Sequence record: NC_070963.1
Strand: one strand, 5' to 3'
Length of the DNA stretch: 64,000 nucleotides
Shown: piece by piece, positions 1-64,000 of the stretch
Layout of the letters: each line of letters opens with the position of its first letter
Position numbering within the stretch: the first letter of the stretch is position 1
The notes under the pieces: generated by a model
The model's input: the letters and a program-made list of their open reading frames with translations, nothing else
Databases searched by the model: none
Told to the model about the DNA's origin: nothing
Program-made: the position numbers and the translations under genes

Positions 1-146
1 TACGTTGCGATTCCCGCACTTGCATTTTTCATTTCTGCAATGGTGTCCTATAATCTAATGCCAGAGAGAACACCTCAACACAACTCTACTGTGTCTGGGT
101 CTTCTGGTGAACTTAAATGCACTTCGTCTTGTGTGGTGAAAGAACA

Positions 147-344
147 ATGATTAAACTATTTCAGTTTCTATTGACTGGTTGTTGGCATTCGTGGGAAGTA
201 TTTGAGAAAAAACAAATCTTTGATACTGGTACAAAAATCACGCACGATCAAGAAGAAGTTCCACTTCCTATTGCAACAAAATACATTATGCGTTGCAAAC
301 ACTGCGGTGAGATGAAGGTCTTTGATACAATGAAGGTTTGGTAA
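147..344 (+). CDS. hypothetical protein with CxxC motif
   Basis: ORF track 117..344; ATG at 147 more likely; RCKHCG motif; its TAA overlaps the next ATG (TAATG). Confidence 0.6.
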   Translation: MIKLFQFLLTGCWHSWEVFEKKQIFDTGTKITHDQEEVPLPIATKYIMRCKHCGEMKVFDTMKVW

Positions 345-400
345 TGGACTTCCCAGTATTCTTAAACAAGTGGATAATCGGATTTAAATCGATTAAATGA
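344..400 (+). pseudogene. truncated original 5' end of the gene now at 1342..1674
   Basis: Translates MDFPVFLNKWIIGFKSIK*, matching MDFPVFLNKFIIGNKYL at 1342; start coupled to the upstream stop. Confidence 0.8.
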
Positions 401-448
401 TGGTAGATAAATAATAGTGCTCTAATGTGTTCGCATCCATAAGAGTGG

Positions 449-474
449 AAAAGGTGTCTTCGGGCACCTTTTCT
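449..474 (+). terminator. intrinsic terminator-like hairpin with C(UUCG)G loop
   Basis: AAAAGGTGTC-TTCG-GGCACCTTTT followed by T-rich tail. Confidence 0.7.
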
Positions 475-476
475 TG

Positions 477-484
477 TATAAATA
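477..484 (+). promoter_or_regulatory. T4-type late promoter
   Basis: Exact TATAAATA 31 nt upstream of the endonuclease ATG. Confidence 0.8.
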
Positions 485-514
485 GTATTGCGAACACAAT
501 TTAGAAGCAGAACT

Positions 515-1273
515 ATGGTAAATCCTAATAGGTTTTATACTTACGCATATCTACGGGAAGATAGAACTCCTTATTATATTGGTAAAGGTAAAGGAAATAG
601 AGCATTTTCTTCAAATAGGACAATAAACAGACCAAAAGACAAATCAAGAATAATATTTCTCAAACAGAACCTAACTGAAGCAGAAGCATTCAAGCACGAA
701 AAGTATATGATTGCCGTGCTTGGTAGAAAAGATTTAGGAACTGGAATACTTCATAATAGAACTGATGGTGGAGATGGTGCTTCGGGTTCTGTTAGGAGTA
801 AAGAATCCAAAATAAAATGTAGTGAATCAAAGAAAGGTGAAAAGAATCCTCAATACGGTAAACGAGGTAAGAATTCTCATAATTATGGGAAATCTCCTTC
901 TGAAGAAACCAGAAAAAAATTAAGTGAGAGGCAAAAAGGTGAAAAGAATCACAATTATGGCAAATCTTTTTCCGAAGAAACCAGAAAAAGAATGAGTGAA
1001 GCACGAAAAGGTGAAAACAATCCTATGTATGGTAAATCACGTTCAGAAGAAAGCAGAAAAAAGCAAAGTGAATCACTTAAAGGTAAATATGGTGGAGAAA
1101 AACACTATCTCTACGGTAAATCACCTTCAGAAGAAACTAAAAGAAAAATAGGTGAGACAAATAAAGATAAAAAATGGTGGAACGATGGCAAAGAAAATAC
1201 TAAATTTACTGAAGAATGTCCTGGAGAAAATTGGGTTCCTGGTCGTGGAAAGAAAAAACTATGTGTCACCTGA
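515..1273 (+). mobile_element. free-standing GIY-YIG (Seg-like) homing endonuclease with NUMOD3-type repeats
   Basis: YTYAYLRED..YYIGKG catalytic motif, conserved E and HN.T.GGDG, repeated GEKNP/HNYGKS.SEETRKK DNA-binding modules; ATG at 515 preferred to TTG at 488. Confidence 0.9.
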
Positions 1274-1320
1274 CGAACTGGCACGAGAAGACTTGATTTT
1301 TATTGAAATTTTGGTATAAT
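1263..1320 (+). promoter_or_regulatory. early promoter cassette (22-bp palindrome plus TATAAT)
   Basis: GTGTCACC-TGACGA-ACTGGCAC at 1263-1284; TATAAT at 1315-1320. Confidence 0.7.
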
Positions 1321-1341
1321 ATCTGTACTACAAGAATAATG

Positions 1342-1674
1342 ATGGACTTTCCTGTATTTCTAAACAAATTCATAATCGGCAACAAGTATCTTCGGTACAC
1401 CAGTTTTGGGTGTTGGTTCCGTCTCATCAATCATTCTAATTGGAGAATGGACGACCACCAAAGATACTGGGACTTTTGGTTGAGTATAAATCGTGGGTAT
1501 GATGATATGAACTATCAACATAAGTTTAGAGAGTTCTGGGGTAAAAACGCAAAACCAGAACGCATTGTGCTATCCAAAGAAGACTTTGATGCTTTGGTAG
1601 AAAAACTCAACGAACCACCACAATATAACGAAAAGATTGCGAGAGTGTTACAACGAAAAGCGCCTTGGGACTAA
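1342..1674 (+). CDS. hypothetical protein with DUF1778-like C-terminus (RIVLSKEDFDALVEKLNEPP)
   Basis: ORF track 1303..1674; ATG at 1339/1342 follows the promoter and matches the remnant at 344. Confidence 0.65.
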   Translation: MDFPVFLNKFIIGNKYLRYTSFGCWFRLINHSNWRMDDHQRYWDFWLSINRGYDDMNYQHKFREFWGKNAKPERIVLSKEDFDALVEKLNEPPQYNEKIARVLQRKAPWD

Positions 1675-1699
1675 ATACACTATCATATGCAGTTGGGAT

Positions 1700-2134
1700 A
1701 TGGAACTGCTTCAAGAAGACGATATATTGCTTCGTAGAAAGGCAAAGAGAGTTGATAAGATTGATGATACTGTAAGAAACATTGCTGCGAATATGATACG
1801 CACAATGATTGAAAATAATGGTATTGGTCTGGCAGCAAATCAAGTTGGAATACTCAAACAAATCATTGTGGTTCTTGTCAATAATGAACCAAAGGTAATG
1901 ATAAACCCAGAGATACTTGATTTTTCAAGAGAATACTGTGTAATGAACGAAGGGTGTTTATCATTTCCTCAACAATTTTATGATATTCAAAGACCAGAAA
2001 AGGTCAAGGTCAAGTATCGTGGACTAAATGGACATCCTATGATAGAATGGTATGGAGGGATTGAAGCACGTTGTATCCTTCACGAAATCGACCACATTAG
2101 AGGAATTGTATTCACGGAGAAACTAAATGGTTGA
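1700..2134 (+). CDS. def: peptide deformylase
   Basis: All three PDF motifs: GIGLAANQVG, EGCLS, HEIDH; ATG at 1700. Confidence 0.95.
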   Translation: MELLQEDDILLRRKAKRVDKIDDTVRNIAANMIRTMIENNGIGLAANQVGILKQIIVVLVNNEPKVMINPEILDFSREYCVMNEGCLSFPQQFYDIQRPEKVKVKYRGLNGHPMIEWYGGIEARCILHEIDHIRGIVFTEKLNG

Positions 2135-2288
2135 AGTCACACCTAACGAAGACGGGTCATATGAGATTACTTGGGATGAAAATGACCCACAAGAATCAAT
2201 GTTCAATACTTGGACGGAAGAAGATTTTATTCGGGTTATAGAACAATATCTTGATGAACTTATCATAAATAACGAAAAACCCCTATGA
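2127..2288 (+). CDS. small hypothetical protein, paralogous to 7857..8042
   Basis: Hand-translated MVEVTPNEDGSYEITWDENDP...; shares N.DGSY...WD..DP with 7857..8042. Confidence 0.6.
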   Translation: MVEVTPNEDGSYEITWDENDPQESMFNTWTEEDFIRVIEQYLDELIINNEKPL

Positions 2289-2542
2289 TTACTTTCAGGC
2301 AGTTCCTAAACCTTGTAGAAGGTAAAAAGAAAGAACTAATTCACGCTTATCTTAAAGGAAGGGAAGAAGCATCAGAACCTAAAGTAGTGAATTATGGACA
2401 ATCTGAACCAAACTCACCAGAAAGAGCAGCACAAATTAAAGCAATGATGAAAGATCAAGGTGGTGGTGCGATTCGTAAGGCACAAAATCAAAGACTAAAA
2501 CAGGCAAAAAAAGCGGCAAAAAGAATTATGAAAGATCAATGA
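2285..2542 (+). CDS. putative capsid-internal protein (CTS-like N-terminus)
   Basis: MITFRQFLNLVE resembles the T4 capsid targeting sequence; CATAAATA late-type promoter about 20 nt upstream; basic protein. Confidence 0.5.
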   Translation: MITFRQFLNLVEGKKKELIHAYLKGREEASEPKVVNYGQSEPNSPERAAQIKAMMKDQGGGAIRKAQNQRLKQAKKAAKRIMKDQ

Positions 2543-2591
2543 TTTTGTCACCAGTTCTAGTTCATATTAGTATTTTAGTTATTTTGGAGAT

Positions 2592-2813
2592 TTGGTTATG
2601 GTTGCTATTGACGACAATCAACAAAAGGTAAAAACATTCAAACAAACCTGCGACAAACCCTATCTTCGTCATCATTACAAGGTAGTGTATGAGAATGGTA
2701 GTGAAGTTGTGTTTGATAACTATGAGGATGTTCAGGTCACTTGGTTTCAAACAGCAGGTCAGTTTTTGAGTCACATTGAAGTTTTAGATATTAAGCAAAA
2801 GGGGTTCAAATGA
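2592..2813 (+). CDS. hypothetical protein
   Basis: ORF track; ATGA overlap with next gene. Confidence 0.6.
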   Translation: MVMVAIDDNQQKVKTFKQTCDKPYLRHHYKVVYENGSEVVFDNYEDVQVTWFQTAGQFLSHIEVLDIKQKGFK

Positions 2814-3397
2814 GTATTTCACAAGGATTGGTAATGGATGCTGATGAAGAACCTGGATTTGAGATTCTTCATCTATCATTTCGTAAAAAAGAATCAGAAG
2901 CATTTTCTGGTGCTCCTATCAATTATTACATTGGAAACATTGTATTTCGTCTGACTGATGAAAGTGCTGTTGGTCGTATGCAGTATTACTTGGAAGAAAA
3001 TGAGAAACTTCGTGTAGCACCTGATGAAGATTTGCTCAATAGTTATTATGAAGACCTTCACTTTGACTTTGATTCTGATGACGAAGAAGGTGTAGTAGAT
3101 AAAGAAGACGGACAAAAGTATTATCCAGTGAATATCATCAATAAAAGTGGCATTAAGGAAGAAGATGTGTTCATTTATGCATATCGTCGTAATATGATGC
3201 CTCTTCACGACTTTATTCAGTATCACGAAAAGTTTGATGTGTATCAAATGAGAGAATACTTTCAAGATACTCCAGTGGTTCGTGGTATTATACAGTATCT
3301 TCAAGATATGAAGGACGGTAAGGAAAATCCAAGTCGCACTGTGTATTATGAACAGTTTCTCAATACACTTGAAAACCTTTGTTGGTGGTGGGATTGA
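2810..3397 (+). CDS. acidic hypothetical protein
   Basis: 195-aa ORF with normal phage codon usage. Confidence 0.7.
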   Translation: MSISQGLVMDADEEPGFEILHLSFRKKESEAFSGAPINYYIGNIVFRLTDESAVGRMQYYLEENEKLRVAPDEDLLNSYYEDLHFDFDSDDEEGVVDKEDGQKYYPVNIINKSGIKEEDVFIYAYRRNMMPLHDFIQYHEKFDVYQMREYFQDTPVVRGIIQYLQDMKDGKENPSRTVYYEQFLNTLENLCWWWD

Positions 3398-3424
3398 TAA
3401 ATAAGTAAAAAGTAGTCAATAAGA

Positions 3425-5380
3425 ATGGCATTCACGAAGATTGCTGCCGCTGGTATTGGAAGCACAGGAACAGTTACATTAGAACGACTTATTGTAACTG
3501 GAAGCATTGATACTCCTGTGATTACTGGAGCAGCATCTACGGCAAATGTAAGAGCAAATAGTTTAGTTGTATCTGGAGTTTCGACTTTTGGTAGTGTTGT
3601 AGCAACCACAGGAACTTTTAGTGGTAATGTCAGTATTGCTGGAACTCTGACTTATGAAGATGTCACTAATATTGATTCGGTTGGTCTGATTACTGCTAGA
3701 AGTGGTGTAGTAGTAAATACAGGAACAGCAACAACAGCATTAGTTGTTAATGGTAGTGCAAGAATTACTGGTATTTTGACAATTGGAACCAGTTCTGTAA
3801 CTCTTGATGGAACGAATAATCAAGTTAATGTAGGAACTGGTGTTACGATTCATCACACTAATGGTGTTCAAGTTGGTGGAAATACAGTTCATTCAACTGG
3901 ACTTACTGTTAATCAAGTGAATGCAATTGGTATTATTACAGCATCAAGTTTTAGAGGTGATGGTTCTCAACTGACTGGTATTGCTGCTACGACGAATGTA
4001 AGAACTAATAGTCTTGTTGTTTCTGGGGTTTCTACTTTTGCTGCAGGTAGTGTTAGTGCTCCTTCTATAAGTCCAACAGGGGACAGTAACACAGGACTAT
4101 TTTTTCCTGATGCTGATACTATAGCAATTGCTGAAGGTGGTGTTGAGGCATTAAGGATTGATAGTAGTTCTAATATTGGTATAGGAACCAATGCCCCAAC
4201 TACAAAACTCACAATAACAGATGGTGTTGCTCCTTATGCGGCAACCACTGGCGATTTAATTCAACTTAAAAGAGGTGTATCAAATGGTAATGATACAACT
4301 TCTGCTACTGGAATTTCATTTGCCAACAATAGTAATGGATTCCGTATTGCTTATGGTGGAACAAATGATAGATTGAGGTTTATAGATGGCGGTGCTATTG
4401 AATGTCTTTCTCTATTGAATGGTGGAAATACTGGAATAGGAACAGTAAGTCCAAGAGTAAAACTTGATGTAGGCAATGGAAAACTTTTAGTAGTACAAAG
4501 TGGGACTCCTACAGGAAATTATAATTATGGAGTAAATACACACGTTGCTTCAGGTGCTGGAGGAATGCAGGTTACTAGTGGAAGCAGTTATAGTTATTTT
4601 GTTGGCAATTCTACTGATATAATATTAGGTTCAGATCAAGGATCTACTGGAATTAAAGTTCAAGTTTCAAGAACTTGTGGAGACAATTCTTTAGTTATAA
4701 CTTCTTCTGGACAGGTTGTTGCAAATTATAACTCAACAACTGGAGTAGTTAATTCTTTTGGACATGGTGGTTATTATGGATTAAGTGCAAATAGTAACTC
4801 TACAGCATTAGCAGATCAAAGGTGCTCTTGGTTTTTGCGTGGTTCTTTAGAAGGTACTAATAATGAATTAGGAAACTCTGTATTATTAATTCAAAATACA
4901 GGAGGAGCTGCAATTAATATTGGAGATCTAATAAAAGGATATAGAGGTTCTTCACTCATATTCCGTGTATCTGGTGGTGATGGAAGTGTTAGGAACAGCA
5001 GTGGAAGTTATGCTGCTATTTCTGATGAAAGAATTAAACAAGATATTGTTGATGCAGAATCGCAATGGAATGATATTAAATCAGTTCGTGTTAGAAAATT
5101 TAAACTTAAAGAAAATGTTGAAACTTATGGCGAATCTGCACCAACATTTATTGGTGTTATAGCCCAAGAATTAGAACAAATAAGTCCTGGACTGGTTGAT
5201 CAAGCAAAATTAAAAAATGGTTCTTCGGATCCAGAAAGCATTAAATCTGTAAAATATAGTATTTTATACATGAAATCAGTTAAAGCTCTTCAGGAAGCAC
5301 AACAACGTATTGAAACTTTAGAATCACAAGTTTCTTTACTTATAAGAAAAGTTGAAGAATTAGAAAATAAAATTATTTGA
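3425..5380 (+). CDS. tail fibre-like protein with C-terminal peptidase S74 intramolecular chaperone
   Basis: G/S/T-rich beta repeats (NSLVVSGVSTF twice, GIGT motifs); C-terminal SDERIKQDI...GVIAQEL...KYSILY...coiled coil; GATAAATA late-type promoter at 3396. Confidence 0.85.
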   Translation: MAFTKIAAAGIGSTGTVTLERLIVTGSIDTPVITGAASTANVRANSLVVSGVSTFGSVVATTGTFSGNVSIAGTLTYEDVTNIDSVGLITARSGVVVNTGTATTALVVNGSARITGILTIGTSSVTLDGTNNQVNVGTGVTIHHTNGVQVGGNTVHSTGLTVNQVNAIGIITASSFRGDGSQLTGIAATTNVRTNSLVVSGVSTFAAGSVSAPSISPTGDSNTGLFFPDADTIAIAEGGVEALRIDSSSNIGIGTNAPTTKLTITDGVAPYAATTGDLIQLKRGVSNGNDTTSATGISFANNSNGFRIAYGGTNDRLRFIDGGAIECLSLLNGGNTGIGTVSPRVKLDVGNGKLLVVQSGTPTGNYNYGVNTHVASGAGGMQVTSGSSYSYFVGNSTDIILGSDQGSTGIKVQVSRTCGDNSLVITSSGQVVANYNSTTGVVNSFGHGGYYGLSANSNSTALADQRCSWFLRGSLEGTNNELGNSVLLIQNTGGAAINIGDLIKGYRGSSLIFRVSGGDGSVRNSSGSYAAISDERIKQDIVDAESQWNDIKSVRVRKFKLKENVETYGESAPTFIGVIAQELEQISPGLVDQAKLKNGSSDPESIKSVKYSILYMKSVKALQEAQQRIETLESQVSLLIRKVEELENKII

Positions 5381-5972
5381 AATTATATTCGTGTAACATT
5401 CTATGATTAAACCATCCTGTCATGATATATTTTGTTTCTGTTTTTGAAGCAATTCCCCTATGTGTATGAGTCCAATCGCATGGCCATATTAAAATTTTCC
5501 CAACTTCAGGTTTAATTTTTATTTTTTGATAATAAAATTCGGTCTCTCCACCATCATTAACATCATTCAAGTATATCATCCATACCAAATGTCTACTAAT
5601 ATTCATAGGATCTAAATTATTTCTTTCACTGTGCCAACTTTTGTATGACTGATTTGGATTATATTTTTGAATTTTTAATATAGAAGAACAAACTTCTTTA
5701 GATATACAATATTCATATTTTTTACAATATTGATAATAACATTCTCCAAGAATTTCTGTTTTAAACAAATTTATAGATGTATTTGTAGTATCATAAACAC
5801 ACATTTCAATATCTTCTTTACTTTGATTGTTAACTTTTATTTTTGGTATTTCTTTTGTGGTTTCAAAAAAATTAATAATATTTTGACAAAAAGCATTTCC
5901 AGGGTAAAGTTTCCAAGTTCCTATAAAAGAATTGTAATCAATATCATTAGTTGGAATTAATTCAATATCCAT
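5373..5972 (-). CDS. 2OG-Fe(II) oxygenase (prolyl-4-hydroxylase-like)
   Basis: WHSE...WMIYLNDVNDGGETEF...KP..GKILIWP...HTHRG pattern. Confidence 0.85.
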   Translation of the reverse strand: MDIELIPTNDIDYNSFIGTWKLYPGNAFCQNIINFFETTKEIPKIKVNNQSKEDIEMCVYDTTNTSINLFKTEILGECYYQYCKKYEYCISKEVCSSILKIQKYNPNQSYKSWHSERNNLDPMNISRHLVWMIYLNDVNDGGETEFYYQKIKIKPEVGKILIWPCDWTHTHRGIASKTETKYIMTGWFNHRMLHEYNFK

Positions 5973-6028
5973 TAATTTTACTCATATATAAATTATTTTA
6001 TAGGTAAATTGAAATTATGTCAATTGTA

Positions 6029-6057
6029 TTGACAAACCTCCCACAATACCCTATAAT
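6029..6057 (+). promoter_or_regulatory. consensus sigma70-type early promoter
   Basis: TTGACA-N17-TATAAT, exact. Confidence 0.85.
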
Positions 6058-6079
6058 ACCTTCGTAACCGCAAAGGAAA

Positions 6080-6259
6080 ATGGAACACACTGAAGAGTTT
6101 CCGTTTGATCAGTTTCCATACAAACTTGTTCATAAAGAAGGTAAAGAAGTTCGCAAGTGCTACTTTCAATCTGAAGAACATCGAAAGCAGCACATTGACC
6201 GTTACAAACTGAAAAAGAAAGACATTCAATTGAGTCAAAAAAATGAAAATCTTAATTAA
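6080..6259 (+). CDS. small hypothetical protein
   Basis: Hand-translated 59 aa MEHTEEFPFDQFPYKL...; AAGGA SD; first ORF after the promoter. Confidence 0.65.
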   Translation: MEHTEEFPFDQFPYKLVHKEGKEVRKCYFQSEEHRKQHIDRYKLKKKDIQLSQKNENLN

Positions 6260-6839
6260 AGATAATTACTTTGAAGATCCTGATTCAATTCGTCAAATAG
6301 GTCTTTCTATAGAAAAGTATCGAGTTGATAATACTCTAACCAATAATCCATTTGGTTGGAGAGGACAAAGAACTTATCCATTGCGTGGTCTTAAAAATAA
6401 AGAATTGGATACATATGCACAAAACATTTTTGATTTGTGTTATGATTATTTTGACCTTGAAAACCATGTAGTTCCTTATCTCAATCAAAAAATTGAAAAT
6501 CTGGATATTACAACGTATTTTCATATTACCACAGAAGAAACCAGAGGTGCATTTCCTGATTTTTGGCAGGATAGATTTCATAAAGACTTTGAAACTGCCG
6601 CTGCTGGAGTAGTCTATCTAACTCCAAATGCTCCACTCAAAGCAGGAACTTCTGTATTGAATGGTTCAGAGAATCAGTTTATCAATATTGAAAATGTTTA
6701 CAATCGTCTAGTTGCCTATGAAGGAACTCGGATTCACGCACTATCTGATGTCTTTGGTGACAATAAAGAAACTGGAAGAATGACGTTTACATTTTTCATA
6801 CACGACTCTAAATTTCCACCTGATATTGAAAATGACTGA
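6243..6839 (+). CDS. DUF6445-like putative 2OG-Fe(II) oxygenase
   Basis: DNYFEDPDSIR, HKD, AAGVVYLTPNAP..GT, NVYNRLVAY, H motifs. Confidence 0.7.
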   Translation: MKILIKDNYFEDPDSIRQIGLSIEKYRVDNTLTNNPFGWRGQRTYPLRGLKNKELDTYAQNIFDLCYDYFDLENHVVPYLNQKIENLDITTYFHITTEETRGAFPDFWQDRFHKDFETAAAGVVYLTPNAPLKAGTSVLNGSENQFINIENVYNRLVAYEGTRIHALSDVFGDNKETGRMTFTFFIHDSKFPPDIEND

Positions 6840-6940
6840 ACGAACTTATAAAGACAAAAACAATAACGATTGGACTTGGCAAGAAACAAAAGAAACAATT
6901 GAAGCACTGAAACAACTACACGAAACGGTAAAAAAAGTCA

Positions 6941-7174
6941 ATGAGCGAAGAAAAGAAACTAATTGATGATGCCTTTTATGTTAAAGAACAACGATGGGGA
7001 ACTTGGGATTCTTATGATAAAGAAGATAAACCCATTCTCACCAGTCTCACTGAAGACATCTGTATCTCAGCAACAAGGTTTTATTTGCAATTCAGGCAGG
7101 AAAATCAGTTTGAATCCAAAAATAATGGAGAAAATGTAAGTAAGTATTCAGGTAGTGTGGATTACAAACTATAA
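6941..7174 (+). CDS. hypothetical protein
   Basis: ORF track. Confidence 0.65.
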   Translation: MSEEKKLIDDAFYVKEQRWGTWDSYDKEDKPILTSLTEDICISATRFYLQFRQENQFESKNNGENVSKYSGSVDYKL

Positions 7175-7352
7175 TGATTGACTTTCATAAGATTATTGGT
7201 TATTATGACCCAAGACATCCAGCACTTGACCCAACCACCCCTCATTACGAATTTAATAGTTATGTTGAGTGTTGTTGGTCTTTAAATCGTCCAGTATCCT
7301 TAACCTCATTTATGCGTTATAATGATTATTTAAAAGAAATTGGAGTAAAGTA

Positions 7353-7604
7353 GTGATTCGTAAAGCATTCAAGTGGTTCTTTGCACCATCAAAGAAACCA
7401 ATTGCTCAAACTGATTGGACAATTACTTGCAGACTAGCAGAGTTGGAAGAAAAGTATCTTTGTCTTCTGATGGATGTAAAGCGTCTTGAAGAAGAGAACA
7501 TTGAGACTACAAACACACTATATGAAGTGATGAACTCGATTGAAGGAGTTGATGCTCGCATAGATATTCTTGTAGAGCATTATAGAAATCAAAGAGATGT
7601 ATGA
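7353..7604 (+). CDS. hypothetical coiled-coil protein
   Basis: ORF track; heptad-like sequence. Confidence 0.6.
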   Translation: MIRKAFKWFFAPSKKPIAQTDWTITCRLAELEEKYLCLLMDVKRLEEENIETTNTLYEVMNSIEGVDARIDILVEHYRNQRDV

Positions 7605-7856
7605 AAACTTGGATTCATTAGAGCAGGCACTAGCGCACTTTGGAACTCGTGTTGACATTATTTGTGCGATGGAAATTGGAGGTAAAATAGATGCGGAAAC
7701 TGCTTATAAAAATATTAAACTTGAACTCAAAGAACTCAAAAAAGTTAGAAAGCAATACAAAAAGGAAGTGCAGTAAATGTGGTGAAAAAAAACCACTTGA
7801 CACAGAGCATTATCAAATAGTAAAATCATTTAAACACGGATACTCATATTATTGCA

Positions 7857-8042
7857 ATGAATGCTCAAAACCTAAACCAAGAGAATGATTCTTTTCACAT
7901 CATACAAAACGCTGATGGTTCTTATACGGCAAATTGGGATCCACAAGACCCGAATTGGGCGTGGTTAAATTCTTTGACTTCTGCCGAACTTCAGGTTATA
8001 ATAGAGCAAGCAATCAAGGAAGACCACAATGGCAGACTTTGA
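7857..8042 (+). CDS. small hypothetical protein, paralogous to 2127..2288
   Basis: NADGSYTANWDPQDP motif. Confidence 0.55.
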   Translation: MNAQNLNQENDSFHIIQNADGSYTANWDPQDPNWAWLNSLTSAELQVIIEQAIKEDHNGRL

Positions 8043-8727
8043 CTACAAGAAGTATTCTCTTGAACGACTTGAAGAGTGGGTGAATGATTCTCTTTCTGCT
8101 GCAGAAGCATCACCTCAAGAAATCTATGATGTGATTAAAAAGACAGTTGAAGAGTATTATTATACCTATAAGCATCATACAAGTCGTGCATATGAACTTC
8201 TTGCTCTTTTGAATGGTAATGGTAAGGGTCATATCAAAGCATATGATGATTATGTAGATAAGGTTTTAAGTTGTGATAAAAACAACTCTTCACCAGAATG
8301 TAAGGGTGCTTGGACTAGTTTTTGGGAAGAGAAGAATTATCCAGAAGAATATGGTCTTCAATACACTGATGAAGAAATCACTGCAATGTGTGATGCTGCG
8401 GAAAAAGTAGAACAAGAACGATTGAAAAAAGAATTGCTTGATGCAAAAATTAATGCAAAATCATCATTTAATGACGGTTTGACTCGTGAATATTATCAAG
8501 ATCGTGTGAACAAACTTGAAGATAAACTGGGTGTAGTTAAAGGTGATAAAGTTAAAAAATGGGTGCTTCCTGTTGAAAAATGTAAGGATGCGGATACTGA
8601 TGAAACAGAATACTTTGTATCTTTCCCCGATGACCTTCTAGAAGCAGCAAATCTTGTAGAAGGAGACCAAATTGAATGGGTTGATAATAGTGATGGTTCT
8701 TATCTTCTGAAAAAGGTGGTAAAATGA
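8029..8727 (+). CDS. hypothetical protein with C-terminal AbrB/MazE-like domain
   Basis: C-terminal YFVSFPDDLLEAANLVEGDQIEWVDNSDGSYLLKK has the swapped-hairpin pattern. Confidence 0.65.
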   Translation: MADFDYKKYSLERLEEWVNDSLSAAEASPQEIYDVIKKTVEEYYYTYKHHTSRAYELLALLNGNGKGHIKAYDDYVDKVLSCDKNNSSPECKGAWTSFWEEKNYPEEYGLQYTDEEITAMCDAAEKVEQERLKKELLDAKINAKSSFNDGLTREYYQDRVNKLEDKLGVVKGDKVKKWVLPVEKCKDADTDETEYFVSFPDDLLEAANLVEGDQIEWVDNSDGSYLLKKVVK

Positions 8728-8906
8728 CTAGAAGAATTCAAACAAGCGGGACATATGATGGTGAGTTTTATACTTTAAATATTTCATTTAACGACTATCA
8801 CGTTGTTACTTTGGATGGTCTTTCCAAAGAAGACGTTGAAGAGTTGCAATCGTGTCTAAATTGTATGATTATGGAGGATGACAATGGCATTGGGTTCACA
8901 AGTTAA
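8724..8906 (+). CDS. hypothetical protein
   Basis: ORF track; ATGA overlap. Confidence 0.55.
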   Translation: MTRRIQTSGTYDGEFYTLNISFNDYHVVTLDGLSKEDVEELQSCLNCMIMEDDNGIGFTS

Positions 8907-9117
8907 AGAATCACTTCAAGAAGCAGAAGCATCTCTGCGAAATGCGTTAGCGTTCGCAGCACGTCAAGAACGTCCAATGGTTTGTAGTGTAATTGCTGAC
9001 CTTATCAGTCGTATTGAAACTTTGCAGAGCACTGATTCCTTGCTAGATAAACTTGAAAATCGCAAATCAGGAGACTCTGGTTTCTTTGGAACATTTTTTG
9101 GAAAGGATGATGACTGA
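8878..9117 (+). CDS. hypothetical protein
   Basis: ORF track; GGAGG SD. Confidence 0.6.
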   Translation: MTMALGSQVKESLQEAEASLRNALAFAARQERPMVCSVIADLISRIETLQSTDSLLDKLENRKSGDSGFFGTFFGKDDD

Positions 9118-9478
9118 AAAACAACCTAACGATCTTGGAAAAGCACTTCAAGAGTGGTGGGATTCTGATGACTTCAAAGAACTTCAGAAGGCAAATGAGG
9201 AAGCAAAGCAACGTGCTGTAGGAAAGTATCATATGCTTTCTGAAGAAGATAAGATTGATATGGTTCAAGCAATCTGTTATATTATGTGTAAAGCAGAATC
9301 AGAGGGTTGTAGTCATCGTGGTCTTCAAAGTGCTCTAGGAATCTATCCAGGTGGTTTCTGGGTTGATCATCTAATGGATGTTCATAATGCCCTGTGGTCC
9401 TATTATCACGACGAAAAACGACAAAAAGAACTTAAAGATGATTTGGATGCCCTTGAAGATTTTGTAAAGAAAGATTAA
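9107..9478 (+). CDS. hypothetical protein
   Basis: ORF track 9053..9478; ATG at 9107/9110 with AGGA SD. Confidence 0.65.
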   Translation: MMTEKQPNDLGKALQEWWDSDDFKELQKANEEAKQRAVGKYHMLSEEDKIDMVQAICYIMCKAESEGCSHRGLQSALGIYPGGFWVDHLMDVHNALWSYYHDEKRQKELKDDLDALEDFVKKD

Positions 9479-9557
9479 GTGATCCCAAAGAAAACATTAA
9501 GTTACTAGATAATAATATGTTGAAATGCTAATATTTGGGACACATCGCAAAAACACT

Positions 9558-9764
9558 ATGACACTCGCAAAATCTGGAACAGAAGTTTTAAGCACTGAAG
9601 AATGGGAAGAACTCATCGCACTTAAAGAAGCAATTAATGATAATCCTGCTACAGTTCATCCTCAAAAAATGGAAAAATTCACTGAATTGCTTGTAAGATC
9701 TCTTGAAGGTAAATGTGATCCTCCTCCACCAAAAAATTGGAGAGGTAGTTCATTAAGTGAGTAA
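9558..9764 (+). CDS. small hypothetical protein
   Basis: ORF track 9525..9764; ATG at 9558. Confidence 0.6.
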   Translation: MTLAKSGTEVLSTEEWEELIALKEAINDNPATVHPQKMEKFTELLVRSLEGKCDPPPPKNWRGSSLSE

Positions 9765-9794
9765 AAAATAAATAGATCATAATGCTACAAAACA

Positions 9795-10007
9795 ATGAGC
9801 ACCATAGACGAACACATTCAAAAGGATGAAGACCTTTTAAATAATCCTATGACTTCACCACAAGCAAGAAGACATACTGAAGAAGAATTAGAGGCACTAA
9901 AAACTTATAAGACAAATCATCCAGAAGACTTACACGATCCTACACCATTAGAACTTTATTGTGATACACATCCTGATGCACCAGAATGTAGAATTTATGA
10001 AGATTGA
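9795..10007 (+). CDS. cp12: CP12 Calvin-cycle inhibitor
   Basis: C-terminal PLELYCDTHPDAPECRIYED is the CP12 C-terminal Cys-pair signature; TAAATA late-type promoter upstream. Confidence 0.9.
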   Translation: MSTIDEHIQKDEDLLNNPMTSPQARRHTEEELEALKTYKTNHPEDLHDPTPLELYCDTHPDAPECRIYED

Positions 10008-10065
10008 GGACAGTTCTTGGACTGGCACACTAGAGGTTCTCAGGTCACTGGGAACCTTTTATAAT
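10007..10065 (+). promoter_or_regulatory. early promoter cassette with stem-loop
   Basis: Palindrome AGGACAGT-N6-ACTGGCAC, inverted repeat AGGTTCTCAG/CTGGGAACCT, TATAAT at 10060. Confidence 0.7.
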
Positions 10066-10089
10066 ATGTGAGTAATCAACACCACCTTC

Positions 10090-10347
10090 ATGGAAACCGT
10101 TGAACTAAATGAAACCAACTATTGTGATCAACAACCTATCACAATGGAGTTTACCTTTGAAGAGCATGATCTTTTGAACTTTATTCTCTGTCATGCCATT
10201 GATGGGATGGATCTTGCAATTCCATGTTTTTATGATTTGCCAATAGATTCCGAAATTCGGCAGCGTTATGAACTGCTTGACAGTATGAAAAATCGATCCT
10301 ATAGTGTTTGGAGTGATCGGTTCAAAAACGCACCTTATAAAAATTAA
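10090..10347 (+). CDS. hypothetical protein
   Basis: ORF track; first gene after promoter. Confidence 0.6.
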   Translation: METVELNETNYCDQQPITMEFTFEEHDLLNFILCHAIDGMDLAIPCFYDLPIDSEIRQRYELLDSMKNRSYSVWSDRFKNAPYKN

Positions 10348-10350
10348 CCT

Positions 10351-10542
10351 ATGAAAACTTCTACTGCTCTTGGCGTCGTCTTTGGCGTCATTGTTCTTGC
10401 TACTGCTGGTCTTCTTCTTGAGGCGTGGATTCTTGGTATCATTCTGTCTTGGTTTGGTGTTTCCTTGACTTTTTGGCAGAACTTTCTTATTATTCTTCTT
10501 GCTAACGCTATCTTTAAACCTACTGGGGGTTCTTCAAAGTGA
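10351..10542 (+). CDS. small membrane protein
   Basis: Two hydrophobic stretches. Confidence 0.6.
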   Translation: MKTSTALGVVFGVIVLATAGLLLEAWILGIILSWFGVSLTFWQNFLIILLANAIFKPTGGSSK

Positions 10543-10621
10543 TTACTACAGTCATGGCAGCATTTGCCTTTGGTTATTGTATCGGACATTTTGCTCTTAA
10601 TATTTACTCTGGACTGAAAAA

Positions 10622-10939
10622 ATGAAACCAATTCTTGCTATTGTCGGTGGTGCAGTTGGTTTTGGTGCTTTCATCTGGGGAGTTGCCTACCACGACCTTA
10701 TTTTCACCACATTTTTTGCACCAAAGTATGAGAATGTTCGCAGGAACACCTTTGAGCAATCAAAGTCTTTCCGAACTGGTGCTGTTCAAGAACTGCAAAA
10801 TATGCAGTTTGAGTATATTAAAGCTGCACCTGAACATAAAGTAGCACTCGCAGACATCATTAAGCATCGTGCCGCTGAAGTTCCTGCTGATGCTATGCCC
10901 ACTGATCTTCAAAACTTTATCTCTAATCTTCCTAATTGA
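10622..10939 (+). CDS. membrane-anchored protein
   Basis: N-terminal hydrophobic helix. Confidence 0.7.
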   Translation: MKPILAIVGGAVGFGAFIWGVAYHDLIFTTFFAPKYENVRRNTFEQSKSFRTGAVQELQNMQFEYIKAAPEHKVALADIIKHRAAEVPADAMPTDLQNFISNLPN

Positions 10940-11421
10940 TAATGAAAACCATTGTTTCTGTTACTGCACTTGCACTTATGGGTGTAACCTTGACTGGTTG
11001 TATTGAAGACTCTGATTATTCTCAACGCACTCAACAAGAAAAAATCCTTCGGGAAGGTAACGCTCAGACTGGTATGCCTGCTATTAAAAACTTCCGTGAG
11101 CGTAAGTTGCTGAAACAAATTATTGAGATGCGTGATCAGGATGGTCTGGTGACTTATACTTATACTGTTCCCGAAACCACTGGTAGTCCTGTGTTTCTGT
11201 GCAACTCTATTGGATATGGTTTGCCTGCTGCAATGCAATATACCAATCCCGAGAAGTATGAGAGTAGCGGTGCAACTCTTCCTCAGGCAGATCCTAATGG
11301 TCTCTTCTCTCCTGATAGTGCAGAAGGAACTTGGGTGATGTGTTCTGACCCTAGTGGTAATGGTAAAACACGCCCTGTGTATGTTGAACCTCGTATTATT
11401 GTTTCTCCTTTTAAACTGTGA
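10936..11421 (+). CDS. predicted lipoprotein
   Basis: Signal peptide ending in lipobox VTLTG-C. Confidence 0.7.
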   Translation: MIMKTIVSVTALALMGVTLTGCIEDSDYSQRTQQEKILREGNAQTGMPAIKNFRERKLLKQIIEMRDQDGLVTYTYTVPETTGSPVFLCNSIGYGLPAAMQYTNPEKYESSGATLPQADPNGLFSPDSAEGTWVMCSDPSGNGKTRPVYVEPRIIVSPFKL

Positions 11422-11834
11422 ATACTATGAAACCTGACAATACTCTGAGGAACGCCAGTATTATTGGTGTTTCTTTTTTACTTTCTCTGTTTGTGATCAA
11501 TGCGGTGGTTGGACCCATCTACAATGTGTGGTCTCAATATCAAACGGGTCGTGCTGAACTTGCCCGTGCCGAAAGTAATCGTCAAATTGCGATTCTTGAA
11601 AGCAAAGCAAAACTTGAAAGCGCCCAGTTTCTAAAACAATCCCGCATTATTGAAGCAGAGTCAATTGCAGAATCTAATAAGATTATTGGAGCAAGTTTGA
11701 AGAATAATCCCGAATACCTGACTTTCCTGCAAATTCAAAACATTCAAGAAGGTGCAGAAAAAGGCAATAAAATTTATTTTGTTGCTCCTAATCAAGCGGG
11801 TGTTCCTGTTCTTACCGAATCTACAAGTAAATAA
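11418..11834 (+). CDS. membrane protein resembling an SPFH/band-7 C-terminal coiled region
   Basis: TM helix followed by AE-rich coil (GRAELARAE...EAESIAESNKIIGASL..NPEYL). Confidence 0.55.
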   Translation: MNTMKPDNTLRNASIIGVSFLLSLFVINAVVGPIYNVWSQYQTGRAELARAESNRQIAILESKAKLESAQFLKQSRIIEAESIAESNKIIGASLKNNPEYLTFLQIQNIQEGAEKGNKIYFVAPNQAGVPVLTESTSK

Positions 11835-11977
11835 TGTTCAACTTCATTTCTGGCACGATCTTTGGTATTATTGTTGCAACCATTGGATTTGGGCCTGTTG
11901 CTAAGTTTCTGGATGGTGCAATGTTCAATCTGCAAAAGACCACTGTAGAAATGAACCGACCACAACTTCCACCAGCA

Positions 11978-12036
11978 CAGACACTTCCATAACTGGCACA
12001 CATAGGCATCCAGATTCCTCTGGGTGCCTTTATAAT
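11978..12036 (+). promoter_or_regulatory. early promoter cassette with stem-loop
   Basis: CAGACACT-N6-ACTGGCAC, inverted repeat AGGCATCCAGA/TCTGGGTGCCT, TATAAT at 12031. Confidence 0.7.
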
Positions 12037-12059
12037 AACAAAGTAATTCACCAAACCTC

Positions 12060-12230
12060 ATGACTTCCAATCCTTACGTTGCTCACTTGATGGAAAAAGG
12101 TTACACTGAGCAGGAGACTCTTCAGACTCGTGCTCCAAAACGCACCTTTCCTTATACTGTTGGTCTTCGCACTTTTCATAGTGAAGAAGAGTATCAAGAA
12201 GCACTCGCTGATTTTCTGAACGGTTACTGA
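12060..12230 (+). CDS. small hypothetical protein
   Basis: Hand-translated 56 aa MTSNPYVAHL...; follows promoter. Confidence 0.55.
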   Translation: MTSNPYVAHLMEKGYTEQETLQTRAPKRTFPYTVGLRTFHSEEEYQEALADFLNGY

Positions 12231-12237
12231 AATTATC

Positions 12238-12606
12238 ATGAAAAAATTTAAATCCTTTCTTTCTTTTTTGCTGACAAATTCTGCTTTTGTAACTTGCCTG
12301 TATTATGGTGTTTTTAAAGGCATTGGCGGATTTTTGAACATTCTAAATGTTTTTGTTTGGTTTATCTTTGTTCTGACTCTTGTTTCACTTCCCAATAAAG
12401 ATGCTTCAATCGCACTTTATAAGATCAGCATAGACAAAGACAGGTTTAATCTTGGTTCTTTTTCCTACATTCTGACTCTATCTTATATTGGTGTAATGAT
12501 CTTCTTTGGTCATATTCTCACTGGCGTCATTTATGGTGTTACATCTCTTCTTTGGTATTCTATGACTAAAACTGGTAAAAAACTGGTGGAAGAACACCAA
12601 CAATGA
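12238..12606 (+). CDS. multi-pass membrane protein
   Basis: Three to four hydrophobic segments. Confidence 0.65.
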   Translation: MKKFKSFLSFLLTNSAFVTCLYYGVFKGIGGFLNILNVFVWFIFVLTLVSLPNKDASIALYKISIDKDRFNLGSFSYILTLSYIGVMIFFGHILTGVIYGVTSLLWYSMTKTGKKLVEEHQQ

Positions 12607-12806
12607 CTCAAGAGCAACTGATTCGCAGCATTGAACAACAATTAGACAATCTTTCTTGTTTTAATGAGATGGCATTCAATCATTGGTGTGAGGAACTTTA
12701 TCAAGATGATGATGAAACAAAAATCCTAGAAAAGTGGACACCACAAACTCTTTATTTTCTTGAAAATGCTGTTGAGTTTTATGATGTTGATTCGATTTCT
12801 TCTTAA
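12603..12806 (+). CDS. hypothetical protein
   Basis: ORF track; ATGA overlap. Confidence 0.55.
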   Translation: MTQEQLIRSIEQQLDNLSCFNEMAFNHWCEELYQDDDETKILEKWTPQTLYFLENAVEFYDVDSISS

Positions 12807-13107
12807 CAATCTACTCAAAGCAACTGGTTCTTATCGAGTGGAAGAGAATCGAATCTATCGTGATCTTCCATTTAGATTTTCATACTGTTGCAAAGAGTGT
12901 AAGTCAACAATGGAAGCATGTAGAATCGCTTATCAACTGAATCAACTTGAACGACATGCTTAGTATTGAAGACCTTGAGGATCTTTACAGTATCCTAAAC
13001 TTTGTAAAAGAGAAAGGATATTGGGATTATCTTCAACACAACATCTCATCTGTTGAGGTAGATCTGAATAAACTTGAAAATAAACTTGAAACTCTCATCA
13101 ATCAACA

Positions 13108-13332
13108 ATGAAACCAATTAATCTGATTTTTCACAGAACAAAAATCGTTGTCTATGTGGGCGTTACTCTTGTTTTACTCGCAATTGATTCAGTTTGGAAG
13201 GGTATTTGTTGGTTTTTTGAGCATCAAATTTATGCCTTTAAAGGTTTGTTTTATGAAGCATATATGAACGCCAGATATTACTCTCGCAGATATCTGGATC
13301 CCGAAACCTTAAATTGGAATGGTAATGACTGA
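13108..13332 (+). CDS. hypothetical protein with TM segment
   Basis: ORF track. Confidence 0.55.
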   Translation: MKPINLIFHRTKIVVYVGVTLVLLAIDSVWKGICWFFEHQIYAFKGLFYEAYMNARYYSRRYLDPETLNWNGND

Positions 13333-13516
13333 TAAACAACTTCCTCCAGCAGCACAAGCAATCGTAGATGCTTATGAGGGCACTACTGATAAGTATAAAG
13401 CACTTGCTGCTGTTCTTCTTGCACTTGATAATTATTACTCTGAGTGGTTAGATGGAACTTATGTGGTAAAATCTGACGATATTTACCGTATTGCAAACCA
13501 ACTGGAGCAATTCTGA
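13319..13516 (+). CDS. hypothetical protein
   Basis: ORF track; first of a run of MTD-starting coupled ORFs. Confidence 0.55.
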   Translation: MVMTDKQLPPAAQAIVDAYEGTTDKYKALAAVLLALDNYYSEWLDGTYVVKSDDIYRIANQLEQF

Positions 13517-14009
13517 TGACTGACACCGAAATCCTTGAACTTGCAGAGCAATTCAAGTTTTGCTATCGTGATGAAGATGATTTTAGGAGTTGGAAAGTAA
13601 GTCCTTCTATTATCCTTAGATTTGCTCAAGCAGTTTATGTCAAGGGACATAGTGAGGGTTATGATGCTGGTTCAAAGGGGTTCTGATGATGACTGACAAA
13701 TACATCATTGAACTTGCTACTTATCATTTCTACAAACAAAAAACAGGATGGTCTGGAATAACTGATAAAAGTATTATTGAATTTGCTAAATCAATTCAAG
13801 ATAAGATTTTGGACCAGATTGTTCTTAAACTTGAGGAACTGAAATGATGACTGACGCACAAAAGCTTGAGGCACTGACTGATCTTCTCTCCAATGTGATT
13901 CACTCTCTGGAGATGACACAGTATGAGATTGAAGATGTATCAGAGGCATCAAATGTGGTTCGTCAGGCAGACCACTATTACCAACGAATGCTGGACATTC
14001 TTCACTCTG

Positions 14010-14069
14010 AGGACAGTTGAGGAACTGGTACAAGGCATCACCAAACACCCCACCTGATCCCTTATAATA
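14010..14069 (+). promoter_or_regulatory. early promoter cassette
   Basis: AGGACAGT-TGAGGA-ACTGGTAC; TATAAT at 14064. Confidence 0.7.
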
Positions 14070-14093
14070 CTTTCGTACACAAAGGAACTCCAA

Positions 14094-14291
14094 ATGAGGA
14101 TTGTTGCCCACACAAAATACGGTGTCTTTGAAGGTGTTGAAAATGAATATGATGAAGAAAAATATTATGAGATTGGAAAGTTTTTAGAAAAAATTCACAA
14201 ACTTGATTACTTTTCCTTTCAAACTGATAAAGGTGAAATCTACATCACCAAAGAAATGATTGCCGACACTCTGTTTATTCTAGAAAAATGA
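14094..14291 (+). CDS. hypothetical protein
   Basis: ORF track; AAGGA SD. Confidence 0.6.
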   Translation: MRIVAHTKYGVFEGVENEYDEEKYYEIGKFLEKIHKLDYFSFQTDKGEIYITKEMIADTLFILEK

Positions 14292-14614
14292 TCACTGTAA
14301 CCGAACTGCTAGATTTTCTCACCAAAGCACAGAAACTTTCTATTCATGATGTAACCTTCCGTCAAACTGATGAAGGTTATGCTATCACTCTGCGTGATGA
14401 TTGGTATGATGATGGCAAATGGTCTAATAAAACTGTCTTCATCACTAACGATGGAGAATCCACTTGGGAGAAAGGAGATTATGATTTTGAGACAATGGAT
14501 GGCATCCTAGGCGCGAAACTTGTAGAACAAAAACAAAAAGAAATCAAAGCACAAAAGCGTAAAGAATTGATTGAAACTCTCACGCCAGAGCAAAGGGAAC
14601 TGCTGGGGGTGTGA
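14288..14614 (+). CDS. hypothetical protein
   Basis: ORF track. Confidence 0.6.
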   Translation: MITVTELLDFLTKAQKLSIHDVTFRQTDEGYAITLRDDWYDDGKWSNKTVFITNDGESTWEKGDYDFETMDGILGAKLVEQKQKEIKAQKRKELIETLTPEQRELLGV

Positions 14615-14669
14615 CAGTTGAGGAACTGTCATACACCCCCCTTGTGCTCCCTCCAGAATCCTCTATAAT
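14611..14669 (+). promoter_or_regulatory. early promoter cassette
   Basis: GTGACAGT-TGAGGA-ACTGTCAT; TATAAT at 14664. Confidence 0.75.
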
Positions 14670-14690
14670 AAGCACATACGCAACCAACCC

Positions 14691-15041
14691 ATGACTACCA
14701 CCTTCGCTGATTACGCCGCCCAGCAAGAGGCACGTGAGAGCATCTCCGCTGCTGTTCTGAAGCATACTCTATCACTCTGTGAGGCACTTCGTATGAATGC
14801 TCCGGATGATTATGACTATGTGATTGAATCTGGTCGCAAGTATCATAAGATCATTATGATTGATTCTGGTAAAGGCAGAAGTGTTCACGCTTTTGTTGAT
14901 AAGAAGACTGGTGAAATTTATAAACCAGCATCGTTTCGTGCTCCCGCAAAACACGTTCGCTATGATTTGCGTATCATTGAACAAAGGGAATGGGTTCTTG
15001 CTAATGCTGATTGGGCGGGCAGTTGGTTATATCTGCGATGA
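14691..15041 (+). CDS. conserved phage hypothetical protein
   Basis: GRKYHKI...SVHAFVDKKTGEIYKPAS..APAK..RY motif typical of T4-like phage early proteins. Confidence 0.7.
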   Translation: MTTTFADYAAQQEARESISAAVLKHTLSLCEALRMNAPDDYDYVIESGRKYHKIIMIDSGKGRSVHAFVDKKTGEIYKPASFRAPAKHVRYDLRIIEQREWVLANADWAGSWLYLR

Positions 15042-15111
15042 ACATGACCACAACACATAAACTTATTTTTGTTTCTTCTTTTTTTATTTTTATGAATTGG
15101 GGTGTTAGATT

Positions 15112-15567
15112 ATGTCAGTTATTATTCACAGTGGATATGGATATCGCAAACGCCTCTGTGAGGATGTTTCCTGCTGGTTTCTGAATAAGTTTCTGCCGCG
15201 CCATAAGATTCACCTAGAGATTGTGCATCGTGGTCTGAAACGTGATTGTGTTTATGGGTATTGTGACTTTGTAGGAGAGTCTTATCGTCCTAGAGAGTTT
15301 CTGATTGAATTGGATACTTATATGCATGAGGATTTGTATATACAAACTCTTTTGCATGAGTTGGTGCATCTGCGACAGTGGGTGGTGGGTTCTCTGCGAC
15401 AGAAAAGAGGAAAAATGTATTATGGTAAAGAATGTGTGGAGGATATTGATTATTGGCATCAACCTCATGAGATAATTGCCAGGAGAGAGGAAATATTGTT
15501 ATATCAAAAATACATGAAAACAAAAAAATCTACTTCACGATGTTTTGTTAATAGACTTTGTAAATAG
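15112..15567 (+). CDS. putative HExxH metallopeptidase-like protein with replaced C-terminus
   Basis: TLLHELVHLRQW and downstream PHE motif; 3' end duplicated at 16315-16431. Confidence 0.7.
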   Translation: MSVIIHSGYGYRKRLCEDVSCWFLNKFLPRHKIHLEIVHRGLKRDCVYGYCDFVGESYRPREFLIELDTYMHEDLYIQTLLHELVHLRQWVVGSLRQKRGKMYYGKECVEDIDYWHQPHEIIARREEILLYQKYMKTKKSTSRCFVNRLCK

Positions 15568-15629
15568 TATTAGATGGGCAGCAACTTGTGTCAGGGGTGA
15601 TAAAAGTTGCGTAAGTCCCATTTTTATGA

Positions 15630-15637
15630 TATAAATA
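15630..15637 (+). promoter_or_regulatory. T4-type late promoter inside a translational-lock hairpin
   Basis: Exact TATAAATA between arms 15586-15601 and 15648-15663. Confidence 0.8.
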
Positions 15638-15662
15638 CTAATAAGTCATTACCCCTGACACA

Positions 15663-16313
15663 ATGGAAAAATATTACACTTACGCATATTTGCGTGAAGA
15701 TAGAACTCCTTATTACATAGGTAAAGGTTGTGGAAATAGAATTAACGAAAATAAAGGAAGACCTTGTAAAAAACCAAAAGATAAATCCAGAATTATATTT
15801 CTTAAAAAGAATTTGACTGAAGAAGAAGCATTCAAACACGAAATCTATATGGTTTTTGTCTTTGGTAGAAAAGATTTGGGAACAGGCATTCTTCATAATA
15901 AAACTAATGGTGGTGATGGAGTTTCTGGATTGATTCACTTACCAGAATCAAAAATTAAAATGGCAATAACAAAAAATACAAAATATTGGAATAATGGTGT
16001 AAAAACTGTTAGAAAAATTGATTGTCCTGGTGAAGGTTGGGTTGAAGGTAGATTAAATATAAATTATCATAATTGCAGAAAAGGATTATATTGGTGGAAT
16101 AATGGAGTAGAATTAAAAGTTTCTAAAGAGTGTCCTGGTGAGGGGTGGAATAGAGGAATTGGAAAACTAATCAATAGAAAAGGTGTCGGTAAAAAGTATA
16201 ATGAAAATGGATTTTCAACAAGGGGATTGTATTGGTGGAATAATGGGATAAAAAATACTATGAAAAAAGAATGTCCTGGAGAAGGGTGGGTAAGAGGTAA
16301 AATTAAACTTTAA
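15663..16313 (+). mobile_element. free-standing GIY-YIG homing endonuclease, paralog of 515..1273
   Basis: YTYAYLREDRTPYYIGKG catalytic domain nearly identical to the first copy; three WWNNG...CPGEGW.RG repeats. Confidence 0.9.
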
Positions 16314-16314
16314 G

Positions 16315-16431
16315 ATAAAGGCACGAGAGCAAGAAGAAACCCTATATTATGAATATCTAAAAGAAAAGAGTCATCAACCACTTTCACAACCGACACATTA
16401 CTTCCCAAATCGTCTGATGATTCCTGTATAA
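16315..16431 (+). pseudogene. displaced original 3' end of the 15112 gene
   Basis: Translates IKAREQEETLYYEYLK...YFPNRLMIPV*, aligning with IIARREEILLYQKYMK...CFVNRLCK*; no start codon. Confidence 0.75.
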
Positions 16432-16454
16432 TTACACTATCACACATTACAATC

Positions 16455-16820
16455 ATGAAGTATCTTCTTCCAGTTCTGTTGTTGCTTCCGACTCCTGTGT
16501 TTGCACAACAAGTGAATAATTATGCAGTTTGCACTCAAAATCAAGAAGTTTATCGTCCCGGTGGATATGATCGCTACGGAAATTATGTTCCTGGTGGTGT
16601 AACTGTGCAAACTTATAATGTTCCTTGCAATAATGTCAGACCTGCAAATCAATATTACAATAATGGTGGATATGGTGGAAGATATTGCAATCCAACCAGA
16701 AGTGTATTGGGTGCTCTGTTGGGTGGTGGTGTTGCTGCAAGCATGAGTCGTGGAAATGGATATTATTGGTCTGTTCCTGTGGGTGCTGCGATCGGCGGTG
16801 CAATGTTTGGATGCAACTGA
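16455..16820 (+). CDS. secreted protein with glycine-zipper C-terminus
   Basis: Signal peptide MKYLLPVLLLLPTPVFA; GALLGGGVAA..VGAAIGG; TATAAT at 16427. Confidence 0.65.
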   Translation: MKYLLPVLLLLPTPVFAQQVNNYAVCTQNQEVYRPGGYDRYGNYVPGGVTVQTYNVPCNNVRPANQYYNNGGYGGRYCNPTRSVLGALLGGGVAASMSRGNGYYWSVPVGAAIGGAMFGCN

Positions 16821-16874
16821 CAATTCTCAAACTGGCACAGGAGCACTCTATATGCCCCTGTGATGCATTATAAT
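16817..16874 (+). promoter_or_regulatory. early promoter cassette
   Basis: CTGACAAT-N6-ACTGGCAC; TATAAT at 16869. Confidence 0.7.
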
Positions 16875-17061
16875 AACAAGGTAATCAAGGGAACCAGCAA
16901 TGGTCACTGACACCACACAAGACAAACAGATCCGTCGATCCATCATCAAATCAGTCGAGTCAATGGATCTGCGACTTCTGCAACGTATTGCTTATGAAGT
17001 CCGTTGTGAAGAACTTGGTCTTCATGCTGACACTTGGAAACTTTACCCTGAAGATTGAATC

Positions 17062-17265
17062 ATGCAACTCTCTGATGCTTCTATTTCCAAGATCGCTGAT
17101 GCACTCAAACCATCAGTGATTGATTATGTCTCAATGGATGAAGGTTTTATAGAGACTCTACAAACTACCATTATTGATGGTATTCGGGATACAATGGGAG
17201 ATATGGATGAGGATTTACTTTTAGAAATTGCATTGCTAGTTTTTCAACGAATCGATCTCAAATGA
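17062..17265 (+). CDS. hypothetical protein
   Basis: ORF track. Confidence 0.6.
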   Translation: MQLSDASISKIADALKPSVIDYVSMDEGFIETLQTTIIDGIRDTMGDMDEDLLLEIALLVFQRIDLK

Positions 17266-17731
17266 AACTTCGTTACTTAATTATTGGTGCAATTGGATTT
17301 GTTGTTGGATGGAATGTCTTTCTCATTCAACGTGACCATCAACTTTTTGAATCTTACAATCAACCCTCACAATCGGAGAGAATGCAATGAATGATTTTAT
17401 GAATGCTTATCAAGATTTCCTGAATCACTCTGAAATTGATTGGAATCAAAAACAACAAGAAGCAAGGAAATATGTTGAAATGTTTTATGAACAGAAAGCA
17501 GCAGAACTTGAGATTACCGTTGATTATTATATGCAGGAGTTTATGTAATGAATGAAGAAACAAAGTTGATTCTTGCTCTACATCAAATTGAGAATCTTAC
17601 TTCTCTTCTTTCACAAAATGAGTATGAAAAGTATCTGTATTCTCATTTGATTCGAATTCAAGTTGAACTTCAAAGGCAGTTGACAAACATCAATTCTTAT
17701 TCTAAAATCAAGGAGTAATTTACACAAACTG

Positions 17732-17962
17732 ATGAAATATCTTTACATTGTTGACTACTGGGTTCCGTTTCCTTCCAGTGAATATGGTGGTCTGATTAAT
17801 CTGATTGCAGAGAACGATACGGAAGCGTTTACTCTTCTATCTGAAGAAGAATCCTTTGATGATGAATACACTGATCGGATTATGGAACGAGTTGTCAACG
17901 CACAAAAGTTTGCTTTGCAAGATGATTATGAATCAGGTATTCTGGAGGCATTTACCACATGA
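17732..17962 (+). CDS. hypothetical protein
   Basis: ORF track; TTGACA-N17-TAAAAT and AAGGAG upstream. Confidence 0.65.
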   Translation: MKYLYIVDYWVPFPSSEYGGLINLIAENDTEAFTLLSEEESFDDEYTDRIMERVVNAQKFALQDDYESGILEAFTT

Positions 17963-18115
17963 CACAACTGTATCGTATTGAAGAACTGTTCACAAACGGT
18001 TGGGAAACGATTGATGAATCTGCAACTCAACTGACAAAAGAACAGTGTGATGAGAAAATTCAATATTATCTTGGATGTGGTTATAATCCAAATTATCTTC
18101 GCGCTGTTCCTGATC

Positions 18116-18394
18116 ATGGAATTTCATCATAAAGCACCAGATGGACATGCATACGAATTTGAAGAGAACTTCAAGAGAAACATTACTGCAATTTGGATTA
18201 TTAATCACAGTCACTTCAACTATTGTGGTAAGTCTCATGTTTCTAGCATTTGGGGATTTTTCAACTCAAAAACAAAAACATATTATTCACCAATCAATTC
18301 AAAAACCATTGGATCAGCAGTGGATATAAATCTCACTACTCCTTATAGTGCAATGATTCCCAAAGCATCACCACTGGATTCATTTTTTGTATGA
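18116..18394 (+). CDS. hypothetical protein
   Basis: ORF track 18047..18394; ATG at 18116 more plausible. Confidence 0.6.
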   Translation: MEFHHKAPDGHAYEFEENFKRNITAIWIINHSHFNYCGKSHVSSIWGFFNSKTKTYYSPINSKTIGSAVDINLTTPYSAMIPKASPLDSFFV

Positions 18395-18594
18395 GATCTG
18401 ATCAATTTGCAGAAGGACTTGAAGTCTCTTATCGACACCTGACTGGAACCATTCATTTTATCTGTCCCAGTTACATTACAGTATGTGTCAGAACTTTTGA
18501 AGATCGTGTCAAAAATGTTTGTGTTCTGGTGCATCGTAATAATTGGAAGAATGTGAATCTTTTGAATGGAAATCGAAAGGATTATGAAAAATAA
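18391..18594 (+). CDS. hypothetical protein
   Basis: ORF track; ATGA overlap. Confidence 0.55.
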   Translation: MRSDQFAEGLEVSYRHLTGTIHFICPSYITVCVRTFEDRVKNVCVLVHRNNWKNVNLLNGNRKDYEK

Positions 18595-18758
18595 ATCATC
18601 TTTATGGAGAATCATCGCAAAATCATTAGGTGAAAAATCAGGAAAGAACAATCAAGAAGCAGATCAGATTGCACTGGTTCGCTTGTTGATGTTTCTTTCC
18701 ATTTTTATTACAAACTGTTTTATTGTGTATGGCGTTTTGAGAACTCATCATTTTCCGA

Positions 18759-18819
18759 ATGACAGTTTGAGAACTGGCACACACACCCCTTGCAGATCCC
18801 ATTGATCTTCTACTATACT
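18759..18819 (+). promoter_or_regulatory. early promoter cassette
   Basis: ATGACAGT-N6-ACTGGCAC; TATACT at 18814. Confidence 0.7.
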
Positions 18820-18840
18820 GTAAGCATCAACACAAAACTA

Positions 18841-19725
18841 ATGAAAAATCTTCACCTGCAACATCCAGAAGACAGCATCCTCACTGGTGACTTATCGGTG
18901 TTGGATTGGTTCGTGACTCCTGGTCATCTTTCACTGAAGATGGATGGTTGTCCTGCAATTGTATGGGGCACAAATCCTGCGACTAAAAAGTTTTTTGTTG
19001 GAACTAAATCAGTGTTCAACAAAGTTAAAATCAAGATCGCACATTCTCATGAAGAGATTGATCTATATTACAGTGGCAATGTAGCAGATATTCTACATGA
19101 ATGTCTTGACTATTTGCCACGTACCAAAAATATTATTCAAGGAGATTTTATTGGTTTTGGTGGAGATACTGAATACACTCCCAACACTCTCACTTACAAG
19201 TTTGTAGATGTAGTCTCTCAGCGTATCATTATCGCACCTCATACAGTTTACACAGCAGAATATGATCTGCGTGATAGTCGGGCATTTCCTCTGACTGTCA
19301 ATTTGAATAGTGATGATGATGTTAAGTTTGTTCAACCTCACGCTTATATTCTTTTTGATGCTGATACATTTGATGTGGATGAGATTTGTGCATTTGCAAA
19401 ACAAATGTCAACTGCCTGTACCTTTGTTTCAGATAAAGAACTTCCTCAACTCAAGAAGCAAATCAATGATTGTATTCGGCAACAACGTCCGATTGAGGAT
19501 GATGCATTTGATTGTGATCCCAATCTAATTCGCTTGTGGAAACTTGTTAAAAGCATCAAGGAAGATTGTTTGTATCTCTGTCGCAACACTGGGCCTGCTG
19601 CCTATCTCAACAATAAGAGAATTGATGCTGAAGGATATGTGATGTCAAACAAATTTGGAATGTATAAATTGGTCAATCGTGAGGTATTCTCTTATGCCAA
19701 TTTTCTAAATAACAATAAAAAATGA
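18841..19725 (+). CDS. conserved T4-like phage protein (DUF6267-like) with ligase-type KxDG motif
   Basis: MKNLHLQHPED, KMDGCPAIVWG, FFVGTKSVFNK, EGYV, KLVNR motifs; ATG at 18841. Confidence 0.65.
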   Translation: MKNLHLQHPEDSILTGDLSVLDWFVTPGHLSLKMDGCPAIVWGTNPATKKFFVGTKSVFNKVKIKIAHSHEEIDLYYSGNVADILHECLDYLPRTKNIIQGDFIGFGGDTEYTPNTLTYKFVDVVSQRIIIAPHTVYTAEYDLRDSRAFPLTVNLNSDDDVKFVQPHAYILFDADTFDVDEICAFAKQMSTACTFVSDKELPQLKKQINDCIRQQRPIEDDAFDCDPNLIRLWKLVKSIKEDCLYLCRNTGPAAYLNNKRIDAEGYVMSNKFGMYKLVNREVFSYANFLNNNKK

Positions 19726-19883
19726 AGTCATTCTCACAGTTTCAAGAAGATTCTGGTACTGGCAATTATGCAAATTATGTGAGAGAAAGAAATCGAAGAA
19801 AGTATAATGTTCCTTCTCCTTCTCAAATTAACAAGGAAAGAAAGTTGGCATATATGTTAAATCTTGACCGTCCTGGAAGATAA
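19722..19883 (+). CDS. small basic putative capsid-internal protein
   Basis: Hand-translated 53 aa MKSFSQFQE-DSG...; CTAAATA late-type promoter upstream. Confidence 0.55.
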   Translation: MKSFSQFQEDSGTGNYANYVRERNRRKYNVPSPSQINKERKLAYMLNLDRPGR

Positions 19884-19884
19884 A

Positions 19885-20358
19885 ATGAAACTTGAAATCA
19901 TTACCTACAAAACTGAATTTGGTGACTGGGCATTTGATCATGAGCATCAGAATACAGTTGAAGAACCGTTGTGTAATGGTACGGAACTTGTGATGGATGA
20001 GTATTTTGAAATTGATATGAAAAGAAAACCAGTTCCTGGTGATCAAATGTATGTGATTGTTGATACTGAAAATTTTAAAGATTCTGATACTGTTTTATCA
20101 TTTCAGTCCACAAGTGCAGAGGGAACTGTCTATTTGGACATGGTTTTGTTTGAAGAAGTGTGGTTGTGTCCATGGTTACAATCTTATTTTGGACATGTAC
20201 CATCAGAACTTTATGTTCAATTAAATCCAGTCAATCCAGGTAAGATTGCTTTTGAAAAAACAATGAGAACTGGAGTTAATCCATTCACTAAATACTTGAA
20301 AACATCATCCTTTAATGAAAACGTTTCAGGAATTCCAAGAGAGTGCAGCAATTGCTAG
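19885..20358 (+). CDS. hypothetical protein (DUF6717-like)
   Basis: WAFD...EPL..GT...ID and WLCP.L..YF...P..LY pattern; ATG at 19885. Confidence 0.6.
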   Translation: MKLEIITYKTEFGDWAFDHEHQNTVEEPLCNGTELVMDEYFEIDMKRKPVPGDQMYVIVDTENFKDSDTVLSFQSTSAEGTVYLDMVLFEEVWLCPWLQSYFGHVPSELYVQLNPVNPGKIAFEKTMRTGVNPFTKYLKTSSFNENVSGIPRECSNC

Positions 20359-21145
20359 GGGTGCATTAGGTCTTCTTAGATCTGCAGCAAAAGCGGGAAG
20401 AGTAGTTAGAACAGCAGATGGTGGTAGAAGAGTCACATCAGCGGCAAGAGCAGCAAGAACTGCAACTTCAAGAGCAGTAGCACCTAAAGGACCTCCTAAA
20501 TCCAAATCTTTTACCAATAACGATTATCGGGATACAAACTCTGATCTTGCTGCATTTAAAAAAGCAGGATTTAGAGCAAATAAACAAGACATTAAATCAA
20601 GATTTAATTTTGATGGAACTACTGATCCAAAGGTAAATACCTTTCATGATAGAGGTTCATTATACAGCACAACTGTATCCAGACATAAGAATCAGGCAAC
20701 TTATGCACAAAGACAGTTACCAAACAAAGTTGGTTATGAGCGAACTGCAACAGGAGATCATAAAAAAACAGCAAGACCAACTGCAAAAAGAGCATTTTTC
20801 TTAAAACAATTGAAGGGACAAATGGGAGGAACAAGAACTCCCAAACAAGTTGCAGATCTTGAAGTCGGAACAAGATCTGATTACTATCGTAAAAATGATC
20901 CTGAAGATTTGATTGGAAGAGGTAAAGAATTTGTTCAAACATTAAAGGATATTCCTGATAAACTTTGGCAATCTGGGGTCAAACCAGGATCTAAGGTTAC
21001 TGGACATCCAGGAGCAGTCATGCCAGGTGAAATAGATAAAGTTAAAGGAAGAGAAAAGAGAGCGAAACTTTATAAGAAACTTGCTGGATCCAAAATGACA
21101 AAAATGAATCCTGTGACTCATACTCTTGTCGGGACAATGCAATGA
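20315..21145 (+). CDS. basic putative capsid-internal protein A
   Basis: MKTFQEFQE-S N-terminus like the T4 CTS; CTAAATA upstream; K/R-rich; paralog of the next gene. Confidence 0.6.
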   Translation: MKTFQEFQESAAIARGALGLLRSAAKAGRVVRTADGGRRVTSAARAARTATSRAVAPKGPPKSKSFTNNDYRDTNSDLAAFKKAGFRANKQDIKSRFNFDGTTDPKVNTFHDRGSLYSTTVSRHKNQATYAQRQLPNKVGYERTATGDHKKTARPTAKRAFFLKQLKGQMGGTRTPKQVADLEVGTRSDYYRKNDPEDLIGRGKEFVQTLKDIPDKLWQSGVKPGSKVTGHPGAVMPGEIDKVKGREKRAKLYKKLAGSKMTKMNPVTHTLVGTMQ

Positions 21146-21279
21146 AGACATTCCAACAATTTCAAGAGAGTGCTGCAATTGCAAGAGGTGCTTTAAGATT
21201 ACTCAAAGCAGCATCAAGAGCAGGTAGAGTCGCAAGAACTGCAGATGGTGGTAGAAGAGTCACATCAGCGGCAAGAGCA
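20414..21279 (+). repeat. 39-nt exact direct repeat between the paralogs (20414-20452 and 21241-21279)
   Basis: GCAGATGGTGGTAGAAGAGTCACATCAGCGGCAAGAGCA at both positions. Confidence 0.9.
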
Positions 21280-22158
21280 TCAAGAACTGCAATTCCCCGT
21301 GTCACAATGAGTCGTGTTGAAAGAGGAGAAACCTGGAAAAGTGTTGGTGAAAAACAAACCAAAAAAGCACAAATTGATCCTAAGTCAAAGTTCTTTGATC
21401 CAGTAAAACAAAAAGAATATAAGAGACAAGTTGCATATTGGGGAAATAAAGATAGAACCGTAATATCAGGTGCATCTCCAAGAGATCGTAATATTACCAT
21501 TGCAAGATCTGCTGCAAAGAAAGCAGGATTCAGTGGTGGTGGAAATAAGAATCGTTTTGATTTTAATGCACCAAACAAAGATTATACGACTTATCCAACA
21601 GATAAGTATCCTGACGGATTTGAACATCCAAGACATAATACTCAGGTGGATACTCAGATTGAAACAATACCATCAGGAAGAAAAGCAGCAGCATTATCTA
21701 GTGGAACAAAAAGACCAGACTATGTTGCAAAGGCAAATAAAACTGCTGTTCGAAGAGTTCCTTCAACAGATAGAATTGCAAGAAATATGAAAGAACTTCG
21801 CCGTCGTGTTGTCACAACTGGAGGTCAAGAAAGAAATCCAGTTCATAAGGTTGATTTTCTTCCACGCAGAGATGATTATGGTTATAAGGGAGAATTGGAT
21901 AAGTATTCAATGAAAGTTGGTCGAAACTTTGTTCAGGCACAAAAAGATCTTGCAAAAAATCTAAAAAAAGCAGGTGCAAATCCAGGTGATGTGATTAGTG
22001 GAAATCCATCACCAATGAGAAAAGGAGAAAATCCACAATTAGGAATTGATAAGAGAGCAAAGATGTATCAGAAAACATTTGGTAGAAGAGTTCAGGGATT
22101 AGATCCAACTGGAAGAGTCAGAGGAATGATCGGTGCAGTTGGTGGAGATGTCAAGTAG
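21142..22158 (+). CDS. basic putative capsid-internal protein B
   Basis: MKTFQQFQE-S; N-terminal 50 aa and C-terminal domain similar to 20315..21145. Confidence 0.6.
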   Translation: MKTFQQFQESAAIARGALRLLKAASRAGRVARTADGGRRVTSAARASRTAIPRVTMSRVERGETWKSVGEKQTKKAQIDPKSKFFDPVKQKEYKRQVAYWGNKDRTVISGASPRDRNITIARSAAKKAGFSGGGNKNRFDFNAPNKDYTTYPTDKYPDGFEHPRHNTQVDTQIETIPSGRKAAALSSGTKRPDYVAKANKTAVRRVPSTDRIARNMKELRRRVVTTGGQERNPVHKVDFLPRRDDYGYKGELDKYSMKVGRNFVQAQKDLAKNLKKAGANPGDVISGNPSPMRKGENPQLGIDKRAKMYQKTFGRRVQGLDPTGRVRGMIGAVGGDVK

Positions 22159-22214
22159 ACACCTGATCAACTGTCACAACACCCCTCCCCCTGCCCCTAC
22201 AAGACCCTTATAAT
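22156..22214 (+). promoter_or_regulatory. early promoter cassette
   Basis: TAGACACC-N6-ACTGTCAC; TATAAT at 22209. Confidence 0.7.
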
Positions 22215-22420
22215 ACAGAGGTAGTCACAACACCTCTTATGACTGACGTTGAGTTCTTTGAAATGACCGAACGCATGAAACAGTTCGGTGGTTCATTTGT
22301 GATTGCTCTTTCTTATGCATTCCGAAGAGCAGATGCATTTAATCGTCAACGGTTATTGAATGCTTTTCCTGATTATGTTGAACAGTACGGTCCTTCTGGT
22401 GAGTTTGTGAAGAACTGATT

Positions 22421-22738
22421 ATGCCTGTACTTTCTTCAAGTAAAAAAAATGAGGCACTTTACCTCACTCATTCAAAATACTTTTATCAATGGATTGGAGG
22501 TCTTCCATTTGCACCTCAAGTGTATTGGAATGTCGTAACTGATGATGATGTGATTCCAGTAGTGACACATGGATATAAGAATGAAAAAAGCGCTCAAAGA
22601 CAAATTAAATCTTATATTCCGAATGTCAAGGAGTTTTGCTTGATTCATGTCGAAACAGAAGAAGAATATAATATTGAAAAAATGAAACGGATTTACCAGA
22701 TTCGAAATTTAAGAGGGAATTATGAAGACAGTCTATGA
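22421..22738 (+). CDS. hypothetical protein
   Basis: ORF track. Confidence 0.5.
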   Translation: MPVLSSSKKNEALYLTHSKYFYQWIGGLPFAPQVYWNVVTDDDVIPVVTHGYKNEKSAQRQIKSYIPNVKEFCLIHVETEEEYNIEKMKRIYQIRNLRGNYEDSL

Positions 22739-23303
22739 GCATGGTATCAATGATGTTCCTGGAGCATCAAAATATCGTTGGTACAAAATTTGGCAAGAAA
22801 TGTTGAGAAGATGTTATGATTTAAAATTGATTCAAAAATATCCTACTTATAATGGTTGTACTGTTGATGATAATTGGTTATATCTTTCAAATTTTAAGAA
22901 ATGGTATGAAGATCAAGGTGATGTAGAACGTCTTTTTTTAGATAAAGACTTTTTGTGTCCTGGTAACAAGTTATATTCTGAAGATAATTGTGTTTTAATT
23001 CCAAATGGATTGAATGGAGTAATTACAAAGTCTGATGCAATTCGTGGACAATATCCTATTGGTGTTGTAAAGAAAAGTAATCGGTACGTTGCAAGATGTA
23101 GAAATCGCAAAGAACTAATCACTGTAGGATCTTATTTAACTCCAGAAGATGCTTATGCTGCTTATTGTGATTATAAAATTGTAGTATTAAAATCTTATAT
23201 TCCAGAAATTCAACAACTTAATATTAAAGAAAAAATGAAACAAAAAATCATAACTGGTATTCATAATCAAGTTCAATTACTTGTTTCTCGGAATTATAAA
23301 TGA
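22722..23303 (+). mobile_element. HNH-like endonuclease with AP2-type C-terminal domain
   Basis: W..ML.RCY...YPTY..C.V...W...SNF..W, LDKD.L.PGNKLYS..NC..IP..LN, then PIGV...RYVARC...G.Y...E.A..AY. Confidence 0.7.
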
Positions 23304-23470
23304 TATTATTTTAATTAAAAAAATATATTAAAAAATATATGTGTGCGTTTTGTAACATTCTCAATAAGTGGTTGCAAATGAGAATCAATAGTAGATTTAA
23401 TGTCTTATAATACTCTCTAAATGCCTCTAATACCTTATAAATGCCCGATCCTTATGCAAGTAGAGCGTGC

Positions 23471-23499
23471 ATTCTATCACAAGACCGCAAAAATGTCAA
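23471..23499 (-). promoter_or_regulatory. leftward sigma70-type promoter
   Basis: Minus strand TTGACA-N17-TAGAAT, facing a non-coding AT-rich tract. Confidence 0.7.
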
Positions 23500-23570
23500 T
23501 CCCCCACCCATAAGGATTCCCACACCCACACAAAAAACGCATAAGACCTGCATATATAAACAATATGAAT

Positions 23571-23730
23571 CTCGACGAGACCTGCAGGGTTGCATCTCGA
23601 CGAGCATTATGCTATAATACACAAGTCACTCACAGAATCTCGACGAGTTATGTACGACGACTACGATTTCGAATATACATACACCAACGATTATGCAGAT
23701 CTCGACGAGTATATGCAGGATCTCGACGAG
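23571..23730. repeat. CTCGACGAG cluster A (5 copies)
   Basis: Copies at 23571, 23596, 23639, 23701, 23722. Confidence 0.9.
23590..23618 (+). promoter_or_regulatory. sigma70-type promoter overlapping a CTCGACGAG copy
   Basis: TTGCAT-N17-TATAAT. Confidence 0.65.
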
Positions 23731-23787
23731 GATTATGCACGTGATGGTCAAGATTATGAATCGCTTGCATATCGACACTATGCATGA
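23650..23787 (+). CDS. small acidic D/Y-rich protein
   Basis: ATG at 23650 downstream of the promoter. Confidence 0.55.
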   Translation: MYDDYDFEYTYTNDYADLDEYMQDLDEDYARDGQDYESLAYRHYA

Positions 23788-23981
23788 TAGAATCTAGACA
23801 CATTCACAACGAGGGTCTTATGATTGCACAGAAACAACGGATGCAGATCACGCTCGATATCGAGTGTTATGATGATTTCGATGTACATGATATCAATTGG
23901 AGAGAACTTCTACAACTAGAAGGCGATGAGAACGTCAATGTACATGTGAATGATCTAGACCCTTATGAAATGCTTTATTGA
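23784..23981 (+). CDS. hypothetical protein
   Basis: ORF track. Confidence 0.55.
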   Translation: MIESRHIHNEGLMIAQKQRMQITLDIECYDDFDVHDINWRELLQLEGDENVNVHVNDLDPYEMLY

Positions 23982-24165
23982 GAATCAAACAGTCTATTAC
24001 GCAAAAGGTGGAGCATTATATCAGACTCTGATCGACTGTTACAATTTCTTCAACACCGACAAAGGGTCTCCTGTGCGCGAGAACACAGATCAGATCGAAC
24101 GGATTCGGATGCTTGTGACAGATCAACCACTGGCACAAGACTGGGTGCAACTGGAACTGTTCTGA
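23965..24165 (+). CDS. hypothetical protein
   Basis: ORF track. Confidence 0.5.
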   Translation: MKCFIENQTVYYAKGGALYQTLIDCYNFFNTDKGSPVRENTDQIERIRMLVTDQPLAQDWVQLELF

Positions 24166-24199
24166 CTTATATTTGTTCTGTTCGACACCTGAACCACTC

Positions 24200-24367
24200 A
24201 TGTCCATCTACACTGACAACGGATACGCAAACCGCAAAGAGTATCTGAACGAACTCCGCGAAGAGTATGGTGCTGATCTGGTCAACACCCTGATCACGGT
24301 TCTTCCTGCATCGGAGGACTTCGACGGTCTGATCACTTCGCTGGAAGACGCAATGGACGATTTCTGA
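24200..24367 (+). CDS. hypothetical protein
   Basis: ATG at 24200; MSIYTDNGYANRKEYL... Confidence 0.65.
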   Translation: MSIYTDNGYANRKEYLNELREEYGADLVNTLITVLPASEDFDGLITSLEDAMDDF

Positions 24368-24378
24368 ACTTATAATCT

Positions 24379-24411
24379 TCCCCCTATGAAGTGATTCTTA
24401 GGGGGATTTTT
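24379..24411 (+). terminator. intrinsic terminator
   Basis: TCCCCCTA/TAGGGGGA stem followed by T tract. Confidence 0.7.
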
Positions 24412-24638
24412 ATTGCTAATTTTTGATACAACAAAAACCACTTTTTGGATTAGACTTTTTTGAAGTCTTGTGGCAACCCATTGATTCAATTGTCTACTGA
24501 TGTATAAGTCCTAGCGAGTTCAATTCTTTTTATGAGTTTTCTAATCTGACTCTTGACCCCGTAGGAGAGTTCAGTAACGATCACTCTGAGAATTGTTTTA
24601 ACTCTATGGTATACATTAGTTAAGATTATTTATACATT

Positions 24639-24697
24639 GTGACACTTGAAAAACTGGCACAAGACCTCTTCACACCCCACTGAAACTCCTGTATCTT
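24639..24697 (+). promoter_or_regulatory. early promoter cassette
   Basis: GTGACACT-N6-ACTGGCAC; TATCTT at 24692. Confidence 0.65.
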
Positions 24698-24730
24698 AAG
24701 AGAGTCAACCACAGACACCTCAACCACATC

Positions 24731-25201
24731 ATGGCAACCAGAGGAAGAATCGGCATCGAACTCAAGGATGGTTCTGTGCTTTCTGTCTATACTCATTGGG
24801 ACTCATATCCTGAACACAATGGCAAAATCCTGGTTCAACATTATCAGAACCGTGAAGATGTACAAGAACTCATTGATGGTGGTGGTATTTCATCACTGCG
24901 GACTCGCGGCACATGGGATCATTCTTCTGCTCTTCGTGATGAGAATGGAGAGTACATTTCTGATGCTGCAGGTTATCTGAAGTATGAGAATGATCGGGAA
25001 CCTCAACCGCTCTATTATACTGAGCGGGGAGAAGAACTTGACATTCAACATACTTCCTTTGATGAGTTTGTTTCTGGCAAACTTGGTGGGGAAGAGTATG
25101 CTTACATATATGACCTGAATGGTAACTGGAAAGCATACAAGACTGGTCTGTTCTCTCATGTAGAACGTGTGGAGATTCCCAACTATGTGACAGCAGCATA
25201 A
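24731..25201 (+). CDS. conserved phage hypothetical protein
   Basis: TR..I......SVY.HWD.YP...G..L N-terminal motif and C-terminal EYAY.Y....W. Confidence 0.75.
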   Translation: MATRGRIGIELKDGSVLSVYTHWDSYPEHNGKILVQHYQNREDVQELIDGGGISSLRTRGTWDHSSALRDENGEYISDAAGYLKYENDREPQPLYYTERGEELDIQHTSFDEFVSGKLGGEEYAYIYDLNGNWKAYKTGLFSHVERVEIPNYVTAA

Positions 25202-25245
25202 GTGTCACAAGGGGCACCTAGGAGACCCTACAGTGCCCCTATACT
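25187..25245 (+). promoter_or_regulatory. early promoter cassette with stem-loop
   Basis: GTGACAGC-N6-AGTGTCAC, AGGGGCAC/GTGCCCCT inverted repeat, TATACT at 25240. Confidence 0.7.
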
Positions 25246-25825
25246 GAACAAGTCAACCAACGACACCCAAACACATGGAAGACACCCTCTGGACTGAAAT
25301 TGCAGACGCTCCCGGTGAAATCTGGGACATGGACATCCCAGAATTGAATGAGGATTATCCTAGTTCTGAAGAATCATTCAATGCTTTTCTAGCAAGCAAT
25401 TGGGATTTCTGATGGTCACTTTGATTCTGGGCGCCAGTATCTTGACAATGTTCGGCGCCATGTTCTATTATGAGGATCGGATGGGGTTGGGGGTCTATGA
25501 TCCGGATCCATCTGCTTCCTACCGTCATCGGAACCACAACAAATGAAAACCACAACACACCCCATCAAAGACTTTTTCACTGATGAAGAATGGGATCTGA
25601 TCTACAACTTCATCGGCAATGCTCTGGACGATGATGACTTTGATCCAGAAGATGTTTACTCTATTCGCAACAAGATTCACTCTATCTTTAAGGAAGAATG
25701 ACACCTGATACTCTGAACTTTCAAGGTGACGCTGTGACAGTTCTAGGACTGGTCGGGGTCATCTCCACTGGCATCATCCTGGTGCTATGCTTCACTCGTT
25801 ACTTCAATTCACCCCTGAGGAAGTG

Positions 25826-26020
25826 ATGCAATTTCAAGTTACTGAGATTGAGTTTGATTTTGATGATGAAGAACTTTCTTCATGTGATAAAGATGAAATC
25901 ACCTCACAATACATTGGTGACATTTGGGAGGCAGATGATGAAGAAGATCTTGTAGAAGAGATCACCGCTGCTTCTGGTTGGTGCATCAAGTCTATTGATT
26001 ACCGTCACGTTCTGAAATGA
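25826..26020 (+). CDS. acidic hypothetical protein
   Basis: ATG at 25826 within ORF track 25787..26020. Confidence 0.6.
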   Translation: MQFQVTEIEFDFDDEELSSCDKDEITSQYIGDIWEADDEEDLVEEITAASGWCIKSIDYRHVLK

Positions 26021-26142
26021 CCAAAGAACTTCTGATTGCTCAACTTCGTCTAGGTAAGAATGGGAACGACATCCTTTCGATTCTTGATGCACTGTGTGAT
26101 GGGATGGACAGCAGTGAATCTCGTCAAGATCTTGTGCCAACC

Positions 26143-26252
26143 CTAGACGAGATTCAATTCTAAACTCGACGAGATGTGCCACTTCATCTAGTGGCACATT
26201 CATTCTCGACGAGCACAGGCACATCAACTAGATTATGTACATTCTCGACGAG
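26143..26252. repeat. CTCGACGAG cluster B around a palindromic promoter
   Basis: CTAGACGAG at 26143; CTCGACGAG at 26165, 26205, 26244; palindrome GTGCCACT-N6-AGTGGCAC at 26176-26197. Confidence 0.85.
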
Positions 26253-26258
26253 CACATC

Positions 26259-26447
26259 ATGCAAACTGCATCTGTCATTCCTATCTCGAAGAAAGCGAAG
26301 AATCGTTTCGCCAATCTTATGGATCGCATCGAGACTTGTATCATTGAGCAACAACAAGGCAACAAAGTGTTTCTCACATCATTGAATGGTAAAAATCACT
26401 TTTGGGCAATGCTTGACAATGACCCTGATTGGATGATACAATTCTAA
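26259..26447 (+). CDS. hypothetical protein
   Basis: ATG at 26259. Confidence 0.55.
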   Translation: MQTASVIPISKKAKNRFANLMDRIETCIIEQQQGNKVFLTSLNGKNHFWAMLDNDPDWMIQF

Positions 26448-26537
26448 TATAAGAGAGGAAAGGGTTTGCCTCTCTGAAATAAAGTTACCCAATGTGAAAG
26501 AGAACAGATAATTCTAGCATGGTGTGGGTGAGATTGG

Positions 26538-26566
26538 GGGTCGGGGTGGTGCCTGACCCTTTTTAT
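26538..26566 (+). terminator. intrinsic terminator
   Basis: GGGTCGGG/CCTGACCC stem plus TTTTT. Confidence 0.7.
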
Positions 26567-26594
26567 TAACATAACGTTACTATTATATTTTTTT

Positions 26595-26657
26595 GCAGGG
26601 GCGGTGGCGATGTATTGTTCAGTAGGGATACCCTTCCCCCGTTGGTGCTGGTTGTCC
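26595..26657 (-). ncRNA. candidate small ncRNA, copy 1
   Basis: Aligns with 28147-28207; no ATG; leftward -10-like TATCCT upstream. Confidence 0.45.
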
Positions 26658-26801
26658 TATTAGGATACATCACAGCAGACCCTAGAACGCCCCTGATGGA
26701 CAGTTCGCAAGGTGGCACAAGGTCGCTGGATCTGGTCGGTTCTGGTGGGGCATGATTCCCCCAACGGCGCACCACTGACGCCGCCCACACCCCACAGATC
26801 C

Positions 26802-27269
26802 ATGACCACCATTCAAGTTGTTATCAACGGCAATCAAGTTCAGGGTCAGATTGATGAGATTGCAAAGATTCTGAGTATCTTCAATGATACTCTAGCGCCA
26901 GCAATCGCTCCTGTTGTTTCTACTGAACCAGCAGAACTTGCACCTTTCAATGCTTTTCTGACAGTAGAATTGACTCCCTATTTTGGTGCAAAAGGTGCAA
27001 CAACCATTGTCAATAAGTTAAAACTTTGCCGGGAATGTGGCGACTTTCGCTATCTGATTCCAGTGTATAGGTTGGCAGTTGGTGATCTTCAAAAGCGGCA
27101 ATTACTTAAGGTTGTCAGTGCTGTTTATCGTTATAAGTTTGGTGGACATAAGAATCCGGAACAGTATTCTTTGCGGTCTGAGATTAAGTATGCAAAGGCA
27201 TGTGATCATTGCGGTTCATTGGCACAAGTGTTAGTTAATCGTTTGACTGCAGAAGGTCTGTGGAAGTGA
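26802..27269 (+). CDS. hypothetical protein
   Basis: ATG at 26802 after the promoter cassette at 26697-26756. Confidence 0.65.
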   Translation: MTTIQVVINGNQVQGQIDEIAKILSIFNDTLAPAIAPVVSTEPAELAPFNAFLTVELTPYFGAKGATTIVNKLKLCRECGDFRYLIPVYRLAVGDLQKRQLLKVVSAVYRYKFGGHKNPEQYSLRSEIKYAKACDHCGSLAQVLVNRLTAEGLWK

Positions 27270-27325
27270 CAATTTATTAAGTGTCACAAGGGGATCGGCA
27301 ACGGTCCCCACTGTGCCCCTATACT
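27266..27325 (+). promoter_or_regulatory. early promoter cassette
   Basis: GTGACAAT-N6-AGTGTCAC; TATACT at 27320. Confidence 0.7.
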
Positions 27326-27349
27326 GATCTCAGTTCACACCACTGAACC

Positions 27350-28084
27350 ATGCTGAACTTCGCTAAGGGTAACGCCAAACTCGGCAAGCAAACCCTAATC
27401 TTTAATCTACCTGCTGGCAAAACTTGCCCCGGTGCATTATTCTGCAAGTCTTTTGCAGTCGTTGATGACAATGGCAAGCGCCACATTCAGGATGGCGAAC
27501 ACACAATCTTTCGGTGCTTTGCTGCATCTGCAGAGGCACAATACGATGCACCTTACTATTCACGCAAAGACAATCTGCAGCAGATTGTTGATGCTTTGCA
27601 GAATGGAACTGCTGCCAATTTGATTCACAATTCTATTCAAGAACACCGCACACGCAATAGCAAACTGGTGCGGATTCATGAGTCTGGCGACTTCTTCTCT
27701 GGTGCATATTTGGATGCCTGGATTGAAGTTGCAATCCGCAATCCTGACCTTAAGTTCTACTGCTACTCTAAGAGTTTGCAATTGTTTCTGAACTTTAAGT
27801 TGCCTGCTAACTTCTACATGACTGCATCTTATGGTGGCAAGTGGGATCATCTTATTGATGAGGGATTCTTTACTCGCTACGCTAAGGTCTTTATGACTGA
27901 AGATGAGGCAAACGCTGCAGGGTTGGAAGTAGATCACGATGATTCACACTGTTTCGGTGATAAACCGTTTGCGCTGTTAGTGCATGGAACACAACCTAAG
28001 GGTAGTGTATGGGGCAAAGCGATTCGCGCCCGTCGTTCTAATCATCAGTTCTCAGGTTACAGTAAGAAACCCGCTGCAGTGTAA
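27350..28084 (+). CDS. Gp88-family protein (radical-SAM-like fold)
   Basis: TCPGA..C...CFA, RIHESGDFFS..Y...W..VA...P...FY.YSKS motifs. Confidence 0.7.
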   Translation: MLNFAKGNAKLGKQTLIFNLPAGKTCPGALFCKSFAVVDDNGKRHIQDGEHTIFRCFAASAEAQYDAPYYSRKDNLQQIVDALQNGTAANLIHNSIQEHRTRNSKLVRIHESGDFFSGAYLDAWIEVAIRNPDLKFYCYSKSLQLFLNFKLPANFYMTASYGGKWDHLIDEGFFTRYAKVFMTEDEANAAGLEVDHDDSHCFGDKPFALLVHGTQPKGSVWGKAIRARRSNHQFSGYSKKPAAV

Positions 28085-28093
28085 GGTACATTT

Positions 28094-28121
28094 AAGGGGG
28101 GGCAATCGCTCCCCTTTTTTT
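28094..28121 (+). terminator. intrinsic terminator
   Basis: AAGGGGGGGC-AATC-GCTCCCCTT plus T tract. Confidence 0.75.
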
Positions 28122-28146
28122 ATATTTTGTGAGGCATTATTTTATG

Positions 28147-28207
28147 GCAGGTTCGGTGGCGACCTTTGATCAGGCAGCGACCCTGCTGCCGTTGGTGCCG
28201 ATTGTCC
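28147..28207 (-). ncRNA. candidate small ncRNA, copy 2
   Basis: Aligns with 26595-26657; perfect GGCAGC/GCTGCC stem; leftward TAGGAT upstream. Confidence 0.45.
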
Positions 28208-28333
28208 CCTTATCCTACAGGATCCCAGCGCCCATAAAACCGCCACAATGGACAGTTCGCAAGGTGGCACAAGACCCTGTAGACGGAACCCATTGGCACC
28301 CTGTATGATTCTCTCAGTTCACACCACTGAACC

Positions 28334-28636
28334 ATGTTTTCCGCCACACTGACCAATCCCCAATCCTTCGGCGCAACCTACCAATGGGCGATCCTATCGG
28401 TTCTGCCAATGGATTCTGATAAAAAGCGCCACGGCATGAACTCTCCGGAGATCAAAAAGGCGTTGGGTTTGAGTAACGCTGCCCGCACAAGTCTGTGCCT
28501 GATGCTAAAGGAAATGGCACAAAAAGGTCTTGTGCAACGTTATGATCTGAAGATTGGCAATCGTCGCATTGTTTCATACAAGCGTCTGATTCCTCTCCGG
28601 AAGCGTGAAAGAATCGCCCGCTTCATTGGCATCTGA
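28334..28636 (+). CDS. winged-helix DNA-binding protein
   Basis: NSPEIKKALGLS...SLCLMLKEMAQKGLVQR fits a MarR/HTH wing pattern. Confidence 0.55.
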   Translation: MFSATLTNPQSFGATYQWAILSVLPMDSDKKRHGMNSPEIKKALGLSNAARTSLCLMLKEMAQKGLVQRYDLKIGNRRIVSYKRLIPLRKRERIARFIGI

Positions 28637-28811
28637 TACACTACAGGGGGAGAAAACCTCCCCCATTAAACTACACCAAACCACCATGACATTATCACCA
28701 GCATCTAATCTTCAAACCCGCCAGATCGTATGGGTCCGCAACGGTGTTAAGATACATTCAGCACCATCCTACATCTGGTCTGCTCTAGGTCGTAACAACA
28801 AACTTTGAATC

Positions 28812-28940
28812 ATGGAAACTATTCTGACCCCCGATGAGATTCTCCAGTTAGTTACCACTGGAATGGTCGAATTGTCTGAAGATCTTATCATCAGAATGAT
28901 AGAAGATCTCGACGAGAATACACATACAATTCTCGTCTAG
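28812..28940 (+). CDS. small hypothetical protein
   Basis: Hand-translated 42 aa METILTPDEILQL... Confidence 0.45.
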   Translation: METILTPDEILQLVTTGMVELSEDLIIRMIEDLDENTHTILV

Positions 28941-29005
28941 ATTCACATAATCATCTCATACATTCTCGACGAGATGCACACAATCATCATACAATTCTCG
29001 TCGAG
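28908..29005. repeat. CTCGWCGAG cluster C
   Basis: CTCGACGAG at 28908 and 28965, CTCGTCTAG at 28932, CTCGTCGAG at 28997. Confidence 0.85.
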
Positions 29006-29020
29006 AATATACACATTTCA

Positions 29021-29458
29021 TCACACAATACAATAACCTTTTGTTTTTCCAATAGTATATAAAGGTCCTGTGTTTATGTTATTTTCTCTACAAAACTTTC
29101 TAAGATTGTAAACTTCTATAATATCACCTATAGGAGTTTTTATTTTATAACATTTTGCATGAGAATGTTCTGCATTATGTTGATTAGTAACCCATTCTAA
29201 ATTATCAACATGATTATTAGACTTATCTTCATCAATATGATTAACTTGTGGCAAATTGTTTGGGTTGGGAATATAAGTTTCTGCTACTAATCTGTGCATA
29301 TATTTTCTACACTTAGTCTTGGAATCATACAGATCAATATAATAATAACCCCGATAGTTTTTCTGTGGTGTGATTAACTTAAGCGGGTTTCGTTTGTTAC
29401 TATAAATGCGCCCATCTTCTGTCAGAAAATAACCTTTATAAATTGGATGTTCGCGCAT
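29021..29458 (-). mobile_element. HNH homing endonuclease (NUMOD4/HNH_3-type)
   Basis: HRLVAETYIPNP.NLPQVNHIDEDKSNNHVDNLEWVT; ATG at 29458 (MREHP) preferred. Confidence 0.88.
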
Positions 29459-29620
29459 ATCTTTATAGGTATTGTTTGTAATTATAACATAATTATAATT
29501 AACATTCAAACCACAATGGCAGCGGATACCATGTCTGCCGCCGATCCGTCAAGGTCTGACCCATTAGCGTTGCTGATCAAACGGATCTGGTTTTTTGTAT
29601 CCTGCGATACCATTTGATGG

Positions 29621-29674
29621 TTGACCTATCAGGGTCTGGCGCTTAAGTTGGTATCGAACCTTGATAACTGAATA
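29621..29674 (+). promoter_or_regulatory. sigma70-type promoter followed by an rrn boxA-like element
   Basis: TTGACC-N17-TAAGTT, then GAACCTTGATAACTGAATA at 29656-29674. Confidence 0.5.
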
Positions 29675-29806
29675 GATGATCGGATCGCCGCCCTAGGGGC
29701 GGGGTGTGTCGCGTGTCGGGCGGGATCCCACGGGCACCGATTCTCTATTCTTTATAGTTTCAGGTTTGCTTTTAGGTTACACTTTTTCCCTTTCTTTCTT
29801 TACACA

Positions 29807-30097
29807 ATGGATCTGCAATCTAACGCTTCCAAAGTTGTTGAAATGGACGCCAAAATTAAAAAGTTGACCGCACAGTTTAACTCTCTTAAAGATGAGTTAA
29901 TTAGTCAAATGATCGCTGAGAATGTATCAACTATCGACATTAAGCGCCGAAAAGTTTGCCTCTGCCAGAGGCAAACTAAGGACTTTGGCGACACAATTGC
30001 CCGCCTAGAGTTAGAACTTAAAGCGGAAAAGAAAAAGTTAGAAACTCTCGGAGAGTTCACTATCTCCAGTGTTTCAAACTTCATTCAAGTCCGCTGA
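29807..30097 (+). CDS. hypothetical coiled-coil protein
   Basis: ORF track. Confidence 0.6.
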   Translation: MDLQSNASKVVEMDAKIKKLTAQFNSLKDELISQMIAENVSTIDIKRRKVCLCQRQTKDFGDTIARLELELKAEKKKLETLGEFTISSVSNFIQVR

Positions 30098-30155
30098 CAT
30101 TTAGGGGAGGTTATTCCTCCCCTTTCTTTACACTCTCACCATACACTTTTCTACC

Positions 30156-30341
30156 ATGCAAGTCTACACTTTCGAGGCAACTTACATTGCCGATGGTATT
30201 GAAACCGATTCAATTGCGATCAGCGCTGCTAATTTAACGGATGCAATGATCGCCGCAGCGCGTGAAATTAACGGCGTCAATTCCTTCGCTGATTGTCTGC
30301 TTGGTCTAGAGTTGTTGTTTGTAACTCCTGATCAGGACTAA
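30156..30341 (+). CDS. hypothetical protein
   Basis: ORF track; flanked by hairpin modules. Confidence 0.55.
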   Translation: MQVYTFEATYIADGIETDSIAISAANLTDAMIAAAREINGVNSFADCLLGLELLFVTPDQD

Positions 30342-30401
30342 GTTACACTTAAGGGGAGACAATTCTCTCCCCTTTCCCTACATTCAACCGCACTTAAAAT
30401 C

Positions 30402-30608
30402 ATGCTCACAGAATATGCTACCGCTGCAGACTTCCAACGTTGGAGAGAACAGGCAGAGAAAATGACCCTTGCTGAACTATATTATGCTGCTGCAGATTGC
30501 AGGCAGGCAGAGTATGCAATGAGAGGGTGGAATCCTATTAAAGAGGGTTACTATTCTGATCAGGCATGCACGTTTGGTGATGAAATTAGAAGGCGCAAGA
30601 TGCGATAG
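30402..30608 (+). CDS. hypothetical protein
   Basis: ORF track; flanked by hairpin modules. Confidence 0.6.
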   Translation: MLTEYATAADFQRWREQAEKMTLAELYYAAADCRQAEYAMRGWNPIKEGYYSDQACTFGDEIRRRKMR

Positions 30609-30665
30609 GTTAGTTACACTTAGGGGTGACATCTCACCCCTATTCTTTCCACCTTTCACCACACT

Positions 30666-31076
30666 TTGATCATGACCGCTACACTTTCCCGCTACAAACT
30701 TGACTGGCAGAATGGCACACAGTGGGCAAACTTTCCCGAACTGGGTGACATTTACACTGACGATGTTACCTTCTACACTGTAGATAATTATCGTTATGAT
30801 GTGTCGTTTCATGTAGGTTCTGGGCGCAGAATTGGCATCTTGTTTGTCACTGTAGATCAGCAAGATCCGCAAGGTTATGATCAGTCAATGACCTATTGTT
30901 TGGGTCAATTCTATACAAATGAGGGTGCAATGTTGTTCTCTCAGTTTGCACTTAACCACTTCATTGAGACTGAGAAGTGGTTAGTCTGCCCGTCATTTGA
31001 GGCAGTAGAGTACATCGACGGCGAACCACATACGCTCGCTGGTGATGAGATTGTGAGCGAACTTTACCACTGGTAA
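30666..31076 (+). CDS. hypothetical protein
   Basis: ORF track; start probably ATG at 30672. Confidence 0.6.
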   Translation: MIMTATLSRYKLDWQNGTQWANFPELGDIYTDDVTFYTVDNYRYDVSFHVGSGRRIGILFVTVDQQDPQGYDQSMTYCLGQFYTNEGAMLFSQFALNHFIETEKWLVCPSFEAVEYIDGEPHTLAGDEIVSELYHW

Positions 31077-31310
31077 GTTAATCGTTCGTGGGCGGCAGTT
31101 AGTTACACTCTGCCGCCTCACATGCGACTGATTAGGATACCTTATTCGTTCGTGTTTGACAGTTAATTACGTCTTATGGGCGGATCGGGGGTATGCGATA
31201 TAAAAACGCATAACTACCCTAAACTATAAAGTGTTACCCAAGCGACTTAAATATAACACTCAAATAAAAAAATTCCGCCCTATATAAAAACGAAAAAAAG
31301 TTTTACAGAA

Positions 31311-31487
31311 ATGAAAAAAAATTCCGGAAATATTTTTGAACCCATAGAGGTTGATCCAATCAGTGGGGATTACTTTATTAAAATCCCAGAGCAAATTATG
31401 AATGAACTCTCATGGTATGAAGATACTGAGATTTGCTTTACTCTTGATGGGGATGAAGTCATTCTTTCTGAACGTGAGAGTGATTGA
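31311..31487 (+). CDS. AbrB/MazE-like small protein
   Basis: Hand-translated 58 aa ...YFIKIPEQIMNELSWYEDTEICFTLDGDEVILSE. Confidence 0.6.
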   Translation: MKKNSGNIFEPIEVDPISGDYFIKIPEQIMNELSWYEDTEICFTLDGDEVILSERESD

Positions 31488-31512
31488 CAAAGAATACATA
31501 ATAGAGTATGAT
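31484..31512 (+). promoter_or_regulatory. sigma70-type promoter
   Basis: TTGACA-N17-TATGAT. Confidence 0.75.
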
Positions 31513-31534
31513 CTGAAAGTAAATTATTTCAATT

Positions 31535-32296
31535 ATGGCAAAAGGATTTACAGTAAAAGCAAAATCGCCCGTTACACAAAAACCAGTTACAGAAGAATGG
31601 GATTATAATCTTGCAAGAGAAATGGTCAAAGGAAAGTCCATTGTCTTTTGTCTTCCTGGTCGTGGGGTTTCATATACCTATCTAAAAAACTTTGTACAAC
31701 TCTGTTTTGATCTTGTACAAAGTGGTGCAAGCATTCAAATCTCTCAAGACTATTCTTCAATGGTTAACTTTGCCCGTTGTAAGTGTCTTGGAGCAAATGT
31801 CCTGAGAGGTCCAGATCAGATTCCTTGGGATGGAAAACTCAAATATGATTGGCAACTCTGGATTGACTCTGACATTGTTTTCAATACTGAAAAGTTTTGG
31901 CAGTTAGTCCTTATGGACAAAGACATCGCTTCTGGTTGGTATGCAACAGAAGACGGTCATACTACATCAGTTGCTCATTGGATGGAAGAAGATGACTTCC
32001 GTAACAATGGTGGTGTGATGAATCATGAGACCGTAGATAGCATCTCAAAGCGTCGTAAACCATTTACTGTAGACTATGCAGGTTTTGGTTGGTTGCTAAT
32101 CAAACATGGTGTCTTTGAGCATTCTGAAATGAAGTATCCATGGTTTGCTCCTAAGATGCAAGTCTTTGAGTCTGGAGAGGTTCAGGACATGTGTGGAGAA
32201 GATGTATCATTCTGTTTGGATGCAAAGGAAGCAGGATTTGAGATTTGGTGCGATCCTCGCATTCGCGTTGGTCACGAAAAAACAAGAATTATTTGA
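31535..32296 (+). CDS. conserved cyanophage GT-A glycosyltransferase-like protein
   Basis: WIDSDIVF DxD motif, GFGWLLIK..VFE, GEDVSFC..A...GF.IW.D....VGH. Confidence 0.7.
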   Translation: MAKGFTVKAKSPVTQKPVTEEWDYNLAREMVKGKSIVFCLPGRGVSYTYLKNFVQLCFDLVQSGASIQISQDYSSMVNFARCKCLGANVLRGPDQIPWDGKLKYDWQLWIDSDIVFNTEKFWQLVLMDKDIASGWYATEDGHTTSVAHWMEEDDFRNNGGVMNHETVDSISKRRKPFTVDYAGFGWLLIKHGVFEHSEMKYPWFAPKMQVFESGEVQDMCGEDVSFCLDAKEAGFEIWCDPRIRVGHEKTRII

Positions 32297-32297
32297 G

Positions 32298-32459
32298 ATG
32301 AAAACAGACACTTACAATATTCTTTGTAAAGGAAGAAAAATTTATTCAAATCTTTCTGAAGAAGAATATTTCAACATTATGGAGGATCTGTCGATTGAAT
32401 TTTATCAGACAGGTTCTCCACGACCTGAAGATCTTGAAACAGAAATTATTGGAGAGTAA
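32298..32459 (+). CDS. small hypothetical protein
   Basis: ATG at 32298 within ORF track 32145..32459. Confidence 0.6.
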   Translation: MKTDTYNILCKGRKIYSNLSEEEYFNIMEDLSIEFYQTGSPRPEDLETEIIGE

Positions 32460-32464
32460 TTCTT

Positions 32465-32608
32465 ATGGCAATTAAAAAATCTTTGAGTGGTAGTAAGATC
32501 ATTGAATCCAAACCGAAAAATACCAGGCAAGGTAATGGGGCTCATACCAAATACGCTGCGTCTTCTCGTAATTCAGCTCGTAAAAAGTATAGGGGTCAGG
32601 GAAAATAA
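32465..32608 (+). CDS. small basic protein
   Basis: Hand-translated 47 aa MAIKKSLSG...KKYRGQGK; GGAG SD. Confidence 0.6.
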   Translation: MAIKKSLSGSKIIESKPKNTRQGNGAHTKYAASSRNSARKKYRGQGK

Positions 32609-32609
32609 T

Positions 32610-33207
32610 ATGTATTTCTTAGAATGTGATGATGAATGGAATCATATACATTCTGAGGATCTATGGGTTTACAATAAATTGTTTCTAAGTCGGCGTTTAG
32701 GTTATACATGTGGTCCTTCTGGGACTACAGTACCTAAACCCGACTTTTATATTGTTCGACCATCCTTTAACTTATTTGGAGAGCCGTTTTGCACGTAAAG
32801 AATGGATAGAAAAAACAACAGATGACTTTCATCCCTCCGAATTTTGGTGTGAAATCTTTGAAGGTGAGCATTTAAGTGTTGATTATTATCATCAAGAACA
32901 AAAATTAACAATATTGGGCACTCGGAATTCTGATGATCCAATTTATAAATGGCAAAAATGGGAAAAAATAGATCAAAAAGTTGATTTTCCTGATATTTTG
33001 AAGAATTTAGTCGGAAATTATGAGTGGATTAACTGTGAATACATTGGTGGAAATCTTATTGAGGTACAATTTCGCAGAAATCCTAATTTTAGATATAATA
33101 ATTCTGTTGCAATTCCTGTTTGGGACAAAAAAATAGAAAAAAATTATGAAGGATATCGATTTATTGAATGTAAAAGTTATGATAGAGTCGGTTTTTGGGT
33201 CAAATAA
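32610..33207 (+). pseudogene. frameshifted hypothetical gene (ATP-grasp-like)
   Basis: N-part MYFLECDDEW...IVRPSFNLFG stops at 32798; C-part SRFARKEW...EHLSVDY continues in another frame from about 32781 without a convincing start. Confidence 0.55.
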
Positions 33208-33246
33208 ATAGATTTTTTGCACCAAACTGAATTGGACAGATTTTCG

Positions 33247-33573
33247 ATGGGTAAACACCTTCTTTTAGAGGTGTATAATGTCAATTTTGCACTTCTTAAT
33301 GATGCATCATCTCTTCAAGAAGTAATGATTAAGGGAATAAAACGTGCAAAAATGACAATTTTGAACACATTTGCTCACTGTTTTTTGCCACAGGGATGCA
33401 CAATTGTCATTGCGCTTGCAGAAAGTCATGTTTCTTGCCATACTTGGCCAGAAGAAGGTTGTATTGCCATTGATGTTTATACCTGTGGCGAAGGAAATCC
33501 AAAATTAATTGCTTTAGAGATACTTAAATACCTAGATTCCGATAAATATTCATTACGAGAGGTAGATCGTTAG
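33247..33573 (+). CDS. speD: S-adenosylmethionine decarboxylase proenzyme
   Basis: MGKHLLLE, F.PQG.T...LAESH.S.HTWPE.G..AIDVYTCG; ES autocleavage site. Confidence 0.93.
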   Translation: MGKHLLLEVYNVNFALLNDASSLQEVMIKGIKRAKMTILNTFAHCFLPQGCTIVIALAESHVSCHTWPEEGCIAIDVYTCGEGNPKLIALEILKYLDSDKYSLREVDR

Positions 33574-33638
33574 ATAGTAAGTAAGGAGATAGCAACCTCC
33601 TTCATAAAAGTTCTGTTTTAACAAAAACAGGAGCAAAA

Positions 33639-33881
33639 ATGTCAAACTTACCGGTAGATCGTAATTCCGATTATATGAGAGAAATGTGGGGAACCAATCG
33701 TCTAATTACCGATTACAATAGTATACCCGCCAAAAGAGTCATTCAAGAAGTCATGCATGATCTTGCACCAAAGCATGATTTAAAAAAACAACATGAATTG
33801 CATGAAAAAATTCGAAATGATGAAGATTATGATGATTGGGAATATGGAACAGAACCTACATATGGATCTTCTTGGAAATAA
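33639..33881 (+). CDS. hypothetical protein
   Basis: ORF track; AGGAG SD. Confidence 0.65.
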   Translation: MSNLPVDRNSDYMREMWGTNRLITDYNSIPAKRVIQEVMHDLAPKHDLKKQHELHEKIRNDEDYDDWEYGTEPTYGSSWK

Positions 33882-33911
33882 GCATAAATAATCCAAGAAA
33901 TTTTATATCCA

Positions 33912-34313
33912 ATGGCAGTAACTCGAATATCTAGATCATTTAAGGATATTAGTCTGTCTTTTGATCCACATCCAGTGACAAAAGATCTGCCAGTTTTGAT
34001 CAATCAGCGTGCAATTATTCGTTCTGTTCGCAATCTTGTAGAGACAATCCCAAATGAAAGATTTTTTAATCCAAGTTTGGGATCAAATGTAAGAAGCAGT
34101 TTGTTTGATTTTGTTGATTATGCAACTGCTTCTACTATTCAAGATCAAATCGTTGAAGTTATCAATAATTATGAACCAAGAGTTACAAATGTAGTTGTTC
34201 AGGTTGATCCAATTCCAGATCTAAATGAATTTGAAGTTACAATTACATTTGAAATCATTGGTCAAGAAGTTCCAGTACAGCAATTTTCATTTATATTAGA
34301 GGCAACAAGATAA
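33912..34313 (+). CDS. gp25: baseplate wedge subunit gp25
   Basis: FKDISLSF..HP, SVRNLV.T...ERFF...GS....LF, EPR; CATAAATA upstream. Confidence 0.9.
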   Translation: MAVTRISRSFKDISLSFDPHPVTKDLPVLINQRAIIRSVRNLVETIPNERFFNPSLGSNVRSSLFDFVDYATASTIQDQIVEVINNYEPRVTNVVVQVDPIPDLNEFEVTITFEIIGQEVPVQQFSFILEATR

Positions 34314-34314
34314 A

Positions 34315-36276
34315 ATGCCTTTTACTCAATTTACGAATCTAGATTTCGATCAGATAAAAACTTCAATCAAAGATTATCTCCGTGCTAACTCAACATTTAC
34401 GGACTTTGACTTTGAAGGATCGAATTTTTCTGTTTTAATTGACACGTTAGCGTATAATACTTATATTACAGCATTTAACTCTAATATGGTTGTAAATGAA
34501 TCCTTTTTGGATTCTGCAACTGTAAGAGAAAATGTTGTTTCACTTGCAAGAAATATTGGATATGTTCCTTATTCTAGAAATGCTGCCAGTGCAATAGTAT
34601 CATTTAGTATAACTGTAGATCCAGATCAGATACTTCAAGATGGAACTCCAGTATACACTTCTTCAGTCACTTTACAGGCAGGACTAGTATGCACTGGTCT
34701 TGTAAAAGGATCTTCTTATGTATTTTCAATTCCTCAAAGTGTTACTGTTCCAGTTGTAAATGGTGTTGCTTCATTCGATAATATTACAATTAGAGAAGGA
34801 ACCTTTTTAACTAAAAAGTTTACGGTTGATGCATCATTAGATCAAAAATTTGTTCTTGATAATCCTTTTATTGACACCTCATCAATTAGAGTTTATGTTA
34901 AAGGTGTAAGTGATAGTGGTCTTGGGTCATTATATTCTTTAGTTGATAATATTTTCAATGTAAATTCAAATTCAGAAATATTTTTAGTACAAGAAGTTCA
35001 AGACGAAAAATATCAACTTCTTTTTGGTGATGGAATATTTGGTAAAAAACTTGAAAATTCTTCAATTATTACAGCAAATTACATTGTAACAAGTGGTAAA
35101 GATGGGAATGGTGCAGATTCATTTACTTTTGCTGGATCTTTTAAAGATGCTGATGATAGAAACGTAATTCCAACAAATACAATCACTGTTACTACAAATC
35201 AGAGTGCTCAAAACGGATCTGATATAGAAACAATTGATTCTATTCGTTATTTTGCTCCTCGTTTATATTCTTCACAATATAGAGCAGTAACTGCAAGTGA
35301 TTATGAGACAATTATCAAATCAAAGATATATGGAAATGCAGAATCAGTTTCTGTTGTTGGTGGTGAAGAATTAAATCCACCCGAATATGGATCTGTATCA
35401 ATTAGCATTAAACCAAAAAATGGAACATTTGTTTCTGATTTTGATAAAGAACAAATACTTTCCAAGTTAACTCAATATAGCGTTTCAGGAATTCGTCCTA
35501 AAATAGTAGATCTTAAAATACTATATGTTGAAATTGAATCCTATGTTTATTATAACTACAATCAAGTAGGAAGTGTTTCTGACTTAAAAACAAGGATAAC
35601 AAATTCACTCAACAAATATTCCCAATCTGTAGATTTAAATAAATTTGGAGGAAGATTTAAGTATAGTAAACTGCTTCAAGTCATTGACAATACCGATACT
35701 GCAATTACTTCAAATATTACTAGAGTTAGAATTAGAAGAGATTTAAAAGCACTTATTAACCGCTCAGCACAATATGAGATATGCTTTGGTAATAGATTTC
35801 ATATAAACGAAAAATATAATAAAATTGGATATAATATAAAATCAACCGGATTTAAAATTTTAAATGAATCGGATACAGTTTATCTGACAGATACTCCCAA
35901 TACCGATGGCAAAACAGGTGTCATTTCAATTGTAAAACCCATTCAAACTTCTGCAGGTATCAATACTACATCATTAGAACCTTTTGTGGTTGTTGAATCT
36001 GCTGGTGTTGTAAATTATGAAAATGGAGAAATAACTCTCAATACAATTACAATTACTTCTACTGAGATGGAAAATGATTTGATAGAAATACAGGCATATC
36101 CAGAATCAAATGATGTTATTGGTCTTAAAGATCTTTACGTATCTTTTGACGTTTCGAAAAGTCAAATAAATATGGTAAAAGATACAATTGCATCTGGAGA
36201 GGATATTTCCGGTGTTGTTTTTACAAAAAATTCGTATCGTTCAAGTTACTCAAACGGGAAATTAATGAGGTCGTAA
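34315..36276 (+). CDS. gp6: baseplate wedge subunit gp6
   Basis: LDFDQIK..IK.YL....FTDFDFEGS, FLDSA..RENVVSLA..IGY, RAVTA.DY. Confidence 0.92.
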   Translation: MPFTQFTNLDFDQIKTSIKDYLRANSTFTDFDFEGSNFSVLIDTLAYNTYITAFNSNMVVNESFLDSATVRENVVSLARNIGYVPYSRNAASAIVSFSITVDPDQILQDGTPVYTSSVTLQAGLVCTGLVKGSSYVFSIPQSVTVPVVNGVASFDNITIREGTFLTKKFTVDASLDQKFVLDNPFIDTSSIRVYVKGVSDSGLGSLYSLVDNIFNVNSNSEIFLVQEVQDEKYQLLFGDGIFGKKLENSSIITANYIVTSGKDGNGADSFTFAGSFKDADDRNVIPTNTITVTTNQSAQNGSDIETIDSIRYFAPRLYSSQYRAVTASDYETIIKSKIYGNAESVSVVGGEELNPPEYGSVSISIKPKNGTFVSDFDKEQILSKLTQYSVSGIRPKIVDLKILYVEIESYVYYNYNQVGSVSDLKTRITNSLNKYSQSVDLNKFGGRFKYSKLLQVIDNTDTAITSNITRVRIRRDLKALINRSAQYEICFGNRFHINEKYNKIGYNIKSTGFKILNESDTVYLTDTPNTDGKTGVISIVKPIQTSAGINTTSLEPFVVVESAGVVNYENGEITLNTITITSTEMENDLIEIQAYPESNDVIGLKDLYVSFDVSKSQINMVKDTIASGEDISGVVFTKNSYRSSYSNGKLMRS

Positions 36277-36277
36277 T

Positions 36278-39200
36278 ATGATACAAACGGGTTTTGAATC
36301 TAGGGTAAAAGTACAACAAATAATTGATAGTCAACTTCCAGAATTTATCTTAGATGAAAGTCCAAAGGCTTCTGAGTTTTTAAAGCAATATTATATTTCT
36401 CAAGAATATCAAGGTGGCCCTGTAGATATTGCAGAAAACTTAGACCAATATATTCAACTTGACAATCTTACTTCAGAAGTAGTTGTTGGATATACAACTC
36501 TTGAAGGTGATATTTCATCATCTTCAACTAGTATTACTGTATCAAGTACAAGAGGATTTCCTGCAAAGTATGGTCTTTTAAAAATTGATGATGAAATAAT
36601 TACATATACTTCTATATCAGGTAATACTTTTACTGGTTGCGTCAGAGGATTTAGTGGCGTTACAAACTATCATAAAGATTTACAGTATAGTGAGTTAGTT
36701 TTTAGCCAATCTTCTGCGTCTTCACATGCATCGGGTGCTTCTGTACAAAACTTAAGTTCCCTGTTTTTACAGGAATTTTATAAAAAAATAAAGTTTAGTC
36801 TAACTCCAGGTCTGGAAGGGTTAAACTTTACTGATAATCTTGACGTTGGTAATTTTATAAAAGAGGCAAGAACTTTATACGAATCTAAAGGAACTCCGGA
36901 ATCGTTTAGAATTCTTTTTAATGTTTTATATGGTGAAACTCCAAGCATAATTAATCTTGAAAAATATTTAATCAAACCTTCTGATGCTGGTTACATTAGA
37001 AGAAATGTTGCTATTATTAGTAATATTTCTGGCGATCCAACAAAACTAGTTGGTCAAACAATTAAAAAATCAACAGACGAATTTACTAGTGCTGCTGTAT
37101 CTGAAGTAGAAACTATTAGTAGAAATGGTGTAACTTATTACAAACTTAATTTTTTTGTTGGATATGATGATACTTATCCTAATGTTACTGGAACCTTTGC
37201 CATTACACCAAATACTAAGGTTATTGAAGAAGTAGTTGTAACTCCAAAAGAAAATGGTACAACTGTTATTAGTGTTGACTCTACCGTTGGATTTGCAGAT
37301 TCTGGAAGTATTTTCTTTGGATCTACTGAAATTTTTTACTCAGATAAAAGTGTAAATCAATTTTTAGGATGTTATGTAAAAACTTCAAGTTCAATAACAA
37401 TACCTAAAACATCATCTTTAATTTCCAATGAAACTTACTATGGATATGAAGATGGAGATCTGACTAAAAAAGTTGAATTTAGAATCACTGGAGTATTATC
37501 CAATCTTGATATTGAAACTGTAAATTATGAGTTGTTAGATAATGATATTATTTCTCCAAAAAATCTTGGAGAAATAATTGAAAGAGGAAGTAGTACAAAA
37601 GAAATATTTGCAAATTCTTGGATCTATAATACAAGTTCAAGATATCAAATAGAATCCTTTGTAGGAAATACAATTACTACAAAGTCTAGTGTAGATTCAT
37701 CTAGTTTAACTGTTGGAGATTTTGTTGAAATTTTACAAAGAAATACTGAAATTGTAATTCCTGGATTTGAAAATGCAACTGTAAATTCAATTTCGGCAAA
37801 TGTAGTTACAATTAATGTAAGTACATCTTCATTGAACTCTTTAGACAAATATGATATTAGAAGAAAAATTAAGAAAGCTTCTTCTTCAATAGTTCCTATT
37901 GATTTTGGAAACGATAAAGTAATATCTGATGTTCAGAATGTTTATATTGAAAGACCTGACCATTTTTATGTTGCTTCCAATTCTTTGCCATCATACCAAA
38001 TACAAGTTGATGTATTTGGATATGATGTTTTTGAATTAACTGGATATGATCCTGATACTGAATCATATTCAATTATTGACTTTAATACTGAAGTTTCTTT
38101 TATAAATGGTGATAGAGTTTTTTATTCCCCAGATATTAATAATCCTATAATTGGATTAAGTGAAGGAAGTTATTTTGTAGAGGTTTTAAGTAATAAGAGG
38201 CAAATTAAATTATATTTGAGTGGGCCTGTAGTTGGAACTGATGATTTTGTTTATTTTGGAGAAGGTCAGTCTTCAACACCTTCTGGAACACATAATTTTA
38301 CCCTTTATTCACAGAGATCAAATAAAATCTCAGGACAAAAAGTACTTAAAAAATTTAAACTAAATCCAGATTTAGGAAGTAACGACAATAATCAAACACT
38401 TCCTGGTTCAATTGGAATGTTGAAAAATGGCGTTGAAATATACAGTTTTAAAACAAATGATAAGATTTACTATGGCCCAATTGATAATGTTGATGTATTA
38501 AATGGTGGAGAAGATTTTGATGTAGTTAATCCTCCTTTATTGGAATTATCTTATGGAACTGGACTTATTCAACCAGTGGTAATTGGATCTGTTCAAAATA
38601 TATTTGTAGATCCTCAAGATTTTAACATTGATGTAATTGTTTCAGTCGCTTTAACCGGTGGAAATGGATCTGGAGCAAGTTTTAGTCCAATCATCGAAAA
38701 AAGTATTAGAGAAATTGAATTTGATGCTAGAACAATTTCAAATGGTGGTGGATTGGATATTATTAATGATAGAATTTCTTTTGCCTCAACCCACAATTTA
38801 ATTAATGGACAACCGATAGTATATGATAGTAACTTTAATTCTGCAATTGGAGTAGGGACTTTTAATGGTTCAAATCTAAATCAATCCAAAACTTTAATAA
38901 GTGGTAATACTTACTACACTAAAGTTATAAACGATAAAACAATTGAAATCTATCAATCACTTTCTGATTACAATGCAGGAATTAATACGGTAGGATTTAC
39001 AACTATAGGAAACTCTGGTATTCAAAGGTTTAAAACTGAACCTAAAAATAAACTTACTGGCATTTCAGTAATTAATGGTGGATCTGGATATGCAAATAGG
39101 TTACTTAGAGTATCTCCTATTGGCATTTCCACTTACGATCACACTATAACATTTAAAAATCACGGGTTTGGTGATGGTGAGATTGTTTCTTATGATTATG

Positions 39201-42200
39201 AGATATCTGCAATTTCTGGTCTTTCAACATCTAACAATTATACAATTCTAAAGTTAAATTCTGATAAATTTAGACTTTGTAATGCTGGCATTGGTGGTAC
39301 AGACACTTCAAATTATCAAAGAAAAAATTACGTAAAGTTTACTTCAACTGGAAGCGGATATCAAACTTTTAAATATCCAGATATTGAGTTAAAAGTAGAA
39401 TATTCTTCTGTTGGTCTTGGAAGCACTCAAGTCAGAGGAGTAATTAATGCAACTCCAGTTATAAGAGGTAAAATTTCCGAAGTTTATGTTTATAACAGAG
39501 GAACTGACTATGGGTCAACAACATTAAATGTTCATAAGAGACCTCAAATTATTATCAAAAATGGAAAAAATGCTCAATTCAGACCAACTATTGTAAATGG
39601 AAGAATAACCGACGTACAAGTCTTGTATGGAGGTACTGAATACTATTCCACTCCAGACTTAGTTATTACTGGAAGTGGAATAGGTGCTATTATTAGACCT
39701 GTTGTTTCAAATAATAAAATAACAGACGTAATTGTAGTTAATCCAGGTACAGGTTACACATCTACAAATATATCAATTAAAGCAGTATCTGCCGGAAAAA
39801 ATGAAGTATTGAGAGTCAATGTTAGAGAACTTACTCTCAATAATTCTTACAAGTATGGAATTCAAAATGAATTTTATCGAAATCCATCGAGTGAAGTATT
39901 AATTGAAAATGATAATGGTTTAAAATATGCAGTCATTGGATATTCTCAAAATATAAAAACTAACTTTAATGACAATAGTGATTTATCTGGACAACACTCA
40001 GATATAATTGGATGGGCATATGATGGAAATCCCATTTATGGATCATTTGGTTATTCTGATCCAAATGATATAAATTCATCTGTCAAAAAATTACAACCGG
40101 GATATTCTATTGTTACTTTAGAAAATAGACCATCTACGACAGATTTTCCTTATGGTTACTTTATTGAAGATTACAAGTATACTGAAAATGGTGATTTAGA
40201 TCAATACAATGGAAGATTTGGAAAAACTAAAGATTTTCCTGAGGGAGTTTATGCATATTTTGCTACAACAGAAACCAATATCGATGGTGAAATTGTAGGT
40301 AAGTTTCCATATTTTATAGGAAATGAATATAGATCGCCATATTTACTTGAAAATATTGATTTGAATCAATCTTTCAATTTTAATGAATCAAATCTTCTTA
40401 GAAATACTTTACCATACAATGTAAATGAAGAGTATGCTGGAAATGATTTTATTATAGAGTCAAATGAAATAATACAGCAAAAAACATTAGTAGAATCAGT
40501 ATCTACTGGAAGTGTTTCTGGGTTTGAAATTGTTAAGTCTGGTTCAGACTATTCTATAGGAGATCCTGTAATTTTTGATGACACTACAAGTGGTGGTGGT
40601 GGAATTAGTGCAGAAGTATCTAGAATAGTAGGGAAAGATATTATCAATATTAATACTGCAGTAGAGTCTTATAATAATTCCATTCTCGAATGGCAAAATG
40701 GAGGTAAAATTAAAGTTTATATTTCACCATATCATAATTTTAGAAGTGGAGATAATATTAACATATCTGGTCTATCAACTCAAGTTTCTGACTTGAATGG
40801 ATCTTATACAGTAGGATTAACAACATATGTGGCAACTCTTGATAAGAATATTCCTAATTTTGCTTCAACTGGAATAGTAACAGATATTTACTTAAGTTCT
40901 ATCCCAGAAAATATTTCAATTGGTAGTAGTATTCAAATAGAAAATGAAATTTTTTCAATTCTAAATGTTTATTCAAATTTTGGAATTGTAAGAGTTGATA
41001 GATCAAGCGCAGGAGTATCTCATACTCAAACAACTCCAGTATATTTTCTTCCAGATTCCTTTACTGTTAACAAAACTACACCATATTTTGATTCTCAAAC
41101 TAATTCAAAAATATATTTTAATCCAACATTATCAGTTGGAATTGGAACTACAACAGGATCTGGTGTTTCCGTAAATTATAGTATTGGAATTACAACATAC
41201 ACTACTTTTATTCCAACACAAAGTATATTTTTACCAAATCATCCATTCAAAACAAATCAACAAGTTGTTCTTAGAAAACCATCAGGATCTAGTGCAATAT
41301 CAGTTTCCAATACTCCTGGAAGTTTGTCATTTAATATTTTAAGTGGTAGTTCTGAAGTCGTATATGTTATTAATAAATCTAAAGATTATATCGGTATTGT
41401 AACAAATGTTGGTCTTACAACAACTGGTGGATTGTTTTTCCAATCAAAAGGTACAGATGACTATCATTATTCTATAGAGTCAAATTTACCTCAGGTAAAA
41501 GCAAAAGTTAATAAAATACTTTCAGTTGTTTCTGTATCAACTTCCCACCAATTAAGAATTGGTGACGAAGTTAATTTGGAAGTTAAACCTAATTTAACAG
41601 TTGGAATTGGATCTTCAACTTCAATTAATGTTAGATTAAATTCACTAACACAAAAAATTGTATTAAATCCTTTAGAGTTTACTTCAACAGGAATTAATAC
41701 AGTCACAAATACTATTTCGATAAATTCCCATAATTTAAAAACGGGTGATAAAATTTTATATGAGTCTCTAGGTACTTTACCATCAGGGATATCAACGGGT
41801 AATTACTTTGCATATAGAGTTGATGAAAACACAATCAAATTATGTGAAACTCTTTTTGACTCTTTTAATTCTCCACCACATGCAGTTTCAATAGGTGGAA
41901 CAGGATCTGGAAATCAAAAAATTAGTCTTGTAAATCCTCAGATTAGATTCACTAAAAATAATAATATCGTTTTTAATCTTTCAGACTCTTCACTGCTTGG
42001 ATATGACTTTAAAATTTATTATGACTCAAACTTTACAAAAGAATTTGTTTCTATTGCAACTACAGAGTCTCTTTCTGTTATAGGAGTTGGAACTATTGGA
42101 TTATCTTCAACGGCTTCACTTACATTAAACTACTCCGAAGGAGTGCCTGAAAAATTATATTATAACTTAGAGAAATCTGGGTATATTAGTACTGCTGACA

Positions 42201-45200
42201 CTGATGTTGCAAATTACTCTGAAATAGTATTTGAAAATAGTCAGTATAATGGTCAATATAGTGTTGTAAGTGTTGGTAATACGACGTTTACAATATCTCT
42301 TAAGCAGATTCCAGAAAACACATATTATGATCAAAATGATTGCGATGTTATACAATATTCTACTACTTCACAAACTGCAACGGGTGGTATTCATAAGGTA
42401 AGACTTCTATCTGGTGGATCATCATATACATCCCTTCCATTATTTGATAGAGTAGACTCCGAAAATGGTTCTGGTGCGTTTATCGTTCCAGTTTCAACAA
42501 CAATTGGTAAACTTAAACAAAGTAGAATTATTAATGAAGGTTTTGAATATTCATCAGATAAAACTTTAAGACCAACAGCTTCTATACCACAATTTGCATA
42601 TATTTCATCGTCAAATACAATTGATACCATTAACATATTAAATGGTGGGCAAAATTATACCTCACCACCAGATTTAATTTGTGTTAATAGTGATAGTGGA
42701 GAATTAATCGACTCTGGATTGCTTAGAGCAAATTTGTCTGGATCTTCTATTGTATCTGTAACCATTGAAAATGAACCAAAAGGTCTTCCAATTAATCCAG
42801 TTACAATTAGAGCAATTAACAATTCGAATGGTATTTCAATAAACACAATTCAATCTTCTTCTGGAGTAGTTACTTGCTTCTTAACAACTCCATTAGCAGG
42901 TTTTACATCAGCACCATTTGCGATTGGTGATAGAATTTTTGTTGAGGGTATTCAAAAAAGTGGATCTGCCGGAGATGGTTTCAATTCTTCAAATTATGGA
43001 TATCAATTTTTTACAGTTACAAATTTTCAAAATATAAATCCTGCCAAATTGGAGTTTAACTTATCAGGATTATCTACAAATCCTGGAATAGCAAAAACAA
43101 TTCAAGAATCTTACGCTACAATAATTAATTTTAATAGTTATCCACAATTTGAATCTATACAAAAGTTTTCCCCATTTGCAATTGGAGAAAAACTATCTTC
43201 AAATAATGAAAATGGATTTGCAGTTAGAGATTTGATTGTGGTTAATTGTGATGAAAATTTTGTTAGAGTATCTGGAAATTATAAACTATCTGAAGGTGAA
43301 GTAATAAAGGGAACGGAATCATCTAACTTAGCAACTATTGACTCAGTTAAGACTATTGATGGTGTTTACAATGTAGATTATTTTAATCTTCAAGAATTTG
43401 GTTGGAAATCTGATACTGGGAAATTAAGCGAAAATTTCCAAGTTACTTCAGATAATGATTATTATCAAAATTTATCTTATTCGGTAAAAAGTAGTAAAAC
43501 ATGGGAAGAAATAGTTACTCCAGTTAATAATTTATTACATATTAGCGGAACAAAAAACTTTGCAGATACACAAATTCTTCAAAGTGTTCAATCGGGAATA
43601 GGAACTACTGAATCTACTTTATCCTTACTAAACGTATTTGAAAGTGATAATAGAGTAGATACAATCAATAACTTAGACTTAGTTGTTGATATTGATACAT
43701 TTGAAAATAAATCAAAGTTTATTAAATTTAACAATGCATCTCTTTCAGATTATATTTTATGTAAGACTAATAGAGTTTTAAAAATAGATGATATTAGTTC
43801 CCTATTTTCAAGCGAAAATGACGAATCAATTGGGGTATCTAATATATCTCAAATTAATTCTGGAAATAATTACAATAGATTTTTGATTCAAACTCGTAAT
43901 ATTTTTACTAATGAGACACAATTTACTGAACTGATAACAATTAATGACGATCAAAATATTTTTACTTTACAGAAAGCATCATTAAGTTCATTAAATTCTG
44001 AAAATGGATTAGCAAATATTGAAGGTTATATAGATATTAATTCCAATTTCTACTTAAGATTTGAACCAGAAGATATTAACAATTCTGATTTTGATATCAA
44101 AATTTTACAAGATACATTTACTTCTAAAACTGGAGTAGGTACTACTCAAAGTGTTGGATTTGTAGACTTAATATCAGCAAATAAAATTGTTTCCAGTGGT
44201 ATAACAACTTCAATATTTGATTTAAATTCCTCAAAATACTCAGCAATTTATTCAAATATTCACATTTTGAATAGTGATAGTTCTAATATGAATTATGTGG
44301 AAGTTTATTTAACACATGATGGTACAAATACTTATATTAGTGAATATTATTTTGATGATGATTTAACGGAATCGAGTTCCAGTTTTATTGGATCTTTCGG
44401 AGCATCTATTACTGGTGGAATTTTATCATTAAATTATACAAATACATCATCAGAGACAATTACAGTTAGAACTAAAAATGTTGGATTTGGTACTACTGCA
44501 GTTGGTACTGGTAATTATAGATTTAAACTTCCTGGACAGTCTGATGGAAATGAAAGAACTGTAGTATTTCAATCTCAATTTAATAATATTTCTTCAGGAT
44601 CTACAAGTATTTTAGTTTTAGACAAGTCATTATTTACATCATCAAAATCAGTAGTTAAAGTTGGTCTTGGCGAAACAAGTGCATTGCATCAAATAATGGC
44701 AATTAATGAAGGAAATAATTCTTATTCTGTCCAATATCCATTTTTATCTATAGGAAGTACTTCAGGAATAGGAACTTTTGGTGCAGAAATTTCTGGAAAT
44801 GACTTTATAGTTAAGTTTTATGCTGATCCATCAATTTCTGGAAATTTAGAAATACTTTCTTTTAGTGAAAACTTCTATACACAATTAGATACAGTTAATA
44901 TTCCTCCAGCACTAAATTATACTCCAGTTCAACAGTCAGTTAAAGTTGCAAAATATTTTGGTGCAAATTCAGTAAGTATTAATAAGTATGATTTTGAGGC
45001 AAAATATGAAGGTGTACCAATTTTCATGAAAACATTTAATCCATCAGATTCTGATGTTTTAAATCCAGTAACAGGTGTTTTCACAATTTCAAATCATTTC
45101 TTCAACACAGGTGAGCAATTAATCTATACTCCAAAATCATCCTTTATAGGGATTGGAACCTCTGCTATGGGAATCGGTGCTACAGCAAACTATGTTGGTG

Positions 45201-47965
45201 TTGTTACAACAATATTACCATCAGTAGTTTATGCTATTAAAGATAGTAATGATACTTTTAGACTTTCTACTAGGCAGGAGTATGCATCTTTAGGAATTGG
45301 CGTTACATTCACATCGTTTGGTTTGGGTAATGCACACCAATTAGAGATGTATAAAAAGAATGAGAAATCAATTATTACAATTAATGATGTTGTACAAAGT
45401 CCTCTTGCATATTCCAATATAACTCACACATTGTCAGGTAATGGTGGACAGATTGGAACTGCTTCTACTATTTTTGCTATAAGTGGAATTAGTTCAATAA
45501 CTCCAACAGATATTTTAAAAGTTGACAATGAATATATGAGAGTGGAAAATGTTGGTTTAGGAACTACAAATGTAGGACCGATTACATTTAATGGTAGCAT
45601 TTCTCTTGTAGAAGTGACACGTGGATTTGTTGGATCCACTGCAGGAGTACACACAGATACTTCTACTGCAAGAATTTATAGAGGTTCTTATAATATTGCA
45701 GAAAGTACGATTTTCTTCACGGAGGCACCAAGAGGAAACTCTCTAGATCTACTTGGACCAAGTGAATCCAATTTACCAAGAGAAAGAGCATCTTTTAGTG
45801 GTAGAGTTTTCTTACGTGAAGACTATACTACTAATCAAGTCTATGATGATATTTCCGATCAATTTACTGGAATTGGACAAACGTTTATTTTAACCACTCA
45901 AGGAATTAATACAGTTGGTTTGGGAACTTCTGGTGGAAGTGGAATAGTCTTTATCAATAATATTTTCCAGTCCCCCACAACATTCAATAATTCATCAAAT
46001 AATTACTTTGTAACAGAAAATTTAGGAATTACAAGTATTACATTTACTGGAATAACTTCTACCAATGATTCACTATTTACATCAGAATATGATATTAATC
46101 AAAATCAATTGCCACGTGGTGGTGTAATTGTATCTCTTGGCTCTACTGGAGGTTTAGGAATAGCACCTCTCGTTGGAGCATCGGTTACCGCAGTTGTTGG
46201 TGCTGGTGGAACTATTGTTGCCATTGGAATCGGGACAATGGATATCATCGGATCTGGATATCGTTATCCAGTCTCCGTTGCAGTGACAGAAAGTGGACAC
46301 ATTGGAACCGGTGCAGTTATAACAGCAAATGTAGGTGCCGGTGGAACTTTATCATTTAATGTTGTTAATCCAGGTACAGGGTATACAAACCCAACAATTA
46401 ATGTGTCCTCTCCATCATATGAAAATTTACCTATAACTGGGGTTTCAAGACTAGGGATTGGATCTACTACAGATACTGGAATTGGTCTTCTTTTAAATAT
46501 TGAAGTAGGAGCAAGTTCAACTACTACAGGAATTGGGTCTACCTTGTTTGAGGTTAAAACATTTAAAATTACTAGAAATGGTTACTCATTTAGAGTAGGG
46601 GATGTATTTAAACCAGTAGGATTAGTAACTGCAAAAGGTCTTTCTTCACCAATAAGTGAGTTTGAATTAACTGTTCTTGATGTATTTACAGATTCTTTCT
46701 CTTCTTGGCAGTTCGGTGAATTAGATTATATCGATTCTCTAAAACAATATCAAGATGGTATAAGAACTAGATTCCCACTTTTTTATAATTCAGAACTTCT
46801 TAGTTTTGAAATTGATGAAAATGATCCTGACTCACAGTTAATTGATTTAGATTCTGTTCTTCTAATCTTTATTAATGGAGTTCTACAAGAACCTGGAGTT
46901 TCCTACCAGTTTAGCGGTGGAACATCATTTACATTCTCCGTTGCCCCAGAACCTGAAGATGATATTGCAGTATTTTTCTATCGTGGTACAAGAGATCAAG
47001 ACACTCTTCAAATTAATGCTGTAGAAACTATCAAAGTTGGCGATACCGTACAGATTTTCAGTAATAATGCAAACATTGAGAATACAATCACCCAAGACAA
47101 GAGAATAATTTATGATATATCTGCTTCTGATAAGATTGAGACCAATCTTTATACAAATCAAGGAGTTGATGAAGTTAATAATAAACCCCTTTACTGGACC
47201 AAACAAAAAACAGACTTAATACTGAACGGTGAAACTATTTCCAAATCAAGAGACTCTTTAGAGTCTCAAATTTACCCTACAGCAAATATTATTGGTAATT
47301 TTAATAACTCTACAAGTGAAATATTTGTTGATGATAGTAGTCTTTTCAATTATGAAAATCAATCTCCAATCAATTTTGATGCTTTCATCTTTTCAAATGA
47401 TTCTGCTGAGGAATATGAAATCATTACTGATATATCAGATGTAGAGGGATATGATGTTTCGATTATTGGTATCGAAACTACAAATGGAATAGGAGCTCCT
47501 TTAGCACTCAAGTTTACTTTAGATAGAGATCCATTCTCATTCCCAGATTTACAAGTTGGATATCCAGTTTATATTTCTGAGACTTCAGTTGGGCAAGGTG
47601 TGACATCTATTAACACAAGCAACACTGATATTGTTGCCATTAGTACCTCTTTCTTAAATAACATTTATCAAATTCACGCAATTAATTCAACCTTAGGAAT
47701 TATAACTTGTAATATCGCCTCCAATACTTCAATTGTTGGAATCGCTACTACAGGAACACTTGACTATCCAATCGGTAGATTATCTTGGGGTAGATTGTCT
47801 GGATTCTCTAGATCTGCAAATCCAATTTCAATAGGAGTAACTGGATATACATCTAGTGTTGGAATCACTACATTTGGATATAATGCTGGATTGTCTACGT
47901 ATCCAATTATTCAAAGAAGGGGATATGGTCTGAGAAGTAATGGGTCTTTGAAAAAGGATCTATAA
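36278..47965 (+). CDS. gp7: large baseplate wedge initiator gp7
   Basis: 3895 aa between gp6 and gp8; QLPEFI, SKGT..S..ILF, IIGWAYDGNPIYG, LH..G.K.F motifs of cyanophage gp7. Confidence 0.8.
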   Translation: MIQTGFESRVKVQQIIDSQLPEFILDESPKASEFLKQYYISQEYQGGPVDIAENLDQYIQLDNLTSEVVVGYTTLEGDISSSSTSITVSSTRGFPAKYGLLKIDDEIITYTSISGNTFTGCVRGFSGVTNYHKDLQYSELVFSQSSASSHASGASVQNLSSLFLQEFYKKIKFSLTPGLEGLNFTDNLDVGNFIKEARTLYESKGTPESFRILFNVLYGETPSIINLEKYLIKPSDAGYIRRNVAIISNISGDPTKLVGQTIKKSTDEFTSAAVSEVETISRNGVTYYKLNFFVGYDDTYPNVTGTFAITPNTKVIEEVVVTPKENGTTVISVDSTVGFADSGSIFFGSTEIFYSDKSVNQFLGCYVKTSSSITIPKTSSLISNETYYGYEDGDLTKKVEFRITGVLSNLDIETVNYELLDNDIISPKNLGEIIERGSSTKEIFANSWIYNTSSRYQIESFVGNTITTKSSVDSSSLTVGDFVEILQRNTEIVIPGFENATVNSISANVVTINVSTSSLNSLDKYDIRRKIKKASSSIVPIDFGNDKVISDVQNVYIERPDHFYVASNSLPSYQIQVDVFGYDVFELTGYDPDTESYSIIDFNTEVSFINGDRVFYSPDINNPIIGLSEGSYFVEVLSNKRQIKLYLSGPVVGTDDFVYFGEGQSSTPSGTHNFTLYSQRSNKISGQKVLKKFKLNPDLGSNDNNQTLPGSIGMLKNGVEIYSFKTNDKIYYGPIDNVDVLNGGEDFDVVNPPLLELSYGTGLIQPVVIGSVQNIFVDPQDFNIDVIVSVALTGGNGSGASFSPIIEKSIREIEFDARTISNGGGLDIINDRISFASTHNLINGQPIVYDSNFNSAIGVGTFNGSNLNQSKTLISGNTYYTKVINDKTIEIYQSLSDYNAGINTVGFTTIGNSGIQRFKTEPKNKLTGISVINGGSGYANRLLRVSPIGISTYDHTITFKNHGFGDGEIVSYDYEISAISGLSTSNNYTILKLNSDKFRLCNAGIGGTDTSNYQRKNYVKFTSTGSGYQTFKYPDIELKVEYSSVGLGSTQVRGVINATPVIRGKISEVYVYNRGTDYGSTTLNVHKRPQIIIKNGKNAQFRPTIVNGRITDVQVLYGGTEYYSTPDLVITGSGIGAIIRPVVSNNKITDVIVVNPGTGYTSTNISIKAVSAGKNEVLRVNVRELTLNNSYKYGIQNEFYRNPSSEVLIENDNGLKYAVIGYSQNIKTNFNDNSDLSGQHSDIIGWAYDGNPIYGSFGYSDPNDINSSVKKLQPGYSIVTLENRPSTTDFPYGYFIEDYKYTENGDLDQYNGRFGKTKDFPEGVYAYFATTETNIDGEIVGKFPYFIGNEYRSPYLLENIDLNQSFNFNESNLLRNTLPYNVNEEYAGNDFIIESNEIIQQKTLVESVSTGSVSGFEIVKSGSDYSIGDPVIFDDTTSGGGGISAEVSRIVGKDIININTAVESYNNSILEWQNGGKIKVYISPYHNFRSGDNINISGLSTQVSDLNGSYTVGLTTYVATLDKNIPNFASTGIVTDIYLSSIPENISIGSSIQIENEIFSILNVYSNFGIVRVDRSSAGVSHTQTTPVYFLPDSFTVNKTTPYFDSQTNSKIYFNPTLSVGIGTTTGSGVSVNYSIGITTYTTFIPTQSIFLPNHPFKTNQQVVLRKPSGSSAISVSNTPGSLSFNILSGSSEVVYVINKSKDYIGIVTNVGLTTTGGLFFQSKGTDDYHYSIESNLPQVKAKVNKILSVVSVSTSHQLRIGDEVNLEVKPNLTVGIGSSTSINVRLNSLTQKIVLNPLEFTSTGINTVTNTISINSHNLKTGDKILYESLGTLPSGISTGNYFAYRVDENTIKLCETLFDSFNSPPHAVSIGGTGSGNQKISLVNPQIRFTKNNNIVFNLSDSSLLGYDFKIYYDSNFTKEFVSIATTESLSVIGVGTIGLSSTASLTLNYSEGVPEKLYYNLEKSGYISTADTDVANYSEIVFENSQYNGQYSVVSVGNTTFTISLKQIPENTYYDQNDCDVIQYSTTSQTATGGIHKVRLLSGGSSYTSLPLFDRVDSENGSGAFIVPVSTTIGKLKQSRIINEGFEYSSDKTLRPTASIPQFAYISSSNTIDTINILNGGQNYTSPPDLICVNSDSGELIDSGLLRANLSGSSIVSVTIENEPKGLPINPVTIRAINNSNGISINTIQSSSGVVTCFLTTPLAGFTSAPFAIGDRIFVEGIQKSGSAGDGFNSSNYGYQFFTVTNFQNINPAKLEFNLSGLSTNPGIAKTIQESYATIINFNSYPQFESIQKFSPFAIGEKLSSNNENGFAVRDLIVVNCDENFVRVSGNYKLSEGEVIKGTESSNLATIDSVKTIDGVYNVDYFNLQEFGWKSDTGKLSENFQVTSDNDYYQNLSYSVKSSKTWEEIVTPVNNLLHISGTKNFADTQILQSVQSGIGTTESTLSLLNVFESDNRVDTINNLDLVVDIDTFENKSKFIKFNNASLSDYILCKTNRVLKIDDISSLFSSENDESIGVSNISQINSGNNYNRFLIQTRNIFTNETQFTELITINDDQNIFTLQKASLSSLNSENGLANIEGYIDINSNFYLRFEPEDINNSDFDIKILQDTFTSKTGVGTTQSVGFVDLISANKIVSSGITTSIFDLNSSKYSAIYSNIHILNSDSSNMNYVEVYLTHDGTNTYISEYYFDDDLTESSSSFIGSFGASITGGILSLNYTNTSSETITVRTKNVGFGTTAVGTGNYRFKLPGQSDGNERTVVFQSQFNNISSGSTSILVLDKSLFTSSKSVVKVGLGETSALHQIMAINEGNNSYSVQYPFLSIGSTSGIGTFGAEISGNDFIVKFYADPSISGNLEILSFSENFYTQLDTVNIPPALNYTPVQQSVKVAKYFGANSVSINKYDFEAKYEGVPIFMKTFNPSDSDVLNPVTGVFTISNHFFNTGEQLIYTPKSSFIGIGTSAMGIGATANYVGVVTTILPSVVYAIKDSNDTFRLSTRQEYASLGIGVTFTSFGLGNAHQLEMYKKNEKSIITINDVVQSPLAYSNITHTLSGNGGQIGTASTIFAISGISSITPTDILKVDNEYMRVENVGLGTTNVGPITFNGSISLVEVTRGFVGSTAGVHTDTSTARIYRGSYNIAESTIFFTEAPRGNSLDLLGPSESNLPRERASFSGRVFLREDYTTNQVYDDISDQFTGIGQTFILTTQGINTVGLGTSGGSGIVFINNIFQSPTTFNNSSNNYFVTENLGITSITFTGITSTNDSLFTSEYDINQNQLPRGGVIVSLGSTGGLGIAPLVGASVTAVVGAGGTIVAIGIGTMDIIGSGYRYPVSVAVTESGHIGTGAVITANVGAGGTLSFNVVNPGTGYTNPTINVSSPSYENLPITGVSRLGIGSTTDTGIGLLLNIEVGASSTTTGIGSTLFEVKTFKITRNGYSFRVGDVFKPVGLVTAKGLSSPISEFELTVLDVFTDSFSSWQFGELDYIDSLKQYQDGIRTRFPLFYNSELLSFEIDENDPDSQLIDLDSVLLIFINGVLQEPGVSYQFSGGTSFTFSVAPEPEDDIAVFFYRGTRDQDTLQINAVETIKVGDTVQIFSNNANIENTITQDKRIIYDISASDKIETNLYTNQGVDEVNNKPLYWTKQKTDLILNGETISKSRDSLESQIYPTANIIGNFNNSTSEIFVDDSSLFNYENQSPINFDAFIFSNDSAEEYEIITDISDVEGYDVSIIGIETTNGIGAPLALKFTLDRDPFSFPDLQVGYPVYISETSVGQGVTSINTSNTDIVAISTSFLNNIYQIHAINSTLGIITCNIASNTSIVGIATTGTLDYPIGRLSWGRLSGFSRSANPISIGVTGYTSSVGITTFGYNAGLSTYPIIQRRGYGLRSNGSLKKDL

Positions 47966-47970
47966 CACAA

Positions 47971-47978
47971 TATAAATA
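47971..47978 (+). promoter_or_regulatory. T4-type late promoter
   Basis: Exact TATAAATA upstream of gp8. Confidence 0.75.
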
Positions 47979-47998
47979 TAACAAAAAGAATCATATAG

Positions 47999-49564
47999 AT
48001 GTCTGCACTTGTAACAGATCAATTTAGAATTTTAAACGCCAGTAATTTTATAGAATCAATTGATGATTCTTCAAATTCATATTATGTTTGGGTTGGACTT
48101 ACTAATCCAAATCTTTATACTGGTTTTGGTAGAAATGTAAATTGGGATGGACCAGGAGTAACCAATGGTGTGGTTCCCAATCCTACAGACAACTTGGATT
48201 ATTTGACTCAATACGAAGATACTCTTCTTTTTGGAAAAAAAGTTACTTCTTCAAATATCAGACGAGTTGTTAAAAGAGTTGATTGGGTAAGAGGTAAGAA
48301 ATATGATATGTACAGGCATGATTACAGTATTGAAAACTTATCTCCAGTATCGAGAAGAGCAAGACTTTATGATTCAGAATATTATGTATTGAACAGTGAT
48401 TATAATGTTTACATATGCATAGAAAACGGATCTAGTGGTATTAATACAACGGGAAATCAATCACAATATGAACCAACTACTACAGATTTAGAACCTACGG
48501 TAGCTGGAACTGGAGAAGATGGATATGTCTGGAAATATCTTTTTACAGTTGCTCCTTCAGATATTATAAAATTTGACTCAACGGAGTATATAACATTACC
48601 AAATAATTGGGAAACATCTACGGAATCTCAAATTGTTGCGGTAAGAGAAAATGGAGATTCTTCGATAAACAACAATCAAATTAAAACAGTCTATATTGAT
48701 AATCCCGGATCAAATTATACTTCCGGTGAAGTAGATATCTTGGGAAATGGTACTGGAGGAAGAGTGTTTGTGCAAACAAATGCTAATGGTGAAATTACGG
48801 ATACTGTAGTAACTTCTGGAGGCACCGGATACACTTATGGAATCGTCGATTTAGGTGCTCTACAACCAGGAAGCACTATCAGTAACCCAGCAAAGTTAAT
48901 CCCCATTATACCCCCATCTAGAGGGCATGGGTTTGACTTATATAAAGAACTTGGTGCCGATAGAGTAATGATATATGCAAGATTTGACGATTCTACTAGG
49001 GACTTCCCAACAAATACAAAATTTTGCCAGATTGGAATTTTAAAAAATCCAACTTCTTTTATATCTACAGAAACTTTTAGTGGTGGTGAATTTTCTGGAT
49101 TGTATGCTTTACAGTTTAATTCTGTCAATTCATTTTTACCTGAAGTTGGAGAAAAAATTAACCAAACTGTTCCTACCGGAATTGCTGTTGGATATGTAGC
49201 ATCGTATGATTCAGATACAAAAGTTTTAAAATATTTTAGAGATAGATCTCTATATTATGGATCTACACATGATCAAACTGACTATGTGGGGGTTTCTACA
49301 GAAGCAAAAATTGTTGATTTTAGTTCCTCCGGAGGAAATGTAGTTGGAGAAACAAGTGGATTTTCTGGTCAAATTTCTTCATTTTCCGGAATTACAACTA
49401 CAGTAAATAATTCAATTATTAATCTTGGAGTAACATTTACAAATGGTCTTGCAAATCCTGAAATAAATAAAAAAACAGGGGATGTAATTTATATTGACAA
49501 TAGACCTCTTGTATCTCGTAATGTTAGACAAAAAGAAGACATTAAAATTATCCTGGAATTCTAA
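47999..49564 (+). CDS. gp8: baseplate wedge subunit gp8
   Basis: MSALVTDQFR, W..G..YDMYRHDY, DGY.WKYL, GD.IYIDNR. Confidence 0.88.
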   Translation: MSALVTDQFRILNASNFIESIDDSSNSYYVWVGLTNPNLYTGFGRNVNWDGPGVTNGVVPNPTDNLDYLTQYEDTLLFGKKVTSSNIRRVVKRVDWVRGKKYDMYRHDYSIENLSPVSRRARLYDSEYYVLNSDYNVYICIENGSSGINTTGNQSQYEPTTTDLEPTVAGTGEDGYVWKYLFTVAPSDIIKFDSTEYITLPNNWETSTESQIVAVRENGDSSINNNQIKTVYIDNPGSNYTSGEVDILGNGTGGRVFVQTNANGEITDTVVTSGGTGYTYGIVDLGALQPGSTISNPAKLIPIIPPSRGHGFDLYKELGADRVMIYARFDDSTRDFPTNTKFCQIGILKNPTSFISTETFSGGEFSGLYALQFNSVNSFLPEVGEKINQTVPTGIAVGYVASYDSDTKVLKYFRDRSLYYGSTHDQTDYVGVSTEAKIVDFSSSGGNVVGETSGFSGQISSFSGITTTVNNSIINLGVTFTNGLANPEINKKTGDVIYIDNRPLVSRNVRQKEDIKIILEF

Positions 49565-49567
49565 GCA

Positions 49568-52500
49568 ATGGCACAAAAAACAAATTTAAATGTAAGTCCT
49601 TATTTTGATGACTTTGACGCCGAAAAGAATTTTTATAAAGTTCTTTTTAATCCAGGAAGACCTGTACAAGCAAGAGAATTAAATAATATTCAATCAATCT
49701 TACAAAATCAAGTTGAATCTTTTGGTAGTCATATTTTTAAAGAGGGATCTGTAGTAATTCCAGGAAACTTAACTTATGATCCACAGTTTAACGCTGTTAA
49801 ATTAAATCCTACTAATTTTGGTGTAAATATTTCACTTTACATTAATCAATTTTTAGGTAAAAAAATCACAGGACAAATATCTGGGGTCACTGGAGTTATT
49901 CAAAAAATTGAAGTACCAGATTCAATTAATAATTTAGAATACATTACATTATATGTAAAATATAATGATTCGGGAGAAAATTTTTCAATTACTCCTTTTC
50001 AGAATGGTGAATCATTAGTTTCTAGTGAAAATGTTGTTTATGGAAATACTACTATTGTAGCGGGAAATCCTTTTGCATCACTTATTTCCACTGATGCAAC
50101 TGCTGTTGGTTCTGCTGTTTCTATTGATACTGGTATTTACTTTGTAAGAGGAACTTTTGTAAATGTTTCAAAACAAACAATCATCTTAGATTACTATACC
50201 AATACACCATCTTATAGAGTAGGTCTTAAGGTATCTGAAGAAATCATAACTGCAAAAGAAGATGATTCTCTATATGATAATGCAAAAGGATTCACTAACT
50301 ATGCTGCTCCAGGAGCAGATAGATTTAAAATAGGTTTATCTTTAACTAAAAAGACAATTGATAGTGTAGATAGTGATGTAGATTTTATTGAACTTCTTAG
50401 ATTAGATGCTGGACAAGTCAAAAAGTTAAACACAAATACTGAATATTCTATTATTAAAGATTATTTGGCACAAAGAACATATGATGAATCTGGAAATTAT
50501 TCAGTAACTCCTTTCAAAGTTTCTCTTCACGATTCTTTAAATAATAGACTTGGAAACAACGGATTATTTTTTAAAGACCAAAAAACTGAAAGCGGAAGTA
50601 CTCCATCTGATGATTTGATGTGTATCAAATTATCTCCAGGTAAAGCATATGTAAGAGGATATGATATTGAAAAAATTTCTACTACAATTTTAGATGTACC
50701 AAAACCCAGAGATACACAAAATGTAGACAATGTAAACATTCCATTTGAAATGGGAAGTTTACTGAGAATTAATAATATAACTGGATCTCCAAAACAAAAT
50801 GAATCTGTAGAACTTCACTCCGTAAGAAGAAGTGCATCTGGAAATCCTAGTTCAACAACTAAAGTTGGAGATGCAAGAGTTTACAATTTTAGATTAACCG
50901 ATGCTGCTTATTCATCAGCATCTACAAATTGGGATTTATATCTATACGATATTCAAACATATACAACTTTAATTTTAAATCAAGCATTATCACAATCTCA
51001 ATTACCTGCCTCATCATTTATTAAAGGAAAGAGTAGTGGAGCGAGTGGGTATGTGGTTTCTGCTGGAGATGGAACAACTACAGTTAATGTAAGGCAAACT
51101 TCAGGAACTTTTATCAAAGGTGAGCAAATCATCATTAATGGTTTAGAGTTATATCCAAGATCTATTGCAAATATTACAGTATATAATAGTGATGATATCA
51201 AACAAGTTTATCAATCTACATCTGTTTCTGGATTTACCACAGCATTTATAGGCGATTCAGTTCTATCTAAACAACTTCCTATTGGGTTTAATGCTTCTGA
51301 TACTGTTAACATTAGTGCTGGTGGTGTAGTAACTTCTCCAGGAAAGTTTTTTAACGTAATTAAACCTGGAAGTATTATCAGATATCAAACTTCAACAGGG
51401 TCTGTAGAAAACTTTAATAGAGTAACTAGTATCAGTCTAACAGGCGACTCAATGACAGTCGTAGGTGTTGCGACTGTAACTGGTGTTTGTAATGGTGCGA
51501 TTGGTGTTTCCACAAATATATCTTTCAGTATTGGCGCACCTACAATTAGAAACCTTGAAAAGGGATTTTTATATGCTGAAGTTCCAAATTCTAATTTATC
51601 ATCTATTGACTTAAATGACTCAATTTTAACATTTAGTGCTCAATCAACCAGTGCAAAATCTTCAAGCAGTCCAATTGTTTTGTCAGTTTCTGACTTTTCA
51701 TTACCAACAGGACTAACAACTGCACTATTTCAAGGATTCGATGAAGAGCGTTACTCAGTACATTATACCGATGGTACTACTCAATCATTAACTGCTGATC
51801 AATTTTCTTTATCAAATAATCAAGTTACTCTATCAAATCTCACATCTGGAAAAACTACATCGTCTATTAATGCAACATTTATTAAAAATGGAGTTCAGAG
51901 TAAAGAAAAACAATACAATAGAAGTCAAACAGTAAATGTAATTTACTCGAAGTACTTGGAGTCTGGAACTGGAATTAGCACTTCTATCAATGATGGTCTG
52001 CAATTTAATCCATACTATGGATTAAGAGTTCAAGATGAAGAGATTTCACTTAATTATCCTGATGTTGCAAAAGTTTTAGCAGTTTATGAATCACTAAACA
52101 CTTCAAATCCTTCTTTAGACACTTTATCGTTTAGTAGTGTATTGAATATTGGTGGAAATGCAATTATTGGAGAAAATATCATTGGTTCTGAAAGTGGATG
52201 TGTAGCAAGAGTTGTAACAAGATCTACAAATAGTGTTGGTATTGTATTCTTAAATTCCAATAGATTTCTTACAAATGAAAATGTTACATTTGAAGAATCA
52301 AATATTGTAGGGCAAATTGATTCAATAACTTTAGGAAGTTATAACGATATTACTAATAGATTTAAATTAGACAAAGGACAAAAAGAACAGTATTATGATT
52401 ATTCTAGAATTGTAAGGAATGAAGGAGAAACTGAACCATCCAAACGAATATTAGTTGTTTTTGATTACTTTAGTGTACCAACTACAGATAATGGTGACGT

Positions 52501-55500
52501 ATTTACAGTTTTAAGTTATAATAAAGAACAATTTGCCGATGATGTACCTCTAATTGGTTCTAGAAGTGTGAGAGCTTCAGATACATTAGACTTTAGACCA
52601 AGAGTATCTGTATTTTCTGGATCTAGTTCTTCACCATTTGATTTTTCAAATAGAAACTTTAGTTCTTCTATCAAGTTAAATCTAACACCAAATGAAACTA
52701 CTATAATTGGATATGATTATTATGTTGGAAGAGTAGACAAAGTTTATCTTGATAAAAACGGAGAATTTGTTTATGTTCAAGGAACTTCATCATCTAATCC
52801 AAAATCTCCAGTAAAAATTGATGATGTGATGGAGATTGCAACAATTAATCTTCCACCATATTTGTATACACCAAAAAGTGCAACATTATCTCTTGTAGAT
52901 AATAGAAGATATACCATGAGAGACATTGGTCTGATTGAAAATAGAGTTAAAAATCTGGAAAGAGTAACTTCTTTAACACTACTTGAATTAAGTACTCAAA
53001 CTCTTCAAATACAAGATTCTCAAGGATTTAATAGGTTCAAAACTGGATTTTTTGTAGATGATTTTAAAGATTATGAAAGAGTTAACTTAAATTTCTCACT
53101 TCTTGAAATTGATCCTGAATTGCAAGAAATGAGACCAATTATTTCTAGAAATAGTCTTAAGAATTACCTTGCTCCTGCACTTAACATAATAAATGAAGAA
53201 GTAGATCTATCAACCAATTATGCACTAATAGATTCTAATGTACAGAAAACTGGAAGTACTGTAACTCTTAAATATGCATCTGAAAAATGGATTGATCAAC
53301 CATTGGCAACACAAGTTGAAAATGTTAATCCATTCCACGTAATTTCATACAAGGGATCAATTAAGTTATCTCCAGACAGAGACAATTGGGTTAGAACAGT
53401 ACAATTACCAAACAAAACTATATCTGTAACCGATTTTGTTTTAGTCGAGAGAGATAATACTGTTTTAGGAGATAGAACAGTTAGAGTTGATAATGGTGCA
53501 AATGCAAGTAGAACAGAACTTTCGACAGAATTTTCTCAAACTGTAACTGAAACTAGCAGTTCTTCTGTTAGAAGCACTAGTTCTACAAGATTAGTAGAAG
53601 CACGTGCTGAAGAGTACATGAGATCTAGAAATACTGAGTTTTCTATTACCAGTTTAAAACCATATACTAGATATTATCAATTTTTAGATGGAAATGGATC
53701 TGTAGACTTTATTCCAAAACTTATTGAGATTGCTAATAGTGAGTCATTAGAAAATTATGGATCTTCTTCTGCATTTACTATTGGAGAAACTGTTGTTGGA
53801 TATGACAACCAAAATAATAAAATAATTACATTTAGAGTAGCGATGCCATCTCACAAGATTGGCCCCTTTAATTCTCCAACGAACAAGTTTACAGTAAATC
53901 CGTATTCTAGAACTGAATCAATTCCTGATGCATATAGTGCTTCGTCAAAAGTTCTAAATCTTGATACTTATTCAATATCAGAAGAAGCTCAGGGTCTTTA
54001 TTCTGGATATTTAGTGAGAGGTGCTAAACTTGTTGGACAAACTAGTGGAGCGGTAGCATACGTAAAAGATCTCAGGTTAATATCTGATAACTATGGCGAT
54101 TTAATTGGATCTTTCTTTATTAGAGATCCAAATACAAATCCAGTACCAGATGTAAGAATTAATACCGGTACTAAGACATATAAAATTACATCAAGTCCAA
54201 CAAACGAGGTTGCTGTTGCTGGAAGCACTACAATTTCTTCTGCTGAAACTAACTATATTTCAGATGGAACTCTTGAGTTGTATGAGACAACTATTACAAA
54301 TACAACAACAGTAACTAATACTCGGTTAACTACTACAAACATAACAAGAGTAACAACAAACTTTGAACAAACACAATTCCCCCAACAAAATAGAGGGGGT
54401 GGAAAAGATCCTCTTGCTCAAACTTTTACAGTTGATCAAGATGGTGGATTCTTAACAGAAGTTGATTTATATTTTTATAAAAAAGATAGTGGAAATAATC
54501 CACTCACTGTTGAAGTCAGAACTGTTGAGTTGGGTACTCCAACAACGATTGTGGTTGGTAATCCAGTTACTCTAAGACCAGATCAGATTCAAACTTCAGA
54601 CGATGCATCTGCAGTAACAAAAGCAGTATTTGATTATCCAATTTATCTTGCTCCAGGTCTTGAATACGCTATCGTATTATTATCCCCAGAAAGCGTTGAA
54701 TATGAGGTTTTCATTGCAGAAATGGGCAAGAAAACAATTCAGTCTAGAAATCTTCCAGACTCTGAAGCAGTTGTATATACACAACAATTTGCTATGGGAA
54801 GTTTGTTCAAGTCTCAAAATGGATCCGTTTGGACTGCAGATCAATATCAAGATATGAAGTTTACCCTTTATAGAGCGAACTTTGTTACAAATACTCCAGC
54901 TACTGCGTTTTTCTACAATCCTACACTTAATGAAAGTAATGGATATATTCCAAATCTTCAGAATAATCCTTTAACAGTTTTCCCAAGAAAAGTAAGTGTT
55001 GGTATTACAACTGCAACAAATTCTACAATGGTAGGAATTCTAACTACTGGTAGAAAAATTAGTGAAAGTACAAAAACATATAATTATGGATATATTGTAG
55101 GCACCGGATGTTCAGTTTCTTCCGTTGGAGTTACCACAGCAGGTTCTAATTATGTATCGGACACTAGTGTTTCAACTTATAACATTATCGGAAGTGGATC
55201 TGGTCTTACATTAAATATAACAGCTTCTGCTGGAGCGATTACTGCTGCTTCAATTGTAAATCCAGGTAATGGATATGCAGTTGGTGATGTTGTTGGTATT
55301 GTAACTTCTTCAGTCTCAAGTAACAGTGGTAGAGACGCTAGAATTACAATTACTGGAAATAATGGTGGTATTGATACATTATATTTAAGTAATGTTCAGG
55401 GAGAATCGTTTACTTCAGATGGAACTGCAAACCTAGTTTATTTTGATTCTTCTAATAATTCAGTTTCTCTAGGAAACACGTATATCACCAGTTCAACAGC

Positions 55501-56863
55501 AGTTGGATCAATTTACAGTGGCAATTTTGTTAAGGTAAATCATTTCAATCATGGAATGTATGCCGCAAATAATAAGGTTGCAATTAGTGGAGTTATACCC
55601 AACACTGCGCCAACAACATTATCGCAATCTATTACAGCATCTTCTACATCTATTTCAGTAGCAAGTACTTCAAACTTTACAACTTTTGAAGGCAAAACTG
55701 TAAATGGAACAAATCCAGGATATGCAATTATTGAAAATGAAATTATTAAATATGAAAGTATTGGATCAGGAACTTTAGAAACAATAACTAGAGGACAATC
55801 TTCAACACTTGCTTTACCACATTCAGTTAATATTCCAGTATACAAGTATGAATTTAATGGAGTTTCTCTCCAGAGAATTAATACAACTCATAATATTAGT
55901 GATACTGGATTGGACATTGATAATTATTACATTGAGATTGATAGATCATCTAATGGTGTAAACAGAAGTGTTGATAATACACCTTCAGGATATCCACAAC
56001 TATCATTCTCATCAGAAATAACTTCTGGAGGATCTAAAGTATTTGCATCAGAAAATATTCAATATGATGCCATAATTCCATTCTATGATGCAGCAACTCC
56101 TACGTCGGCAACTTCATTATCTGCCAAAATTAGAACGGTTAGTGGAACAAGTATTAGTGGTAATGAAGTTTCATTCCAAGATTTGGGTTATGAAGACATT
56201 CAAATCAATTCTTTAAATACTCTTTCATCTTCTAGAATTGTTGCTTCTAAAGTAAATGAAGATACATTCTTAACTAATCTACCTAGAAATAAATCATTTA
56301 CGACTGCTTTAACATTATCATCTAGTAACAAGTATGTTTCTCCTCAAATATTCTTAGATACATCATTTACAGATTTCCATAGCAATAGAATCAATTCTCC
56401 AATATCAAACTATCAACAGGATGGTAGAGTGAATTCTATTTTAGATGATCCACACGCTGCTATTTACATTTCAAATACAGTAAGATTGTCTCAACCAGCA
56501 ACTTCACTCAAGGTAATTTTATCTGCGTACAGACATTTTTCTGCAGATTTCAGAGTCCTTTATAGTTTGATAAGAGCGGATTCCAGTGAAGTTGAGCAAT
56601 CATTTGAACTATTTCCTGGGTATAATAATTTAACCATAGACAATAATAATGATGGATATCCAGACGTTATTGACCCAGCAAATAATAGTGGACTTCCTGA
56701 TATTTTTGTTCCTGCAAGTAATGAAAATCAATTCCTAGAATATGAGTTTTCTGCAAATAATCTTGGACAATTTAGTGGATACACAATTAAAATTGTAATG
56801 TCATCCACAAACCAAGCATATCCACCTAGATTTAAAGATTTAAGGAGTATTGCTATTCGATGA
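49568..56863 (+). CDS. DUF4815 / VrlC-like large virion protein
   Basis: NLNVSPYFDDFD..KNFYKVLF.PG..VQAREL, APGADR, RFKTGFFVD.F, DPLAQTF. Confidence 0.82.
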   Translation: MAQKTNLNVSPYFDDFDAEKNFYKVLFNPGRPVQARELNNIQSILQNQVESFGSHIFKEGSVVIPGNLTYDPQFNAVKLNPTNFGVNISLYINQFLGKKITGQISGVTGVIQKIEVPDSINNLEYITLYVKYNDSGENFSITPFQNGESLVSSENVVYGNTTIVAGNPFASLISTDATAVGSAVSIDTGIYFVRGTFVNVSKQTIILDYYTNTPSYRVGLKVSEEIITAKEDDSLYDNAKGFTNYAAPGADRFKIGLSLTKKTIDSVDSDVDFIELLRLDAGQVKKLNTNTEYSIIKDYLAQRTYDESGNYSVTPFKVSLHDSLNNRLGNNGLFFKDQKTESGSTPSDDLMCIKLSPGKAYVRGYDIEKISTTILDVPKPRDTQNVDNVNIPFEMGSLLRINNITGSPKQNESVELHSVRRSASGNPSSTTKVGDARVYNFRLTDAAYSSASTNWDLYLYDIQTYTTLILNQALSQSQLPASSFIKGKSSGASGYVVSAGDGTTTVNVRQTSGTFIKGEQIIINGLELYPRSIANITVYNSDDIKQVYQSTSVSGFTTAFIGDSVLSKQLPIGFNASDTVNISAGGVVTSPGKFFNVIKPGSIIRYQTSTGSVENFNRVTSISLTGDSMTVVGVATVTGVCNGAIGVSTNISFSIGAPTIRNLEKGFLYAEVPNSNLSSIDLNDSILTFSAQSTSAKSSSSPIVLSVSDFSLPTGLTTALFQGFDEERYSVHYTDGTTQSLTADQFSLSNNQVTLSNLTSGKTTSSINATFIKNGVQSKEKQYNRSQTVNVIYSKYLESGTGISTSINDGLQFNPYYGLRVQDEEISLNYPDVAKVLAVYESLNTSNPSLDTLSFSSVLNIGGNAIIGENIIGSESGCVARVVTRSTNSVGIVFLNSNRFLTNENVTFEESNIVGQIDSITLGSYNDITNRFKLDKGQKEQYYDYSRIVRNEGETEPSKRILVVFDYFSVPTTDNGDVFTVLSYNKEQFADDVPLIGSRSVRASDTLDFRPRVSVFSGSSSSPFDFSNRNFSSSIKLNLTPNETTIIGYDYYVGRVDKVYLDKNGEFVYVQGTSSSNPKSPVKIDDVMEIATINLPPYLYTPKSATLSLVDNRRYTMRDIGLIENRVKNLERVTSLTLLELSTQTLQIQDSQGFNRFKTGFFVDDFKDYERVNLNFSLLEIDPELQEMRPIISRNSLKNYLAPALNIINEEVDLSTNYALIDSNVQKTGSTVTLKYASEKWIDQPLATQVENVNPFHVISYKGSIKLSPDRDNWVRTVQLPNKTISVTDFVLVERDNTVLGDRTVRVDNGANASRTELSTEFSQTVTETSSSSVRSTSSTRLVEARAEEYMRSRNTEFSITSLKPYTRYYQFLDGNGSVDFIPKLIEIANSESLENYGSSSAFTIGETVVGYDNQNNKIITFRVAMPSHKIGPFNSPTNKFTVNPYSRTESIPDAYSASSKVLNLDTYSISEEAQGLYSGYLVRGAKLVGQTSGAVAYVKDLRLISDNYGDLIGSFFIRDPNTNPVPDVRINTGTKTYKITSSPTNEVAVAGSTTISSAETNYISDGTLELYETTITNTTTVTNTRLTTTNITRVTTNFEQTQFPQQNRGGGKDPLAQTFTVDQDGGFLTEVDLYFYKKDSGNNPLTVEVRTVELGTPTTIVVGNPVTLRPDQIQTSDDASAVTKAVFDYPIYLAPGLEYAIVLLSPESVEYEVFIAEMGKKTIQSRNLPDSEAVVYTQQFAMGSLFKSQNGSVWTADQYQDMKFTLYRANFVTNTPATAFFYNPTLNESNGYIPNLQNNPLTVFPRKVSVGITTATNSTMVGILTTGRKISESTKTYNYGYIVGTGCSVSSVGVTTAGSNYVSDTSVSTYNIIGSGSGLTLNITASAGAITAASIVNPGNGYAVGDVVGIVTSSVSSNSGRDARITITGNNGGIDTLYLSNVQGESFTSDGTANLVYFDSSNNSVSLGNTYITSSTAVGSIYSGNFVKVNHFNHGMYAANNKVAISGVIPNTAPTTLSQSITASSTSISVASTSNFTTFEGKTVNGTNPGYAIIENEIIKYESIGSGTLETITRGQSSTLALPHSVNIPVYKYEFNGVSLQRINTTHNISDTGLDIDNYYIEIDRSSNGVNRSVDNTPSGYPQLSFSSEITSGGSKVFASENIQYDAIIPFYDAATPTSATSLSAKIRTVSGTSISGNEVSFQDLGYEDIQINSLNTLSSSRIVASKVNEDTFLTNLPRNKSFTTALTLSSSNKYVSPQIFLDTSFTDFHSNRINSPISNYQQDGRVNSILDDPHAAIYISNTVRLSQPATSLKVILSAYRHFSADFRVLYSLIRADSSEVEQSFELFPGYNNLTIDNNNDGYPDVIDPANNSGLPDIFVPASNENQFLEYEFSANNLGQFSGYTIKIVMSSTNQAYPPRFKDLRSIAIR

Positions 56864-57063
56864 TGATACCAGTTAAAGGGCACCCAAATTTATATCGTGA
56901 TGAAAAATCTGGTGCAATTGTAAATTGTGATAGTATTGCATATAATCAATATGTAAATAGTTTAAATAATAGGGAATCTCAAAAAAATGAATTAAATAAA
57001 ATCAAACAAGACATAGATGAAATTAAATCTTTATTAAAGGAGATACTTAATGGATCCAAATGA
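56860..57063 (+). CDS. small conserved hypothetical protein
   Basis: V.GHPNLYRD..SGAIVN motif plus coiled coil. Confidence 0.7.
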   Translation: MMIPVKGHPNLYRDEKSGAIVNCDSIAYNQYVNSLNNRESQKNELNKIKQDIDEIKSLLKEILNGSK

Positions 57064-57226
57064 AATATCACTTGAAAGTATTGATAAATTATTTGAGTAT
57101 GAAAAACATTCAAGATTCATAGATGAAATGGACTATGAACAACTTAAAAATTTTTCAAAGTTGTATTGTAAATTGTATTTGAAACAACAAGAAGTCATTA
57201 AGTCTTTGGGTTCAATTCAAATATAA
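57050..57226 (+). CDS. NblA-like phycobilisome degradation protein (putative)
   Basis: Hand-translated 58 aa; ISLE...F and MDYEQLKNFSKLY resemble cyanobacterial NblA LSLEQQF and MSHDQAKDFLVKLY; AAGGAG SD. Confidence 0.55.
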   Translation: MDPNEISLESIDKLFEYEKHSRFIDEMDYEQLKNFSKLYCKLYLKQQEVIKSLGSIQI

Positions 57227-57252
57227 ATAAAAAGTAGATCTTAGAAGAATAA

Positions 57253-57597
57253 ATGGCTGCAGTATATGTAAATAATCTAGTTGTAAATTCTGGAGCCGAT
57301 TTTAGTCAATCATTTACTTTAGAAGGGTCTGATACGAGTTCTGCCTTTGATTTGACTGGATATACCGTATCTGCTCAGATGAGAAAATGGGCGGGAAGTT
57401 CTACTGCAACATCATTTACTGCTACAATTGAATCTCCACCTACTATAGGGCAAATTTTATTAAGATTAAATTCTACACAAACATCAAATTTAAAACCCGG
57501 AAGATATGTTTATGATGTTGTAATTATAGATGAATTTGGAGTTAAAAATAGAGTAATTGAGGGAATGGTTCTCGTAACAGAGGGAGTTACTCGATAA
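57253..57597 (+). CDS. virion structural protein
   Basis: GADF...TL, GRYVYDV motif; TATAAATA at 57222. Confidence 0.7.
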   Translation: MAAVYVNNLVVNSGADFSQSFTLEGSDTSSAFDLTGYTVSAQMRKWAGSSTATSFTATIESPPTIGQILLRLNSTQTSNLKPGRYVYDVVIIDEFGVKNRVIEGMVLVTEGVTR

Positions 57598-58238
57598 TGT
57601 CCGATATTAAAGTTAGAGTTGGGCAACAAAATGCAGTAAAAATTGTTTCTAGTATTTCCGGATCTGCTGGTGGAAGAGCAGTCACTGCAGAAAATGTTAT
57701 TGGTGGTATTGGATCTATAAGAGAGTTGTATGTAAGTGGTATATCCACTTTTGTTGGTGTAAGTACCTTTAAAAATGATGTTTACATTGATGGTGATCTT
57801 ATAGTTGGTGATGATTTAGTATTTGATGAATTTACTGCTAGAAATGGTAGAGTAACTGGAATTACCACATTATTTAATTTAAATGTAACTGGCATTGCCA
57901 CTGTCAATAATTTAAATGTAACTGGATTTTCTACTTTTGTAGGAATTACAACATTTAAAAGTGATGTATATGTTGATGGTGACTTATATGTAAGTGATGA
58001 TTTAAAATTTGATGAATTTTCTGCTAGAAATGCAATTATATCTGGAATTGCAACAATATCTGGCGGTTTATATTATGGGCCTTATTATACAAATGGAATG
58101 CCATATTTTAATTCTAGTGGATTGATGGTTTCTACAAATAGTCCACAAAATGGAATAGATTATACAAACTATATAATGACAACAGACAACAGCAATGTTC
58201 CTACCTGGTCAAATGCAATAGATGGAGGTACTTACTAA
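57597..58238 (+). CDS. fibre-like structural protein
   Basis: Internal repeat V.G.STFVG..TFK.DVY.DGDL.V.DDL.FDEF.ARN (twice). Confidence 0.65.
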   Translation: MSDIKVRVGQQNAVKIVSSISGSAGGRAVTAENVIGGIGSIRELYVSGISTFVGVSTFKNDVYIDGDLIVGDDLVFDEFTARNGRVTGITTLFNLNVTGIATVNNLNVTGFSTFVGITTFKSDVYVDGDLYVSDDLKFDEFSARNAIISGIATISGGLYYGPYYTNGMPYFNSSGLMVSTNSPQNGIDYTNYIMTTDNSNVPTWSNAIDGGTY

Positions 58239-59080
58239 TGGCAAAACCAGCAACAAGACAACAATTAATTGATTATTGTCTTAGAAGATTGGGAGCTCCT
58301 GTTTTAGAAATTAACGTAGATGATGATCAAATTGATGATCTAGTTGATGATGCTTTACAATATTTTCAAGAGCGACATTTTGATGGTGTTGAAAGGATGT
58401 ATTTAAAGTATAAATTTACTGAGGAAGATATTAATAGAGGAAGAGCAAAAGGTACAAATGGTGTAGGTATTGTAACTACAACGGGAACAGCAAATATCAG
58501 CGGAATTGGTACAACTAGTTTTAATTTCTACGAATCTTCAAACTTTATCCAAGTACCAGATTCTGTAATTGGAATAGAAAAAGTTTTTAAATTTGATACT
58601 AGTTCTATTTCTGGAGGAATGTTTAGTATCAAATATCAACTATTTTTAAATGATTTGTACTATTTTAACTCTGTTGAACTTTTACAGTATGCAATGGTTA
58701 AATCATATCTGGAAGATATTGACTTTTTATTAACAACTGATAAGCAAATTAGATTTAATAAAAGACAAAATAGAATGTATCTTGACATTGACTGGAATGC
58801 TCAAAGTAAAGATACTTTTATTATTATAGATTGTTATAGGATTTTAGATCCTAATGATTTTACTAAAGTTTATAATGATAGTTTTTTAAAAAGATATTTA
58901 ACCGCTTTAATAAAAAGACAATGGGGACAAAATCTAATTAAATTTAGGGGAGTTAAACTTCCTGGCGGAATCGAATTAAATGGTAGAGAAATTTATGAAG
59001 ATGCTGAGAAGGAAATAGCAGACTTAATGCAAAGAATGTCTATGGATTATGAACTTCCACCCTACGATTTTATTGGATAA
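58238..59080 (+). CDS. gp13: neck protein gp13
   Basis: L.DYCLRRLGAPV.EINVDDDQ, K.QWG.NL.KF.GV.LPGG..LNG. Confidence 0.93.
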   Translation: MAKPATRQQLIDYCLRRLGAPVLEINVDDDQIDDLVDDALQYFQERHFDGVERMYLKYKFTEEDINRGRAKGTNGVGIVTTTGTANISGIGTTSFNFYESSNFIQVPDSVIGIEKVFKFDTSSISGGMFSIKYQLFLNDLYYFNSVELLQYAMVKSYLEDIDFLLTTDKQIRFNKRQNRMYLDIDWNAQSKDTFIIIDCYRILDPNDFTKVYNDSFLKRYLTALIKRQWGQNLIKFRGVKLPGGIELNGREIYEDAEKEIADLMQRMSMDYELPPYDFIG

Positions 59081-59082
59081 TA

Positions 59083-60474
59083 ATGGCACTTAATCCTTTT
59101 TTCTTACAAGGTTCTCCAGGAGAGCAGAGACTTGTACAAGATTTAATTAATGAACAATTGAAGATTTATGGAGTTGATGTAATTTACATTCCTAGAAAAT
59201 TTGTAAGAAAACAAACTATTATCCGCGAAATACAATCTTCAAAGTTTGATGATAATTATGCAATTGAAGCATATATTAATAACTATGATGGATATAGTGG
59301 TCAGGGAGATATTCTTTCCAAATTTGGTGTGAATTTGAAAGATGAATTAAGTTTAGTAATTTCAAAAGAAAGATTTGAAGACTTTATATCTCCATTTTTA
59401 GAAGCATCTGATAACGATGAAATTATTCTTGCATCTAGACCTAGAGAGGGTGATTTAGTTTATTTTCCATTGGGACAAAGGATCTTTGAAGTTAAGTTTG
59501 TTGAGCATGAAGTTAATTTTTACCAACTAGGAAAACTTTATATGTATGAATTAAAATGTGAACTATTTGAATATGAGGACGAAGTTATTGATACTACAAT
59601 TGATGAAATTGATAGTCAAATTAAGGATGAAGGTTACATTACTACTCTACAACTTATTGGGGCAGGATCTACAGCATCTGCAACTGCTACTTTAGCAACT
59701 GGATATATTAGAGAAATATTTTTAAATAATGATGGATATGGATATACTTCTACGCCAATAGTTGCTATTGGAACAGCACCTGCAGGAGGAATTAATGCAG
59801 CAGCAGTAGCAATTACAACTAGTAAAGGAGGAGTTCGTTCTGTTGAGTCTATTATTTTAACATGTGCCGGAGCAGGATATACAACTATTCCAAATATTAC
59901 AATATCTGGGGGTAATGGAATTGGAGCTGCCGCAACATGCTCTATTGAAACTATACAGAGTGGTATTTCAACATTTACAATGGTGAACTTTGGAAATGGA
60001 TATATTGTTCCACCGCCAGTAACTATAAGTTCTCCCATAGGATCGGGAATAACTGCATCTGCAGTTGCTATAGTAGGATTTGGACAAACAATTTCATCTC
60101 TAAGAATTACAAATCCTGGAGTAGGATACACTGTCGCACCATCAGTTACGATTGCACCTCCACCTGTTCTTTCCGGAATCGGAACTTATATCTTCAATGA
60201 AGAAGTATTTGGATCTGTTTCCGGAACTCGTGGTCGTGTTAAATCTTGGGACTTTGATACAAAAATTCTTAAGGTATCTCTTGTAGATAATGCAGCAACA
60301 AAAGAGTTTTATCCTGGCGAATTACTTGTTGGGGCCGCTTCAAGTGCAATTTATTCAGTCCAATCGTATGACTCATGGGATCAATATGATAAATATAGTG
60401 AAAATGTGGAAATTGAAAATGCTGCTGAAGGCATTGTAGATTTTTCAGAATCAAATCCATTTGGTACATTCTAA
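59083..60474 (+). CDS. gp14: neck protein gp14
   Basis: EQ.LVQDL..E.LK.YG.D..Y.PR, RP.EGDL.YFP, DFSESNPFG. Confidence 0.92.
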   Translation: MALNPFFLQGSPGEQRLVQDLINEQLKIYGVDVIYIPRKFVRKQTIIREIQSSKFDDNYAIEAYINNYDGYSGQGDILSKFGVNLKDELSLVISKERFEDFISPFLEASDNDEIILASRPREGDLVYFPLGQRIFEVKFVEHEVNFYQLGKLYMYELKCELFEYEDEVIDTTIDEIDSQIKDEGYITTLQLIGAGSTASATATLATGYIREIFLNNDGYGYTSTPIVAIGTAPAGGINAAAVAITTSKGGVRSVESIILTCAGAGYTTIPNITISGGNGIGAAATCSIETIQSGISTFTMVNFGNGYIVPPPVTISSPIGSGITASAVAIVGFGQTISSLRITNPGVGYTVAPSVTIAPPPVLSGIGTYIFNEEVFGSVSGTRGRVKSWDFDTKILKVSLVDNAATKEFYPGELLVGAASSAIYSVQSYDSWDQYDKYSENVEIENAAEGIVDFSESNPFGTF

Positions 60475-60511
60475 GCAATATAAATATAATAGTTGATAAA
60501 AATAGTATCCA

Positions 60512-61039
60512 ATGAAAACTTATTATCATAATCACCATATAATACCAAAACATATGGGTGGAAGTGATGATCCAGACAATATTATTAAATTAACAGTTCA
60601 AGAACACGCAGAATCGCACAAAATTCTTTGGGAAAAATACGGTAAAAAGGAAGACGAAATTGCTTGGAGAATGTTAAGTGGGCAAATAACACCATATGAA
60701 GCAACAATAGAGGCGATTAAAAATTCTTCAAAAAAAACTTGCGAGAAAAGAAATAAAGAAAACAATCCAATGTGGGATCCAAAAAACGTAGAAAAAGCAA
60801 AAAAAAATATTAAAAAATTTTGGGACAACAATCCAGAATTAAAAAAAGAAGTATCAAAGAGATCGAAAATGATAAATACAGGTAAAAGAAGGACTGAAAA
60901 ACAAAAAGAAAATTACAGAAATGCTAAATTGGGAAAGCATTATCCAACTTCAAAAAGAAAATGTTCTTGTCTAGGTTGTAAAAAGGAAACAACTACGCAA
61001 GCATTTCACAGAGTTCATTTAAAAAAATGTTTTGAATAA
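60512..61039 (+). mobile_element. HNH (Mob-like) homing endonuclease between gp14 and gp15
   Basis: HHIIPKHMGGSDD..N...LT..EH...H..L; TATAAATA at 60479. Confidence 0.85.
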
Positions 61040-61053
61040 TCGGGTATAGGAAA

Positions 61054-61851
61054 ACGTTAGGAACATACTATTATCACGAAATTATCAGAAGAACTGTCAT
61101 TGCGTTTGGAACAGTTTTCAATGAAATTTATATAAGGCATAAAGATTCTTCTGGAGATAGTATCAGTGAAATGAAAGTTGCTTTGGCGTATGGGCCAATT
61201 CAAAAATTTCTTGCCAGGTTACAACAGCAACCTGAGTTGAATAAACCAATCGCTATGACATTACCAAGAATGTCTTTTGAAATGACATCTATTCAATATG
61301 ATGCGACTCGAAAAGCAAATATTACACAAACTTTTAAAGCATCTGATGGAACCAATTTAAAAAAAGTTTATTTACCAGTTCCTTACAATATTGGGTTTCA
61401 GTTAAATATAATGACAAAATTGCAAGATGATGCTTTACAAGTTGTTGAGCAAATATTACCTTATTTTCAACCATCATTTAATCTAACAGTAGATTTAATT
61501 GATTCTATTGGCGAAAAAAGAGACATTCCTATTGTGTTGGATAGTATATCTTTTACTGATGATTATGAGGGAGATTTTTCAACAAGAAGAGTATTAATTT
61601 ATACACTTAATTTTACTGCAAAAACTTATTTGTTTGGCCCAATTGCAGATTCTACCGATGGTCTCATTCGTAAAGTTCAAGTTGATTATTATAATTCAAC
61701 AGATACTTCGATAGCAAAGAGGGAAATGAGGTATACTCTTACTCCCGATCCTATTGATGCAAATCCTGAGGATGATTTTGGATTTAATGAGGTATGGGAA
61801 AGTTTTGAGGACTCTAAAACTTATAGTCCAACACAGCAAAAAGACATTTGA
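61054..61851 (+). CDS. gp15: tail terminator / sheath stabiliser gp15 (probable ACG start at 61054)
   Basis: In-frame LGTYYYHEIIRRTVIAFGTVFN upstream of the track start at 61171; LPRMSFE, VPYN..F.L, QILPYFQP, DYEGDF..RR. Confidence 0.9.
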   Translation, partial: TLGTYYYHEIIRRTVIAFGTVFNEIYIRHKDSSGDSISEMKVALAYGPIQKFLARLQQQPELNKPIAMTLPRMSFEMTSIQYDATRKANITQTFKASDGTNLKKVYLPVPYNIGFQLNIMTKLQDDALQVVEQILPYFQPSFNLTVDLIDSIGEKRDIPIVLDSISFTDDYEGDFSTRRVLIYTLNFTAKTYLFGPIADSTDGLIRKVQVDYYNSTDTSIAKREMRYTLTPDPIDANPEDDFGFNEVWESFEDSKTYSPTQQKDI

Positions 61852-61857
61852 TAAGGT

Positions 61858-62280
61858 ATGAATAACACATTTGATGGTTTAGATTCTGCTCTTAATATTG
61901 AAAGTAATATTGTTGAAGTGGAAAAAGTAAAAGAAGACTTAAAAATATCACCCTTGAAAACGGATGATATTCAAAAAGATTATGAATATACTAGAGCAAA
62001 TCTTTATTCATTAATTGAAAAGGGGCAAGAAGCAATTAATGGGATAATGGAACTTGCTGGAGAAGGTGGAAGTCCAAGAGCATATGAAGTTGCTGGACAA
62101 CTTATCAAAAGTGTTGGAGATGTAACAGATAAACTTATAGATTTACAGAAAAAACTTAAAGAAGTTGAAGATGAATCTGTTAAAACAACTAATAATGTCA
62201 CAAATAATGCAGTTTTTGTTGGATCAACTTCAGAACTTTCAAAATTACTCAAGCAAGGTTTTCTAAATAATAAAGAGTAA
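61858..62280 (+). CDS. gp16: terminase small subunit gp16
   Basis: DYEY.R..L..LI.KG, SPRAYEV...LIK, NNA.FVGST.EL. Confidence 0.9.
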   Translation: MNNTFDGLDSALNIESNIVEVEKVKEDLKISPLKTDDIQKDYEYTRANLYSLIEKGQEAINGIMELAGEGGSPRAYEVAGQLIKSVGDVTDKLIDLQKKLKEVEDESVKTTNNVTNNAVFVGSTSELSKLLKQGFLNNKE

Positions 62281-62293
62281 TTTTAGTATCTCA

Positions 62294-64000
62294 ATGGGTT
62301 GGTCAGAAAAATATAAAAAATCTATTGACTGTAACAATCCAAAAGGATTTTCTCAAAGAGCTCATTGTCAAGGACGAAACAAAAAATTGAAAGAACAATT
62401 TAAACCATTTAAAACAGTTGAGGAAATTGCTAAGAAGCATCGTATGGATGTTTCATTTATTCAAAAGCAATTGGACATGGGCGAACCAATCGAACATGAG
62501 CATACTAAAAATCATGAACTAGCAAAAGAAATTGCTCTTCAACATTTAGATGAAATTCCAGATTACTATACTCGTTTGAAAAAAATGGAGGCATCTGCAA
62601 AAAAAGAACATAAAAAGTTCAAAGATGTAAAAATTAATGAAGAAGGTCTTCGTGCTTGGTTTGGAAAGTCTAAGTCTAAAGAAGGAAAACCTGGTTGGGT
62701 AAATGTTGTTACAGGTGGAACTTGTGCTAGTGATGAACCTGGAGAAGGAACTCCAAAATGCGTATCTTCAGCAAAAAGAGCAAGCATGACTAAAGCAGAA
62801 AGATTATCTGCAGCAAGAAGAAAAAAAGCAGCAGATCCTGGTCAACAAGAAAAGTCAGGTGCTGCAAAACCAACTTATGTTACAACAGATCCAAAGAAAA
62901 AAATGAAAGAAGAACTGGATTTACAAGAAGTCACAGATAAACCTGGAAAAGGTAGTGGTAAAAAAGACGCTTGCTATCATAAAGTAAAATCAAGATATGA
63001 TGTTTGGCCAAGTGCATATGCTTCTGGAGCACTTGTTAAGTGTCGTAAAGTAGGTGCTGCAAATTGGGGAACTAAGTCTGAAGCAATGGAAATGGTTAGA
63101 TATTGTCCAAAGTGCCAAAAAGATGAAACTAGAAATGAATGCAAATATGGCGTAAAATATTGGGATATGTTCTCTAGACCTTCTGCTTTGACCACAAATC
63201 AATTGAAATATAATATTGCGACTGTCCATCCAGGAAACTTTCCAGAATCATATGATCATGAGTATTCGATGGCACGTTCTGAACTTTCAACCATTATTGC
63301 TGCAGCAAAAAGACTTCGTAAAAAAATGAAAGGTGAAGGTAATATTGAAGCATGGGTGCAATCAAAAATTACCAAAGCAGCAGATTATATTGATGCAGCT
63401 GCTGATTATATCGATAGTGGTGAAATGTCTGAACAGGTTGCAAATACTGATACAATGTCAGATAAAAAACCATTTGACATTGCAGTTAAAAAAATTATGG
63501 ATAGAAAAGGTAAACTGACTCCTTCTCAAAGAATTATTGCTCTTAAACAAGCAGGAAAACTTCAAGGTGTCGATGAAAGTGCTGCTGCATTACTTCGTGC
63601 TGGTCTTGCTGCAGGAACTGCTCTTGCTGGTATGAGTGTTGTTAAACAAGCAAAAGAAGTTGGCAAAAAAATAGAAGCAAGAAATCAACAAACTCAAAAA
63701 GCAATTGATAGTCTTAGAAACTCTTATGACTTAGAGGGTGAAGTAATTGATGAAAAGTGTTGGGATGGATATAAGAAAAAAGGAATGAAGACAATGTTTG
63801 GAAAGAGATATCCAAATTGCGTAAAAGCAGAAGGATTCTCTAACTGGAGAGAAGAAATGGGTTTAAGTGAGGATTGGCAATCAGTAAATCGTAAAGATAA
63901 AACTGATGGATTAAGTCAAAAAGCAGTTAATGCCTATCGTCGTGAGAATCCAGGTTCAAAACTTCAAACTGCAGTAACTGAAAAAAAACCAACTGGTAAA
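62294..64000 (+). CDS. large modular head-associated protein (partial, runs off the window)
   Basis: ATG at 62294; frame checked open at several points to the end; modules HLDEIPDYYTRL, WPSAYASGALVKCRK, DHEYSMARSEL, CWDGY, GLSQKAVNAYRRENPGS. Confidence 0.7.
   Translation, partial: MGWSEKYKKSIDCNNPKGFSQRAHCQGRNKKLKEQFKPFKTVEEIAKKHRMDVSFIQKQLDMGEPIEHEHTKNHELAKEIALQHLDEIPDYYTRLKKMEASAKKEHKKFKDVKINEEGLRAWFGKSKSKEGKPGWVNVVTGGTCASDEPGEGTPKCVSSAKRASMTKAERLSAARRKKAADPGQQEKSGAAKPTYVTTDPKKKMKEELDLQEVTDKPGKGSGKKDACYHKVKSRYDVWPSAYASGALVKCRKVGAANWGTKSEAMEMVRYCPKCQKDETRNECKYGVKYWDMFSRPSALTTNQLKYNIATVHPGNFPESYDHEYSMARSELSTIIAAAKRLRKKMKGEGNIEAWVQSKITKAADYIDAAADYIDSGEMSEQVANTDTMSDKKPFDIAVKKIMDRKGKLTPSQRIIALKQAGKLQGVDESAAALLRAGLAAGTALAGMSVVKQAKEVGKKIEARNQQTQKAIDSLRNSYDLEGEVIDEKCWDGYKKKGMKTMFGKRYPNCVKAEGFSNWREEMGLSEDWQSVNRKDKTDGLSQKAVNAYRRENPGSKLQTAVTEKKPTGK

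Follow-up and report, generated by a model that had tools for sequence, protein, structure and literature searches.

The prevailing view is that free-standing homing endonucleases occur only in intergenic DNA, since insertion into a gene without an intron or an intein would destroy that gene. The closest described systems come from phage T4, from fungal mitochondria and from the promoter cassettes of T4-type phages, and one locus of the freshwater cyanophage Synechococcus phage S-SRM01 shares features with each of them. This locus lies at the beginning of the window analysed here (64,000 nucleotides, positions 62001-126000 of record NC_070963.1), to which all coordinates refer. The T4 Seg enzymes (SegF, SegG and SegB) represent 'intronless homing', and the endonuclease of S-SRM01 resembles them in combining a GIY-YIG catalytic domain with modular DNA-binding repeats, in its presence/absence polymorphism among related phages, in the co-conversion of flanking markers and in its likely target, the conserved gene adjoining the insertion. 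The T4 seg and mob genes carry promoters for downstream genes (PMC2988022) and, as with segG and gene 32, the promoter of the downstream gene in S-SRM01 is physically tied to the endonuclease gene. Similarly, the late promoter and the RNA structure in the leaders of I-TevI, segB and Aeh1 mobE (PMC2988022) have counterparts in S-SRM01, where the promoter is late-like by sequence. However, the Seg insertions are intergenic, whereas the left junction in S-SRM01 falls inside the coding sequence of the target, a stub is left behind, and start codon and promoter are supplied anew. The hosts also differ, as the S-SRM01-type endonuclease occurs in freshwater cyanomyoviruses and is known here from its sequence.

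One-sided homology supports homing in T4 via illegitimate break repair at microhomologies (PMC2988022). As outlined in that source, the one-sided, limited-homology intron homing by illegitimate double-strand-break repair in T4 (Parker, Belisle and Belfort, 1999) has homology on one side, microhomology junctions, ectopic invasion and a donor flank that is carried along, as at the S-SRM01 locus; however, the outlined experiments used an intron in laboratory plasmid and phage constructs, whereas the footprints described here are natural, recurrent and associated with a free-standing endonuclease. In fungal mitochondria, endonuclease ORFs replace the C-terminus of genes, namely atp6 in Allomyces macrogynus and atp6, atp9, cox2 and nad3 in Glomus (PMC3630166). 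As in these mORFs (PMC3630166), the S-SRM01 endonuclease ORF sits in coding sequence without an intron and the gene end is duplicated, with a native relic that resembles close relatives and a functional end that is foreign and diverged largely at synonymous sites. However, the mORFs replace the 3' end, which is read in frame with the gene, whereas S-SRM01 has the 5' end replaced, which requires that the insert also supply a promoter and a start codon; the direct phage counterpart of the mitochondrial arrangement is found at L046-type loci, which carry paralogous endonucleases in other phages. Finally, the PeSL (promoter-early stem-loop) elements, mobile regulatory cassettes of T4-type phages (PMC2839356, PMC4122927), are repeated units in which a sigma-70-like promoter stands behind an inverted repeat, and they precede many small early genes of the hyperplastic region, as do the cassettes of S-SRM01. 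The inverted repeat of PeSL is a G+C stem-loop, whereas that of S-SRM01 is an imperfect palindrome, GACAC-N8-AACTGGCAC, and the exchange junctions of S-SRM01 do not lie in the cassettes, both being inside the target gene (gene B; 390-396 and ~1503).

Organization of the locus

Table 1. Features of the endonuclease locus of S-SRM01 (window coordinates).
Feature	Position	Strand	Description
Gene A, 65-aa small protein	147..344	+	From the ORF list; stop TAA 342-344 overlaps stub ATG 344-346
Stub MDFPVFLNKWIIGFKSIK*, 18-codon ORF	344..400	+	First 17-18 codons of resident W-type gene B; TGA 398-400
Left junction, microhomology CGATTA(A)	390..396	+	Common to resident gene B and L018-type donor flank
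Probable relic of the donor's upstream gene end	397..416	+	Reads ..RLNDGR* in that frame, then ATAAATAAT
Foreign tract, 1107 nt	397..1503	+	Stands in place of gene B nt 54-162 (109 nt in the empty allele)
Endonuclease leader	414..516	+	Outer long stem 414-435 with 489-516, reaching the start codon
Free-standing homing endonuclease gene, 252 aa	515..1273	+	N-terminal GIY-YIG, six NUMOD3 (~830-1180), C-terminal WWNDG...ECPG module
Early-promoter cassette	1263..1320	+	Palindrome 1263-1284, -35 TTGATT 1293-1298, extended -10 TGgTATAAT 1312-1320
Gene B, 110 aa, chimeric	1342..1674	+	DUF1778/TacA-like C-terminus, Pfam TacA1 E = 1.1e-4
Peptide deformylase gene	1703..2134	+	Pfam E = 2.8e-43; conserved right flank, synteny anchor with empty alleles

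The endonuclease gene stands between two copies of the start of gene B (Table 1). An earlier note on this DNA had described a stub translationally coupled to the preceding gene and an intact downstream copy; the stop-start overlap of gene A with the stub and the 110-codon ORF beginning MDFPVFLNKFIIGNKYL at 1342 agree with that description. The repeat flanking the endonuclease (344-381 versus 1342-1379) is 38 nt long with 31 matches, or 82% identity, and scores z = 11.6 against shuffles in alignments between the two endonuclease flanks. The differences between the copies, described as synonymous, include five that are so in the 13 shared codons, but one codon changes from W to F. Similarly, the two copies do cease to match after ATAATCGG, where their similarity had been said to end, but the stub remains homologous to endonuclease-free alleles up to 396, so the true junction lies at 390-397 and not at 381. 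In GenBank, gene B starts at an internal ATG (window 1447), and thus the duplication is not visible in the annotation. An exact look-up of the 110-aa product found it not to be on record, presumably because gene callers use this internal ATG.

The endonuclease matches a PHROG homing-endonuclease family (3e-17), and its YTY (8-10), YYIGKG (20-25), R29, E62 and N81 are invariant among 31 homologues. The best PDB matches of its predicted N-domain are UvrC GIY-YIG domains (probability 0.97, E = 0.05, TM 0.51). This fold comparison was used in place of a PDB sequence search, in which neither the single sequence nor the profile gave anything significant, the top rows being chance low-complexity or small cysteine-rich chains. 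The Pfam GIY-YIG model gave no match, and only LEM-3_GIY-YIG was hit, below its cut-off; the assignment as a GIY-YIG endonuclease made from the sequence alone is nonetheless upheld by the invariant motifs, the UvrC-like predicted fold and the PHROG family. Six NUMOD3 stretches (Pfam E = 2.9e-39) make up the modular DNA-binding region. Orthologues are 83-91% identical and have intact ORFs, with dN/dS of 0.17-0.26; the gene is under purifying selection, and its product is probably enzymatically active. GenBank labels this gene 'translation initiation factor 2'.

The leader of the endonuclease folds with -40.7 kcal/mol (z = -5.1), and its outer stem encloses both a G+C-rich hairpin with a U-run behind it (447-474) and, at 477-484, a TATAAATA box that resembles a late promoter. 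All of the 32 homologous leaders fold individually to the same nested architecture, with stems of differing sequence; because these stems vary in both length and sequence, RNAalifold returned no structure for a MAFFT alignment of the 32 leaders. The left border is marked by the invariant box ATAAATAAT at 407-415, and the TAAATA box is invariant in the 32 leaders. The terminator-like hairpin, the late-promoter-like box and the long stem over the start codon suggest that the endonuclease is probably made late in infection.

The promoter cassette proposed between the endonuclease and gene B is present with its TATAAT, and the endonuclease stop (TGA 1271-1273) does fall within the palindrome, but the palindrome is imperfect (6 pairs including one G-T, with a 10-nt loop). 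The spacer from TTGATT to TGgTATAAT is 16 nt. The + strand of the genome has 13 cassettes of this type (GACAC-N8-AACTGGCAC ... TATAAT) where 0.4 would be expected, and all 13 are followed by TATAAT and a start codon, a repetition like that of PeSL; the copy at 1263-1320 is a variant with a GTCAC left arm. The same cassette, >90% identical, is found 3' of every orthologous endonuclease found. The idea that the element brings its own promoter holds insofar as this copy is tightly linked to the endonuclease, but the cassette type is generic and precedes many genes. A specific link between the endonuclease 3' end and the gene B 3' ends of S-PM2 and S-SZBM1 through the motif GAACTGGCAC was considered and rejected, as this motif is the generic palindrome of the promoter cassette.

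Empty alleles and the chimeric gene

The earlier note predicted that endonuclease-free relatives would have gene B only once, in a stub-like form coupled to the 147-344 gene, and seven of them do (L014, L016, L123-L126 and L128). These empty alleles share the synteny up0-A-B-deformylase, with one W-type gene B coupled to gene A through TAATG. Homologues of gene A lie directly 5' of the single-copy gene B, with 91-97% amino acid identity in L123-L126 and L128 and 72% in L014/L016, and the peptide deformylases of L014, L016 and L126 are 93-96% identical at the amino acid level. In IMG/VR, gene A is found at only two loci, and the close empty alleles come from a metagenome scan. The empty allele L126 matches window 1-396 at 92.7% identity; its homology ceases at 396 and resumes at 1504 (91.9%), with window 1504-2253 ~92% identical. 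The same locus is thus occupied in S-SRM01 and in strain L155 (99.3% nucleotide identity to S-SRM01, with the stub arrangement kept) and empty in seven collinear relatives with ~92% identical flanks. The stub in the gene A context is seen only in the lineage formed by S-SRM01 and strain L155.

The foreign tract between these boundaries comprises a leader of the late-expression type, the endonuclease, the early promoter and ~162 nt from the start of a gene B of the donor type. Endonuclease loci with other surroundings (L018, L139, L142 and L143) match the tract at 84-89% identity; these are only its best relatives, and the actual donor is absent from the databases. Gene B itself is a chimera, of the donor, endonuclease-linked type at 1342-1503 and of the resident type at 1504-1674. 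In sliding comparisons, nt 1-140 match L018 at 26-29/30 and nt 210-333 match L014 at 24-28/30. Flanking sequence was co-converted with the endonuclease, as gene B is of the donor type over its first ~162 nt and of the resident type thereafter, and the new gene start appears to come from a donor phage with the endonuclease upstream of gene B. The proposal that this start is a synonymous 'recoding' built into the element does not hold, for it is the 5' ~162 nt of a natural allele type (IIGNKYLRY...) that is endonuclease-free in L022 and others.

The stub, by contrast with the downstream copy, is close to the empty alleles: it matches them at 35/38 positions and its own downstream copy at 31/38, and at nt 39-53 the counts are 14/15 versus 5/15. 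The gene end is thus duplicated around the endonuclease ORF, with a native relic nearer to the relatives than the inserted copy is, and the stub appears to be the relic of the invaded allele. That an S-SRM01-like allele gave rise to the empty alleles, through loss of the DNA between its two 38-nt repeats, is rejected, because the empties match the stub past the repeat (14/15) and are of the W-type at nt 54-162.

Junctions and recurrence

At the left junction, blastn segments overlap at 390-396, with window 1-396 aligning to L126 and 390-1620 to L018. The adjoining relic of a donor gene was compared with L018 '...CGATTAGGAAGATGGTGAATAAATAAT' and L147 '...GGGTAGATAGTGAATAAATAAT'. Both the 6-nt microhomology and the 'RLGR*' relic (397-406) are putative and rest on diverged comparisons, because the actual donor is missing from the databases.

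A comparable arrangement is found in L139 and L140, where a 22-codon stub of an L027/L030-type gene B is joined at GGTGGTT (7 nt) to a hitchhiking donor fragment, ~100 nt from the 3' end of gene Z; in L142, gene Z stands intact 5' of the endonuclease. As far as the junction, L139/L140 share 93-97% identity with the empties L027 and L030; comparison with these gave no right-hand limit for the event, as they have different genes downstream. The L139/L140 stub probably records an independent second event. L139 and L140 share the junction but differ in their stub alleles, and a single event would not simply explain one junction with two stub alleles. Gene B thus has two independent junctions, at nt 52 and 67, within 15 nt of each other and with the same endonuclease. 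L051 is a doubtful candidate for a third stub, its small ORF on the 5' side corresponding to an interior part of the gene that follows and not to the start. The module of endonuclease, promoter and gene start occurs in at least six different left contexts, with promoter and start 3' of every orthologous endonuclease found. As a unit that travels together, the module of the earlier note is borne out, but the stub is a microhomology join and no designed part of it.

Origin of the arrangement

The locus is probably best explained by one-sided homing, in which repair used homology on the right, within gene B, and a microhomology join on the left. A free-standing GIY-YIG/NUMOD3 endonuclease gene would have entered the S-SRM01 ancestor via break repair with homology on one side only. 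At its home loci this endonuclease gene lies just 5' of the early promoter of the small gene B, its stop within the cassette. The enzyme would cut those copies of gene B that lack the endonuclease, probably near codons 16-25, a position hinted at only indirectly by the two independent junctions at nt 52 and 67. On the right, repair of the broken recipient would draw on the endonuclease genome by gene B homology, with co-conversion of the first ~50-160 nt of the donor gene. On the left, homology would be lacking because the neighbours of gene B differ between phages, and the broken end, carrying the resident first 17-22 codons, would be joined at a 6-7-nt microhomology upstream of the donor endonuclease. 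The old start would persist as a stub that overlaps the stop of the upstream gene, and gene B would become a chimera with imported promoter and start. The resulting allele would have homology to empties on both sides and could spread by ordinary homing; for this A-context allele, known from one lineage, such spread is a possibility.

The module could instead be an evolved, self-contained cassette of endonuclease, promoter and a start recoded because it resists the enzyme, able to invade coding sequence in any place that has the target gene. Its tight linkage and >90% conservation in at least six contexts, while the remaining gene B varies at 47-72%, would suit such a cassette, as would the endonuclease stop inside the promoter cassette and the fact that invaded and endonuclease-linked alleles diverge most at nt 39-75, at the junctions. 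A paralogous endonuclease also presents the mirror case, in which a gene 3' end is duplicated and the functional copy, synonymously recoded, overlaps the endonuclease 3' end. However, the N-type start (IIGNKYLRY) occurs without an adjacent endonuclease in L022, L027, L032, L033 and L037 and thus belongs to a natural allele family, the endonuclease-linked allele L143 keeps TGGTGGTGGTAT like the invaded alleles, and flanking co-conversion accounts for the linkage without selection for resistance. The resistance of the imported start is putative only, and alleles of this type that occur without the endonuclease argue against a purpose-made cleavage-resistant recoding; we regard a self-contained cassette as unlikely.

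It is less probable still that the endonuclease is a passenger of endonuclease-independent illegitimate recombination or of PeSL-like cassette shuffling in a hyperplastic region, with the stub as an accident. The early region is indeed hyperplastic, with many small ORFs and repeated promoter cassettes, PeSL-mediated shuffling has been described in T4-type phages (PMC2839356, PMC4122927), and comparison of L011 with L012 reveals a promoter cassette inserted before gene B without an endonuclease. However, neither left junction lies at a promoter cassette, and the two independent breaks (nt 52 and 67) fall <=15 nt apart in one gene with the same endonuclease. The purifying selection on the endonuclease also speaks against a passenger, as does the right boundary, a gene-conversion tract inside the gene as homing predicts. 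Removal of the insert at the RNA or protein level, by a group I intron or an intein with the stub as a real first exon, is hardly conceivable, even though an endonuclease-bearing psbA intron is present at another site in the S-SRM01 genome. Stop codons follow the stub, the downstream copy has a promoter and a start of its own and forms a complete ORF, and a stub spliced to anything downstream would yield a duplicated N-terminus; because the start is duplicated, removal would not restore one ORF. Intein motifs are absent, the endonuclease is in a separate frame after a 114-nt leader, and an Rfam scan of window 1-2400 (E <= 1) found no intron, only two sub-threshold chance matches to RNA families. 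The earlier reading of the insertion as intron-less is thus confirmed.

Implications

The locus is a natural trace of one-sided homing, which extends known biology and does not define a new kind of element. Loci of this kind are natural cases in which the intergenic limit is bypassed, as the gene end is rebuilt from the donor and the neighbour that overlaps the old end stays intact thanks to the relic. For one-sided homing and microhomology joins, which in T4 are known from constructed laboratory substrates, such loci provide field evidence with exact junctions. One-sided homing also explains how an endonuclease can pass from one phage to another when their variable regions lack collinearity. 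Present annotation misses the 17-22-codon stubs and the chimeric genes, and such features can mislead phylogenies of the genes concerned. Tentatively, and with more doubt than confidence, these loci may reflect a selected strategy of the whole family: landing at overlapping-gene junctions with a replacement gene end, such that neighbours stay intact and the occupied allele is immune. It would have two forms, a 5' end with promoter (S-SRM01) or a 3' end that overlaps the endonuclease 3' end on the other strand (L046-type loci). If true, a selected gene-end-replacement strategy would open a way into viral coding sequence that needs neither an intron nor an intein, suited to compact phage genomes without intergenic space.

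Organization of the locus

The endonuclease lies in a hyperplastic early region made of small ORFs in S-SRM01, a freshwater T4-like cyanomyovirus (Kyanoviridae) with a 240.8-kb genome. The two starts of the invaded gene B, one in the stub and one in the intact gene, are direct repeats of each other and agree at 31 of 38 nt (z = 11.6 when the sequences flanking the endonuclease are aligned with each other). An earlier note had listed a stub, a second start, an endonuclease and a promoter, and all are present; the stop codon does lie inside the palindrome, which is itself imperfect. Both GenBank entries, QPX48079.1 (515-1273) and QPX48080.1 (1342-1674), contain annotation errors: the endonuclease is entered as 'translation initiation factor 2', a label probably prompted by its K/E-rich NUMOD3 repeats, and gene B starts at an internal ATG (1447), which hides the duplicated start. 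The S-SRM01 genome paper makes no mention of the locus.

Features of the locus and of related loci (window positions unless marked)
Feature	Position	Description
Window	record 62001-126000	100% identical to S-SRM01 MW015081.1
Gene A	147-344	65 aa; TAA stop (342-344) overlaps ATG of stub ORF
Stub	344-400	18-codon ORF, MDFPVFLNKWIIGFKSIK-stop
Endonuclease	515-1273	252-codon ORF between repeat copies; six NUMOD3 motifs, E = 2.9e-39
Imperfect palindrome	1263-1284	3' of endonuclease ORF; contains stop TGA 1271-1273
Promoter after palindrome		TTGATT, 16-nt spacer, TGgTATAAT
Gene B	starts at 1342	110-codon ORF beginning MDFPVFLNKFIIGNKYL
Cassette copies	10009, 11980, 14012, 16819, 18761, 24117, 24641	record 72009-86641
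Cassette copies	record 51993, 54646, 57330, 61531, 207136	
Endonuclease paralogues	record 14565-15116, 18053-18703, 21924-22619 (- strand), 51291-51992, 77663-78313, 205097-205663	77663-78313 is window 15663-16313
Stub of second event	L139 1741-1900, L140 1741-1900	22-codon stub of different gene B allele
Gene X, empty allele	record 24637-24810	outside window (locus L006); X stop overlaps next gene's start, ATGGCTGA
Duplicated X end	L046 848-900 and 1727-1790	

Cassettes of the type found before gene B (GACAC-N8-AACTGGCAC, about 35 nt, TATAAT, about 25 nt, ATG) occur 13 times in the S-SRM01 genome against 0.4 expected, all on the + strand and most at 52-87 kb; a wider consensus reads GACA(C/G)-N8-AACTGG(C/A)AC, then TATAAT and a start codon. 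Given these copies and its presence 3' of paralogous endonucleases as well, the cassette is a generic early-promoter unit, the particular copy at 1263-1320 being found only with this endonuclease. As a unit the cassette parallels the PeSLs of T4-type phages and appears to be their cyanophage counterpart.

Endonuclease-free relatives

The decisive prediction of the earlier note was that relatives without the endonuclease would have a single, stub-like gene B coupled to the 147-344 gene, and this is what is found. The isolated phages S-PM2, S-SZBM1 and S-CREM1 have one copy, which overlaps the stop of whichever gene precedes it and reads ...NKWIIG(F/L)KPIKH..., as in the stub. The S-SRM01 synteny (up0-A-B-deformylase) occurs without the endonuclease in two IMG/VR loci (L014, L016) and in five metagenome contigs (L123-L126, L128) with gene A 91-97% identical. 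L126, the closest empty allele, aligns to window 1-396 at 92.7% and to 1504-2253 at 91.9%; by these boundaries, the 1107 nt of window 397-1503 stand in place of gene B nt 54-162 (109 nt) in L126. Derivation of the empty alleles by deletion between the repeats is excluded: the stub matches them at 35/38 positions and then, past the repeat, at 14/15, whereas it matches its own downstream copy at 31/38 and then at 5/15.

Gene B varies in other ways. In the marine phages S-PM2 (L003 2506-2998) and S-SZBM1 (L002 2506-2998) its homologue consists of two overlapping ORFs, an unannotated one of 54 codons with the conserved N-terminus and an annotated, DUF1778-like one of 126 codons in another frame; S-SRM01-type phages have a single 110-codon ORF, with the N-terminal part joined directly to the DUF1778-like C-terminus. 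The IMG/VR contig L031 holds two copies (2310-2642 and 4514-4850), of which the second is frameshifted, adjoins the deformylase gene and has an endonuclease paralogue upstream.

The endonuclease and its leader

The N-terminal domain has the invariant residues of GIY-YIG nucleases, and the UvrC GIY-YIG domain is the best match to its predicted fold (probability 0.97, E only 0.05); the Pfam GIY-YIG model gave no match to the protein. Differences among orthologues are mostly synonymous (dN/dS 0.17-0.26), with catalytic residues invariant. An Rfam scan found no intron or other Rfam family at the locus. Besides several HNH genes and an ORF in a psbA intron, the heavily colonised S-SRM01 genome has six more GIY-YIG and/or NUMOD3 paralogues (34-62% identical over aligned parts), one of which, the 51291 ORF, has its start wrongly placed at an upstream GTG within its own leader.

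Folding of the 114-nt leader gives -40.7 kcal/mol (z = -5.1): a long outer stem extends to the start codon, and within it lie a G+C-rich hairpin followed by a U-run and, after these, a TATAAATA box. Thirty-two leaders of the family share two invariant TAAATA boxes and this nested architecture, with differing stem sequences. The conserved leader lies at window 414-516, L005 6188-6318, L006 17928-18058 and about 30 IMG/VR loci (L041-L119); in each the outer stem is locus-specific and the inner hairpin terminator-like, with TATAAATA directly after. In I-TevI, segB and Aeh1 mobE the start is hidden in read-through transcripts and becomes free in late ones, whose 5' ends lie within the structure (PMC2988022). 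The conserved leader resembles this arrangement and, from its sequence, appears to be an I-TevI/segB-type switch that allows expression only late.

Origin of the duplicated start

In S-SRM01, gene B is mosaic, with two allele types combined: nt 1-140 match the allele 3' of the orthologous endonuclease in L018 (26-29 of each 30 nt), and nt 210-333 match L014, the empty allele in the same synteny (24-28 of 30). Orthologous endonucleases (83-91% aa identity) occur in many contigs and are all followed by the same module: stop inside the palindrome, same promoter, ATGGACTTTCC...AAA(T/C)T(C/T)ATAATCGGCAAC. Their left neighbours vary over at least six contexts, namely intact gene Z (L142), genes ending '...KLRLGR(W)' (L017, L018, L147, L148), '...DEVLK' (L143-L146) or '...YVMSNK' (L149-L152) before the stop, and two stub contexts. 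Such a constant right and varied left side would be expected if homology is supplied by gene B, which is also the likely target, and the left side is joined without any.

At the left join of S-SRM01, the empty-allele segment (window 1-396) and the L018-type donor segment (window 390-1620) overlap by CGATTA(A); the following bases read R-L-N-D-G-R-stop in the donor frame, resembling the '...RLGR(W)' end, before the stop, 5' of the endonuclease in L018 and L147. Contigs L139 and L140, judged by sequence, represent a second event, clearer than the S-SRM01 join. Their upstream gene and 22 gene B codons are 93-97% identical to the empty alleles L027 and L030 up to TGGTGGTGG, where a shared GGTGGTT microhomology joins the stub to about 100 nt of the gene Z 3' end, with the endonuclease module next. 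In gene B numbering, the two junctions are at nt 52 and nt 67. L139 and L140 share one junction on two stub alleles (L027-type and L030-type). Both joins are like the products of one-sided homing in T4 experiments, in which microhomology joins carry hitchhiking donor flank (PMC2988022). In L051, a 24-codon ORF 5' of the endonuclease (2322-2396, MTKRKDYKYFDVIKHYVNYEEIEA) matches an internal stretch (31/35 nt) of the gene 3' of it (3206-3742); this ORF, too, may be a relic, though it does not line up with the start of that gene.

Paralogous endonucleases give the mirror image: they occupy the 3' end of the convergent 57-codon gene X (L046, L083, L088, L100, L102, L105, L094/L096), of which S-SRM01 itself has the empty allele. 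Occupied loci retain, beside the next gene, a relic that matches the empty allele exactly, GAAGAAGAAAACCTAAAGAACCAATCAAATGGCTGA, and the functional X end is synonymously recoded, GAAGAAGAAAACTTAAAAAATCAAAGTTGA, and overlaps the endonuclease 3' end antisense. Gene-end duplication at overlapping-gene junctions is thus recurrent in this endonuclease family, formally the arrangement of mitochondrial mobile ORFs (PMC3630166).

A second strain (L155, ENA ERZ1744913 NODE_760) has the same stub-endonuclease arrangement at 99.3% nt identity (compared with window 1-1470 and the preceding 1 kb). It lacks about 600 nt, with two small ORFs, present in S-SRM01 just upstream of the window, so gene gain or loss is ongoing in the region.

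The mechanism that describes the locus best is homing in which the gene B side was co-converted and the opposite side was joined at a microhomology. The new start may be a purpose-made resistant recoding, but N-type starts (IIGNKYLRY..., as in endonuclease-linked alleles) also exist without an endonuclease (L022, L027, L032, L033, L037). The open-access papers searched contained no account of phage genes whose 5' ends are rebuilt in this way. Without defining a new kind of element, the locus extends known homing-endonuclease biology.

Follow-up and report, generated by a model that had tools for sequence, protein, structure and literature searches.

A probable mobile cassette with a replacement gene end and a GIY-YIG-type homing endonuclease gene in a cyanophage coding sequence

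In the genome of Synechococcus phage S-SRM01, a freshwater cyanophage, an endonuclease gene lies between two versions of the 3' end of one protein-coding gene. This arrangement raises the question of which end now completes the protein and of how an endonuclease gene could enter a coding sequence in such a manner. The locus is unmentioned in the S-SRM01 genome paper. It has been analysed here in the window, the whole stretch of 64,000 nucleotides from record NC_070963.1, following an original prediction, made from the letters alone, that a GIY-YIG endonuclease had invaded the gene together with a recoded replacement C-terminus. We consider it likely that a mobile cassette of ~843 bp, with a free-standing GIY-YIG-type homing endonuclease gene at its core, has invaded a conserved coding sequence of cyanophages.

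Anatomy of the locus

The locus is made up of the following features, in window coordinates.

15112..15474, + strand: resident body of the host gene (gp151), through the codon next after His-Glu, identified from identity to the empty (cassette-less) alleles L015-L017
15471..16318, + strand: extent of the insertion by comparison with the empty allele, 848 nt replacing 5 nt, a net gain of 843 nt or 281 codons
15475..15567, + strand: carried replacement C-terminus (the patch), 30 codons and stop, the tail in use, identified from homology to the family tails
15568..15662, + strand: spacer with a 16-bp hairpin and with TATAAATA at 15630-15637 between the arms
15663..16313, + strand: free-standing GIY-YIG-like homing endonuclease gene (gp152, 216 aa), assigned from its motifs, from a paralogue and from weak matches of profile and fold
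16315..16431, + strand: remnant of the resident C-terminus, 38 codons and stop, in the host-gene frame and with no start codon of its own
16427..16454, + strand: motif of the gene end and the intergenic DNA, in which TATAAT overlaps the stop and is followed by TTACA..., conserved in most relatives
16455-16820: next gene, encoding a glycine-zipper protein, 3' of the gene-end motif

The host gene (15112-15567) encodes a protein of 151 aa in which the HELVH motif occupies residues 82-86. The protein belongs to T4-like gene cluster 70, is HExxH metallopeptidase-like and matches PHROG 10499 (E=7e-45); a SprT-like match is weak and under the cut-off. Relatives of gp151 are annotated as WLM protease domain or as predicted metallopeptidase. 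The tail now in use begins with IIARREEILLYQ and finishes with FVNRLCK. The cassette is situated after the His-Glu codons and comprises, in order, a 30-codon replacement tail with its stop, a 95-nt spacer and a 216-codon endonuclease gene. The insertion point lies within a 30-nt stretch with a mean pairwise identity of 0.86, against a gene mean of 0.75, and this stretch ranks second in DNA conservation across the host gene.

When aligned with the tails of the family, the patch retains the conserved A123, E127, L130, Y134 and F-NRL. It shares only 34% aa identity with its own remnant, and in its first 17 codons it matches the resident sequence at 27 of 51 nt. The remnant encodes IKAREQEETLYYEYLK...YFPNRLMIPV, ends in a stop at 16429-16431 and is in the host-gene frame because the length of the insert is a multiple of 3. 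All the sequence statements of the original prediction are confirmed, namely the duplicate tails, the 8 of 16 identical residues in their first block, the shared F.NRL and the AGATA found at both junctions (15470-15474 and 16313-16317). A target-site duplication was also considered as the source of the AGATA repeat and was rejected, because the left junction and the remnant of other filled alleles do not have the same codon following His-Glu. The in-use tail is AT-rich like the endonuclease gene (GC 26.7% and 30.7%) and the remnant is nearer to the body (36.8% and 40.5%), in agreement with what had been noticed from codon usage. The corresponding GC values in a second filled allele are 41.9 for the body, 25.6 for the in-use tail, 30.7 for the endonuclease gene and 51.3 for the remnant.

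The homology of the remnant to the gene end, which had been proposed from these few identities, is borne out by tblastn searches of the 64-kb window with the P-SSM2 and P-SSM5 homologues, in which the remnant is the second match (16312-16419, E = 5e-6 and 1e-6), and by its alignment with the C-termini of host-gene family members. An HMM from eight distant homologues, compared with the six-frame translation of the window, gave the remnant only E=0.14, because most of the eight are without the long tail. The tblastn matches and the alignment indicate that the similarity of the remnant exceeds chance. The DNA of the empty allele L015 is collinear and 92% identical from 16319 on, and the closest empty alleles have tails that are 84-86% (nt) and 74-76% (aa) identical to the remnant. 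The codon differences from L015 are 4 synonymous and 8 non-synonymous in the remnant and 17 and 2 in the body, and the remnant is broken in one filled allele; it is apparently under relaxed constraint. The present annotation over the remnant is an antisense 'hypothetical protein'. A fluoride riboswitch match in the remnant (Rfam 18 bits, cut-off 34) was taken as chance.

The remnant had further been said to contain the TATAAT of the next gene. This hexamer is present at 16427-16432 and is conserved in most relatives, and a TATAA/TTACAAGGTAATCAA-like sequence is kept 3' of the gene in most empty alleles and also in remnants. Its reading as a promoter fared less well, a scan for the sigma-70 consensus having returned no acceptable -35 hexamer.

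The arms of the spacer hairpin are located at 15586-15601 and 15648-15663, with the 3' arm extending to the A of the start codon, and the spacer folds at -27.9 kcal/mol (z = -2.4). The hairpin is conserved along with TATAAATA, both in the cassette and at one paralogue; in contig L076 the same hairpin and motif are found 5' of a 47%-identical paralogue situated behind a helicase-like ORF.

In proteins of the GIY-YIG family, some 10-11 residues separate the GIY motif from the YIG motif, and a conserved Arg, Glu and Asn come after these. The equivalent residues of gp152, in the pattern YTY...YYIGKG...R...E...N, are Y5-T6-Y7, Y17-Y18-I19-G20, R26, E60 and N79, which are (near-)invariant in an alignment of 25 relatives. 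The catalytic domain of the protein is N-terminal (about residues 1-100), and its C-terminal part contains three WNNG...CPGEGW repeats. These repeats have no Pfam match, and a NUMOD, zinc finger or helix-turn-helix module was not found in them; NUMOD3 is present in paralogues, unlike in gp152. The endonuclease encoded at 515 is a paralogue, as had been claimed, with 43% identity to gp152 overall (E = 2e-46) and 68% over the catalytic domain, and it matches TIGR01453 at 71.6 bits (cut-off 56). Three paralogues match LEM-3 GIY-YIG, all sub-threshold. No curated GIY-YIG model in Pfam and NCBIfam was matched by gp152 above cut-off, and gp152 alone had no match among PDB sequences; the best PDB match of the family profile is a weak one to a 'GIY-YIG domain-containing protein' (E=0.03). 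In the GIY-YIG fold, helices flank a sheet of three strands. An AlphaFold model of gp152 from a 2-row alignment of the two window paralogues is of low confidence (pLDDT 57), with core strands and a helix at 70-84, and the top four PDB matches of this low-confidence model in Foldseek are the UvrC GIY-YIG domain 1yd6, all weak (E 0.24-0.97, TM 0.36-0.49). The membership of the GIY-YIG family assigned in the original prediction is made probable by the motifs, the paralogue and these weak profile and fold matches.

Empty, filled and derived alleles

Alleles of the locus were drawn from metagenomic contigs, with a single protein as query in the locus search. The cassette-less alleles that had been predicted do exist. 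L015-L017 have contiguous flanks, are 98% aa identical to the S-SRM01 body over residues 1-120 and have tails that resemble the remnant and not the in-use tail. In blastn, window positions 14664-15470 correspond to L015 2559-3359 and window positions 16319-17687 to L015 3365-4752. The insert is present or absent at one fixed site among otherwise collinear relatives.

The cassette has been identified in seven contigs, S-SRM01 and six others, at the same codon in each. In three filled alleles aligned in full, the bodies are 66-73% and the remnants 60-69% identical in nucleotide sequence, as against 91-95% for the patch, 94-97% for the spacer and 90-91% for the endonuclease gene. Because the cassette is far less diverged than the host bodies and the remnants, the tail and the endonuclease gene move horizontally as a unit, and the in-use tail is a carried patch, as had been proposed, that enters diverged host alleles together with the endonuclease gene. 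Every filled contig retains a lineage-specific remnant of its own. The remnants of S-SRM01 and L021, the two that were compared, are closest to the tails of their own nearest empty relatives. The endonuclease ORF is intact in 7 of 7 filled alleles, with 32-35 synonymous and 19-24 non-synonymous codon differences between the three compared; the enzyme may be inactive today. The gene order at the locus varies between filled alleles.

Filled alleles are a small minority of the host-gene family. A patch-type tail or tail start occurs in 13 of the best 120 protein clusters and the resident tail in the other 107. Derived alleles have also been found. L199 has the full patch and part of the spacer without the endonuclease gene, and chimeric tails occur in L157, L158 and L159 on contigs without this gene. 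In L079 a 72%-identical endonuclease gene lies plainly downstream of a diverged homologue and no remnant was seen; this could be the type of donor arrangement from which the cassette started. The donor lineage of the patch itself was not found, the best resident tail being 37% aa identical to the patch.

A mirror-image arrangement, in which the carried end is N-terminal, had been proposed near position 515 (344..1674) and comprises the following features.

344-400, + strand: resident N-terminal remnant
477-484, + strand: TATAAATA, 31 nt before the ATG of the 515 paralogue
515-1273, + strand: paralogous endonuclease gene
1339-1674, + strand: gene in use with the carried N-terminus

This site is confirmed against the empty alleles L166 and L167, in which the flanks overlap by about 55 nt and the N-termini are like the remnant. 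In L164 and L165, an 82%-identical endonuclease gene precedes the patch-type N-terminus. A survey of flank duplication with 500 nt per side was too insensitive and missed known positives; when restricted to 240 nt it recovered 8 of 9 positives. Such duplications, for which the original prediction had suggested a survey of the subfamily, do recur and are the minority state: two of the six endonuclease-family copies in S-SRM01 and about 3-6 of 84 other copies surveyed have them. Since most family copies are without flank duplication, the carrying of a patch is recurrent and not a general property.

Alternative explanations and proposed mechanism

The segment from about 15471 to 16318 could instead be a group I intron or other spliced element, with an mRNA that joins the body to the remnant as the true tail. 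Such a join would yield a resident-type protein, the insert being a multiple of 3 with the remnant in frame, and psbA of S-SRM01 does hold group I introns. The psbA region served as positive control and gave Intron_gpI at 57.4 and 39 bits, while the Rfam intron search of 14900-16900 gave no match at E up to 10, Intron_gpI included. As the stop of the endonuclease gene leaves only 0-1 nt, there is no room for a 3' intron core, and the sequence after the junction is a homologue of the conserved family tail with its own stop, which is not intron-like. The relaxed constraint on the remnant, its disruption in one filled allele and the patch as sole tail of the L199 derivative also speak against splicing, which is very improbable; the splicing-free nature claimed for the locus is supported. 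An intein was rejected in view of the stop at 15565-15567, the 95-nt spacer and the endonuclease in another frame. A split gene of the Aeh1 nrdA type was rejected as both tails are homologous over the same residues and the downstream one is without a start codon.

The variable regions of cyanomyoviruses are mosaic. This mosaicism and the differing gene order around the filled alleles would suit a passive role of the endonuclease gene, in which cyanophages swapped gene ends by ordinary homologous recombination with the nuclease uninvolved or dead. A simple swap would however replace the resident tail and not duplicate it, and the junction codons are identical in all filled alleles. An ORF that is intact in all seven, codon changes that are mainly synonymous in the three compared, an insertion in highly conserved DNA as expected for an endonuclease target, and the mirror arrangement at a second paralogue further make a passive role unlikely. 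It is also improbable that the gene end was duplicated on either side of the endonuclease gene in one illegitimate recombination event and then inherited by vertical descent, with no mobile unit. The AGATA microhomology at both junctions, the documented one-sided repair of T4 that closes on microhomology (PMC2988022) and the restriction of flank duplications to two of six S-SRM01 paralogues and a few percent of family copies are all consistent with such an event. Vertical descent however predicts a cassette at least as diverged as its flanks, and the cassette, at one codon in seven contigs, is 90-97% identical among the three aligned alleles with far lower values for bodies and remnants; the S-SRM01 body, moreover, is almost identical to those of the empty alleles. 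An accident of this kind is the likely origin of the first cassette.

Under the preferred reading, that of a mobile cassette, the host protein would be completed by the carried tail, because the patch with its own stop sits 5' of the endonuclease gene, and the resident tail would be displaced downstream and no longer translated. The conserved residues of the patch suggest that the hybrid protein is functional. By analogy with Seg-type and I-TevI-type enzymes, the endonuclease would cut cassette-less alleles in or near the conserved insertion-point sequence. The break would then be repaired from a filled genome, the gene body providing the homology on the left and the remnant with the downstream DNA that on the right, and patch, spacer and endonuclease gene would be copied jointly. 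The filled allele would be self-immune, since the recoded patch leaves it without an intact target and with little homology for loop-out of the cassette. The start-codon hairpin, with the T4-late-promoter-like TATAAATA inside, probably delays translation of the endonuclease to late transcripts, as in T4. Short-homology deletions may later remove the cassette except for the patch, of which all or just the first 7-12 codons would stay behind in the gene; the resulting endonuclease-free alleles would have a target that is still recoded. The first cassette most likely arose once, possibly when one-sided repair copied a donor gene end with the adjacent intergenic endonuclease gene and closed on microhomology.

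Relation to known systems and significance

In fungal mitochondria, mobile ORF elements (mORFs) that bring along a foreign C-terminus are known from atp6, atp9, cox2 and nad3 of Glomus sp. (PMC3630166), where the atp6 mORF of Allomyces macrogynus is cited from Paquin, Laforest & Lang 1994, and C-terminal duplications of atp6 and cob adjoin GIY-YIG/LAGLIDADG ORFs in Endoconidiophora (PMC6279837). As in mORFs, an endonuclease ORF in S-SRM01 has entered a protein gene towards its 3' end, a foreign C-terminus takes the place of the native one in frame, and the native C-terminus remains downstream and matches close relatives, with the inserted end far more diverged. This divergence implies horizontal origin, and GIY-YIG enzymes are among those involved. 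Unlike mORFs, the cassette resides in a phage genome and not in mitochondrial DNA. Some mORFs have an endonuclease fused in phase; that of the cassette is a separate ORF, set off by a stop and by a spacer with a putative regulatory hairpin of its own. The empty, filled, patch-only and chimeric alleles set the locus apart from mORFs, and S-SRM01 also has the mirror-image N-terminal version, of which we have seen none described for mitochondria. The original prediction of a splicing-free system for invading coding sequence is supported, but the kind of system is already known from mitochondrial mORFs (PMC3630166).

Among phages, the free-standing Seg and Mob homing endonucleases of T4-like phages (SegF, SegG, SegB, MobE) undergo 'intronless homing' (PMC2988022, PMC2790892). 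They have in common with the cassette the free-standing GIY-YIG genes, the presence/absence polymorphism and the co-conversion of donor flanks. Translation control by late promoter and hairpin is also common to both, with its role in the cassette a putative one, and T4 provides the precedent for such regulation as well as for one-sided, microhomology-closed homing (PMC2988022). The T4 genes lie between genes, cut a neighbour and replace flanking markers, whereas the cassette is inside a reading frame and the displaced end is kept. One-sided homing by illegitimate double-strand-break repair (Parker, Belisle & Belfort 1999, as summarised in PMC2988022), with homology on one side and microhomology on the other, suggests a route by which the first copy of gene end and endonuclease gene could have been made with its duplication. 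As summarised there, the td intron served as the experimental model; in the cassette, one-sided homing would account for the origin only, the later spread being apparently two-sided.

Endonuclease genes also split the nrdA gene of Aeromonas phage Aeh1 (with mobE; PMC3045599) and occur in 'fractured genes' with split inteins (PMC2677866). These resemble S-SRM01 in that an endonuclease gene lies in coding sequence and host function is kept with no RNA splicing. They differ in that both pieces of the gene persist, two polypeptides are assembled or spliced and nothing is duplicated, whereas S-SRM01 would make one polypeptide and has a redundant displaced end. In prophages and islands that integrate into tRNA or protein genes, the attachment site supplies a replacement 3' end of the target gene. 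There too a substitute gene end renders the insertion harmless; they employ site-specific recombination by an integrase, with near-identical short repeats, whereas in S-SRM01 the process would be double-strand-break repair with a diverged homologue as the substitute. A phage precedent was not found in the literature searched, which holds only intergenic, intron, intein or split-gene arrangements.

The interpretation first given to the locus is, overall, supported. To our knowledge, the free-standing homing endonuclease genes of phages have been thought to be intergenic only, or to depend on introns, inteins or gene splits that are tolerated. The S-SRM01 locus adds a fourth solution in phage and offers natural alleles for every stage, that is empty, filled, with the patch kept and the endonuclease lost, and with chimeric footprints. 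From metagenomes one can directly follow a homing element through its life cycle, together with the lateral transfer of gene ends to which it leads. The locus also links phage elements to the mitochondrial mobile ORFs, and it is a warning to annotators, as an antisense 'hypothetical protein' is placed over the remnant and the hybrid tail distorts gene phylogenies. We suggest only tentatively that the carrying of a diverged gene end, 5' or 3', is a recurrent and selected habit of a cyanophage GIY-YIG subfamily, by which coding sequence could be colonised without intron or intein. If so, protein ends would be moved between distant phages and recoded, endonuclease-free alleles would be left behind, a case of endonuclease-driven modular protein evolution and of target-site escape in natural phage populations.

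The displaced gene end and the empty alleles

S-SRM01 (NC_070963.1), a freshwater T4-like cyanomyovirus with a genome of 240.8 kb, contains the window, in which positions correspond to record positions minus 62000. The locus comprises the following features.

15112-15567, + strand: host gene encoding the HExxH protein, 151 aa, cyanophage 'T4-like gene cluster 70' family
95 nt: spacer between the stop of the in-use tail and the endonuclease ORF
15663-16313, + strand: endonuclease ORF, 216 aa
16315-16431, + strand: remnant, 38 codons open in the frame of the host gene, without start codon

The HExxH protein matches PHROG 10499 and, weakly, SprT-like, and its relatives carry the annotation WLM protease or predicted metallopeptidase. 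The remnant starts 1 base past the stop of the endonuclease ORF. The original prediction had claimed a likeness between the two tails, an AT-rich in-use tail resembling the endonuclease gene, and empty alleles that read into a tail of the remnant type; all three are borne out. Among the first residues of the two tails 8 of 16 are identical, the F-NRL motif is common to both, and AGATA is present at the left and right junctions. The GC content is 26.7% in the in-use tail and 30.7% in the endonuclease gene, as against 40.5% in the body of the host gene, and is 36.8% in the remnant.

The remnant aligns column for column with the C-termini of the HExxH family and is, when the P-SSM2 and P-SSM5 homologues are compared with the whole window, their second-best match (E = 5e-6 and 1e-6, respectively); its resemblance to the family tail is not due to chance. 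The in-use tail is also alignable to the family, with the conserved Ala, Glu, Leu, Tyr and F-NRL kept, and is 7 residues shorter.

A scan of IMG/VR has revealed 59 loci with homologues of the HExxH protein. Three of them (L015-L017), with 98% protein identity to S-SRM01 over residues 1-120, are empty, and their tail after His-Glu comes close to the remnant, beginning EAREQEETLYYEYLKEK and finishing FPNRLMIPV. Since the window regions 14664-15470 and 16319-17687 are separated by only 5 nt in L015 (blastn), the alignment shows S-SRM01 to contain 843 bp (281 codons) of net inserted DNA. Among the 30-nt stretches of the gene, the one with the insertion point ranks second in conservation. A near-isogenic contig (L018), empty at the site studied, has a related endonuclease gene elsewhere, about 1.1 kb downstream (2657-2918, at a point that corresponds to window 17506-17541), whose catalytic domain shares 81% nucleotide identity.

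Between the S-SRM01 remnant and the L015 tail there are 4 synonymous and 8 non-synonymous codon differences, unlike the body with 17 and 2; the pattern is consistent with a remnant that no longer codes. A motif, TATAA|TTACAAGGTAATCAA(G), overlaps the stop codon at the end of the remnant (window 16427-16454) and at the gene ends of L015-L044 and is kept 3' of the gene in most alleles although the coding tails have diverged. It is a candidate promoter, or a signal of another type, ahead of the next gene and may help to explain why remnants persist. The RefSeq annotation has PQC13_gp153 ('hypothetical protein') in minus orientation exactly over the remnant (window 16310-16456, record 78310-78447), most likely a spurious call antisense to the displaced gene end. 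A fluoride riboswitch match in the remnant (16359-16433; Rfam 18.3 bits, cut-off 34, E=0.05) was judged to be due to chance.

Joint movement of tail and endonuclease gene

In six more contigs (L021, L077, L160, L200, L202 and L203) the cassette is likewise found at this codon. Three filled alleles were aligned over their full length.

Nucleotide identity among three filled alleles
Host body: 66-73%
Carried tail: 91-95%
Spacer: 94-97%
Endonuclease gene: 90-91%
Remnant: 60-69%

The spacer as a whole is thus the best-conserved part of the cassette, and these identities argue that the carried tail travels with the endonuclease gene. Every filled allele holds its own remnant, open to the stop of the family in six of the seven and broken once in the other. 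The remnants of S-SRM01 and L021 are closest to the tails of the nearest empty relatives of their own allele; that of L077 matches such tails weakly, at most 53%. None of the seven endonuclease ORFs is disrupted; among the three alleles compared, 32-35 codon differences are synonymous and 19-24 non-synonymous. L021 also has a third copy of the gene tail (4615-4815), about 650 bp past the first remnant. This copy is joined in frame to a short N-terminal stretch of unrelated sequence and hardly differs from the tail found in its closest empty relatives, which points to a previous insertion at this hot spot.

Of the 120 best protein clusters, the resident tail is present in 107 and a patch-type tail or tail start in 13, the patch being the carried C-terminus. 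One contig without the endonuclease gene (L199) retains the whole patch together with the beginning of the spacer, its deletion spanning the spacer into the remnant. In L157/L158 and L159, also without the gene, the tails start with 7-12 patch codons, identical to cassette DNA, and continue as resident-type. These alleles are either products of loss by patch-remnant recombination or short conversion tracts; under both origins the sequence adjoining the insertion point remains recoded. In L079 a 72%-identical endonuclease gene lies directly 3' of a diverged homologue whose tail is ordinary; no remnant was seen at this endonuclease locus. Such an intergenic arrangement could have been the source of the first cassette by copying.

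The endonuclease and its upstream signals

The 216-aa ORF has no match among the curated models of Pfam and NCBIfam. It is treated as a member of the GIY-YIG homing endonucleases, its C-terminal repeat domain being left unclassified, because YTY, YYIGKG, Arg, Glu and Asn are invariant with GIY-YIG spacing in 25 relatives; the paralogue at 515-1273, whose catalytic domain shares 68% identity, scores above the cut-off of TIGR01453 'group I intron endonuclease'; the best PDB match of the family profile is a GIY-YIG domain protein (E=0.03); the four best fold matches of the predicted structure, itself of low confidence (pLDDT 57), are the UvrC GIY-YIG domain; and the annotations of phage relatives read Seg-like or intron-associated endonuclease. 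S-SRM01 encodes six paralogues, besides many annotated HNH and endonuclease VII genes. The C-terminal half (window 15960-16310) has three WNNG...(K/I)(E/D)CPGEGW repeats, with no match in Pfam, NCBIfam or PDB; they presumably form the DNA-binding part in place of the NUMOD3 repeats present in other paralogues. Cleavage, homing and self-immunity are inferences, as are the timing of expression and a working hybrid protein.

An intron or intein was considered and rejected: the patch ends in a stop, the endonuclease is in another frame, and only the remnant lies past its stop. A permissive Rfam search detected no intron in 14900-16900, and the same search found Intron_gpI twice in the psbA region of S-SRM01. 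The split psbA (L013 32742-34700; record 207241-209199) has group I intron matches of 39 and 57 bits, with a PhotoRC-II RNA motif (Rfam, 64 bits) upstream.

The spacer can form a 16-bp hairpin (window 15586-15663) with TATAAATA between its arms, the 3' arm extending to the endonuclease start codon. Hairpin and TATAAATA recur almost base for base in another viral contig (L076 3362-3441), before a paralogue of 47% identity that is inserted 3' of a helicase-like ORF; this regulatory module and the endonuclease genes seem to move together. T4 endonuclease genes are under control of the same hairpin and late-promoter-like device (PMC2988022); by analogy a regulatory action would be expected at the S-SRM01 cassette.

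The mirror-image site and wider occurrence

TATAAATA is also found 31 nt 5' of the ATG of the 515 paralogue, at a second site with the following features.

344-400, + strand: N-terminal remnant, 18 codons, directly after the stop of the upstream gene
515-1273, + strand: 515 paralogue, GIY-YIG/NUMOD3 endonuclease gene
1339-1674, + strand: gene in use, N-terminus recoded

A terminator-like hairpin (448-475; GC-rich stem, TTCG loop, then T's) lies between this remnant and the endonuclease gene, directly 5' of TATAAATA. The mirror-image solution claimed for this site agrees with two empty alleles (L166/L167), in which both N-terminal copies map onto the same ~55 nt, confirming the duplication; their N-termini match the remnant. 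L164/L165 have an 82%-identical endonuclease gene and a patch-type N-terminus without remnant.

A restricted flank comparison for gene-end duplications, which recovers 8 of 9 known positives, was applied to 84 other family copies. The survey called for in the original prediction has yielded further candidates; most family copies are without such duplications. L148, of N-terminal type with a different target gene, is flagged strongly: at 1935-3684 a 43-aa N-terminal fragment upstream of the endonuclease gene duplicates part of the downstream 143-aa gene (local score 128, z about 17). The scores of L120 and L101 are lower but clear, and those of three more copies are weak.

Mobile ORFs of mitochondria carry a foreign C-terminus in Glomus atp6/atp9/cox2/nad3 and others (PMC3630166, PMC6279837), as well as in Allomyces atp6 (cited in PMC3630166), and share the architecture of the S-SRM01 cassette. 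Endonuclease genes described in phages are intergenic Seg/Mob, intron- or intein-borne, or associated with split genes (PMC2988022, PMC2790892, PMC3045599, PMC2677866); no phage precedent for a carried gene end was found in the literature searched, and the genome paper on S-SRM01 contains no discussion of the locus. The architecture is of a known kind, and its occurrence in a phage is first seen here within that literature. With gene-end duplication at two of the six endonuclease copies in S-SRM01, the comparisons indicate that the carried-end arrangement is a recurrent, minority state in this endonuclease family.

Follow-up and report, generated by a model that had tools for sequence, protein, structure and literature searches.

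Genomic setting of the element

What is the role of a block of about 60 nt that occurs twice, next to unrelated small genes, in the genome of a freshwater cyanophage? The 64,000-nt stretch of DNA analysed here (the window) belongs to Synechococcus phage S-SRM01, a freshwater T4-like cyanomyovirus with a genome of 240.8 kb (MW015081.1; record coordinates are window coordinates + 62000). A preliminary description of the window had placed two copies of a candidate non-coding RNA at 26595–26657 and 28147–28207, and both positions are correct. A gapped pattern derived from the flanks has exactly two matches in the window (26602–26648 and 28154–28198), with none expected from shuffled sequences, and an HMM built from the whole family found no third copy in the rest of the 240.8-kb genome. 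The S-SRM01 genome paper mentions neither promoters nor intergenic elements.

The pair sits within a run of small plus-strand ORFs, a variable island; the G + C content is 41–45% at 24–32 kb and 30–37% in the surroundings. The two copies bracket the genes of a 155-aa protein belonging to no known family and of a GP88-family protein, and each is placed between the terminator of the previous gene and the operator and promoter of the next. A repeat of about 62 nt had been reported; both copies of it are present, but the homology is wider and covers the whole intergenic region from terminator to start codon, with a mean column identity of 77%. The duplicated parts are the terminator, an AT-rich tract, the conserved block, the operator, the promoter and a 5′ UTR hairpin. 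The features of the two cassettes are as follows.

Cassette of copy 1
26536–26561, plus strand: intrinsic terminator of the upstream plus-strand gene, a 10-bp stem followed by a T-run
26595–26655, minus strand: candidate conserved RNA body with predicted start at A 26655 (covariance model 73.9 bits, E 7.9e-13)
26622–26640, minus strand: hairpin with loop AGGGTA, 5 bp including one G.U, outer G-C across a bulged A
26661–26667, both strands: symmetric -10 box, TAGGATA on the plus strand and TATCCTA on the minus strand
26696–26721, plus strand: 26-nt unit, candidate half-degenerate dyad operator
26751–26756, plus strand: -10-like hexamer CATGAT of the downstream gene's promoter, 29 nt past the operator
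26802–27269, plus strand: downstream gene of 155 aa (counted from the ATG), with two Cys-x-x-Cys motifs and no match to any family

Cassette of copy 2
28094–28117, plus strand: intrinsic terminator of the GP88-family gene
28147–28205, minus strand: candidate conserved RNA body with predicted start at A 28205 (covariance model 107.9 bits, E 2.6e-20)
28173–28190, minus strand: hairpin with loop AGGGTC, six Watson–Crick pairs
28211–28217, both strands: symmetric -10 box, TATCCTA on the plus strand and TAGGATA on the minus strand
28248–28273, plus strand: 26-nt unit, candidate half-degenerate dyad operator
28304–28309, plus strand: -10 hexamer TATGAT of the downstream gene's promoter
28334–28636, plus strand: downstream ORF of 100 aa, without GenBank annotation

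Distribution of the family

Relatives of the element were collected from IMG/VR with sequence patterns. The first pattern was too loose: about 115 of its 120 loci (L002–L121) were chance matches in G + C-rich contigs, which were filtered by hand. Two sharper patterns gave dozens of true matches, and the exact 24-nt operator unit had none in IMG/VR. A covariance model with a single specified helix was then built on 25 copies that MAFFT aligned without gaps; it yielded 83 matches, 63 of them distinct, among the IMG/VR loci and the window. The covariance-model total is 86 copies in 60 sources, namely IMG/VR contigs, one contig from a pond MAG and the cultured phage DSL-LC03; the sources are about 60 phage contigs, mostly freshwater.

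Among 185,579 species genomes there were 36 pattern matches, 35 of which are due to chance; the sole real one, a 7.9-kb contig of the pond MAG with two copies, is probably a mis-binned phage contig. As judged from these searches, the element is not present in bacterial genomes. By BLAST it was found in no cultured phage record besides S-SRM01 and DSL-LC03 (from Dishui Lake), the latter having one copy inside an unannotated gap of 800 nt, matched at about 82220–82311 and with a predicted minus-strand start near 82300. Marine cyanophages gave no BLAST likeness to the element, and the marine phage Bellamy has only an operator-like stretch in common. The copies are typically paired, 0.7–3.1 kb apart, and lie on the same strand in all 26 pairs. 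Truncated and internally duplicated copies occur in three of the contigs (L162, L158 and L165).

No Rfam family was matched. Rfam 15, whose library includes CsrB/RsmZ-type sponges, riboswitches and the known cyanophage motifs, gave no match at the gathering score over the whole window and none at E ≤ 10 over 26400–28400; two relatives gave only sub-threshold noise. ARAGORN predicted no tRNA or tmRNA gene in the window. A site of the integron attC type was considered and rejected: the two conserved arms of the element are direct repeats of each other, not inverted ones, and no integrase was found among the neighbouring genes scanned. On these comparisons, the element looks like an undescribed RNA-like family.

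A covarying hairpin

The preliminary description had drawn attention to stems that differ entirely between the two copies while loop and flanks are kept. This is indeed the case: on the minus strand copy 1 has the stem GGGGA/TCCCT and copy 2 the stem GGCAGC/GCTGCC, their loops AGGGTA and AGGGTC are one base apart, and 44 of the 63 columns of the element are identical. In the family, the hairpin has a stem of 5–6 bp, in 24 distinct versions, and a loop of 6 nt. Of the 362 cells of the model-fitted alignment, 98.1% are standard pairs, and double changes are seen in five of the six pairs; the covariation score is 0.817, against 0.226 ± 0.021 for shuffles and at most 0.13 for slid partners. Because a model-fitted alignment leans towards the structure, the count was repeated on a structure-blind MAFFT alignment (A3), in which 100% of the cells are paired, double changes occur in four of the six pairs and the score is 0.687 against 0.252. 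A family with compensatory hairpin changes, as first suggested from the two window copies, is therefore supported on both alignments. RNAalifold predicted no structure on a plain MAFFT alignment of 49 copies, because a class of copies with a bulge moved the 3′ stem by one column; the shift was solved by the gap-free subset (A3) and by model-based alignment (A4).

The central G-G-T of the loop is nearly fixed. Among the distinct sequences, the minus-strand loops are AGGGTC (20), AGGGTA (19), GGGGTA (16), GAGGTA (4) and AAGGTA (1). Outside the hairpin, four columns right after the predicted start are unchanged in all distinct sequences that have a base there (52–63 of 63), and a seven-column stretch of the 3′ arm is kept in 54–63 of 63.

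One helix only is supported. There is no complementarity between the two conserved arms, and the alignment columns support neither a second helix nor a pseudoknot. In single sequences the loop, or else the 5′ strand of the stem, can also pair with the C-C-U-G-C block further downstream; this gained no support, since the columns concerned are invariant or vary out of register. Folding of single sequences is ordinary (z-scores from -2.2 to +1.0), and copy 1 alone has a minimum-energy fold that differs from the conserved hairpin. The case for the hairpin, drawn as it is from aligned sequences, is one of comparison, not of thermodynamics.

Strand of the fold

The preliminary description had assigned the fold to the minus strand, and the wobble pairs point the same way. 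All 29 wobble cells, at three pair positions, are G.U in the minus-strand sense; the plus strand would have A.C in their place, and the opposite case is never seen; 26 of these G.U cells are at one pair position and share ancestry, so that there are fewer independent events than cells. At this main position, G.U persists through at least seven different stems in which the inner pairs have been exchanged, and its alternatives are G-C, C-G and a single A.G mismatch only. Overall, 98.1% of the cells pair on the minus strand and 90.1% on the plus strand. Such a bias is expected of an RNA, or a single strand, of minus polarity, and would not be expected of duplex DNA or of a plus-strand RNA.

A symmetric -10 box and a predicted start

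A box of the form T-A-n-n-n-T-A lies four bases upstream of the block on the minus strand. Among the 63 distinct sequences, its T, A, T and A are conserved in 63, 63, 63 and 59, respectively, and the three inner bases are free. Seven bases past the second T, the distance of a +1 position, there is an A in 55 of 55 sequences, mostly preceded by G; at the mirror position on the plus strand an A is found in only 24 of 51 copies. The predicted minus-strand starts in the window are thus 26655 and 28205; that of copy 1 was placed by the -10 spacing together with the invariant A, and is to be read as an inferred position. Further upstream on this strand there is no conserved -35-like hexamer, but only a T-rich stretch and, after it, G-G. 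Neither copy contains an ATG on this strand, as had been remarked before.

In bacterial bidirectional promoters, the -11A and -7T of two opposed -10 elements pair reciprocally and the starts are 18 bp apart (PMC10268837). Promoters with such a symmetric -10 have an A at the start site, and one arm often yields a non-coding RNA (PMC10268837). The box of the family has this reciprocal -11A/-7T arrangement. The two copies had been described as lying on the reverse side of bidirectional promoters, which holds in so far as the element is found just downstream, on the minus strand, of an invariant box of the symmetric -10 type. The -10-like box that had been proposed beside the 26-nt unit is, by contrast, not the relevant one: the boxes that matter are those at 26661–26667 and 28211–28217, 29–31 nt to the left of the unit.

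Operator, downstream promoter and neighbouring genes

The 26-nt unit, ATGGACAGTTCGCAAGGTGGCACAAG, has exactly two occurrences (26696–26721 and 28248–28273), where none would be expected. It had been presented as an identical palindrome beside each copy; the identity is confirmed, but the unit is half-degenerate and no strict palindrome. It belongs to a dyad family, GTG(A/C)CA-N10-TG(G/T)CAC, with seven occurrences in 24115–28270; the full operator form is a 7-N10-7 inverted repeat. The spacing of 29–30 nt between operator and -10 recurs at 27282 and 28265. To the right of most copies of the family there follow, in this order, a dyad operator, a -10-like hexamer at a distance of about 29 nt, a short 5′ UTR hairpin and a start codon. 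In the window copies, the centre of the operator is 52–57 bp from the predicted minus-strand start and from the predicted gene start, and one bound dimer could in principle serve both predicted starts.

The orientation of the element relative to the flanking genes is always the same, and the genes themselves are diverse: a crude ORF call around the 86 copies gave about 31 downstream and 19 upstream clusters. The commonest downstream gene is the family of the 155-aa protein, found at 29 of 83 copies. Apart from GP88 and HNH proteins, the neighbouring proteins have no informative family or PDB matches. The 100-aa ORF downstream of copy 2 shows a weak hint of the MarR type; its single-sequence structure model (pLDDT 43) is too poor to use.

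Terminators and the 3′ end

Each element has a plus-strand terminator on its left, and the distance between the two is nearly constant. The terminators are of two sequence types, each with its own compensatory changes, and homologous hairpins are found at the same distance in most relatives. The preliminary description had each element ending next to such a terminator; the terminators are there (26536–26561 and 28094–28117), but they define no 3′ end. When read on the minus strand, at least four U in the 8 nt after the stem are seen in 5 of 22 hairpins, and an A-run precedes the stem in 19 of 22; the hairpin finder was crude and missed imperfect stems. Since a minus-strand U-run is rare after the stem, the terminators do not define the 3′ end of the RNA, and a bidirectional terminator in this role found no support.

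A candidate minus-strand RNA

The alignments establish that the family exists, that its hairpin covaries, on which strand it folds, and that the -10 box and the start base are invariant. The wobble bias on the one hand, and the invariant box with its start base on the other, are independent of each other and indicate the same strand, which favours a minus-strand RNA. Sequence comparison makes it somewhat probable, in our view, that each copy encodes a small RNA on the minus strand or represents the conserved 5′ part of an antisense transcript read from that strand. We infer that the element is transcribed and that its loop and arms are read by a sequence-specific partner.

The following course of events can be proposed. 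The symmetric -10 box (26661–26667 and 28211–28217) would fire leftwards, and the RNA would begin with the invariant A found seven bases away (26655 and 28205). A single hairpin of 5–6 bp, with a nearly unchanged G-G-U in its loop, would form within roughly the first 60 nt and be flanked by two C/A-rich, single-stranded arms that hardly vary. The transcript would then continue through an A/U-rich tract into the back of the upstream gene's terminator hairpin, and the sequence gives no definition to its 3′ end. It would measure about 60–75 nt with an end in the A/U tract and about 115–130 nt with one at the back of the hairpin, or might extend further as an antisense RNA of the upstream gene. 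The unit moves within a promoter–terminator cassette that separates unrelated small genes in freshwater T4-like cyanophages, and the RNA may be a trans-acting regulator or a decoy produced together with the neighbouring gene. These surroundings correspond to the PeSL promoter–terminator cassettes of T4-like phages (PMC4122927), with the block as an extra part.

The near-invariance of the unpaired columns suggests that the partner is itself invariant, such as a protein or a conserved host RNA, and not the variable neighbouring genes; our preferred candidates are a protein and a host RNA that does not vary. In a duplex scan against the 516 translation start regions of S-SRM01, the best energies were no better than those of shuffled queries. 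A bolder reading, which we regard as rather improbable, is that of a portable RNA module carried on exchanged cassettes and acting on the transcription or defence machinery: it might, for example, resemble put RNAs in modifying the polymerase by which it is transcribed, or be a decoy for a host RNA-binding or immunity protein. If this were true, every cassette would carry its own copy of a counter-measure or regulator. The roles suggested in the preliminary description (protein sponge, anti-defence RNA and replication primer) have gained no evidence from the present analysis.

Regulatory RNAs of cyanophages are almost unknown, and cassettes of the PeSL type had not been clearly seen there. The analysis provides a searchable family with a calibrated model, start sites predicted to the base in two cultured phages, and a unit that moves with promoter–terminator cassettes between unrelated genes. 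If the RNA is real, it offers a handle on the control or protection of variable early-type genes in freshwater T4-like cyanophages; even an untranscribed element would serve as a clear marker of cassette shuffling in these genomes.

Alternative explanations

The main rival to the minus-strand RNA is a role at the DNA level, which we consider unlikely but the least so of the alternatives below. The element would then be part of a mobile cassette similar to the PeSLs of T4-like phages, serving as a homology patch or a protein-binding site in recombination or promoter control, with no functional RNA; the hairpin, if relevant, would form in single-stranded DNA. PeSLs consist of a stem-loop, an AT-rich region, a promoter and a start codon, and have a role in gene shuffling (Arbiol 2010; Comeau 2014, PMC4122927); previously they had not been clearly found in cyanophages (PMC4503421). 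Like PeSLs, the present cassettes are intergenic modules that recur in variable regions of T4-like myoviruses and border unrelated genes and exchange sites, and both run from a terminator stem-loop through an AT-rich stretch and a promoter to the start of a small gene. The S-SRM01 cassettes have the terminator, the AT-rich tract, the -10-like box and the start codon, and the family borders genes that differ between relatives (the 31 or so downstream and 19 upstream clusters), as PeSLs do. A DNA-level role would further agree with the duplication of the whole intergenic cassette, its location in a GC-rich island of small ORFs, the same-strand pairing at 0.7–3.1 kb (26 of 26), the widely differing flanking genes, the truncated or internally duplicated copies in L162, L158 and L165, and the layout and shuffling role described for PeSLs (PMC4122927).

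There are also differences. The S-SRM01 cassettes add a block of about 60 nt with a covarying hairpin, a symmetric -10 box and a dyad operator. PeSL promoters combine a -35 with a -10; most copies here have no -35. PeSLs are present in many copies per genome, while this element has two copies and the dyad-type promoters number seven in the island; this count of two against seven also speaks against a DNA-level role. Moreover, the PeSL stem-loop corresponds to the terminator, not to the extra hairpin, and neither homology patches nor duplex sites need compensatory stem changes or a wobble bias restricted to one strand.

Alternatively, the element could be a plus-strand leader, transcribed rightwards from a -10-like box on its left or by read-through, and acting in cis on the downstream gene. 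An AT-rich, -10-like box is in fact conserved on the plus strand to the left of the element (e.g. TATTTTA at 28138–28144); in three contigs (L151, L168 and L172) a plus-strand promoter close to the consensus lies about 45 nt upstream, and no terminator separates it from the element; and the fully Watson–Crick stems would fold on the plus strand too. We nevertheless judge this improbable. Read as plus-strand RNA, 29 cells would be A.C mismatches and none would be G.U, and the distance from the left box to the block varies (7 nt in copy 1, 2 nt in copy 2). The downstream genes, in addition, are unrelated and have their own promoter and 5′ UTR hairpin, which makes a gene-specific leader unlikely.

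A primer RNA of the origin type, in which a promoter would give a structured, G + C-rich transcript that primes from an R-loop at an AT-rich unwinding tract, seems very improbable. It is suggested by the order of promoter, body (about 55% G + C) and A/T-rich tract of 25–40 nt, but the two copies are 1.5 kb apart and flank two small genes, a pairing that recurs in relatives; they lie in a variable island beside many unrelated genes, the RNA would be C/A-rich and not G-rich, and no other origin-like feature was seen.

A very short protein-coding gene on either strand, for which one could cite the plus-strand ATG of copy 2 at 28144 (open to a stop at 28306–28308, within the ORF 28129–28308) and the SD-like purine loops and in-frame stops readable on the minus strand, is scarcely credible and a conserved ORF was ruled out, given that the ATG is swapped for other triplets in many copies, that the block spacing differs by 1–2 nt (27 versus 29 nt) and leaves no shared frame even between the window copies, and that the stem changes are compensatory and not synonymous.

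Comparison with other small RNAs and promoters

The candidate minus-strand RNA can be set beside three phage RNAs. The OOP RNA of phage lambda is a short antisense RNA made convergently to a protein gene, and its functional part is the overlap. The S-SRM01 candidate is likewise convergent to a protein gene and could overlap its 3′ end; here, however, the conserved part is in the spacer, and the overlapped gene varies from copy to copy. The put RNAs of phage HK022 are structured antitermination RNAs of about 70 nt that act in cis, placed right after the promoter in two copies per phage with a terminator downstream; they have two stem-loops and are made from the coding strand of the early operons. 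The candidate resembles them as a structured RNA directly after a promoter, in two copies per phage and with a terminator downstream, and differs in its one supported helix and in being on the strand opposite the genes. The CfrI RNA of cyanophage S-PM2, an antisense RNA tied to the psbA and homing-endonuclease locus, is also a non-coding RNA of a T4-like cyanophage on the strand opposite the genes, as is predicted here, but it does not recur as part of a cassette.

Divergent transcripts that arise at symmetric bidirectional -10 elements (Warman 2021; PMC10268837) share with the candidate the T-A-n-n-n-T-A box and the A at the start. They are usually unconserved by-products, whereas in this family the 60 nt are better conserved than the neighbouring genes and include a covarying helix. 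If the RNA is real, it would be unusual in that the ‘wrong-way’ arm of a symmetric promoter yields a conserved product.

The dyad operator and its island

At 24000-32000 lies an island in which the G+C content rises to 41-45%, against 30-37% in the surrounding genome region, and this difference suggests that the island was acquired from, or exchanged with, phages of higher G+C content. The dyad GTG(A/C)CA-N10-TG(G/T)CAC, on which the operator units of both cassettes are built, occurs at seven sites clustered within 4.2 kb of the window (24115-28270) and at four further sites elsewhere in the record.

Positions of the dyad in S-SRM01
Window: 24115, 24639, 25187, 26176, 26697, 27266, 28249
Record: 50174, 57328, 63263, 190579

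Each of the seven clustered dyads lies about 30 nt upstream of the -10-like hexamer of a small gene, and the perfect 7-N10-7 inverted repeat is present in relatives. The dyad looks like an operator for one dimeric regulator governing the promoters of the island.

A second short motif, containing CTCGACGAG, has about a dozen occurrences at 23566-23734, 26115-26252 and 28904-29013; they are spread over both strands and lie partly in inverted pairs (e.g. 28959-28974 with 28996-29011).

Genes of the cassettes and their 5' UTR

The following features accompany the two copies of the element in the window.

26712-27269, plus strand: annotated CDS downstream of copy 1, with a GTG start inside the operator unit
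27329-27349 and 28313-28333: conserved 5' UTR hairpin TCAGTTCACACCACTGAACC, identical in sequence at both places
28334-28636, plus strand: open reading frame (ORF) of 100 aa, carrying the conserved 5' UTR of the cassette
29021-29509, minus strand: HNH/NUMOD4 homing-type endonuclease gene, just past the copy-2 cassette gene and on the opposite strand

For the CDS downstream of copy 1, the promoter, the 5' UTR and homologues from other contigs indicate that the true start is the ATG at 26802. The 100-aa ORF is unannotated in GenBank, where no CDS is recorded between record positions 90084 and 91021. A weak hint of a MarR-type winged helix (E 0.047) came from this ORF, and its single-sequence structural model was too poor for use.

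In several cassette genes the 5' UTR hairpin, also found at many further loci, directly adjoins the start codon, and among relatives it takes the start codon in. No evident Shine-Dalgarno-like sequence accompanies it.

Copies outside S-SRM01 and variant copies

The cultured phage DSL-LC03 carries one copy of the element (L221:5994-6085, corresponding to about 82220-82311 of OR003938.1; 49.6 bits with the covariance model), inside an 800-nt stretch without annotated genes, which provides a second isolate in which expression of the element could be measured. Two copies 1.5 kb apart are present on L191 (JAIYDG010000246.1), a 7.9-kb pond contig binned as a Bacteroidetes MAG and probably a mis-binned cyanophage fragment.

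Variant copies were found at three loci outside the window (L158:60-185, L165:6172-6297 and L162:850-900). In two of them about 30 nt of the 5' arm is duplicated internally, and the other ends after the 3' arm, where it is joined to an operator-promoter. Such internally duplicated and truncated, fused forms are signs of recombination within the element.

Follow-up and report, generated by a model that had tools for sequence, protein, structure and literature searches.

A candidate rRNA-type boxA at the head of a putative early transcription unit of cyanophage S-SRM01

The stretch of DNA analysed here, referred to as the window, comprises 64,000 nucleotides of the 240,842-bp genome of Synechococcus phage S-SRM01 (NC_070963; Kyanoviridae), which originates from freshwater in Singapore; window coordinates equal the coordinates of the record minus 62,000. 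Positions 29510-29806 form an intergenic gap of 297 nt that carries no annotation. One side of the gap is flanked by a gene for an HNH homing endonuclease and the other by a row of small plus-strand genes, the first of which is gp181. The G+C content of the gap (0.5-0.59) is above that of the flanking phage DNA. The original prediction had placed in this gap a promoter, a boxA-like motif, a GC hairpin and two upstream inverted repeats, and had proposed that the phage mimics rRNA antitermination of its host. On re-reading of the sequence all these elements were found in place, at the following positions and, for the hairpin, within P2 of the leader domain described further below.

29021-29458, minus strand: gene for an HNH homing endonuclease (HNH_3/NUMOD4 match), flanking one side of the gap
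29524-29529 with 29597-29602: inverted repeat GGATAC/GTATCC, read from the sequence, upstream of the promoter
29543-29549 with 29581-29587, plus strand: stem GATCCGT/ACGGATC, followed by a T-run at 29590-29596, upstream of the promoter
29563-29577, plus strand: 15-nt palindrome ATTAGCGTTGCTGAT, upstream of the promoter
29597-29610, plus strand: palindrome GTA-N8-TAC, upstream of the promoter
29621-29649, plus strand: predicted sigma-70-type promoter (-35 TTGACC at 29621-29626, 17-nt spacer, -10 TAAGTT at 29644-29649)
29656-29675, plus strand: candidate boxA, consisting of the core GAACCTTGATAA (29656-29667) and the extension CTGAATAG (29668-29675)

The candidate boxA reads GAACCTTGATAACTGAATA at 29656-29674, with G 29675 completing a 20-mer, and lies in the intergenic leader on the sense strand of gp181 and the genes that follow. 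Its core is identical to the published cyanobacterial boxA GAACCTTGAAAA at 11 of 12 positions, and the 20-mer to the marine picocyanobacterial ITS form GAACCTTGACAACTGCATAG at 18 of 20, where both reference forms may differ from the rrn sequence of the host strain KCZYC6 itself. With GAACCTTGAAAACTGAATAG, a form carried by leaders of Microcoleus tRNA arrays and of 16S genes, 19 of 20 positions are shared. In the cyanobacterial ITS, boxA GAACCTTGAAAA is followed by the D4 element CTGCATA (PMC8461337), while GAACCTTGACAACTGCATAG, the reverse complement of a published primer, is common to all known marine picocyanobacteria (PMC9769826); the cyanobacterial boxA with its trailing CTG..TA, as given in the original prediction, agrees with both sources. 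A scan for cellular boxA sequences, using one genome per species, yielded at least 120 loci. Among the matches listed, ITS copies read GAACCTTGA[A/C]AACTGCATAG, including those of freshwater Synechococcus CS-1330 and UW140 and of Vulcanococcus, and the ITS of CS-1330 and UW140 also carries GAACCTTGACAACTGCATAG. Again among the matches listed, picocyanobacterial 16S leaders contain GAACCTGGACAAC or GAACCTAGACAAC about 390 nt before the 16S gene, and the phage-type tail CTGAATAG heads a tRNA array of about 30 genes in Microcoleus and 16S leaders of other phyla.

The 12-mer alone is not statistically unusual: with up to two mismatches, 22 matches were observed in the window against 15 expected, and for the strict pattern GAACCT[TAG]GANAA the whole genome yields two sites, where shuffles lead one to expect 0.44. 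Positions 29656-29675 are the sole site in the 240,842 bp that lies within one mismatch of the 20-mer GAACCTTGAAAACTGAATAG, and by our own arithmetic about 3e-5 such sites would be expected. The resemblance to boxA exceeds chance because of the 20-nt extension, the position on the sense strand of a leader just after a promoter, and the conservation described below. Further boxA copies, for instance before tRNA clusters, were sought in the whole genome and none was found, nor does a complement of the boxA core occur near boxA. When 827 kb of sequence from cellular rrn and tRNA loci were compared by BLAST, the similarity was restricted to the 20-nt motif. Matches of CCGTCAA and CGGATCTG to picocyanobacterial 16S leaders, spotted by eye, were dismissed as chance, with support from neither BLAST nor the covariance model of the leader.

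Homologues of gp181 were collected from seven viral and 25 metagenome loci (59-78% identity), and three more loci were recovered via DNA patterns; the set for leader comparison comprises 16 distinct leader variants from 34 loci. In 12 relatives the core reads GAACCT[T/A/C]GA[A/C/T]AA, with 10 of its 12 columns invariant, and its mean pairwise identity is 0.92 versus 0.54 for the whole leader; among the 16 leader variants, boxA is the block with the strongest conservation. The variable positions 7 (T/A/C) and 10 (A/C/T) are those that vary among picocyanobacterial ITS and leader boxA sequences (GAACCTTGACAA, GAACCTGGACAA and GAACCTAGACAA). The original prediction had named alignment with host boxA and conservation among cyanophages as checks on the motif, and on both counts it holds up: the motif is conserved among the relatives, host-like (18-19 of 20 positions shared with cellular boxA forms) and located on the sense strand. 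In three loci (L226, L228 and L245) gp181 is present without the boxA leader, and the leader module is thus separable.

The predicted promoter was compared among the same leaders. A TAnnnT sequence 6-9 nt before boxA is kept in all 14 leader variants having enough upstream sequence, and 10 variants show TTGnnn at exactly 17 nt from it, with a spacer that is itself variable in sequence; the three variants that lack TTGnnn possess an extended -10 (TGn). In L241 and L242 the upstream DNA is exchanged for an unrelated repeat, and the homology to the other leaders starts at the -35. TAAGTT makes a weak -10 (3/6), and the site is absent from the list of a simple promoter scan. The comparative support from these 14 variants strengthens the promoter of the original prediction, and TTGACC-N17-TAAGTT is very probably genuine, because the pattern TTGnnn-N17-TAnnnT is conserved at constant spacing with a variable spacer sequence. 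From the position of the -10, transcription is predicted to start at about 29655-29657, at or within 3 nt of boxA, so that the RNA would begin with boxA and, for a start at about 29656, no transcribed hairpin would be possible 5' of it. If transcription started at A29657/58, the variants with 6-nt spacing would lose the first base or two of boxA. A start downstream of the box had been named as evidence against the original prediction; the start predicted here lies upstream of or at boxA.

Sequence blocks within 29543-29610 are conserved among the relatives, and no conserved RNA structure was found upstream of the promoter in the alignment of the relatives. The elements of this segment are absent in L241 and L242, which retain promoter, boxA and leader. 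Because of their position upstream of the promoter, the inverted repeats, which the original prediction had also listed, are probably DNA-level sites or the terminator of the previous unit and lie outside the predicted boxA transcript. Between boxA and the start codon of gp181, S-SRM01 contains no late box TATAAATA, a late promoter present in 32 copies on the plus strand of the genome, and TTCTTTATA was rejected as a second promoter there, as it is not a recurrent motif of the genome. In the relatives L095 and L244, by contrast, this interval contains CATAAATG, which might act there as a second promoter.

The alignment of the relatives also reveals a structured domain, which begins within boxA and is followed by two conserved or partly conserved elements:

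29670-29750, plus strand: three-helix leader domain (RNAalifold consensus), in which an outer and an inner helix enclose hairpins P2 and P3
29670-29675 with 29745-29750, plus strand: helix P1 (GAATAG with CTATTC), the 5' arm of which is the boxA tail
29679-29683 with 29737-29741, plus strand: inner helix (ATCGG with CCGAT; RNAalifold consensus)
29685-29704, plus strand: hairpin P2, containing CCGCCC-TAG-GGGCGG at 29688-29702
29705-29736, plus strand: hairpin P3, containing the near-invariant GTCGGGCGGG at 29715-29724
29745-29765, plus strand: pyrimidine/U-rich tract CTATTCTTTATAGTTTCAGGT after the structured domain
29796-29805, plus strand: TTCTTTACAC, directly before the gp181 start codon, with a mean pairwise identity of 0.87

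In the domain alignment 93.7% of the paired cells are compatible with pairing, versus 40-58% with slid partners, compensatory changes occur in 11 of 24 pairs, and the observed values were reached by none of 500 shuffles; this count is not a probability, as the rows are related and the structure was drawn from the same alignment, and both controls flatter the structure somewhat. Both sides have changed in four of the eight pairs of P2 among the relatives (e.g., GGTGCC-GGA-GGCATC), and the loop of P2 varies (UAG, GGA, GGGA, UUGA or AUGG). P2 is unlike the boxB of lambda, because its loop sequence is not conserved. The GC hairpin of the original prediction is accordingly a real and covarying one, whereas the analogy with a lambda nut site that had been drawn from it does not stand, the loop being variable and the hairpin forming one arm of a three-helix domain. 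Hairpin P3 shows four compensatory pairs, and its GTCGGGCGGG block has a mean pairwise identity of 0.91. The invariant part of boxA, GAACCTnGAnAA, is single-stranded in the consensus structure. Neither the invariant GTCGGGCGGG nor the three-helix domain is accounted for by a model consisting of boxA only.

The covariance model built from boxA and the domain detected only this clade and, weakly, a P3-like match in the unrelated viral contig L016; it gave no second match elsewhere in the S-SRM01 genome and nothing in picocyanobacterial rrn loci. The region of the U-rich tract includes a partly conserved [T/C]ATA block. No Shine-Dalgarno sequence precedes the start codon of gp181. Searches with Rfam covariance models returned no family at gathering score, and none within 29510-29810 at E-values up to 10; on this result the idea of a group I intron tied to the adjacent HNH gene, or of any other RNA family in Rfam, was rejected. 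ARAGORN found no tRNA genes, and a minus-strand tRNA or tmRNA, for which the T-arm-like GGTATCGAACC had been considered, was ruled out on this ground.

The leader is followed by gp181 and a row of small genes with hairpins behind them:

29807-30097, plus strand: gp181 (annotated), 96 aa, 59-78% identical in the relatives (32 loci)
30103-30123, plus strand: terminator-like hairpin after gp181 (dG -15.7 kcal/mol, z -4.2), then TTCTTTACAC
30351-30374, plus strand: hairpin after gp182 (dG -14.6 kcal/mol, z -4.35), then TTTCCCTACATTC
30621-30642, plus strand: terminator-like hairpin after gp183 (dG -14.9 kcal/mol, z -4.45), then TTCTTTCCAC

The gp181 protein is rich in Lys and Glu, is modelled by AlphaFold2 as a single long helix and matches no PHROGs or Pfam family above threshold; on these grounds a role as N-like or other known factor was rejected. 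The annotated genes in the genome tables include no candidate for an arginine-rich, N-like antiterminator. The TTCTTTACAC sequence in front of gp181 recurs after the hairpin behind it; L002 retains this hairpin, its stem showing compensatory changes. Each of the three hairpins is followed by an interrupted U-tract; they are similar to the strong terminator at 28094, although their tails are weaker. The gene next after gp181 differs among the relatives. A strong promoter-like site is located at 31484. Should a new unit begin there, the one headed by boxA would be short and extend from gp181 to about gp184. In S-SRM01 boxA is a single site heading a short gene module and not a genome-wide strategy.

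Similar arrangements are found in other phages, and independent lineages among them carry the boxA variant of their own host. The 19-mer GAACCTTGAWAACTGMATA occurs in 92 IMG/VR contigs and the position-10-C variant of the 20-mer pattern in 32 more, where chance alone would give some 1-3 by our own order-of-magnitude estimate. These contigs sort into at least 53 contexts, about two thirds of which are intergenic by a crude ORF test, and in many of them a promoter-like site lies 15-70 nt upstream, with a hairpin in between. Marine contigs related to T7-like cyanopodoviruses show the order promoter-hairpin-boxA, in which boxA is the exact marine host 20-mer GAACCTTGACAACTGCATAG, at the head of the early region that is transcribed by the host polymerase. 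Among isolates, S-RIP2 has boxA in a 600-nt gap ahead of its early genes, and in S-SBP1 and S-TIP37 the distance between boxA and the left end of the genome is 420-480 nt. In the Bacillus phages Staley, Slash and Stills, and in several mycobacteriophages including Pioneer, boxA stands directly after promoters in unannotated leaders. In unrelated phages, as in the leaders of cellular rrn and tRNA units, the interval between the promoter and the same 19-20-mer downstream of it ranges from 0 to about 95 nt, and this variable distance argues for an RNA signal rather than a DNA-level element. The phage boxA sites lack annotation in public phage records. ITS primers aimed at the picocyanobacterial boxA also match the cyanopodovirus copies.

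Phage tRNA arrays headed by boxA number four (L025, L027, L055 and L089). These arrays and that of Microcoleus (L136) share with S-SRM01 the same 20-mer with its CTGAATAG tail, a location after a promoter and a long multi-gene unit, but differ in that a hairpin separates promoter and boxA and in that tRNAs are encoded. Arbiol et al. in 2010 reportedly described PeSL cassettes (promoter-early stem-loops) of T4-type phages, of which boxA is not known to be part. As in S-SRM01, a hyperplastic region contains small early genes that are shuffled and set apart by stem-loops; unlike the PeSL cassettes, the S-SRM01 hairpins are not followed by a promoter, and only about 30 nt separate them from the next start codon.

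Comparison with known antitermination systems indicates to which type the S-SRM01 site may belong. With the rrn boxA, the target of the NusB-S10-NusA-NusG-SuhB-S4 complex, it has in common a near-identical core (11/12), the tail ...AACTG(A/C)ATAG and a sense-strand location in a leader, behind a sigma-70 promoter, and a phage cofactor is not evident. It differs from the rrn boxA in that it heads protein-coding phage genes and is followed by a phage-specific three-helix domain. In E. coli rrn leaders a boxB hairpin precedes boxA and boxC follows it, whereas the S-SRM01 boxA would, in contrast to both rrn and nut leaders, stand at the extreme 5' end of the transcript with no transcribed boxB ahead of it. 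The lambda nutL and nutR sites likewise combine a phage boxA with a hairpin behind it, in the leader of an early transcript and ahead of terminators. However, the boxA of lambda departs from the rrn consensus and works only if N occupies the boxB loop, whereas S-SRM01, a lytic T4-like myovirus, has a boxA of host consensus and a hairpin without conserved loop. This hairpin begins 13 nt after the 20-mer and does not present the conserved protein-binding loop of lambda-type nut sites. The best reading of these similarities is that the S-SRM01 boxA would be rrn-like in kind, with a consensus boxA and host factors only, and not lambda-nut-like.

The region is best explained as the self-contained putative head of an early transcription unit. 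A host-type sigma-70 promoter at 29621-29649, which has comparative support, would fire, and the transcript, as judged from the position of the -10, would start at or within 3 nt of boxA 29656-29675. Given its sequence identity with cellular boxA, the emerging boxA could be bound by host NusB-S10, which together with NusA and NusG would convert the polymerase to an rRNA-type, pause- and termination-resistant form, making a phage protein unnecessary. The modified polymerase would then cross the structured leader with the U-rich tail and, at 30103, 30351 and 30621, the leaky hairpin-U sites, with gp181 and the variable small genes behind it being expressed as a result. Short RNAs are bound by NusB-S10, which recognizes no more than 8 nt within boxA (PMC3177189), so that a boxA at the 5' terminus is feasible. 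Against this reading stands the fact that the rrn-type complex of E. coli is best documented as acting on Rho-dependent termination (PMC4807359; PMC12360218). Cyanobacteria, in contrast, are not known to possess Rho. The weak -10, the possible shortness of the unit and the failure of a boxA-only model to explain GTCGGGCGGG and the three-helix domain also count against it. We assign a probability of about 0.5 to this reading, i.e., an rrn-type, N-independent boxA that would recruit host NusB/S10 and allow read-through of the leader and the hairpins.

Several other explanations have to be weighed against it. The protein-coding gene suhB has a boxA in its 5' UTR although it belongs to no rRNA operon, and there the motif represses translation and promotes Rho termination near the start codon (Baniulyte et al. 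2017, PMC5725501). By analogy, a boxA-Nus complex in the 5' UTR might tune or repress translation or termination of gp181, which would then track the free Nus pool and the rRNA synthesis state of the host. The tight linkage of the leader to gp181 leaves room for such a role, and as the boxA tail pairs downstream in P1, protein binding could remodel the leader. In S-SRM01, however, boxA lies 150 nt upstream of the gp181 start codon, outside the 50-nt window of the suhB study, and the suhB mechanism ends in Rho-dependent termination, whereas to our knowledge Rho is absent from cyanobacteria, the phylum of the host; this explanation is considered unlikely. Less probable still is a Nus-independent function in RNA processing or stability, with the boxA tail and P1 forming either a cleavage site for RNase III/E or a 5' structure that protects the mRNA. 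The ITS boxA-D4 pairs with a complement beyond the 23S gene to make a processing stem (among the matches listed, its reverse complement in Prochlorococcus sits in the 23S-5S spacer, about 3 kb away), and the phage GAATAG tail pairs with CTATTC in a covarying manner; but the invariant boxA part GAACCTnGAnAA is left unpaired in the consensus, and its core has no complement nearby.

A comparably low probability is given to the possibility that the conserved 12-mer at +1 to +12 is a promoter-proximal DNA signal (an operator or initial-transcribed sequence) or a resemblance without Nus function. Its adjacency to the -10 box and its unexceptional frequency as a 12-mer would fit, whereas its lack of dyad symmetry and its occurrence at variable promoter distances in unrelated phages do not. 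It is slightly more doubtful that the leader yields an abundant short RNA, consisting of boxA and the domain and ending at about 29750-29765, that would titrate NusB/S10 from host rrn as a decoy or sponge and thereby aid shut-off. The boxA at the 5' end, the compact, covarying structure of about 85 nt and the U-rich tail after it, and the single copy in the genome are in keeping with a decoy. On the other hand, the P1 stem beside the U-tract, being rich in AU and the closing helix of a multibranch loop, is a poor intrinsic terminator, gp181 always follows the leader in the same orientation with no promoter consensus between them in S-SRM01, and boxA before tRNA arrays or long operons in other phages suits read-through better. 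Finally, it is extremely improbable that the motif is a neutral relic of captured host rrn DNA. The elevated G+C content of the region would agree with such an origin, but the motif is more constrained than its flanks, only its 20 nt are shared with the cellular loci, and the covariance model of the leader is empty in picocyanobacterial rrn. A captured rrn fragment was rejected on these results, and the end of the similarity at the 20-nt motif points to a signal mimic instead.

The rrn-type reading may extend beyond S-SRM01. A boxA of the rrn type of the host clade that opens early transcripts made by the host polymerase might be a widespread, so far unrecognised phage strategy, of which the S-SRM01 clade would be an extreme form; this is put forward tentatively, as somewhat less probable than its contrary. 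The boxA placement behind this proposal was seen here in T4-like and T7-like cyanophages, Bacillus phages, cluster-A-type mycobacteriophages, gut phages and phage tRNA arrays. Nus-factor antitermination by phages is textbook knowledge only for lambdoid phages, where it depends on N; elsewhere boxA counts as a signal of rRNA genes, apart from rare cellular cases of which suhB is one. According to one paper, Nus factors have been regarded as dedicated to rRNA except in lambdoid phages (PMC5725501). A search of literature that is for the most part openly accessible found no paper on boxA in cyanophages or mycobacteriophages, in accordance with the original prediction, which knew of no such report for T4-like cyanophages. 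As far as was found, a consensus, N-independent boxA heading early operons in lytic cyanophages and other phages is unreported.

If the strategy is indeed widespread, such phages would put the host RNA polymerase into rRNA mode without a phage protein, and in the S-SRM01 clade they would do so with a transcript that opens with boxA and carries a conserved three-helix domain in addition. In cyanobacteria, which lack Rho as far as we know, boxA would aid the polymerase in passing intrinsic hairpin terminators and in elongating faster, and the phage leaders would offer a handle on the role of boxA in these Rho-less hosts. The phage would thus gain a cheap, protein-free hijack of the most processive transcription mode of its host, and its early expression would be coupled to the Nus and ribosome-synthesis state of the infected cell.

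Between the HNH gene and the boxA promoter lie two palindromes, and beyond the HNH gene a tandem array. The features concerned are:

28906-29011, 33-nt tandem array containing four copies of the palindrome ATTCTCGTCGAGAAT
29021-29509, minus strand, HNH_3/NUMOD4 homing endonuclease gene with a promoter-like site
29563-29577, 15-nt palindrome ATTAGCGTTGCTGAT
29597-29610, GTA-N8-TAC palindrome GTATCCTGCGATAC

The palindrome closest to the promoter has the form of NtcA boxes, which follow the pattern GTA-N8-TAC. In its counterparts in five relatives (L094, L099, L229, L231 and L234) the GTA and TAC elements are retained while the inner 8 nt vary, and in L095 and L244 the two elements are spaced by N9. 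The distance from the 3' end of the palindrome to the -10 box is 33 nt, whereas the box of canonical NtcA-activated promoters lies approximately 22 nt from the -10 element; the site is thus farther away by one helical turn. The 15-nt palindrome, which in relatives reads ATCAGC-N3-GCTGAT, is conserved and precedes the predicted start by approximately 90 nt; it may be the binding site of a regulator.

The HNH gene, which has its own promoter-like site on the minus strand (TTGAAT-17-TATAAT with a TG element, 29509-29481), is an insertion that separates the repeat array from the leader. It is missing from this position in every relative examined. The ATTCTCGTCGAGAAT array is located immediately past the 3' end of the gene, within the unannotated gap at 28085-29020, and could represent a series of protein-binding sites or a region resembling an origin. 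At the equivalent position the relatives contain tandem arrays of other sequence:

L096, tandem units CACTGTTTGAGTT
L094/L095, tandem array GCTGCTGGTTAGGTGTTGCTACC
L241, tandem array GGGCCAGCACCA

Downstream of the leader, small genes, the identity of which varies among relatives, are parted by units consisting of a hairpin and TTTCTTT(A/C)CAC (30103-30123, 30351-30374 and 30621-30642 in the window; 990-1015 and 1265-1290 in the relative L002). Mobile stem-loop cassettes have been described in T4-type phages; the units of S-SRM01 and L002 resemble these, but their hairpins are not followed by a promoter. The S-SRM01 genome as a whole contains the motif TATAAATA at 32 plus-strand and 3 minus-strand sites, some of them preceding structural genes, a distribution that is consistent with T4-type late promoters.

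Among the cellular loci, L103, L113, L114, L121 and further loci of Prochlorococcus have, between 23S and 5S, a 20-mer complementary in reverse to the boxA-D4 of the ITS and approximately 3.04 kb away from it; the boxA segment of the ITS therefore also serves as a strand of the 23S processing stem. A non-rrn boxA 20-mer in the Prochlorococcus single-cell assembly AG-363-C20 (L126, ~1989-2050) is followed after 24 nt by the partial repeat GAACCTTGAACTGAAT, with a Cyano-1 RNA approximately 1 kb away, and this region could be phage-derived or island DNA. In Microcoleus sp. S13_B4 the boxA is part of a promoter-hairpin-boxA leader, and an array of some 30 tRNA genes comes directly after it:

L136, 5155-5174, minus strand, boxA

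The same context is present in L204 and L208, where the only tRNAs detected with Rfam, one or two, lie hundreds of nucleotides downstream or at the edge of the locus. In a Faecalibacterium MAG (L115, 4153-4257) a pemK RNA motif (Rfam RF02913, 72.7 bits) begins 20 nt after the boxA.

Six viral contigs (L025, L027, L055, L089, L254 and L271) carry phage tRNA arrays headed by a promoter-like site, a small hairpin and then the same boxA; five to seven tRNAs were detected within 1.5 kb in the first four. Mycobacterium phage Pioneer (L252, ~660-760) contains an unannotated boxA-like sequence, GAACATTGAAAACTGAAT, 13 nt past a TTGACA..TAGGGT promoter; in Fromanvirus phages this site is close to the right end of the genome. 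Bacillus phage Staley (L251, 2440-2525) has GAACCTTGAAAACTGAATAA about 25 nt past a promoter within the early region of Slashvirus. In T7-like cyanopodovirus isolates, the early region is headed by a promoter, a long hairpin and a boxA, in that order:

S-RIP2 (Synechococcus phage, L285), 2540-2670
S-SBP1, 421-441
S-TIP37, 459-477

A published picocyanobacterial boxA primer would also match these cyanopodovirus copies of boxA.
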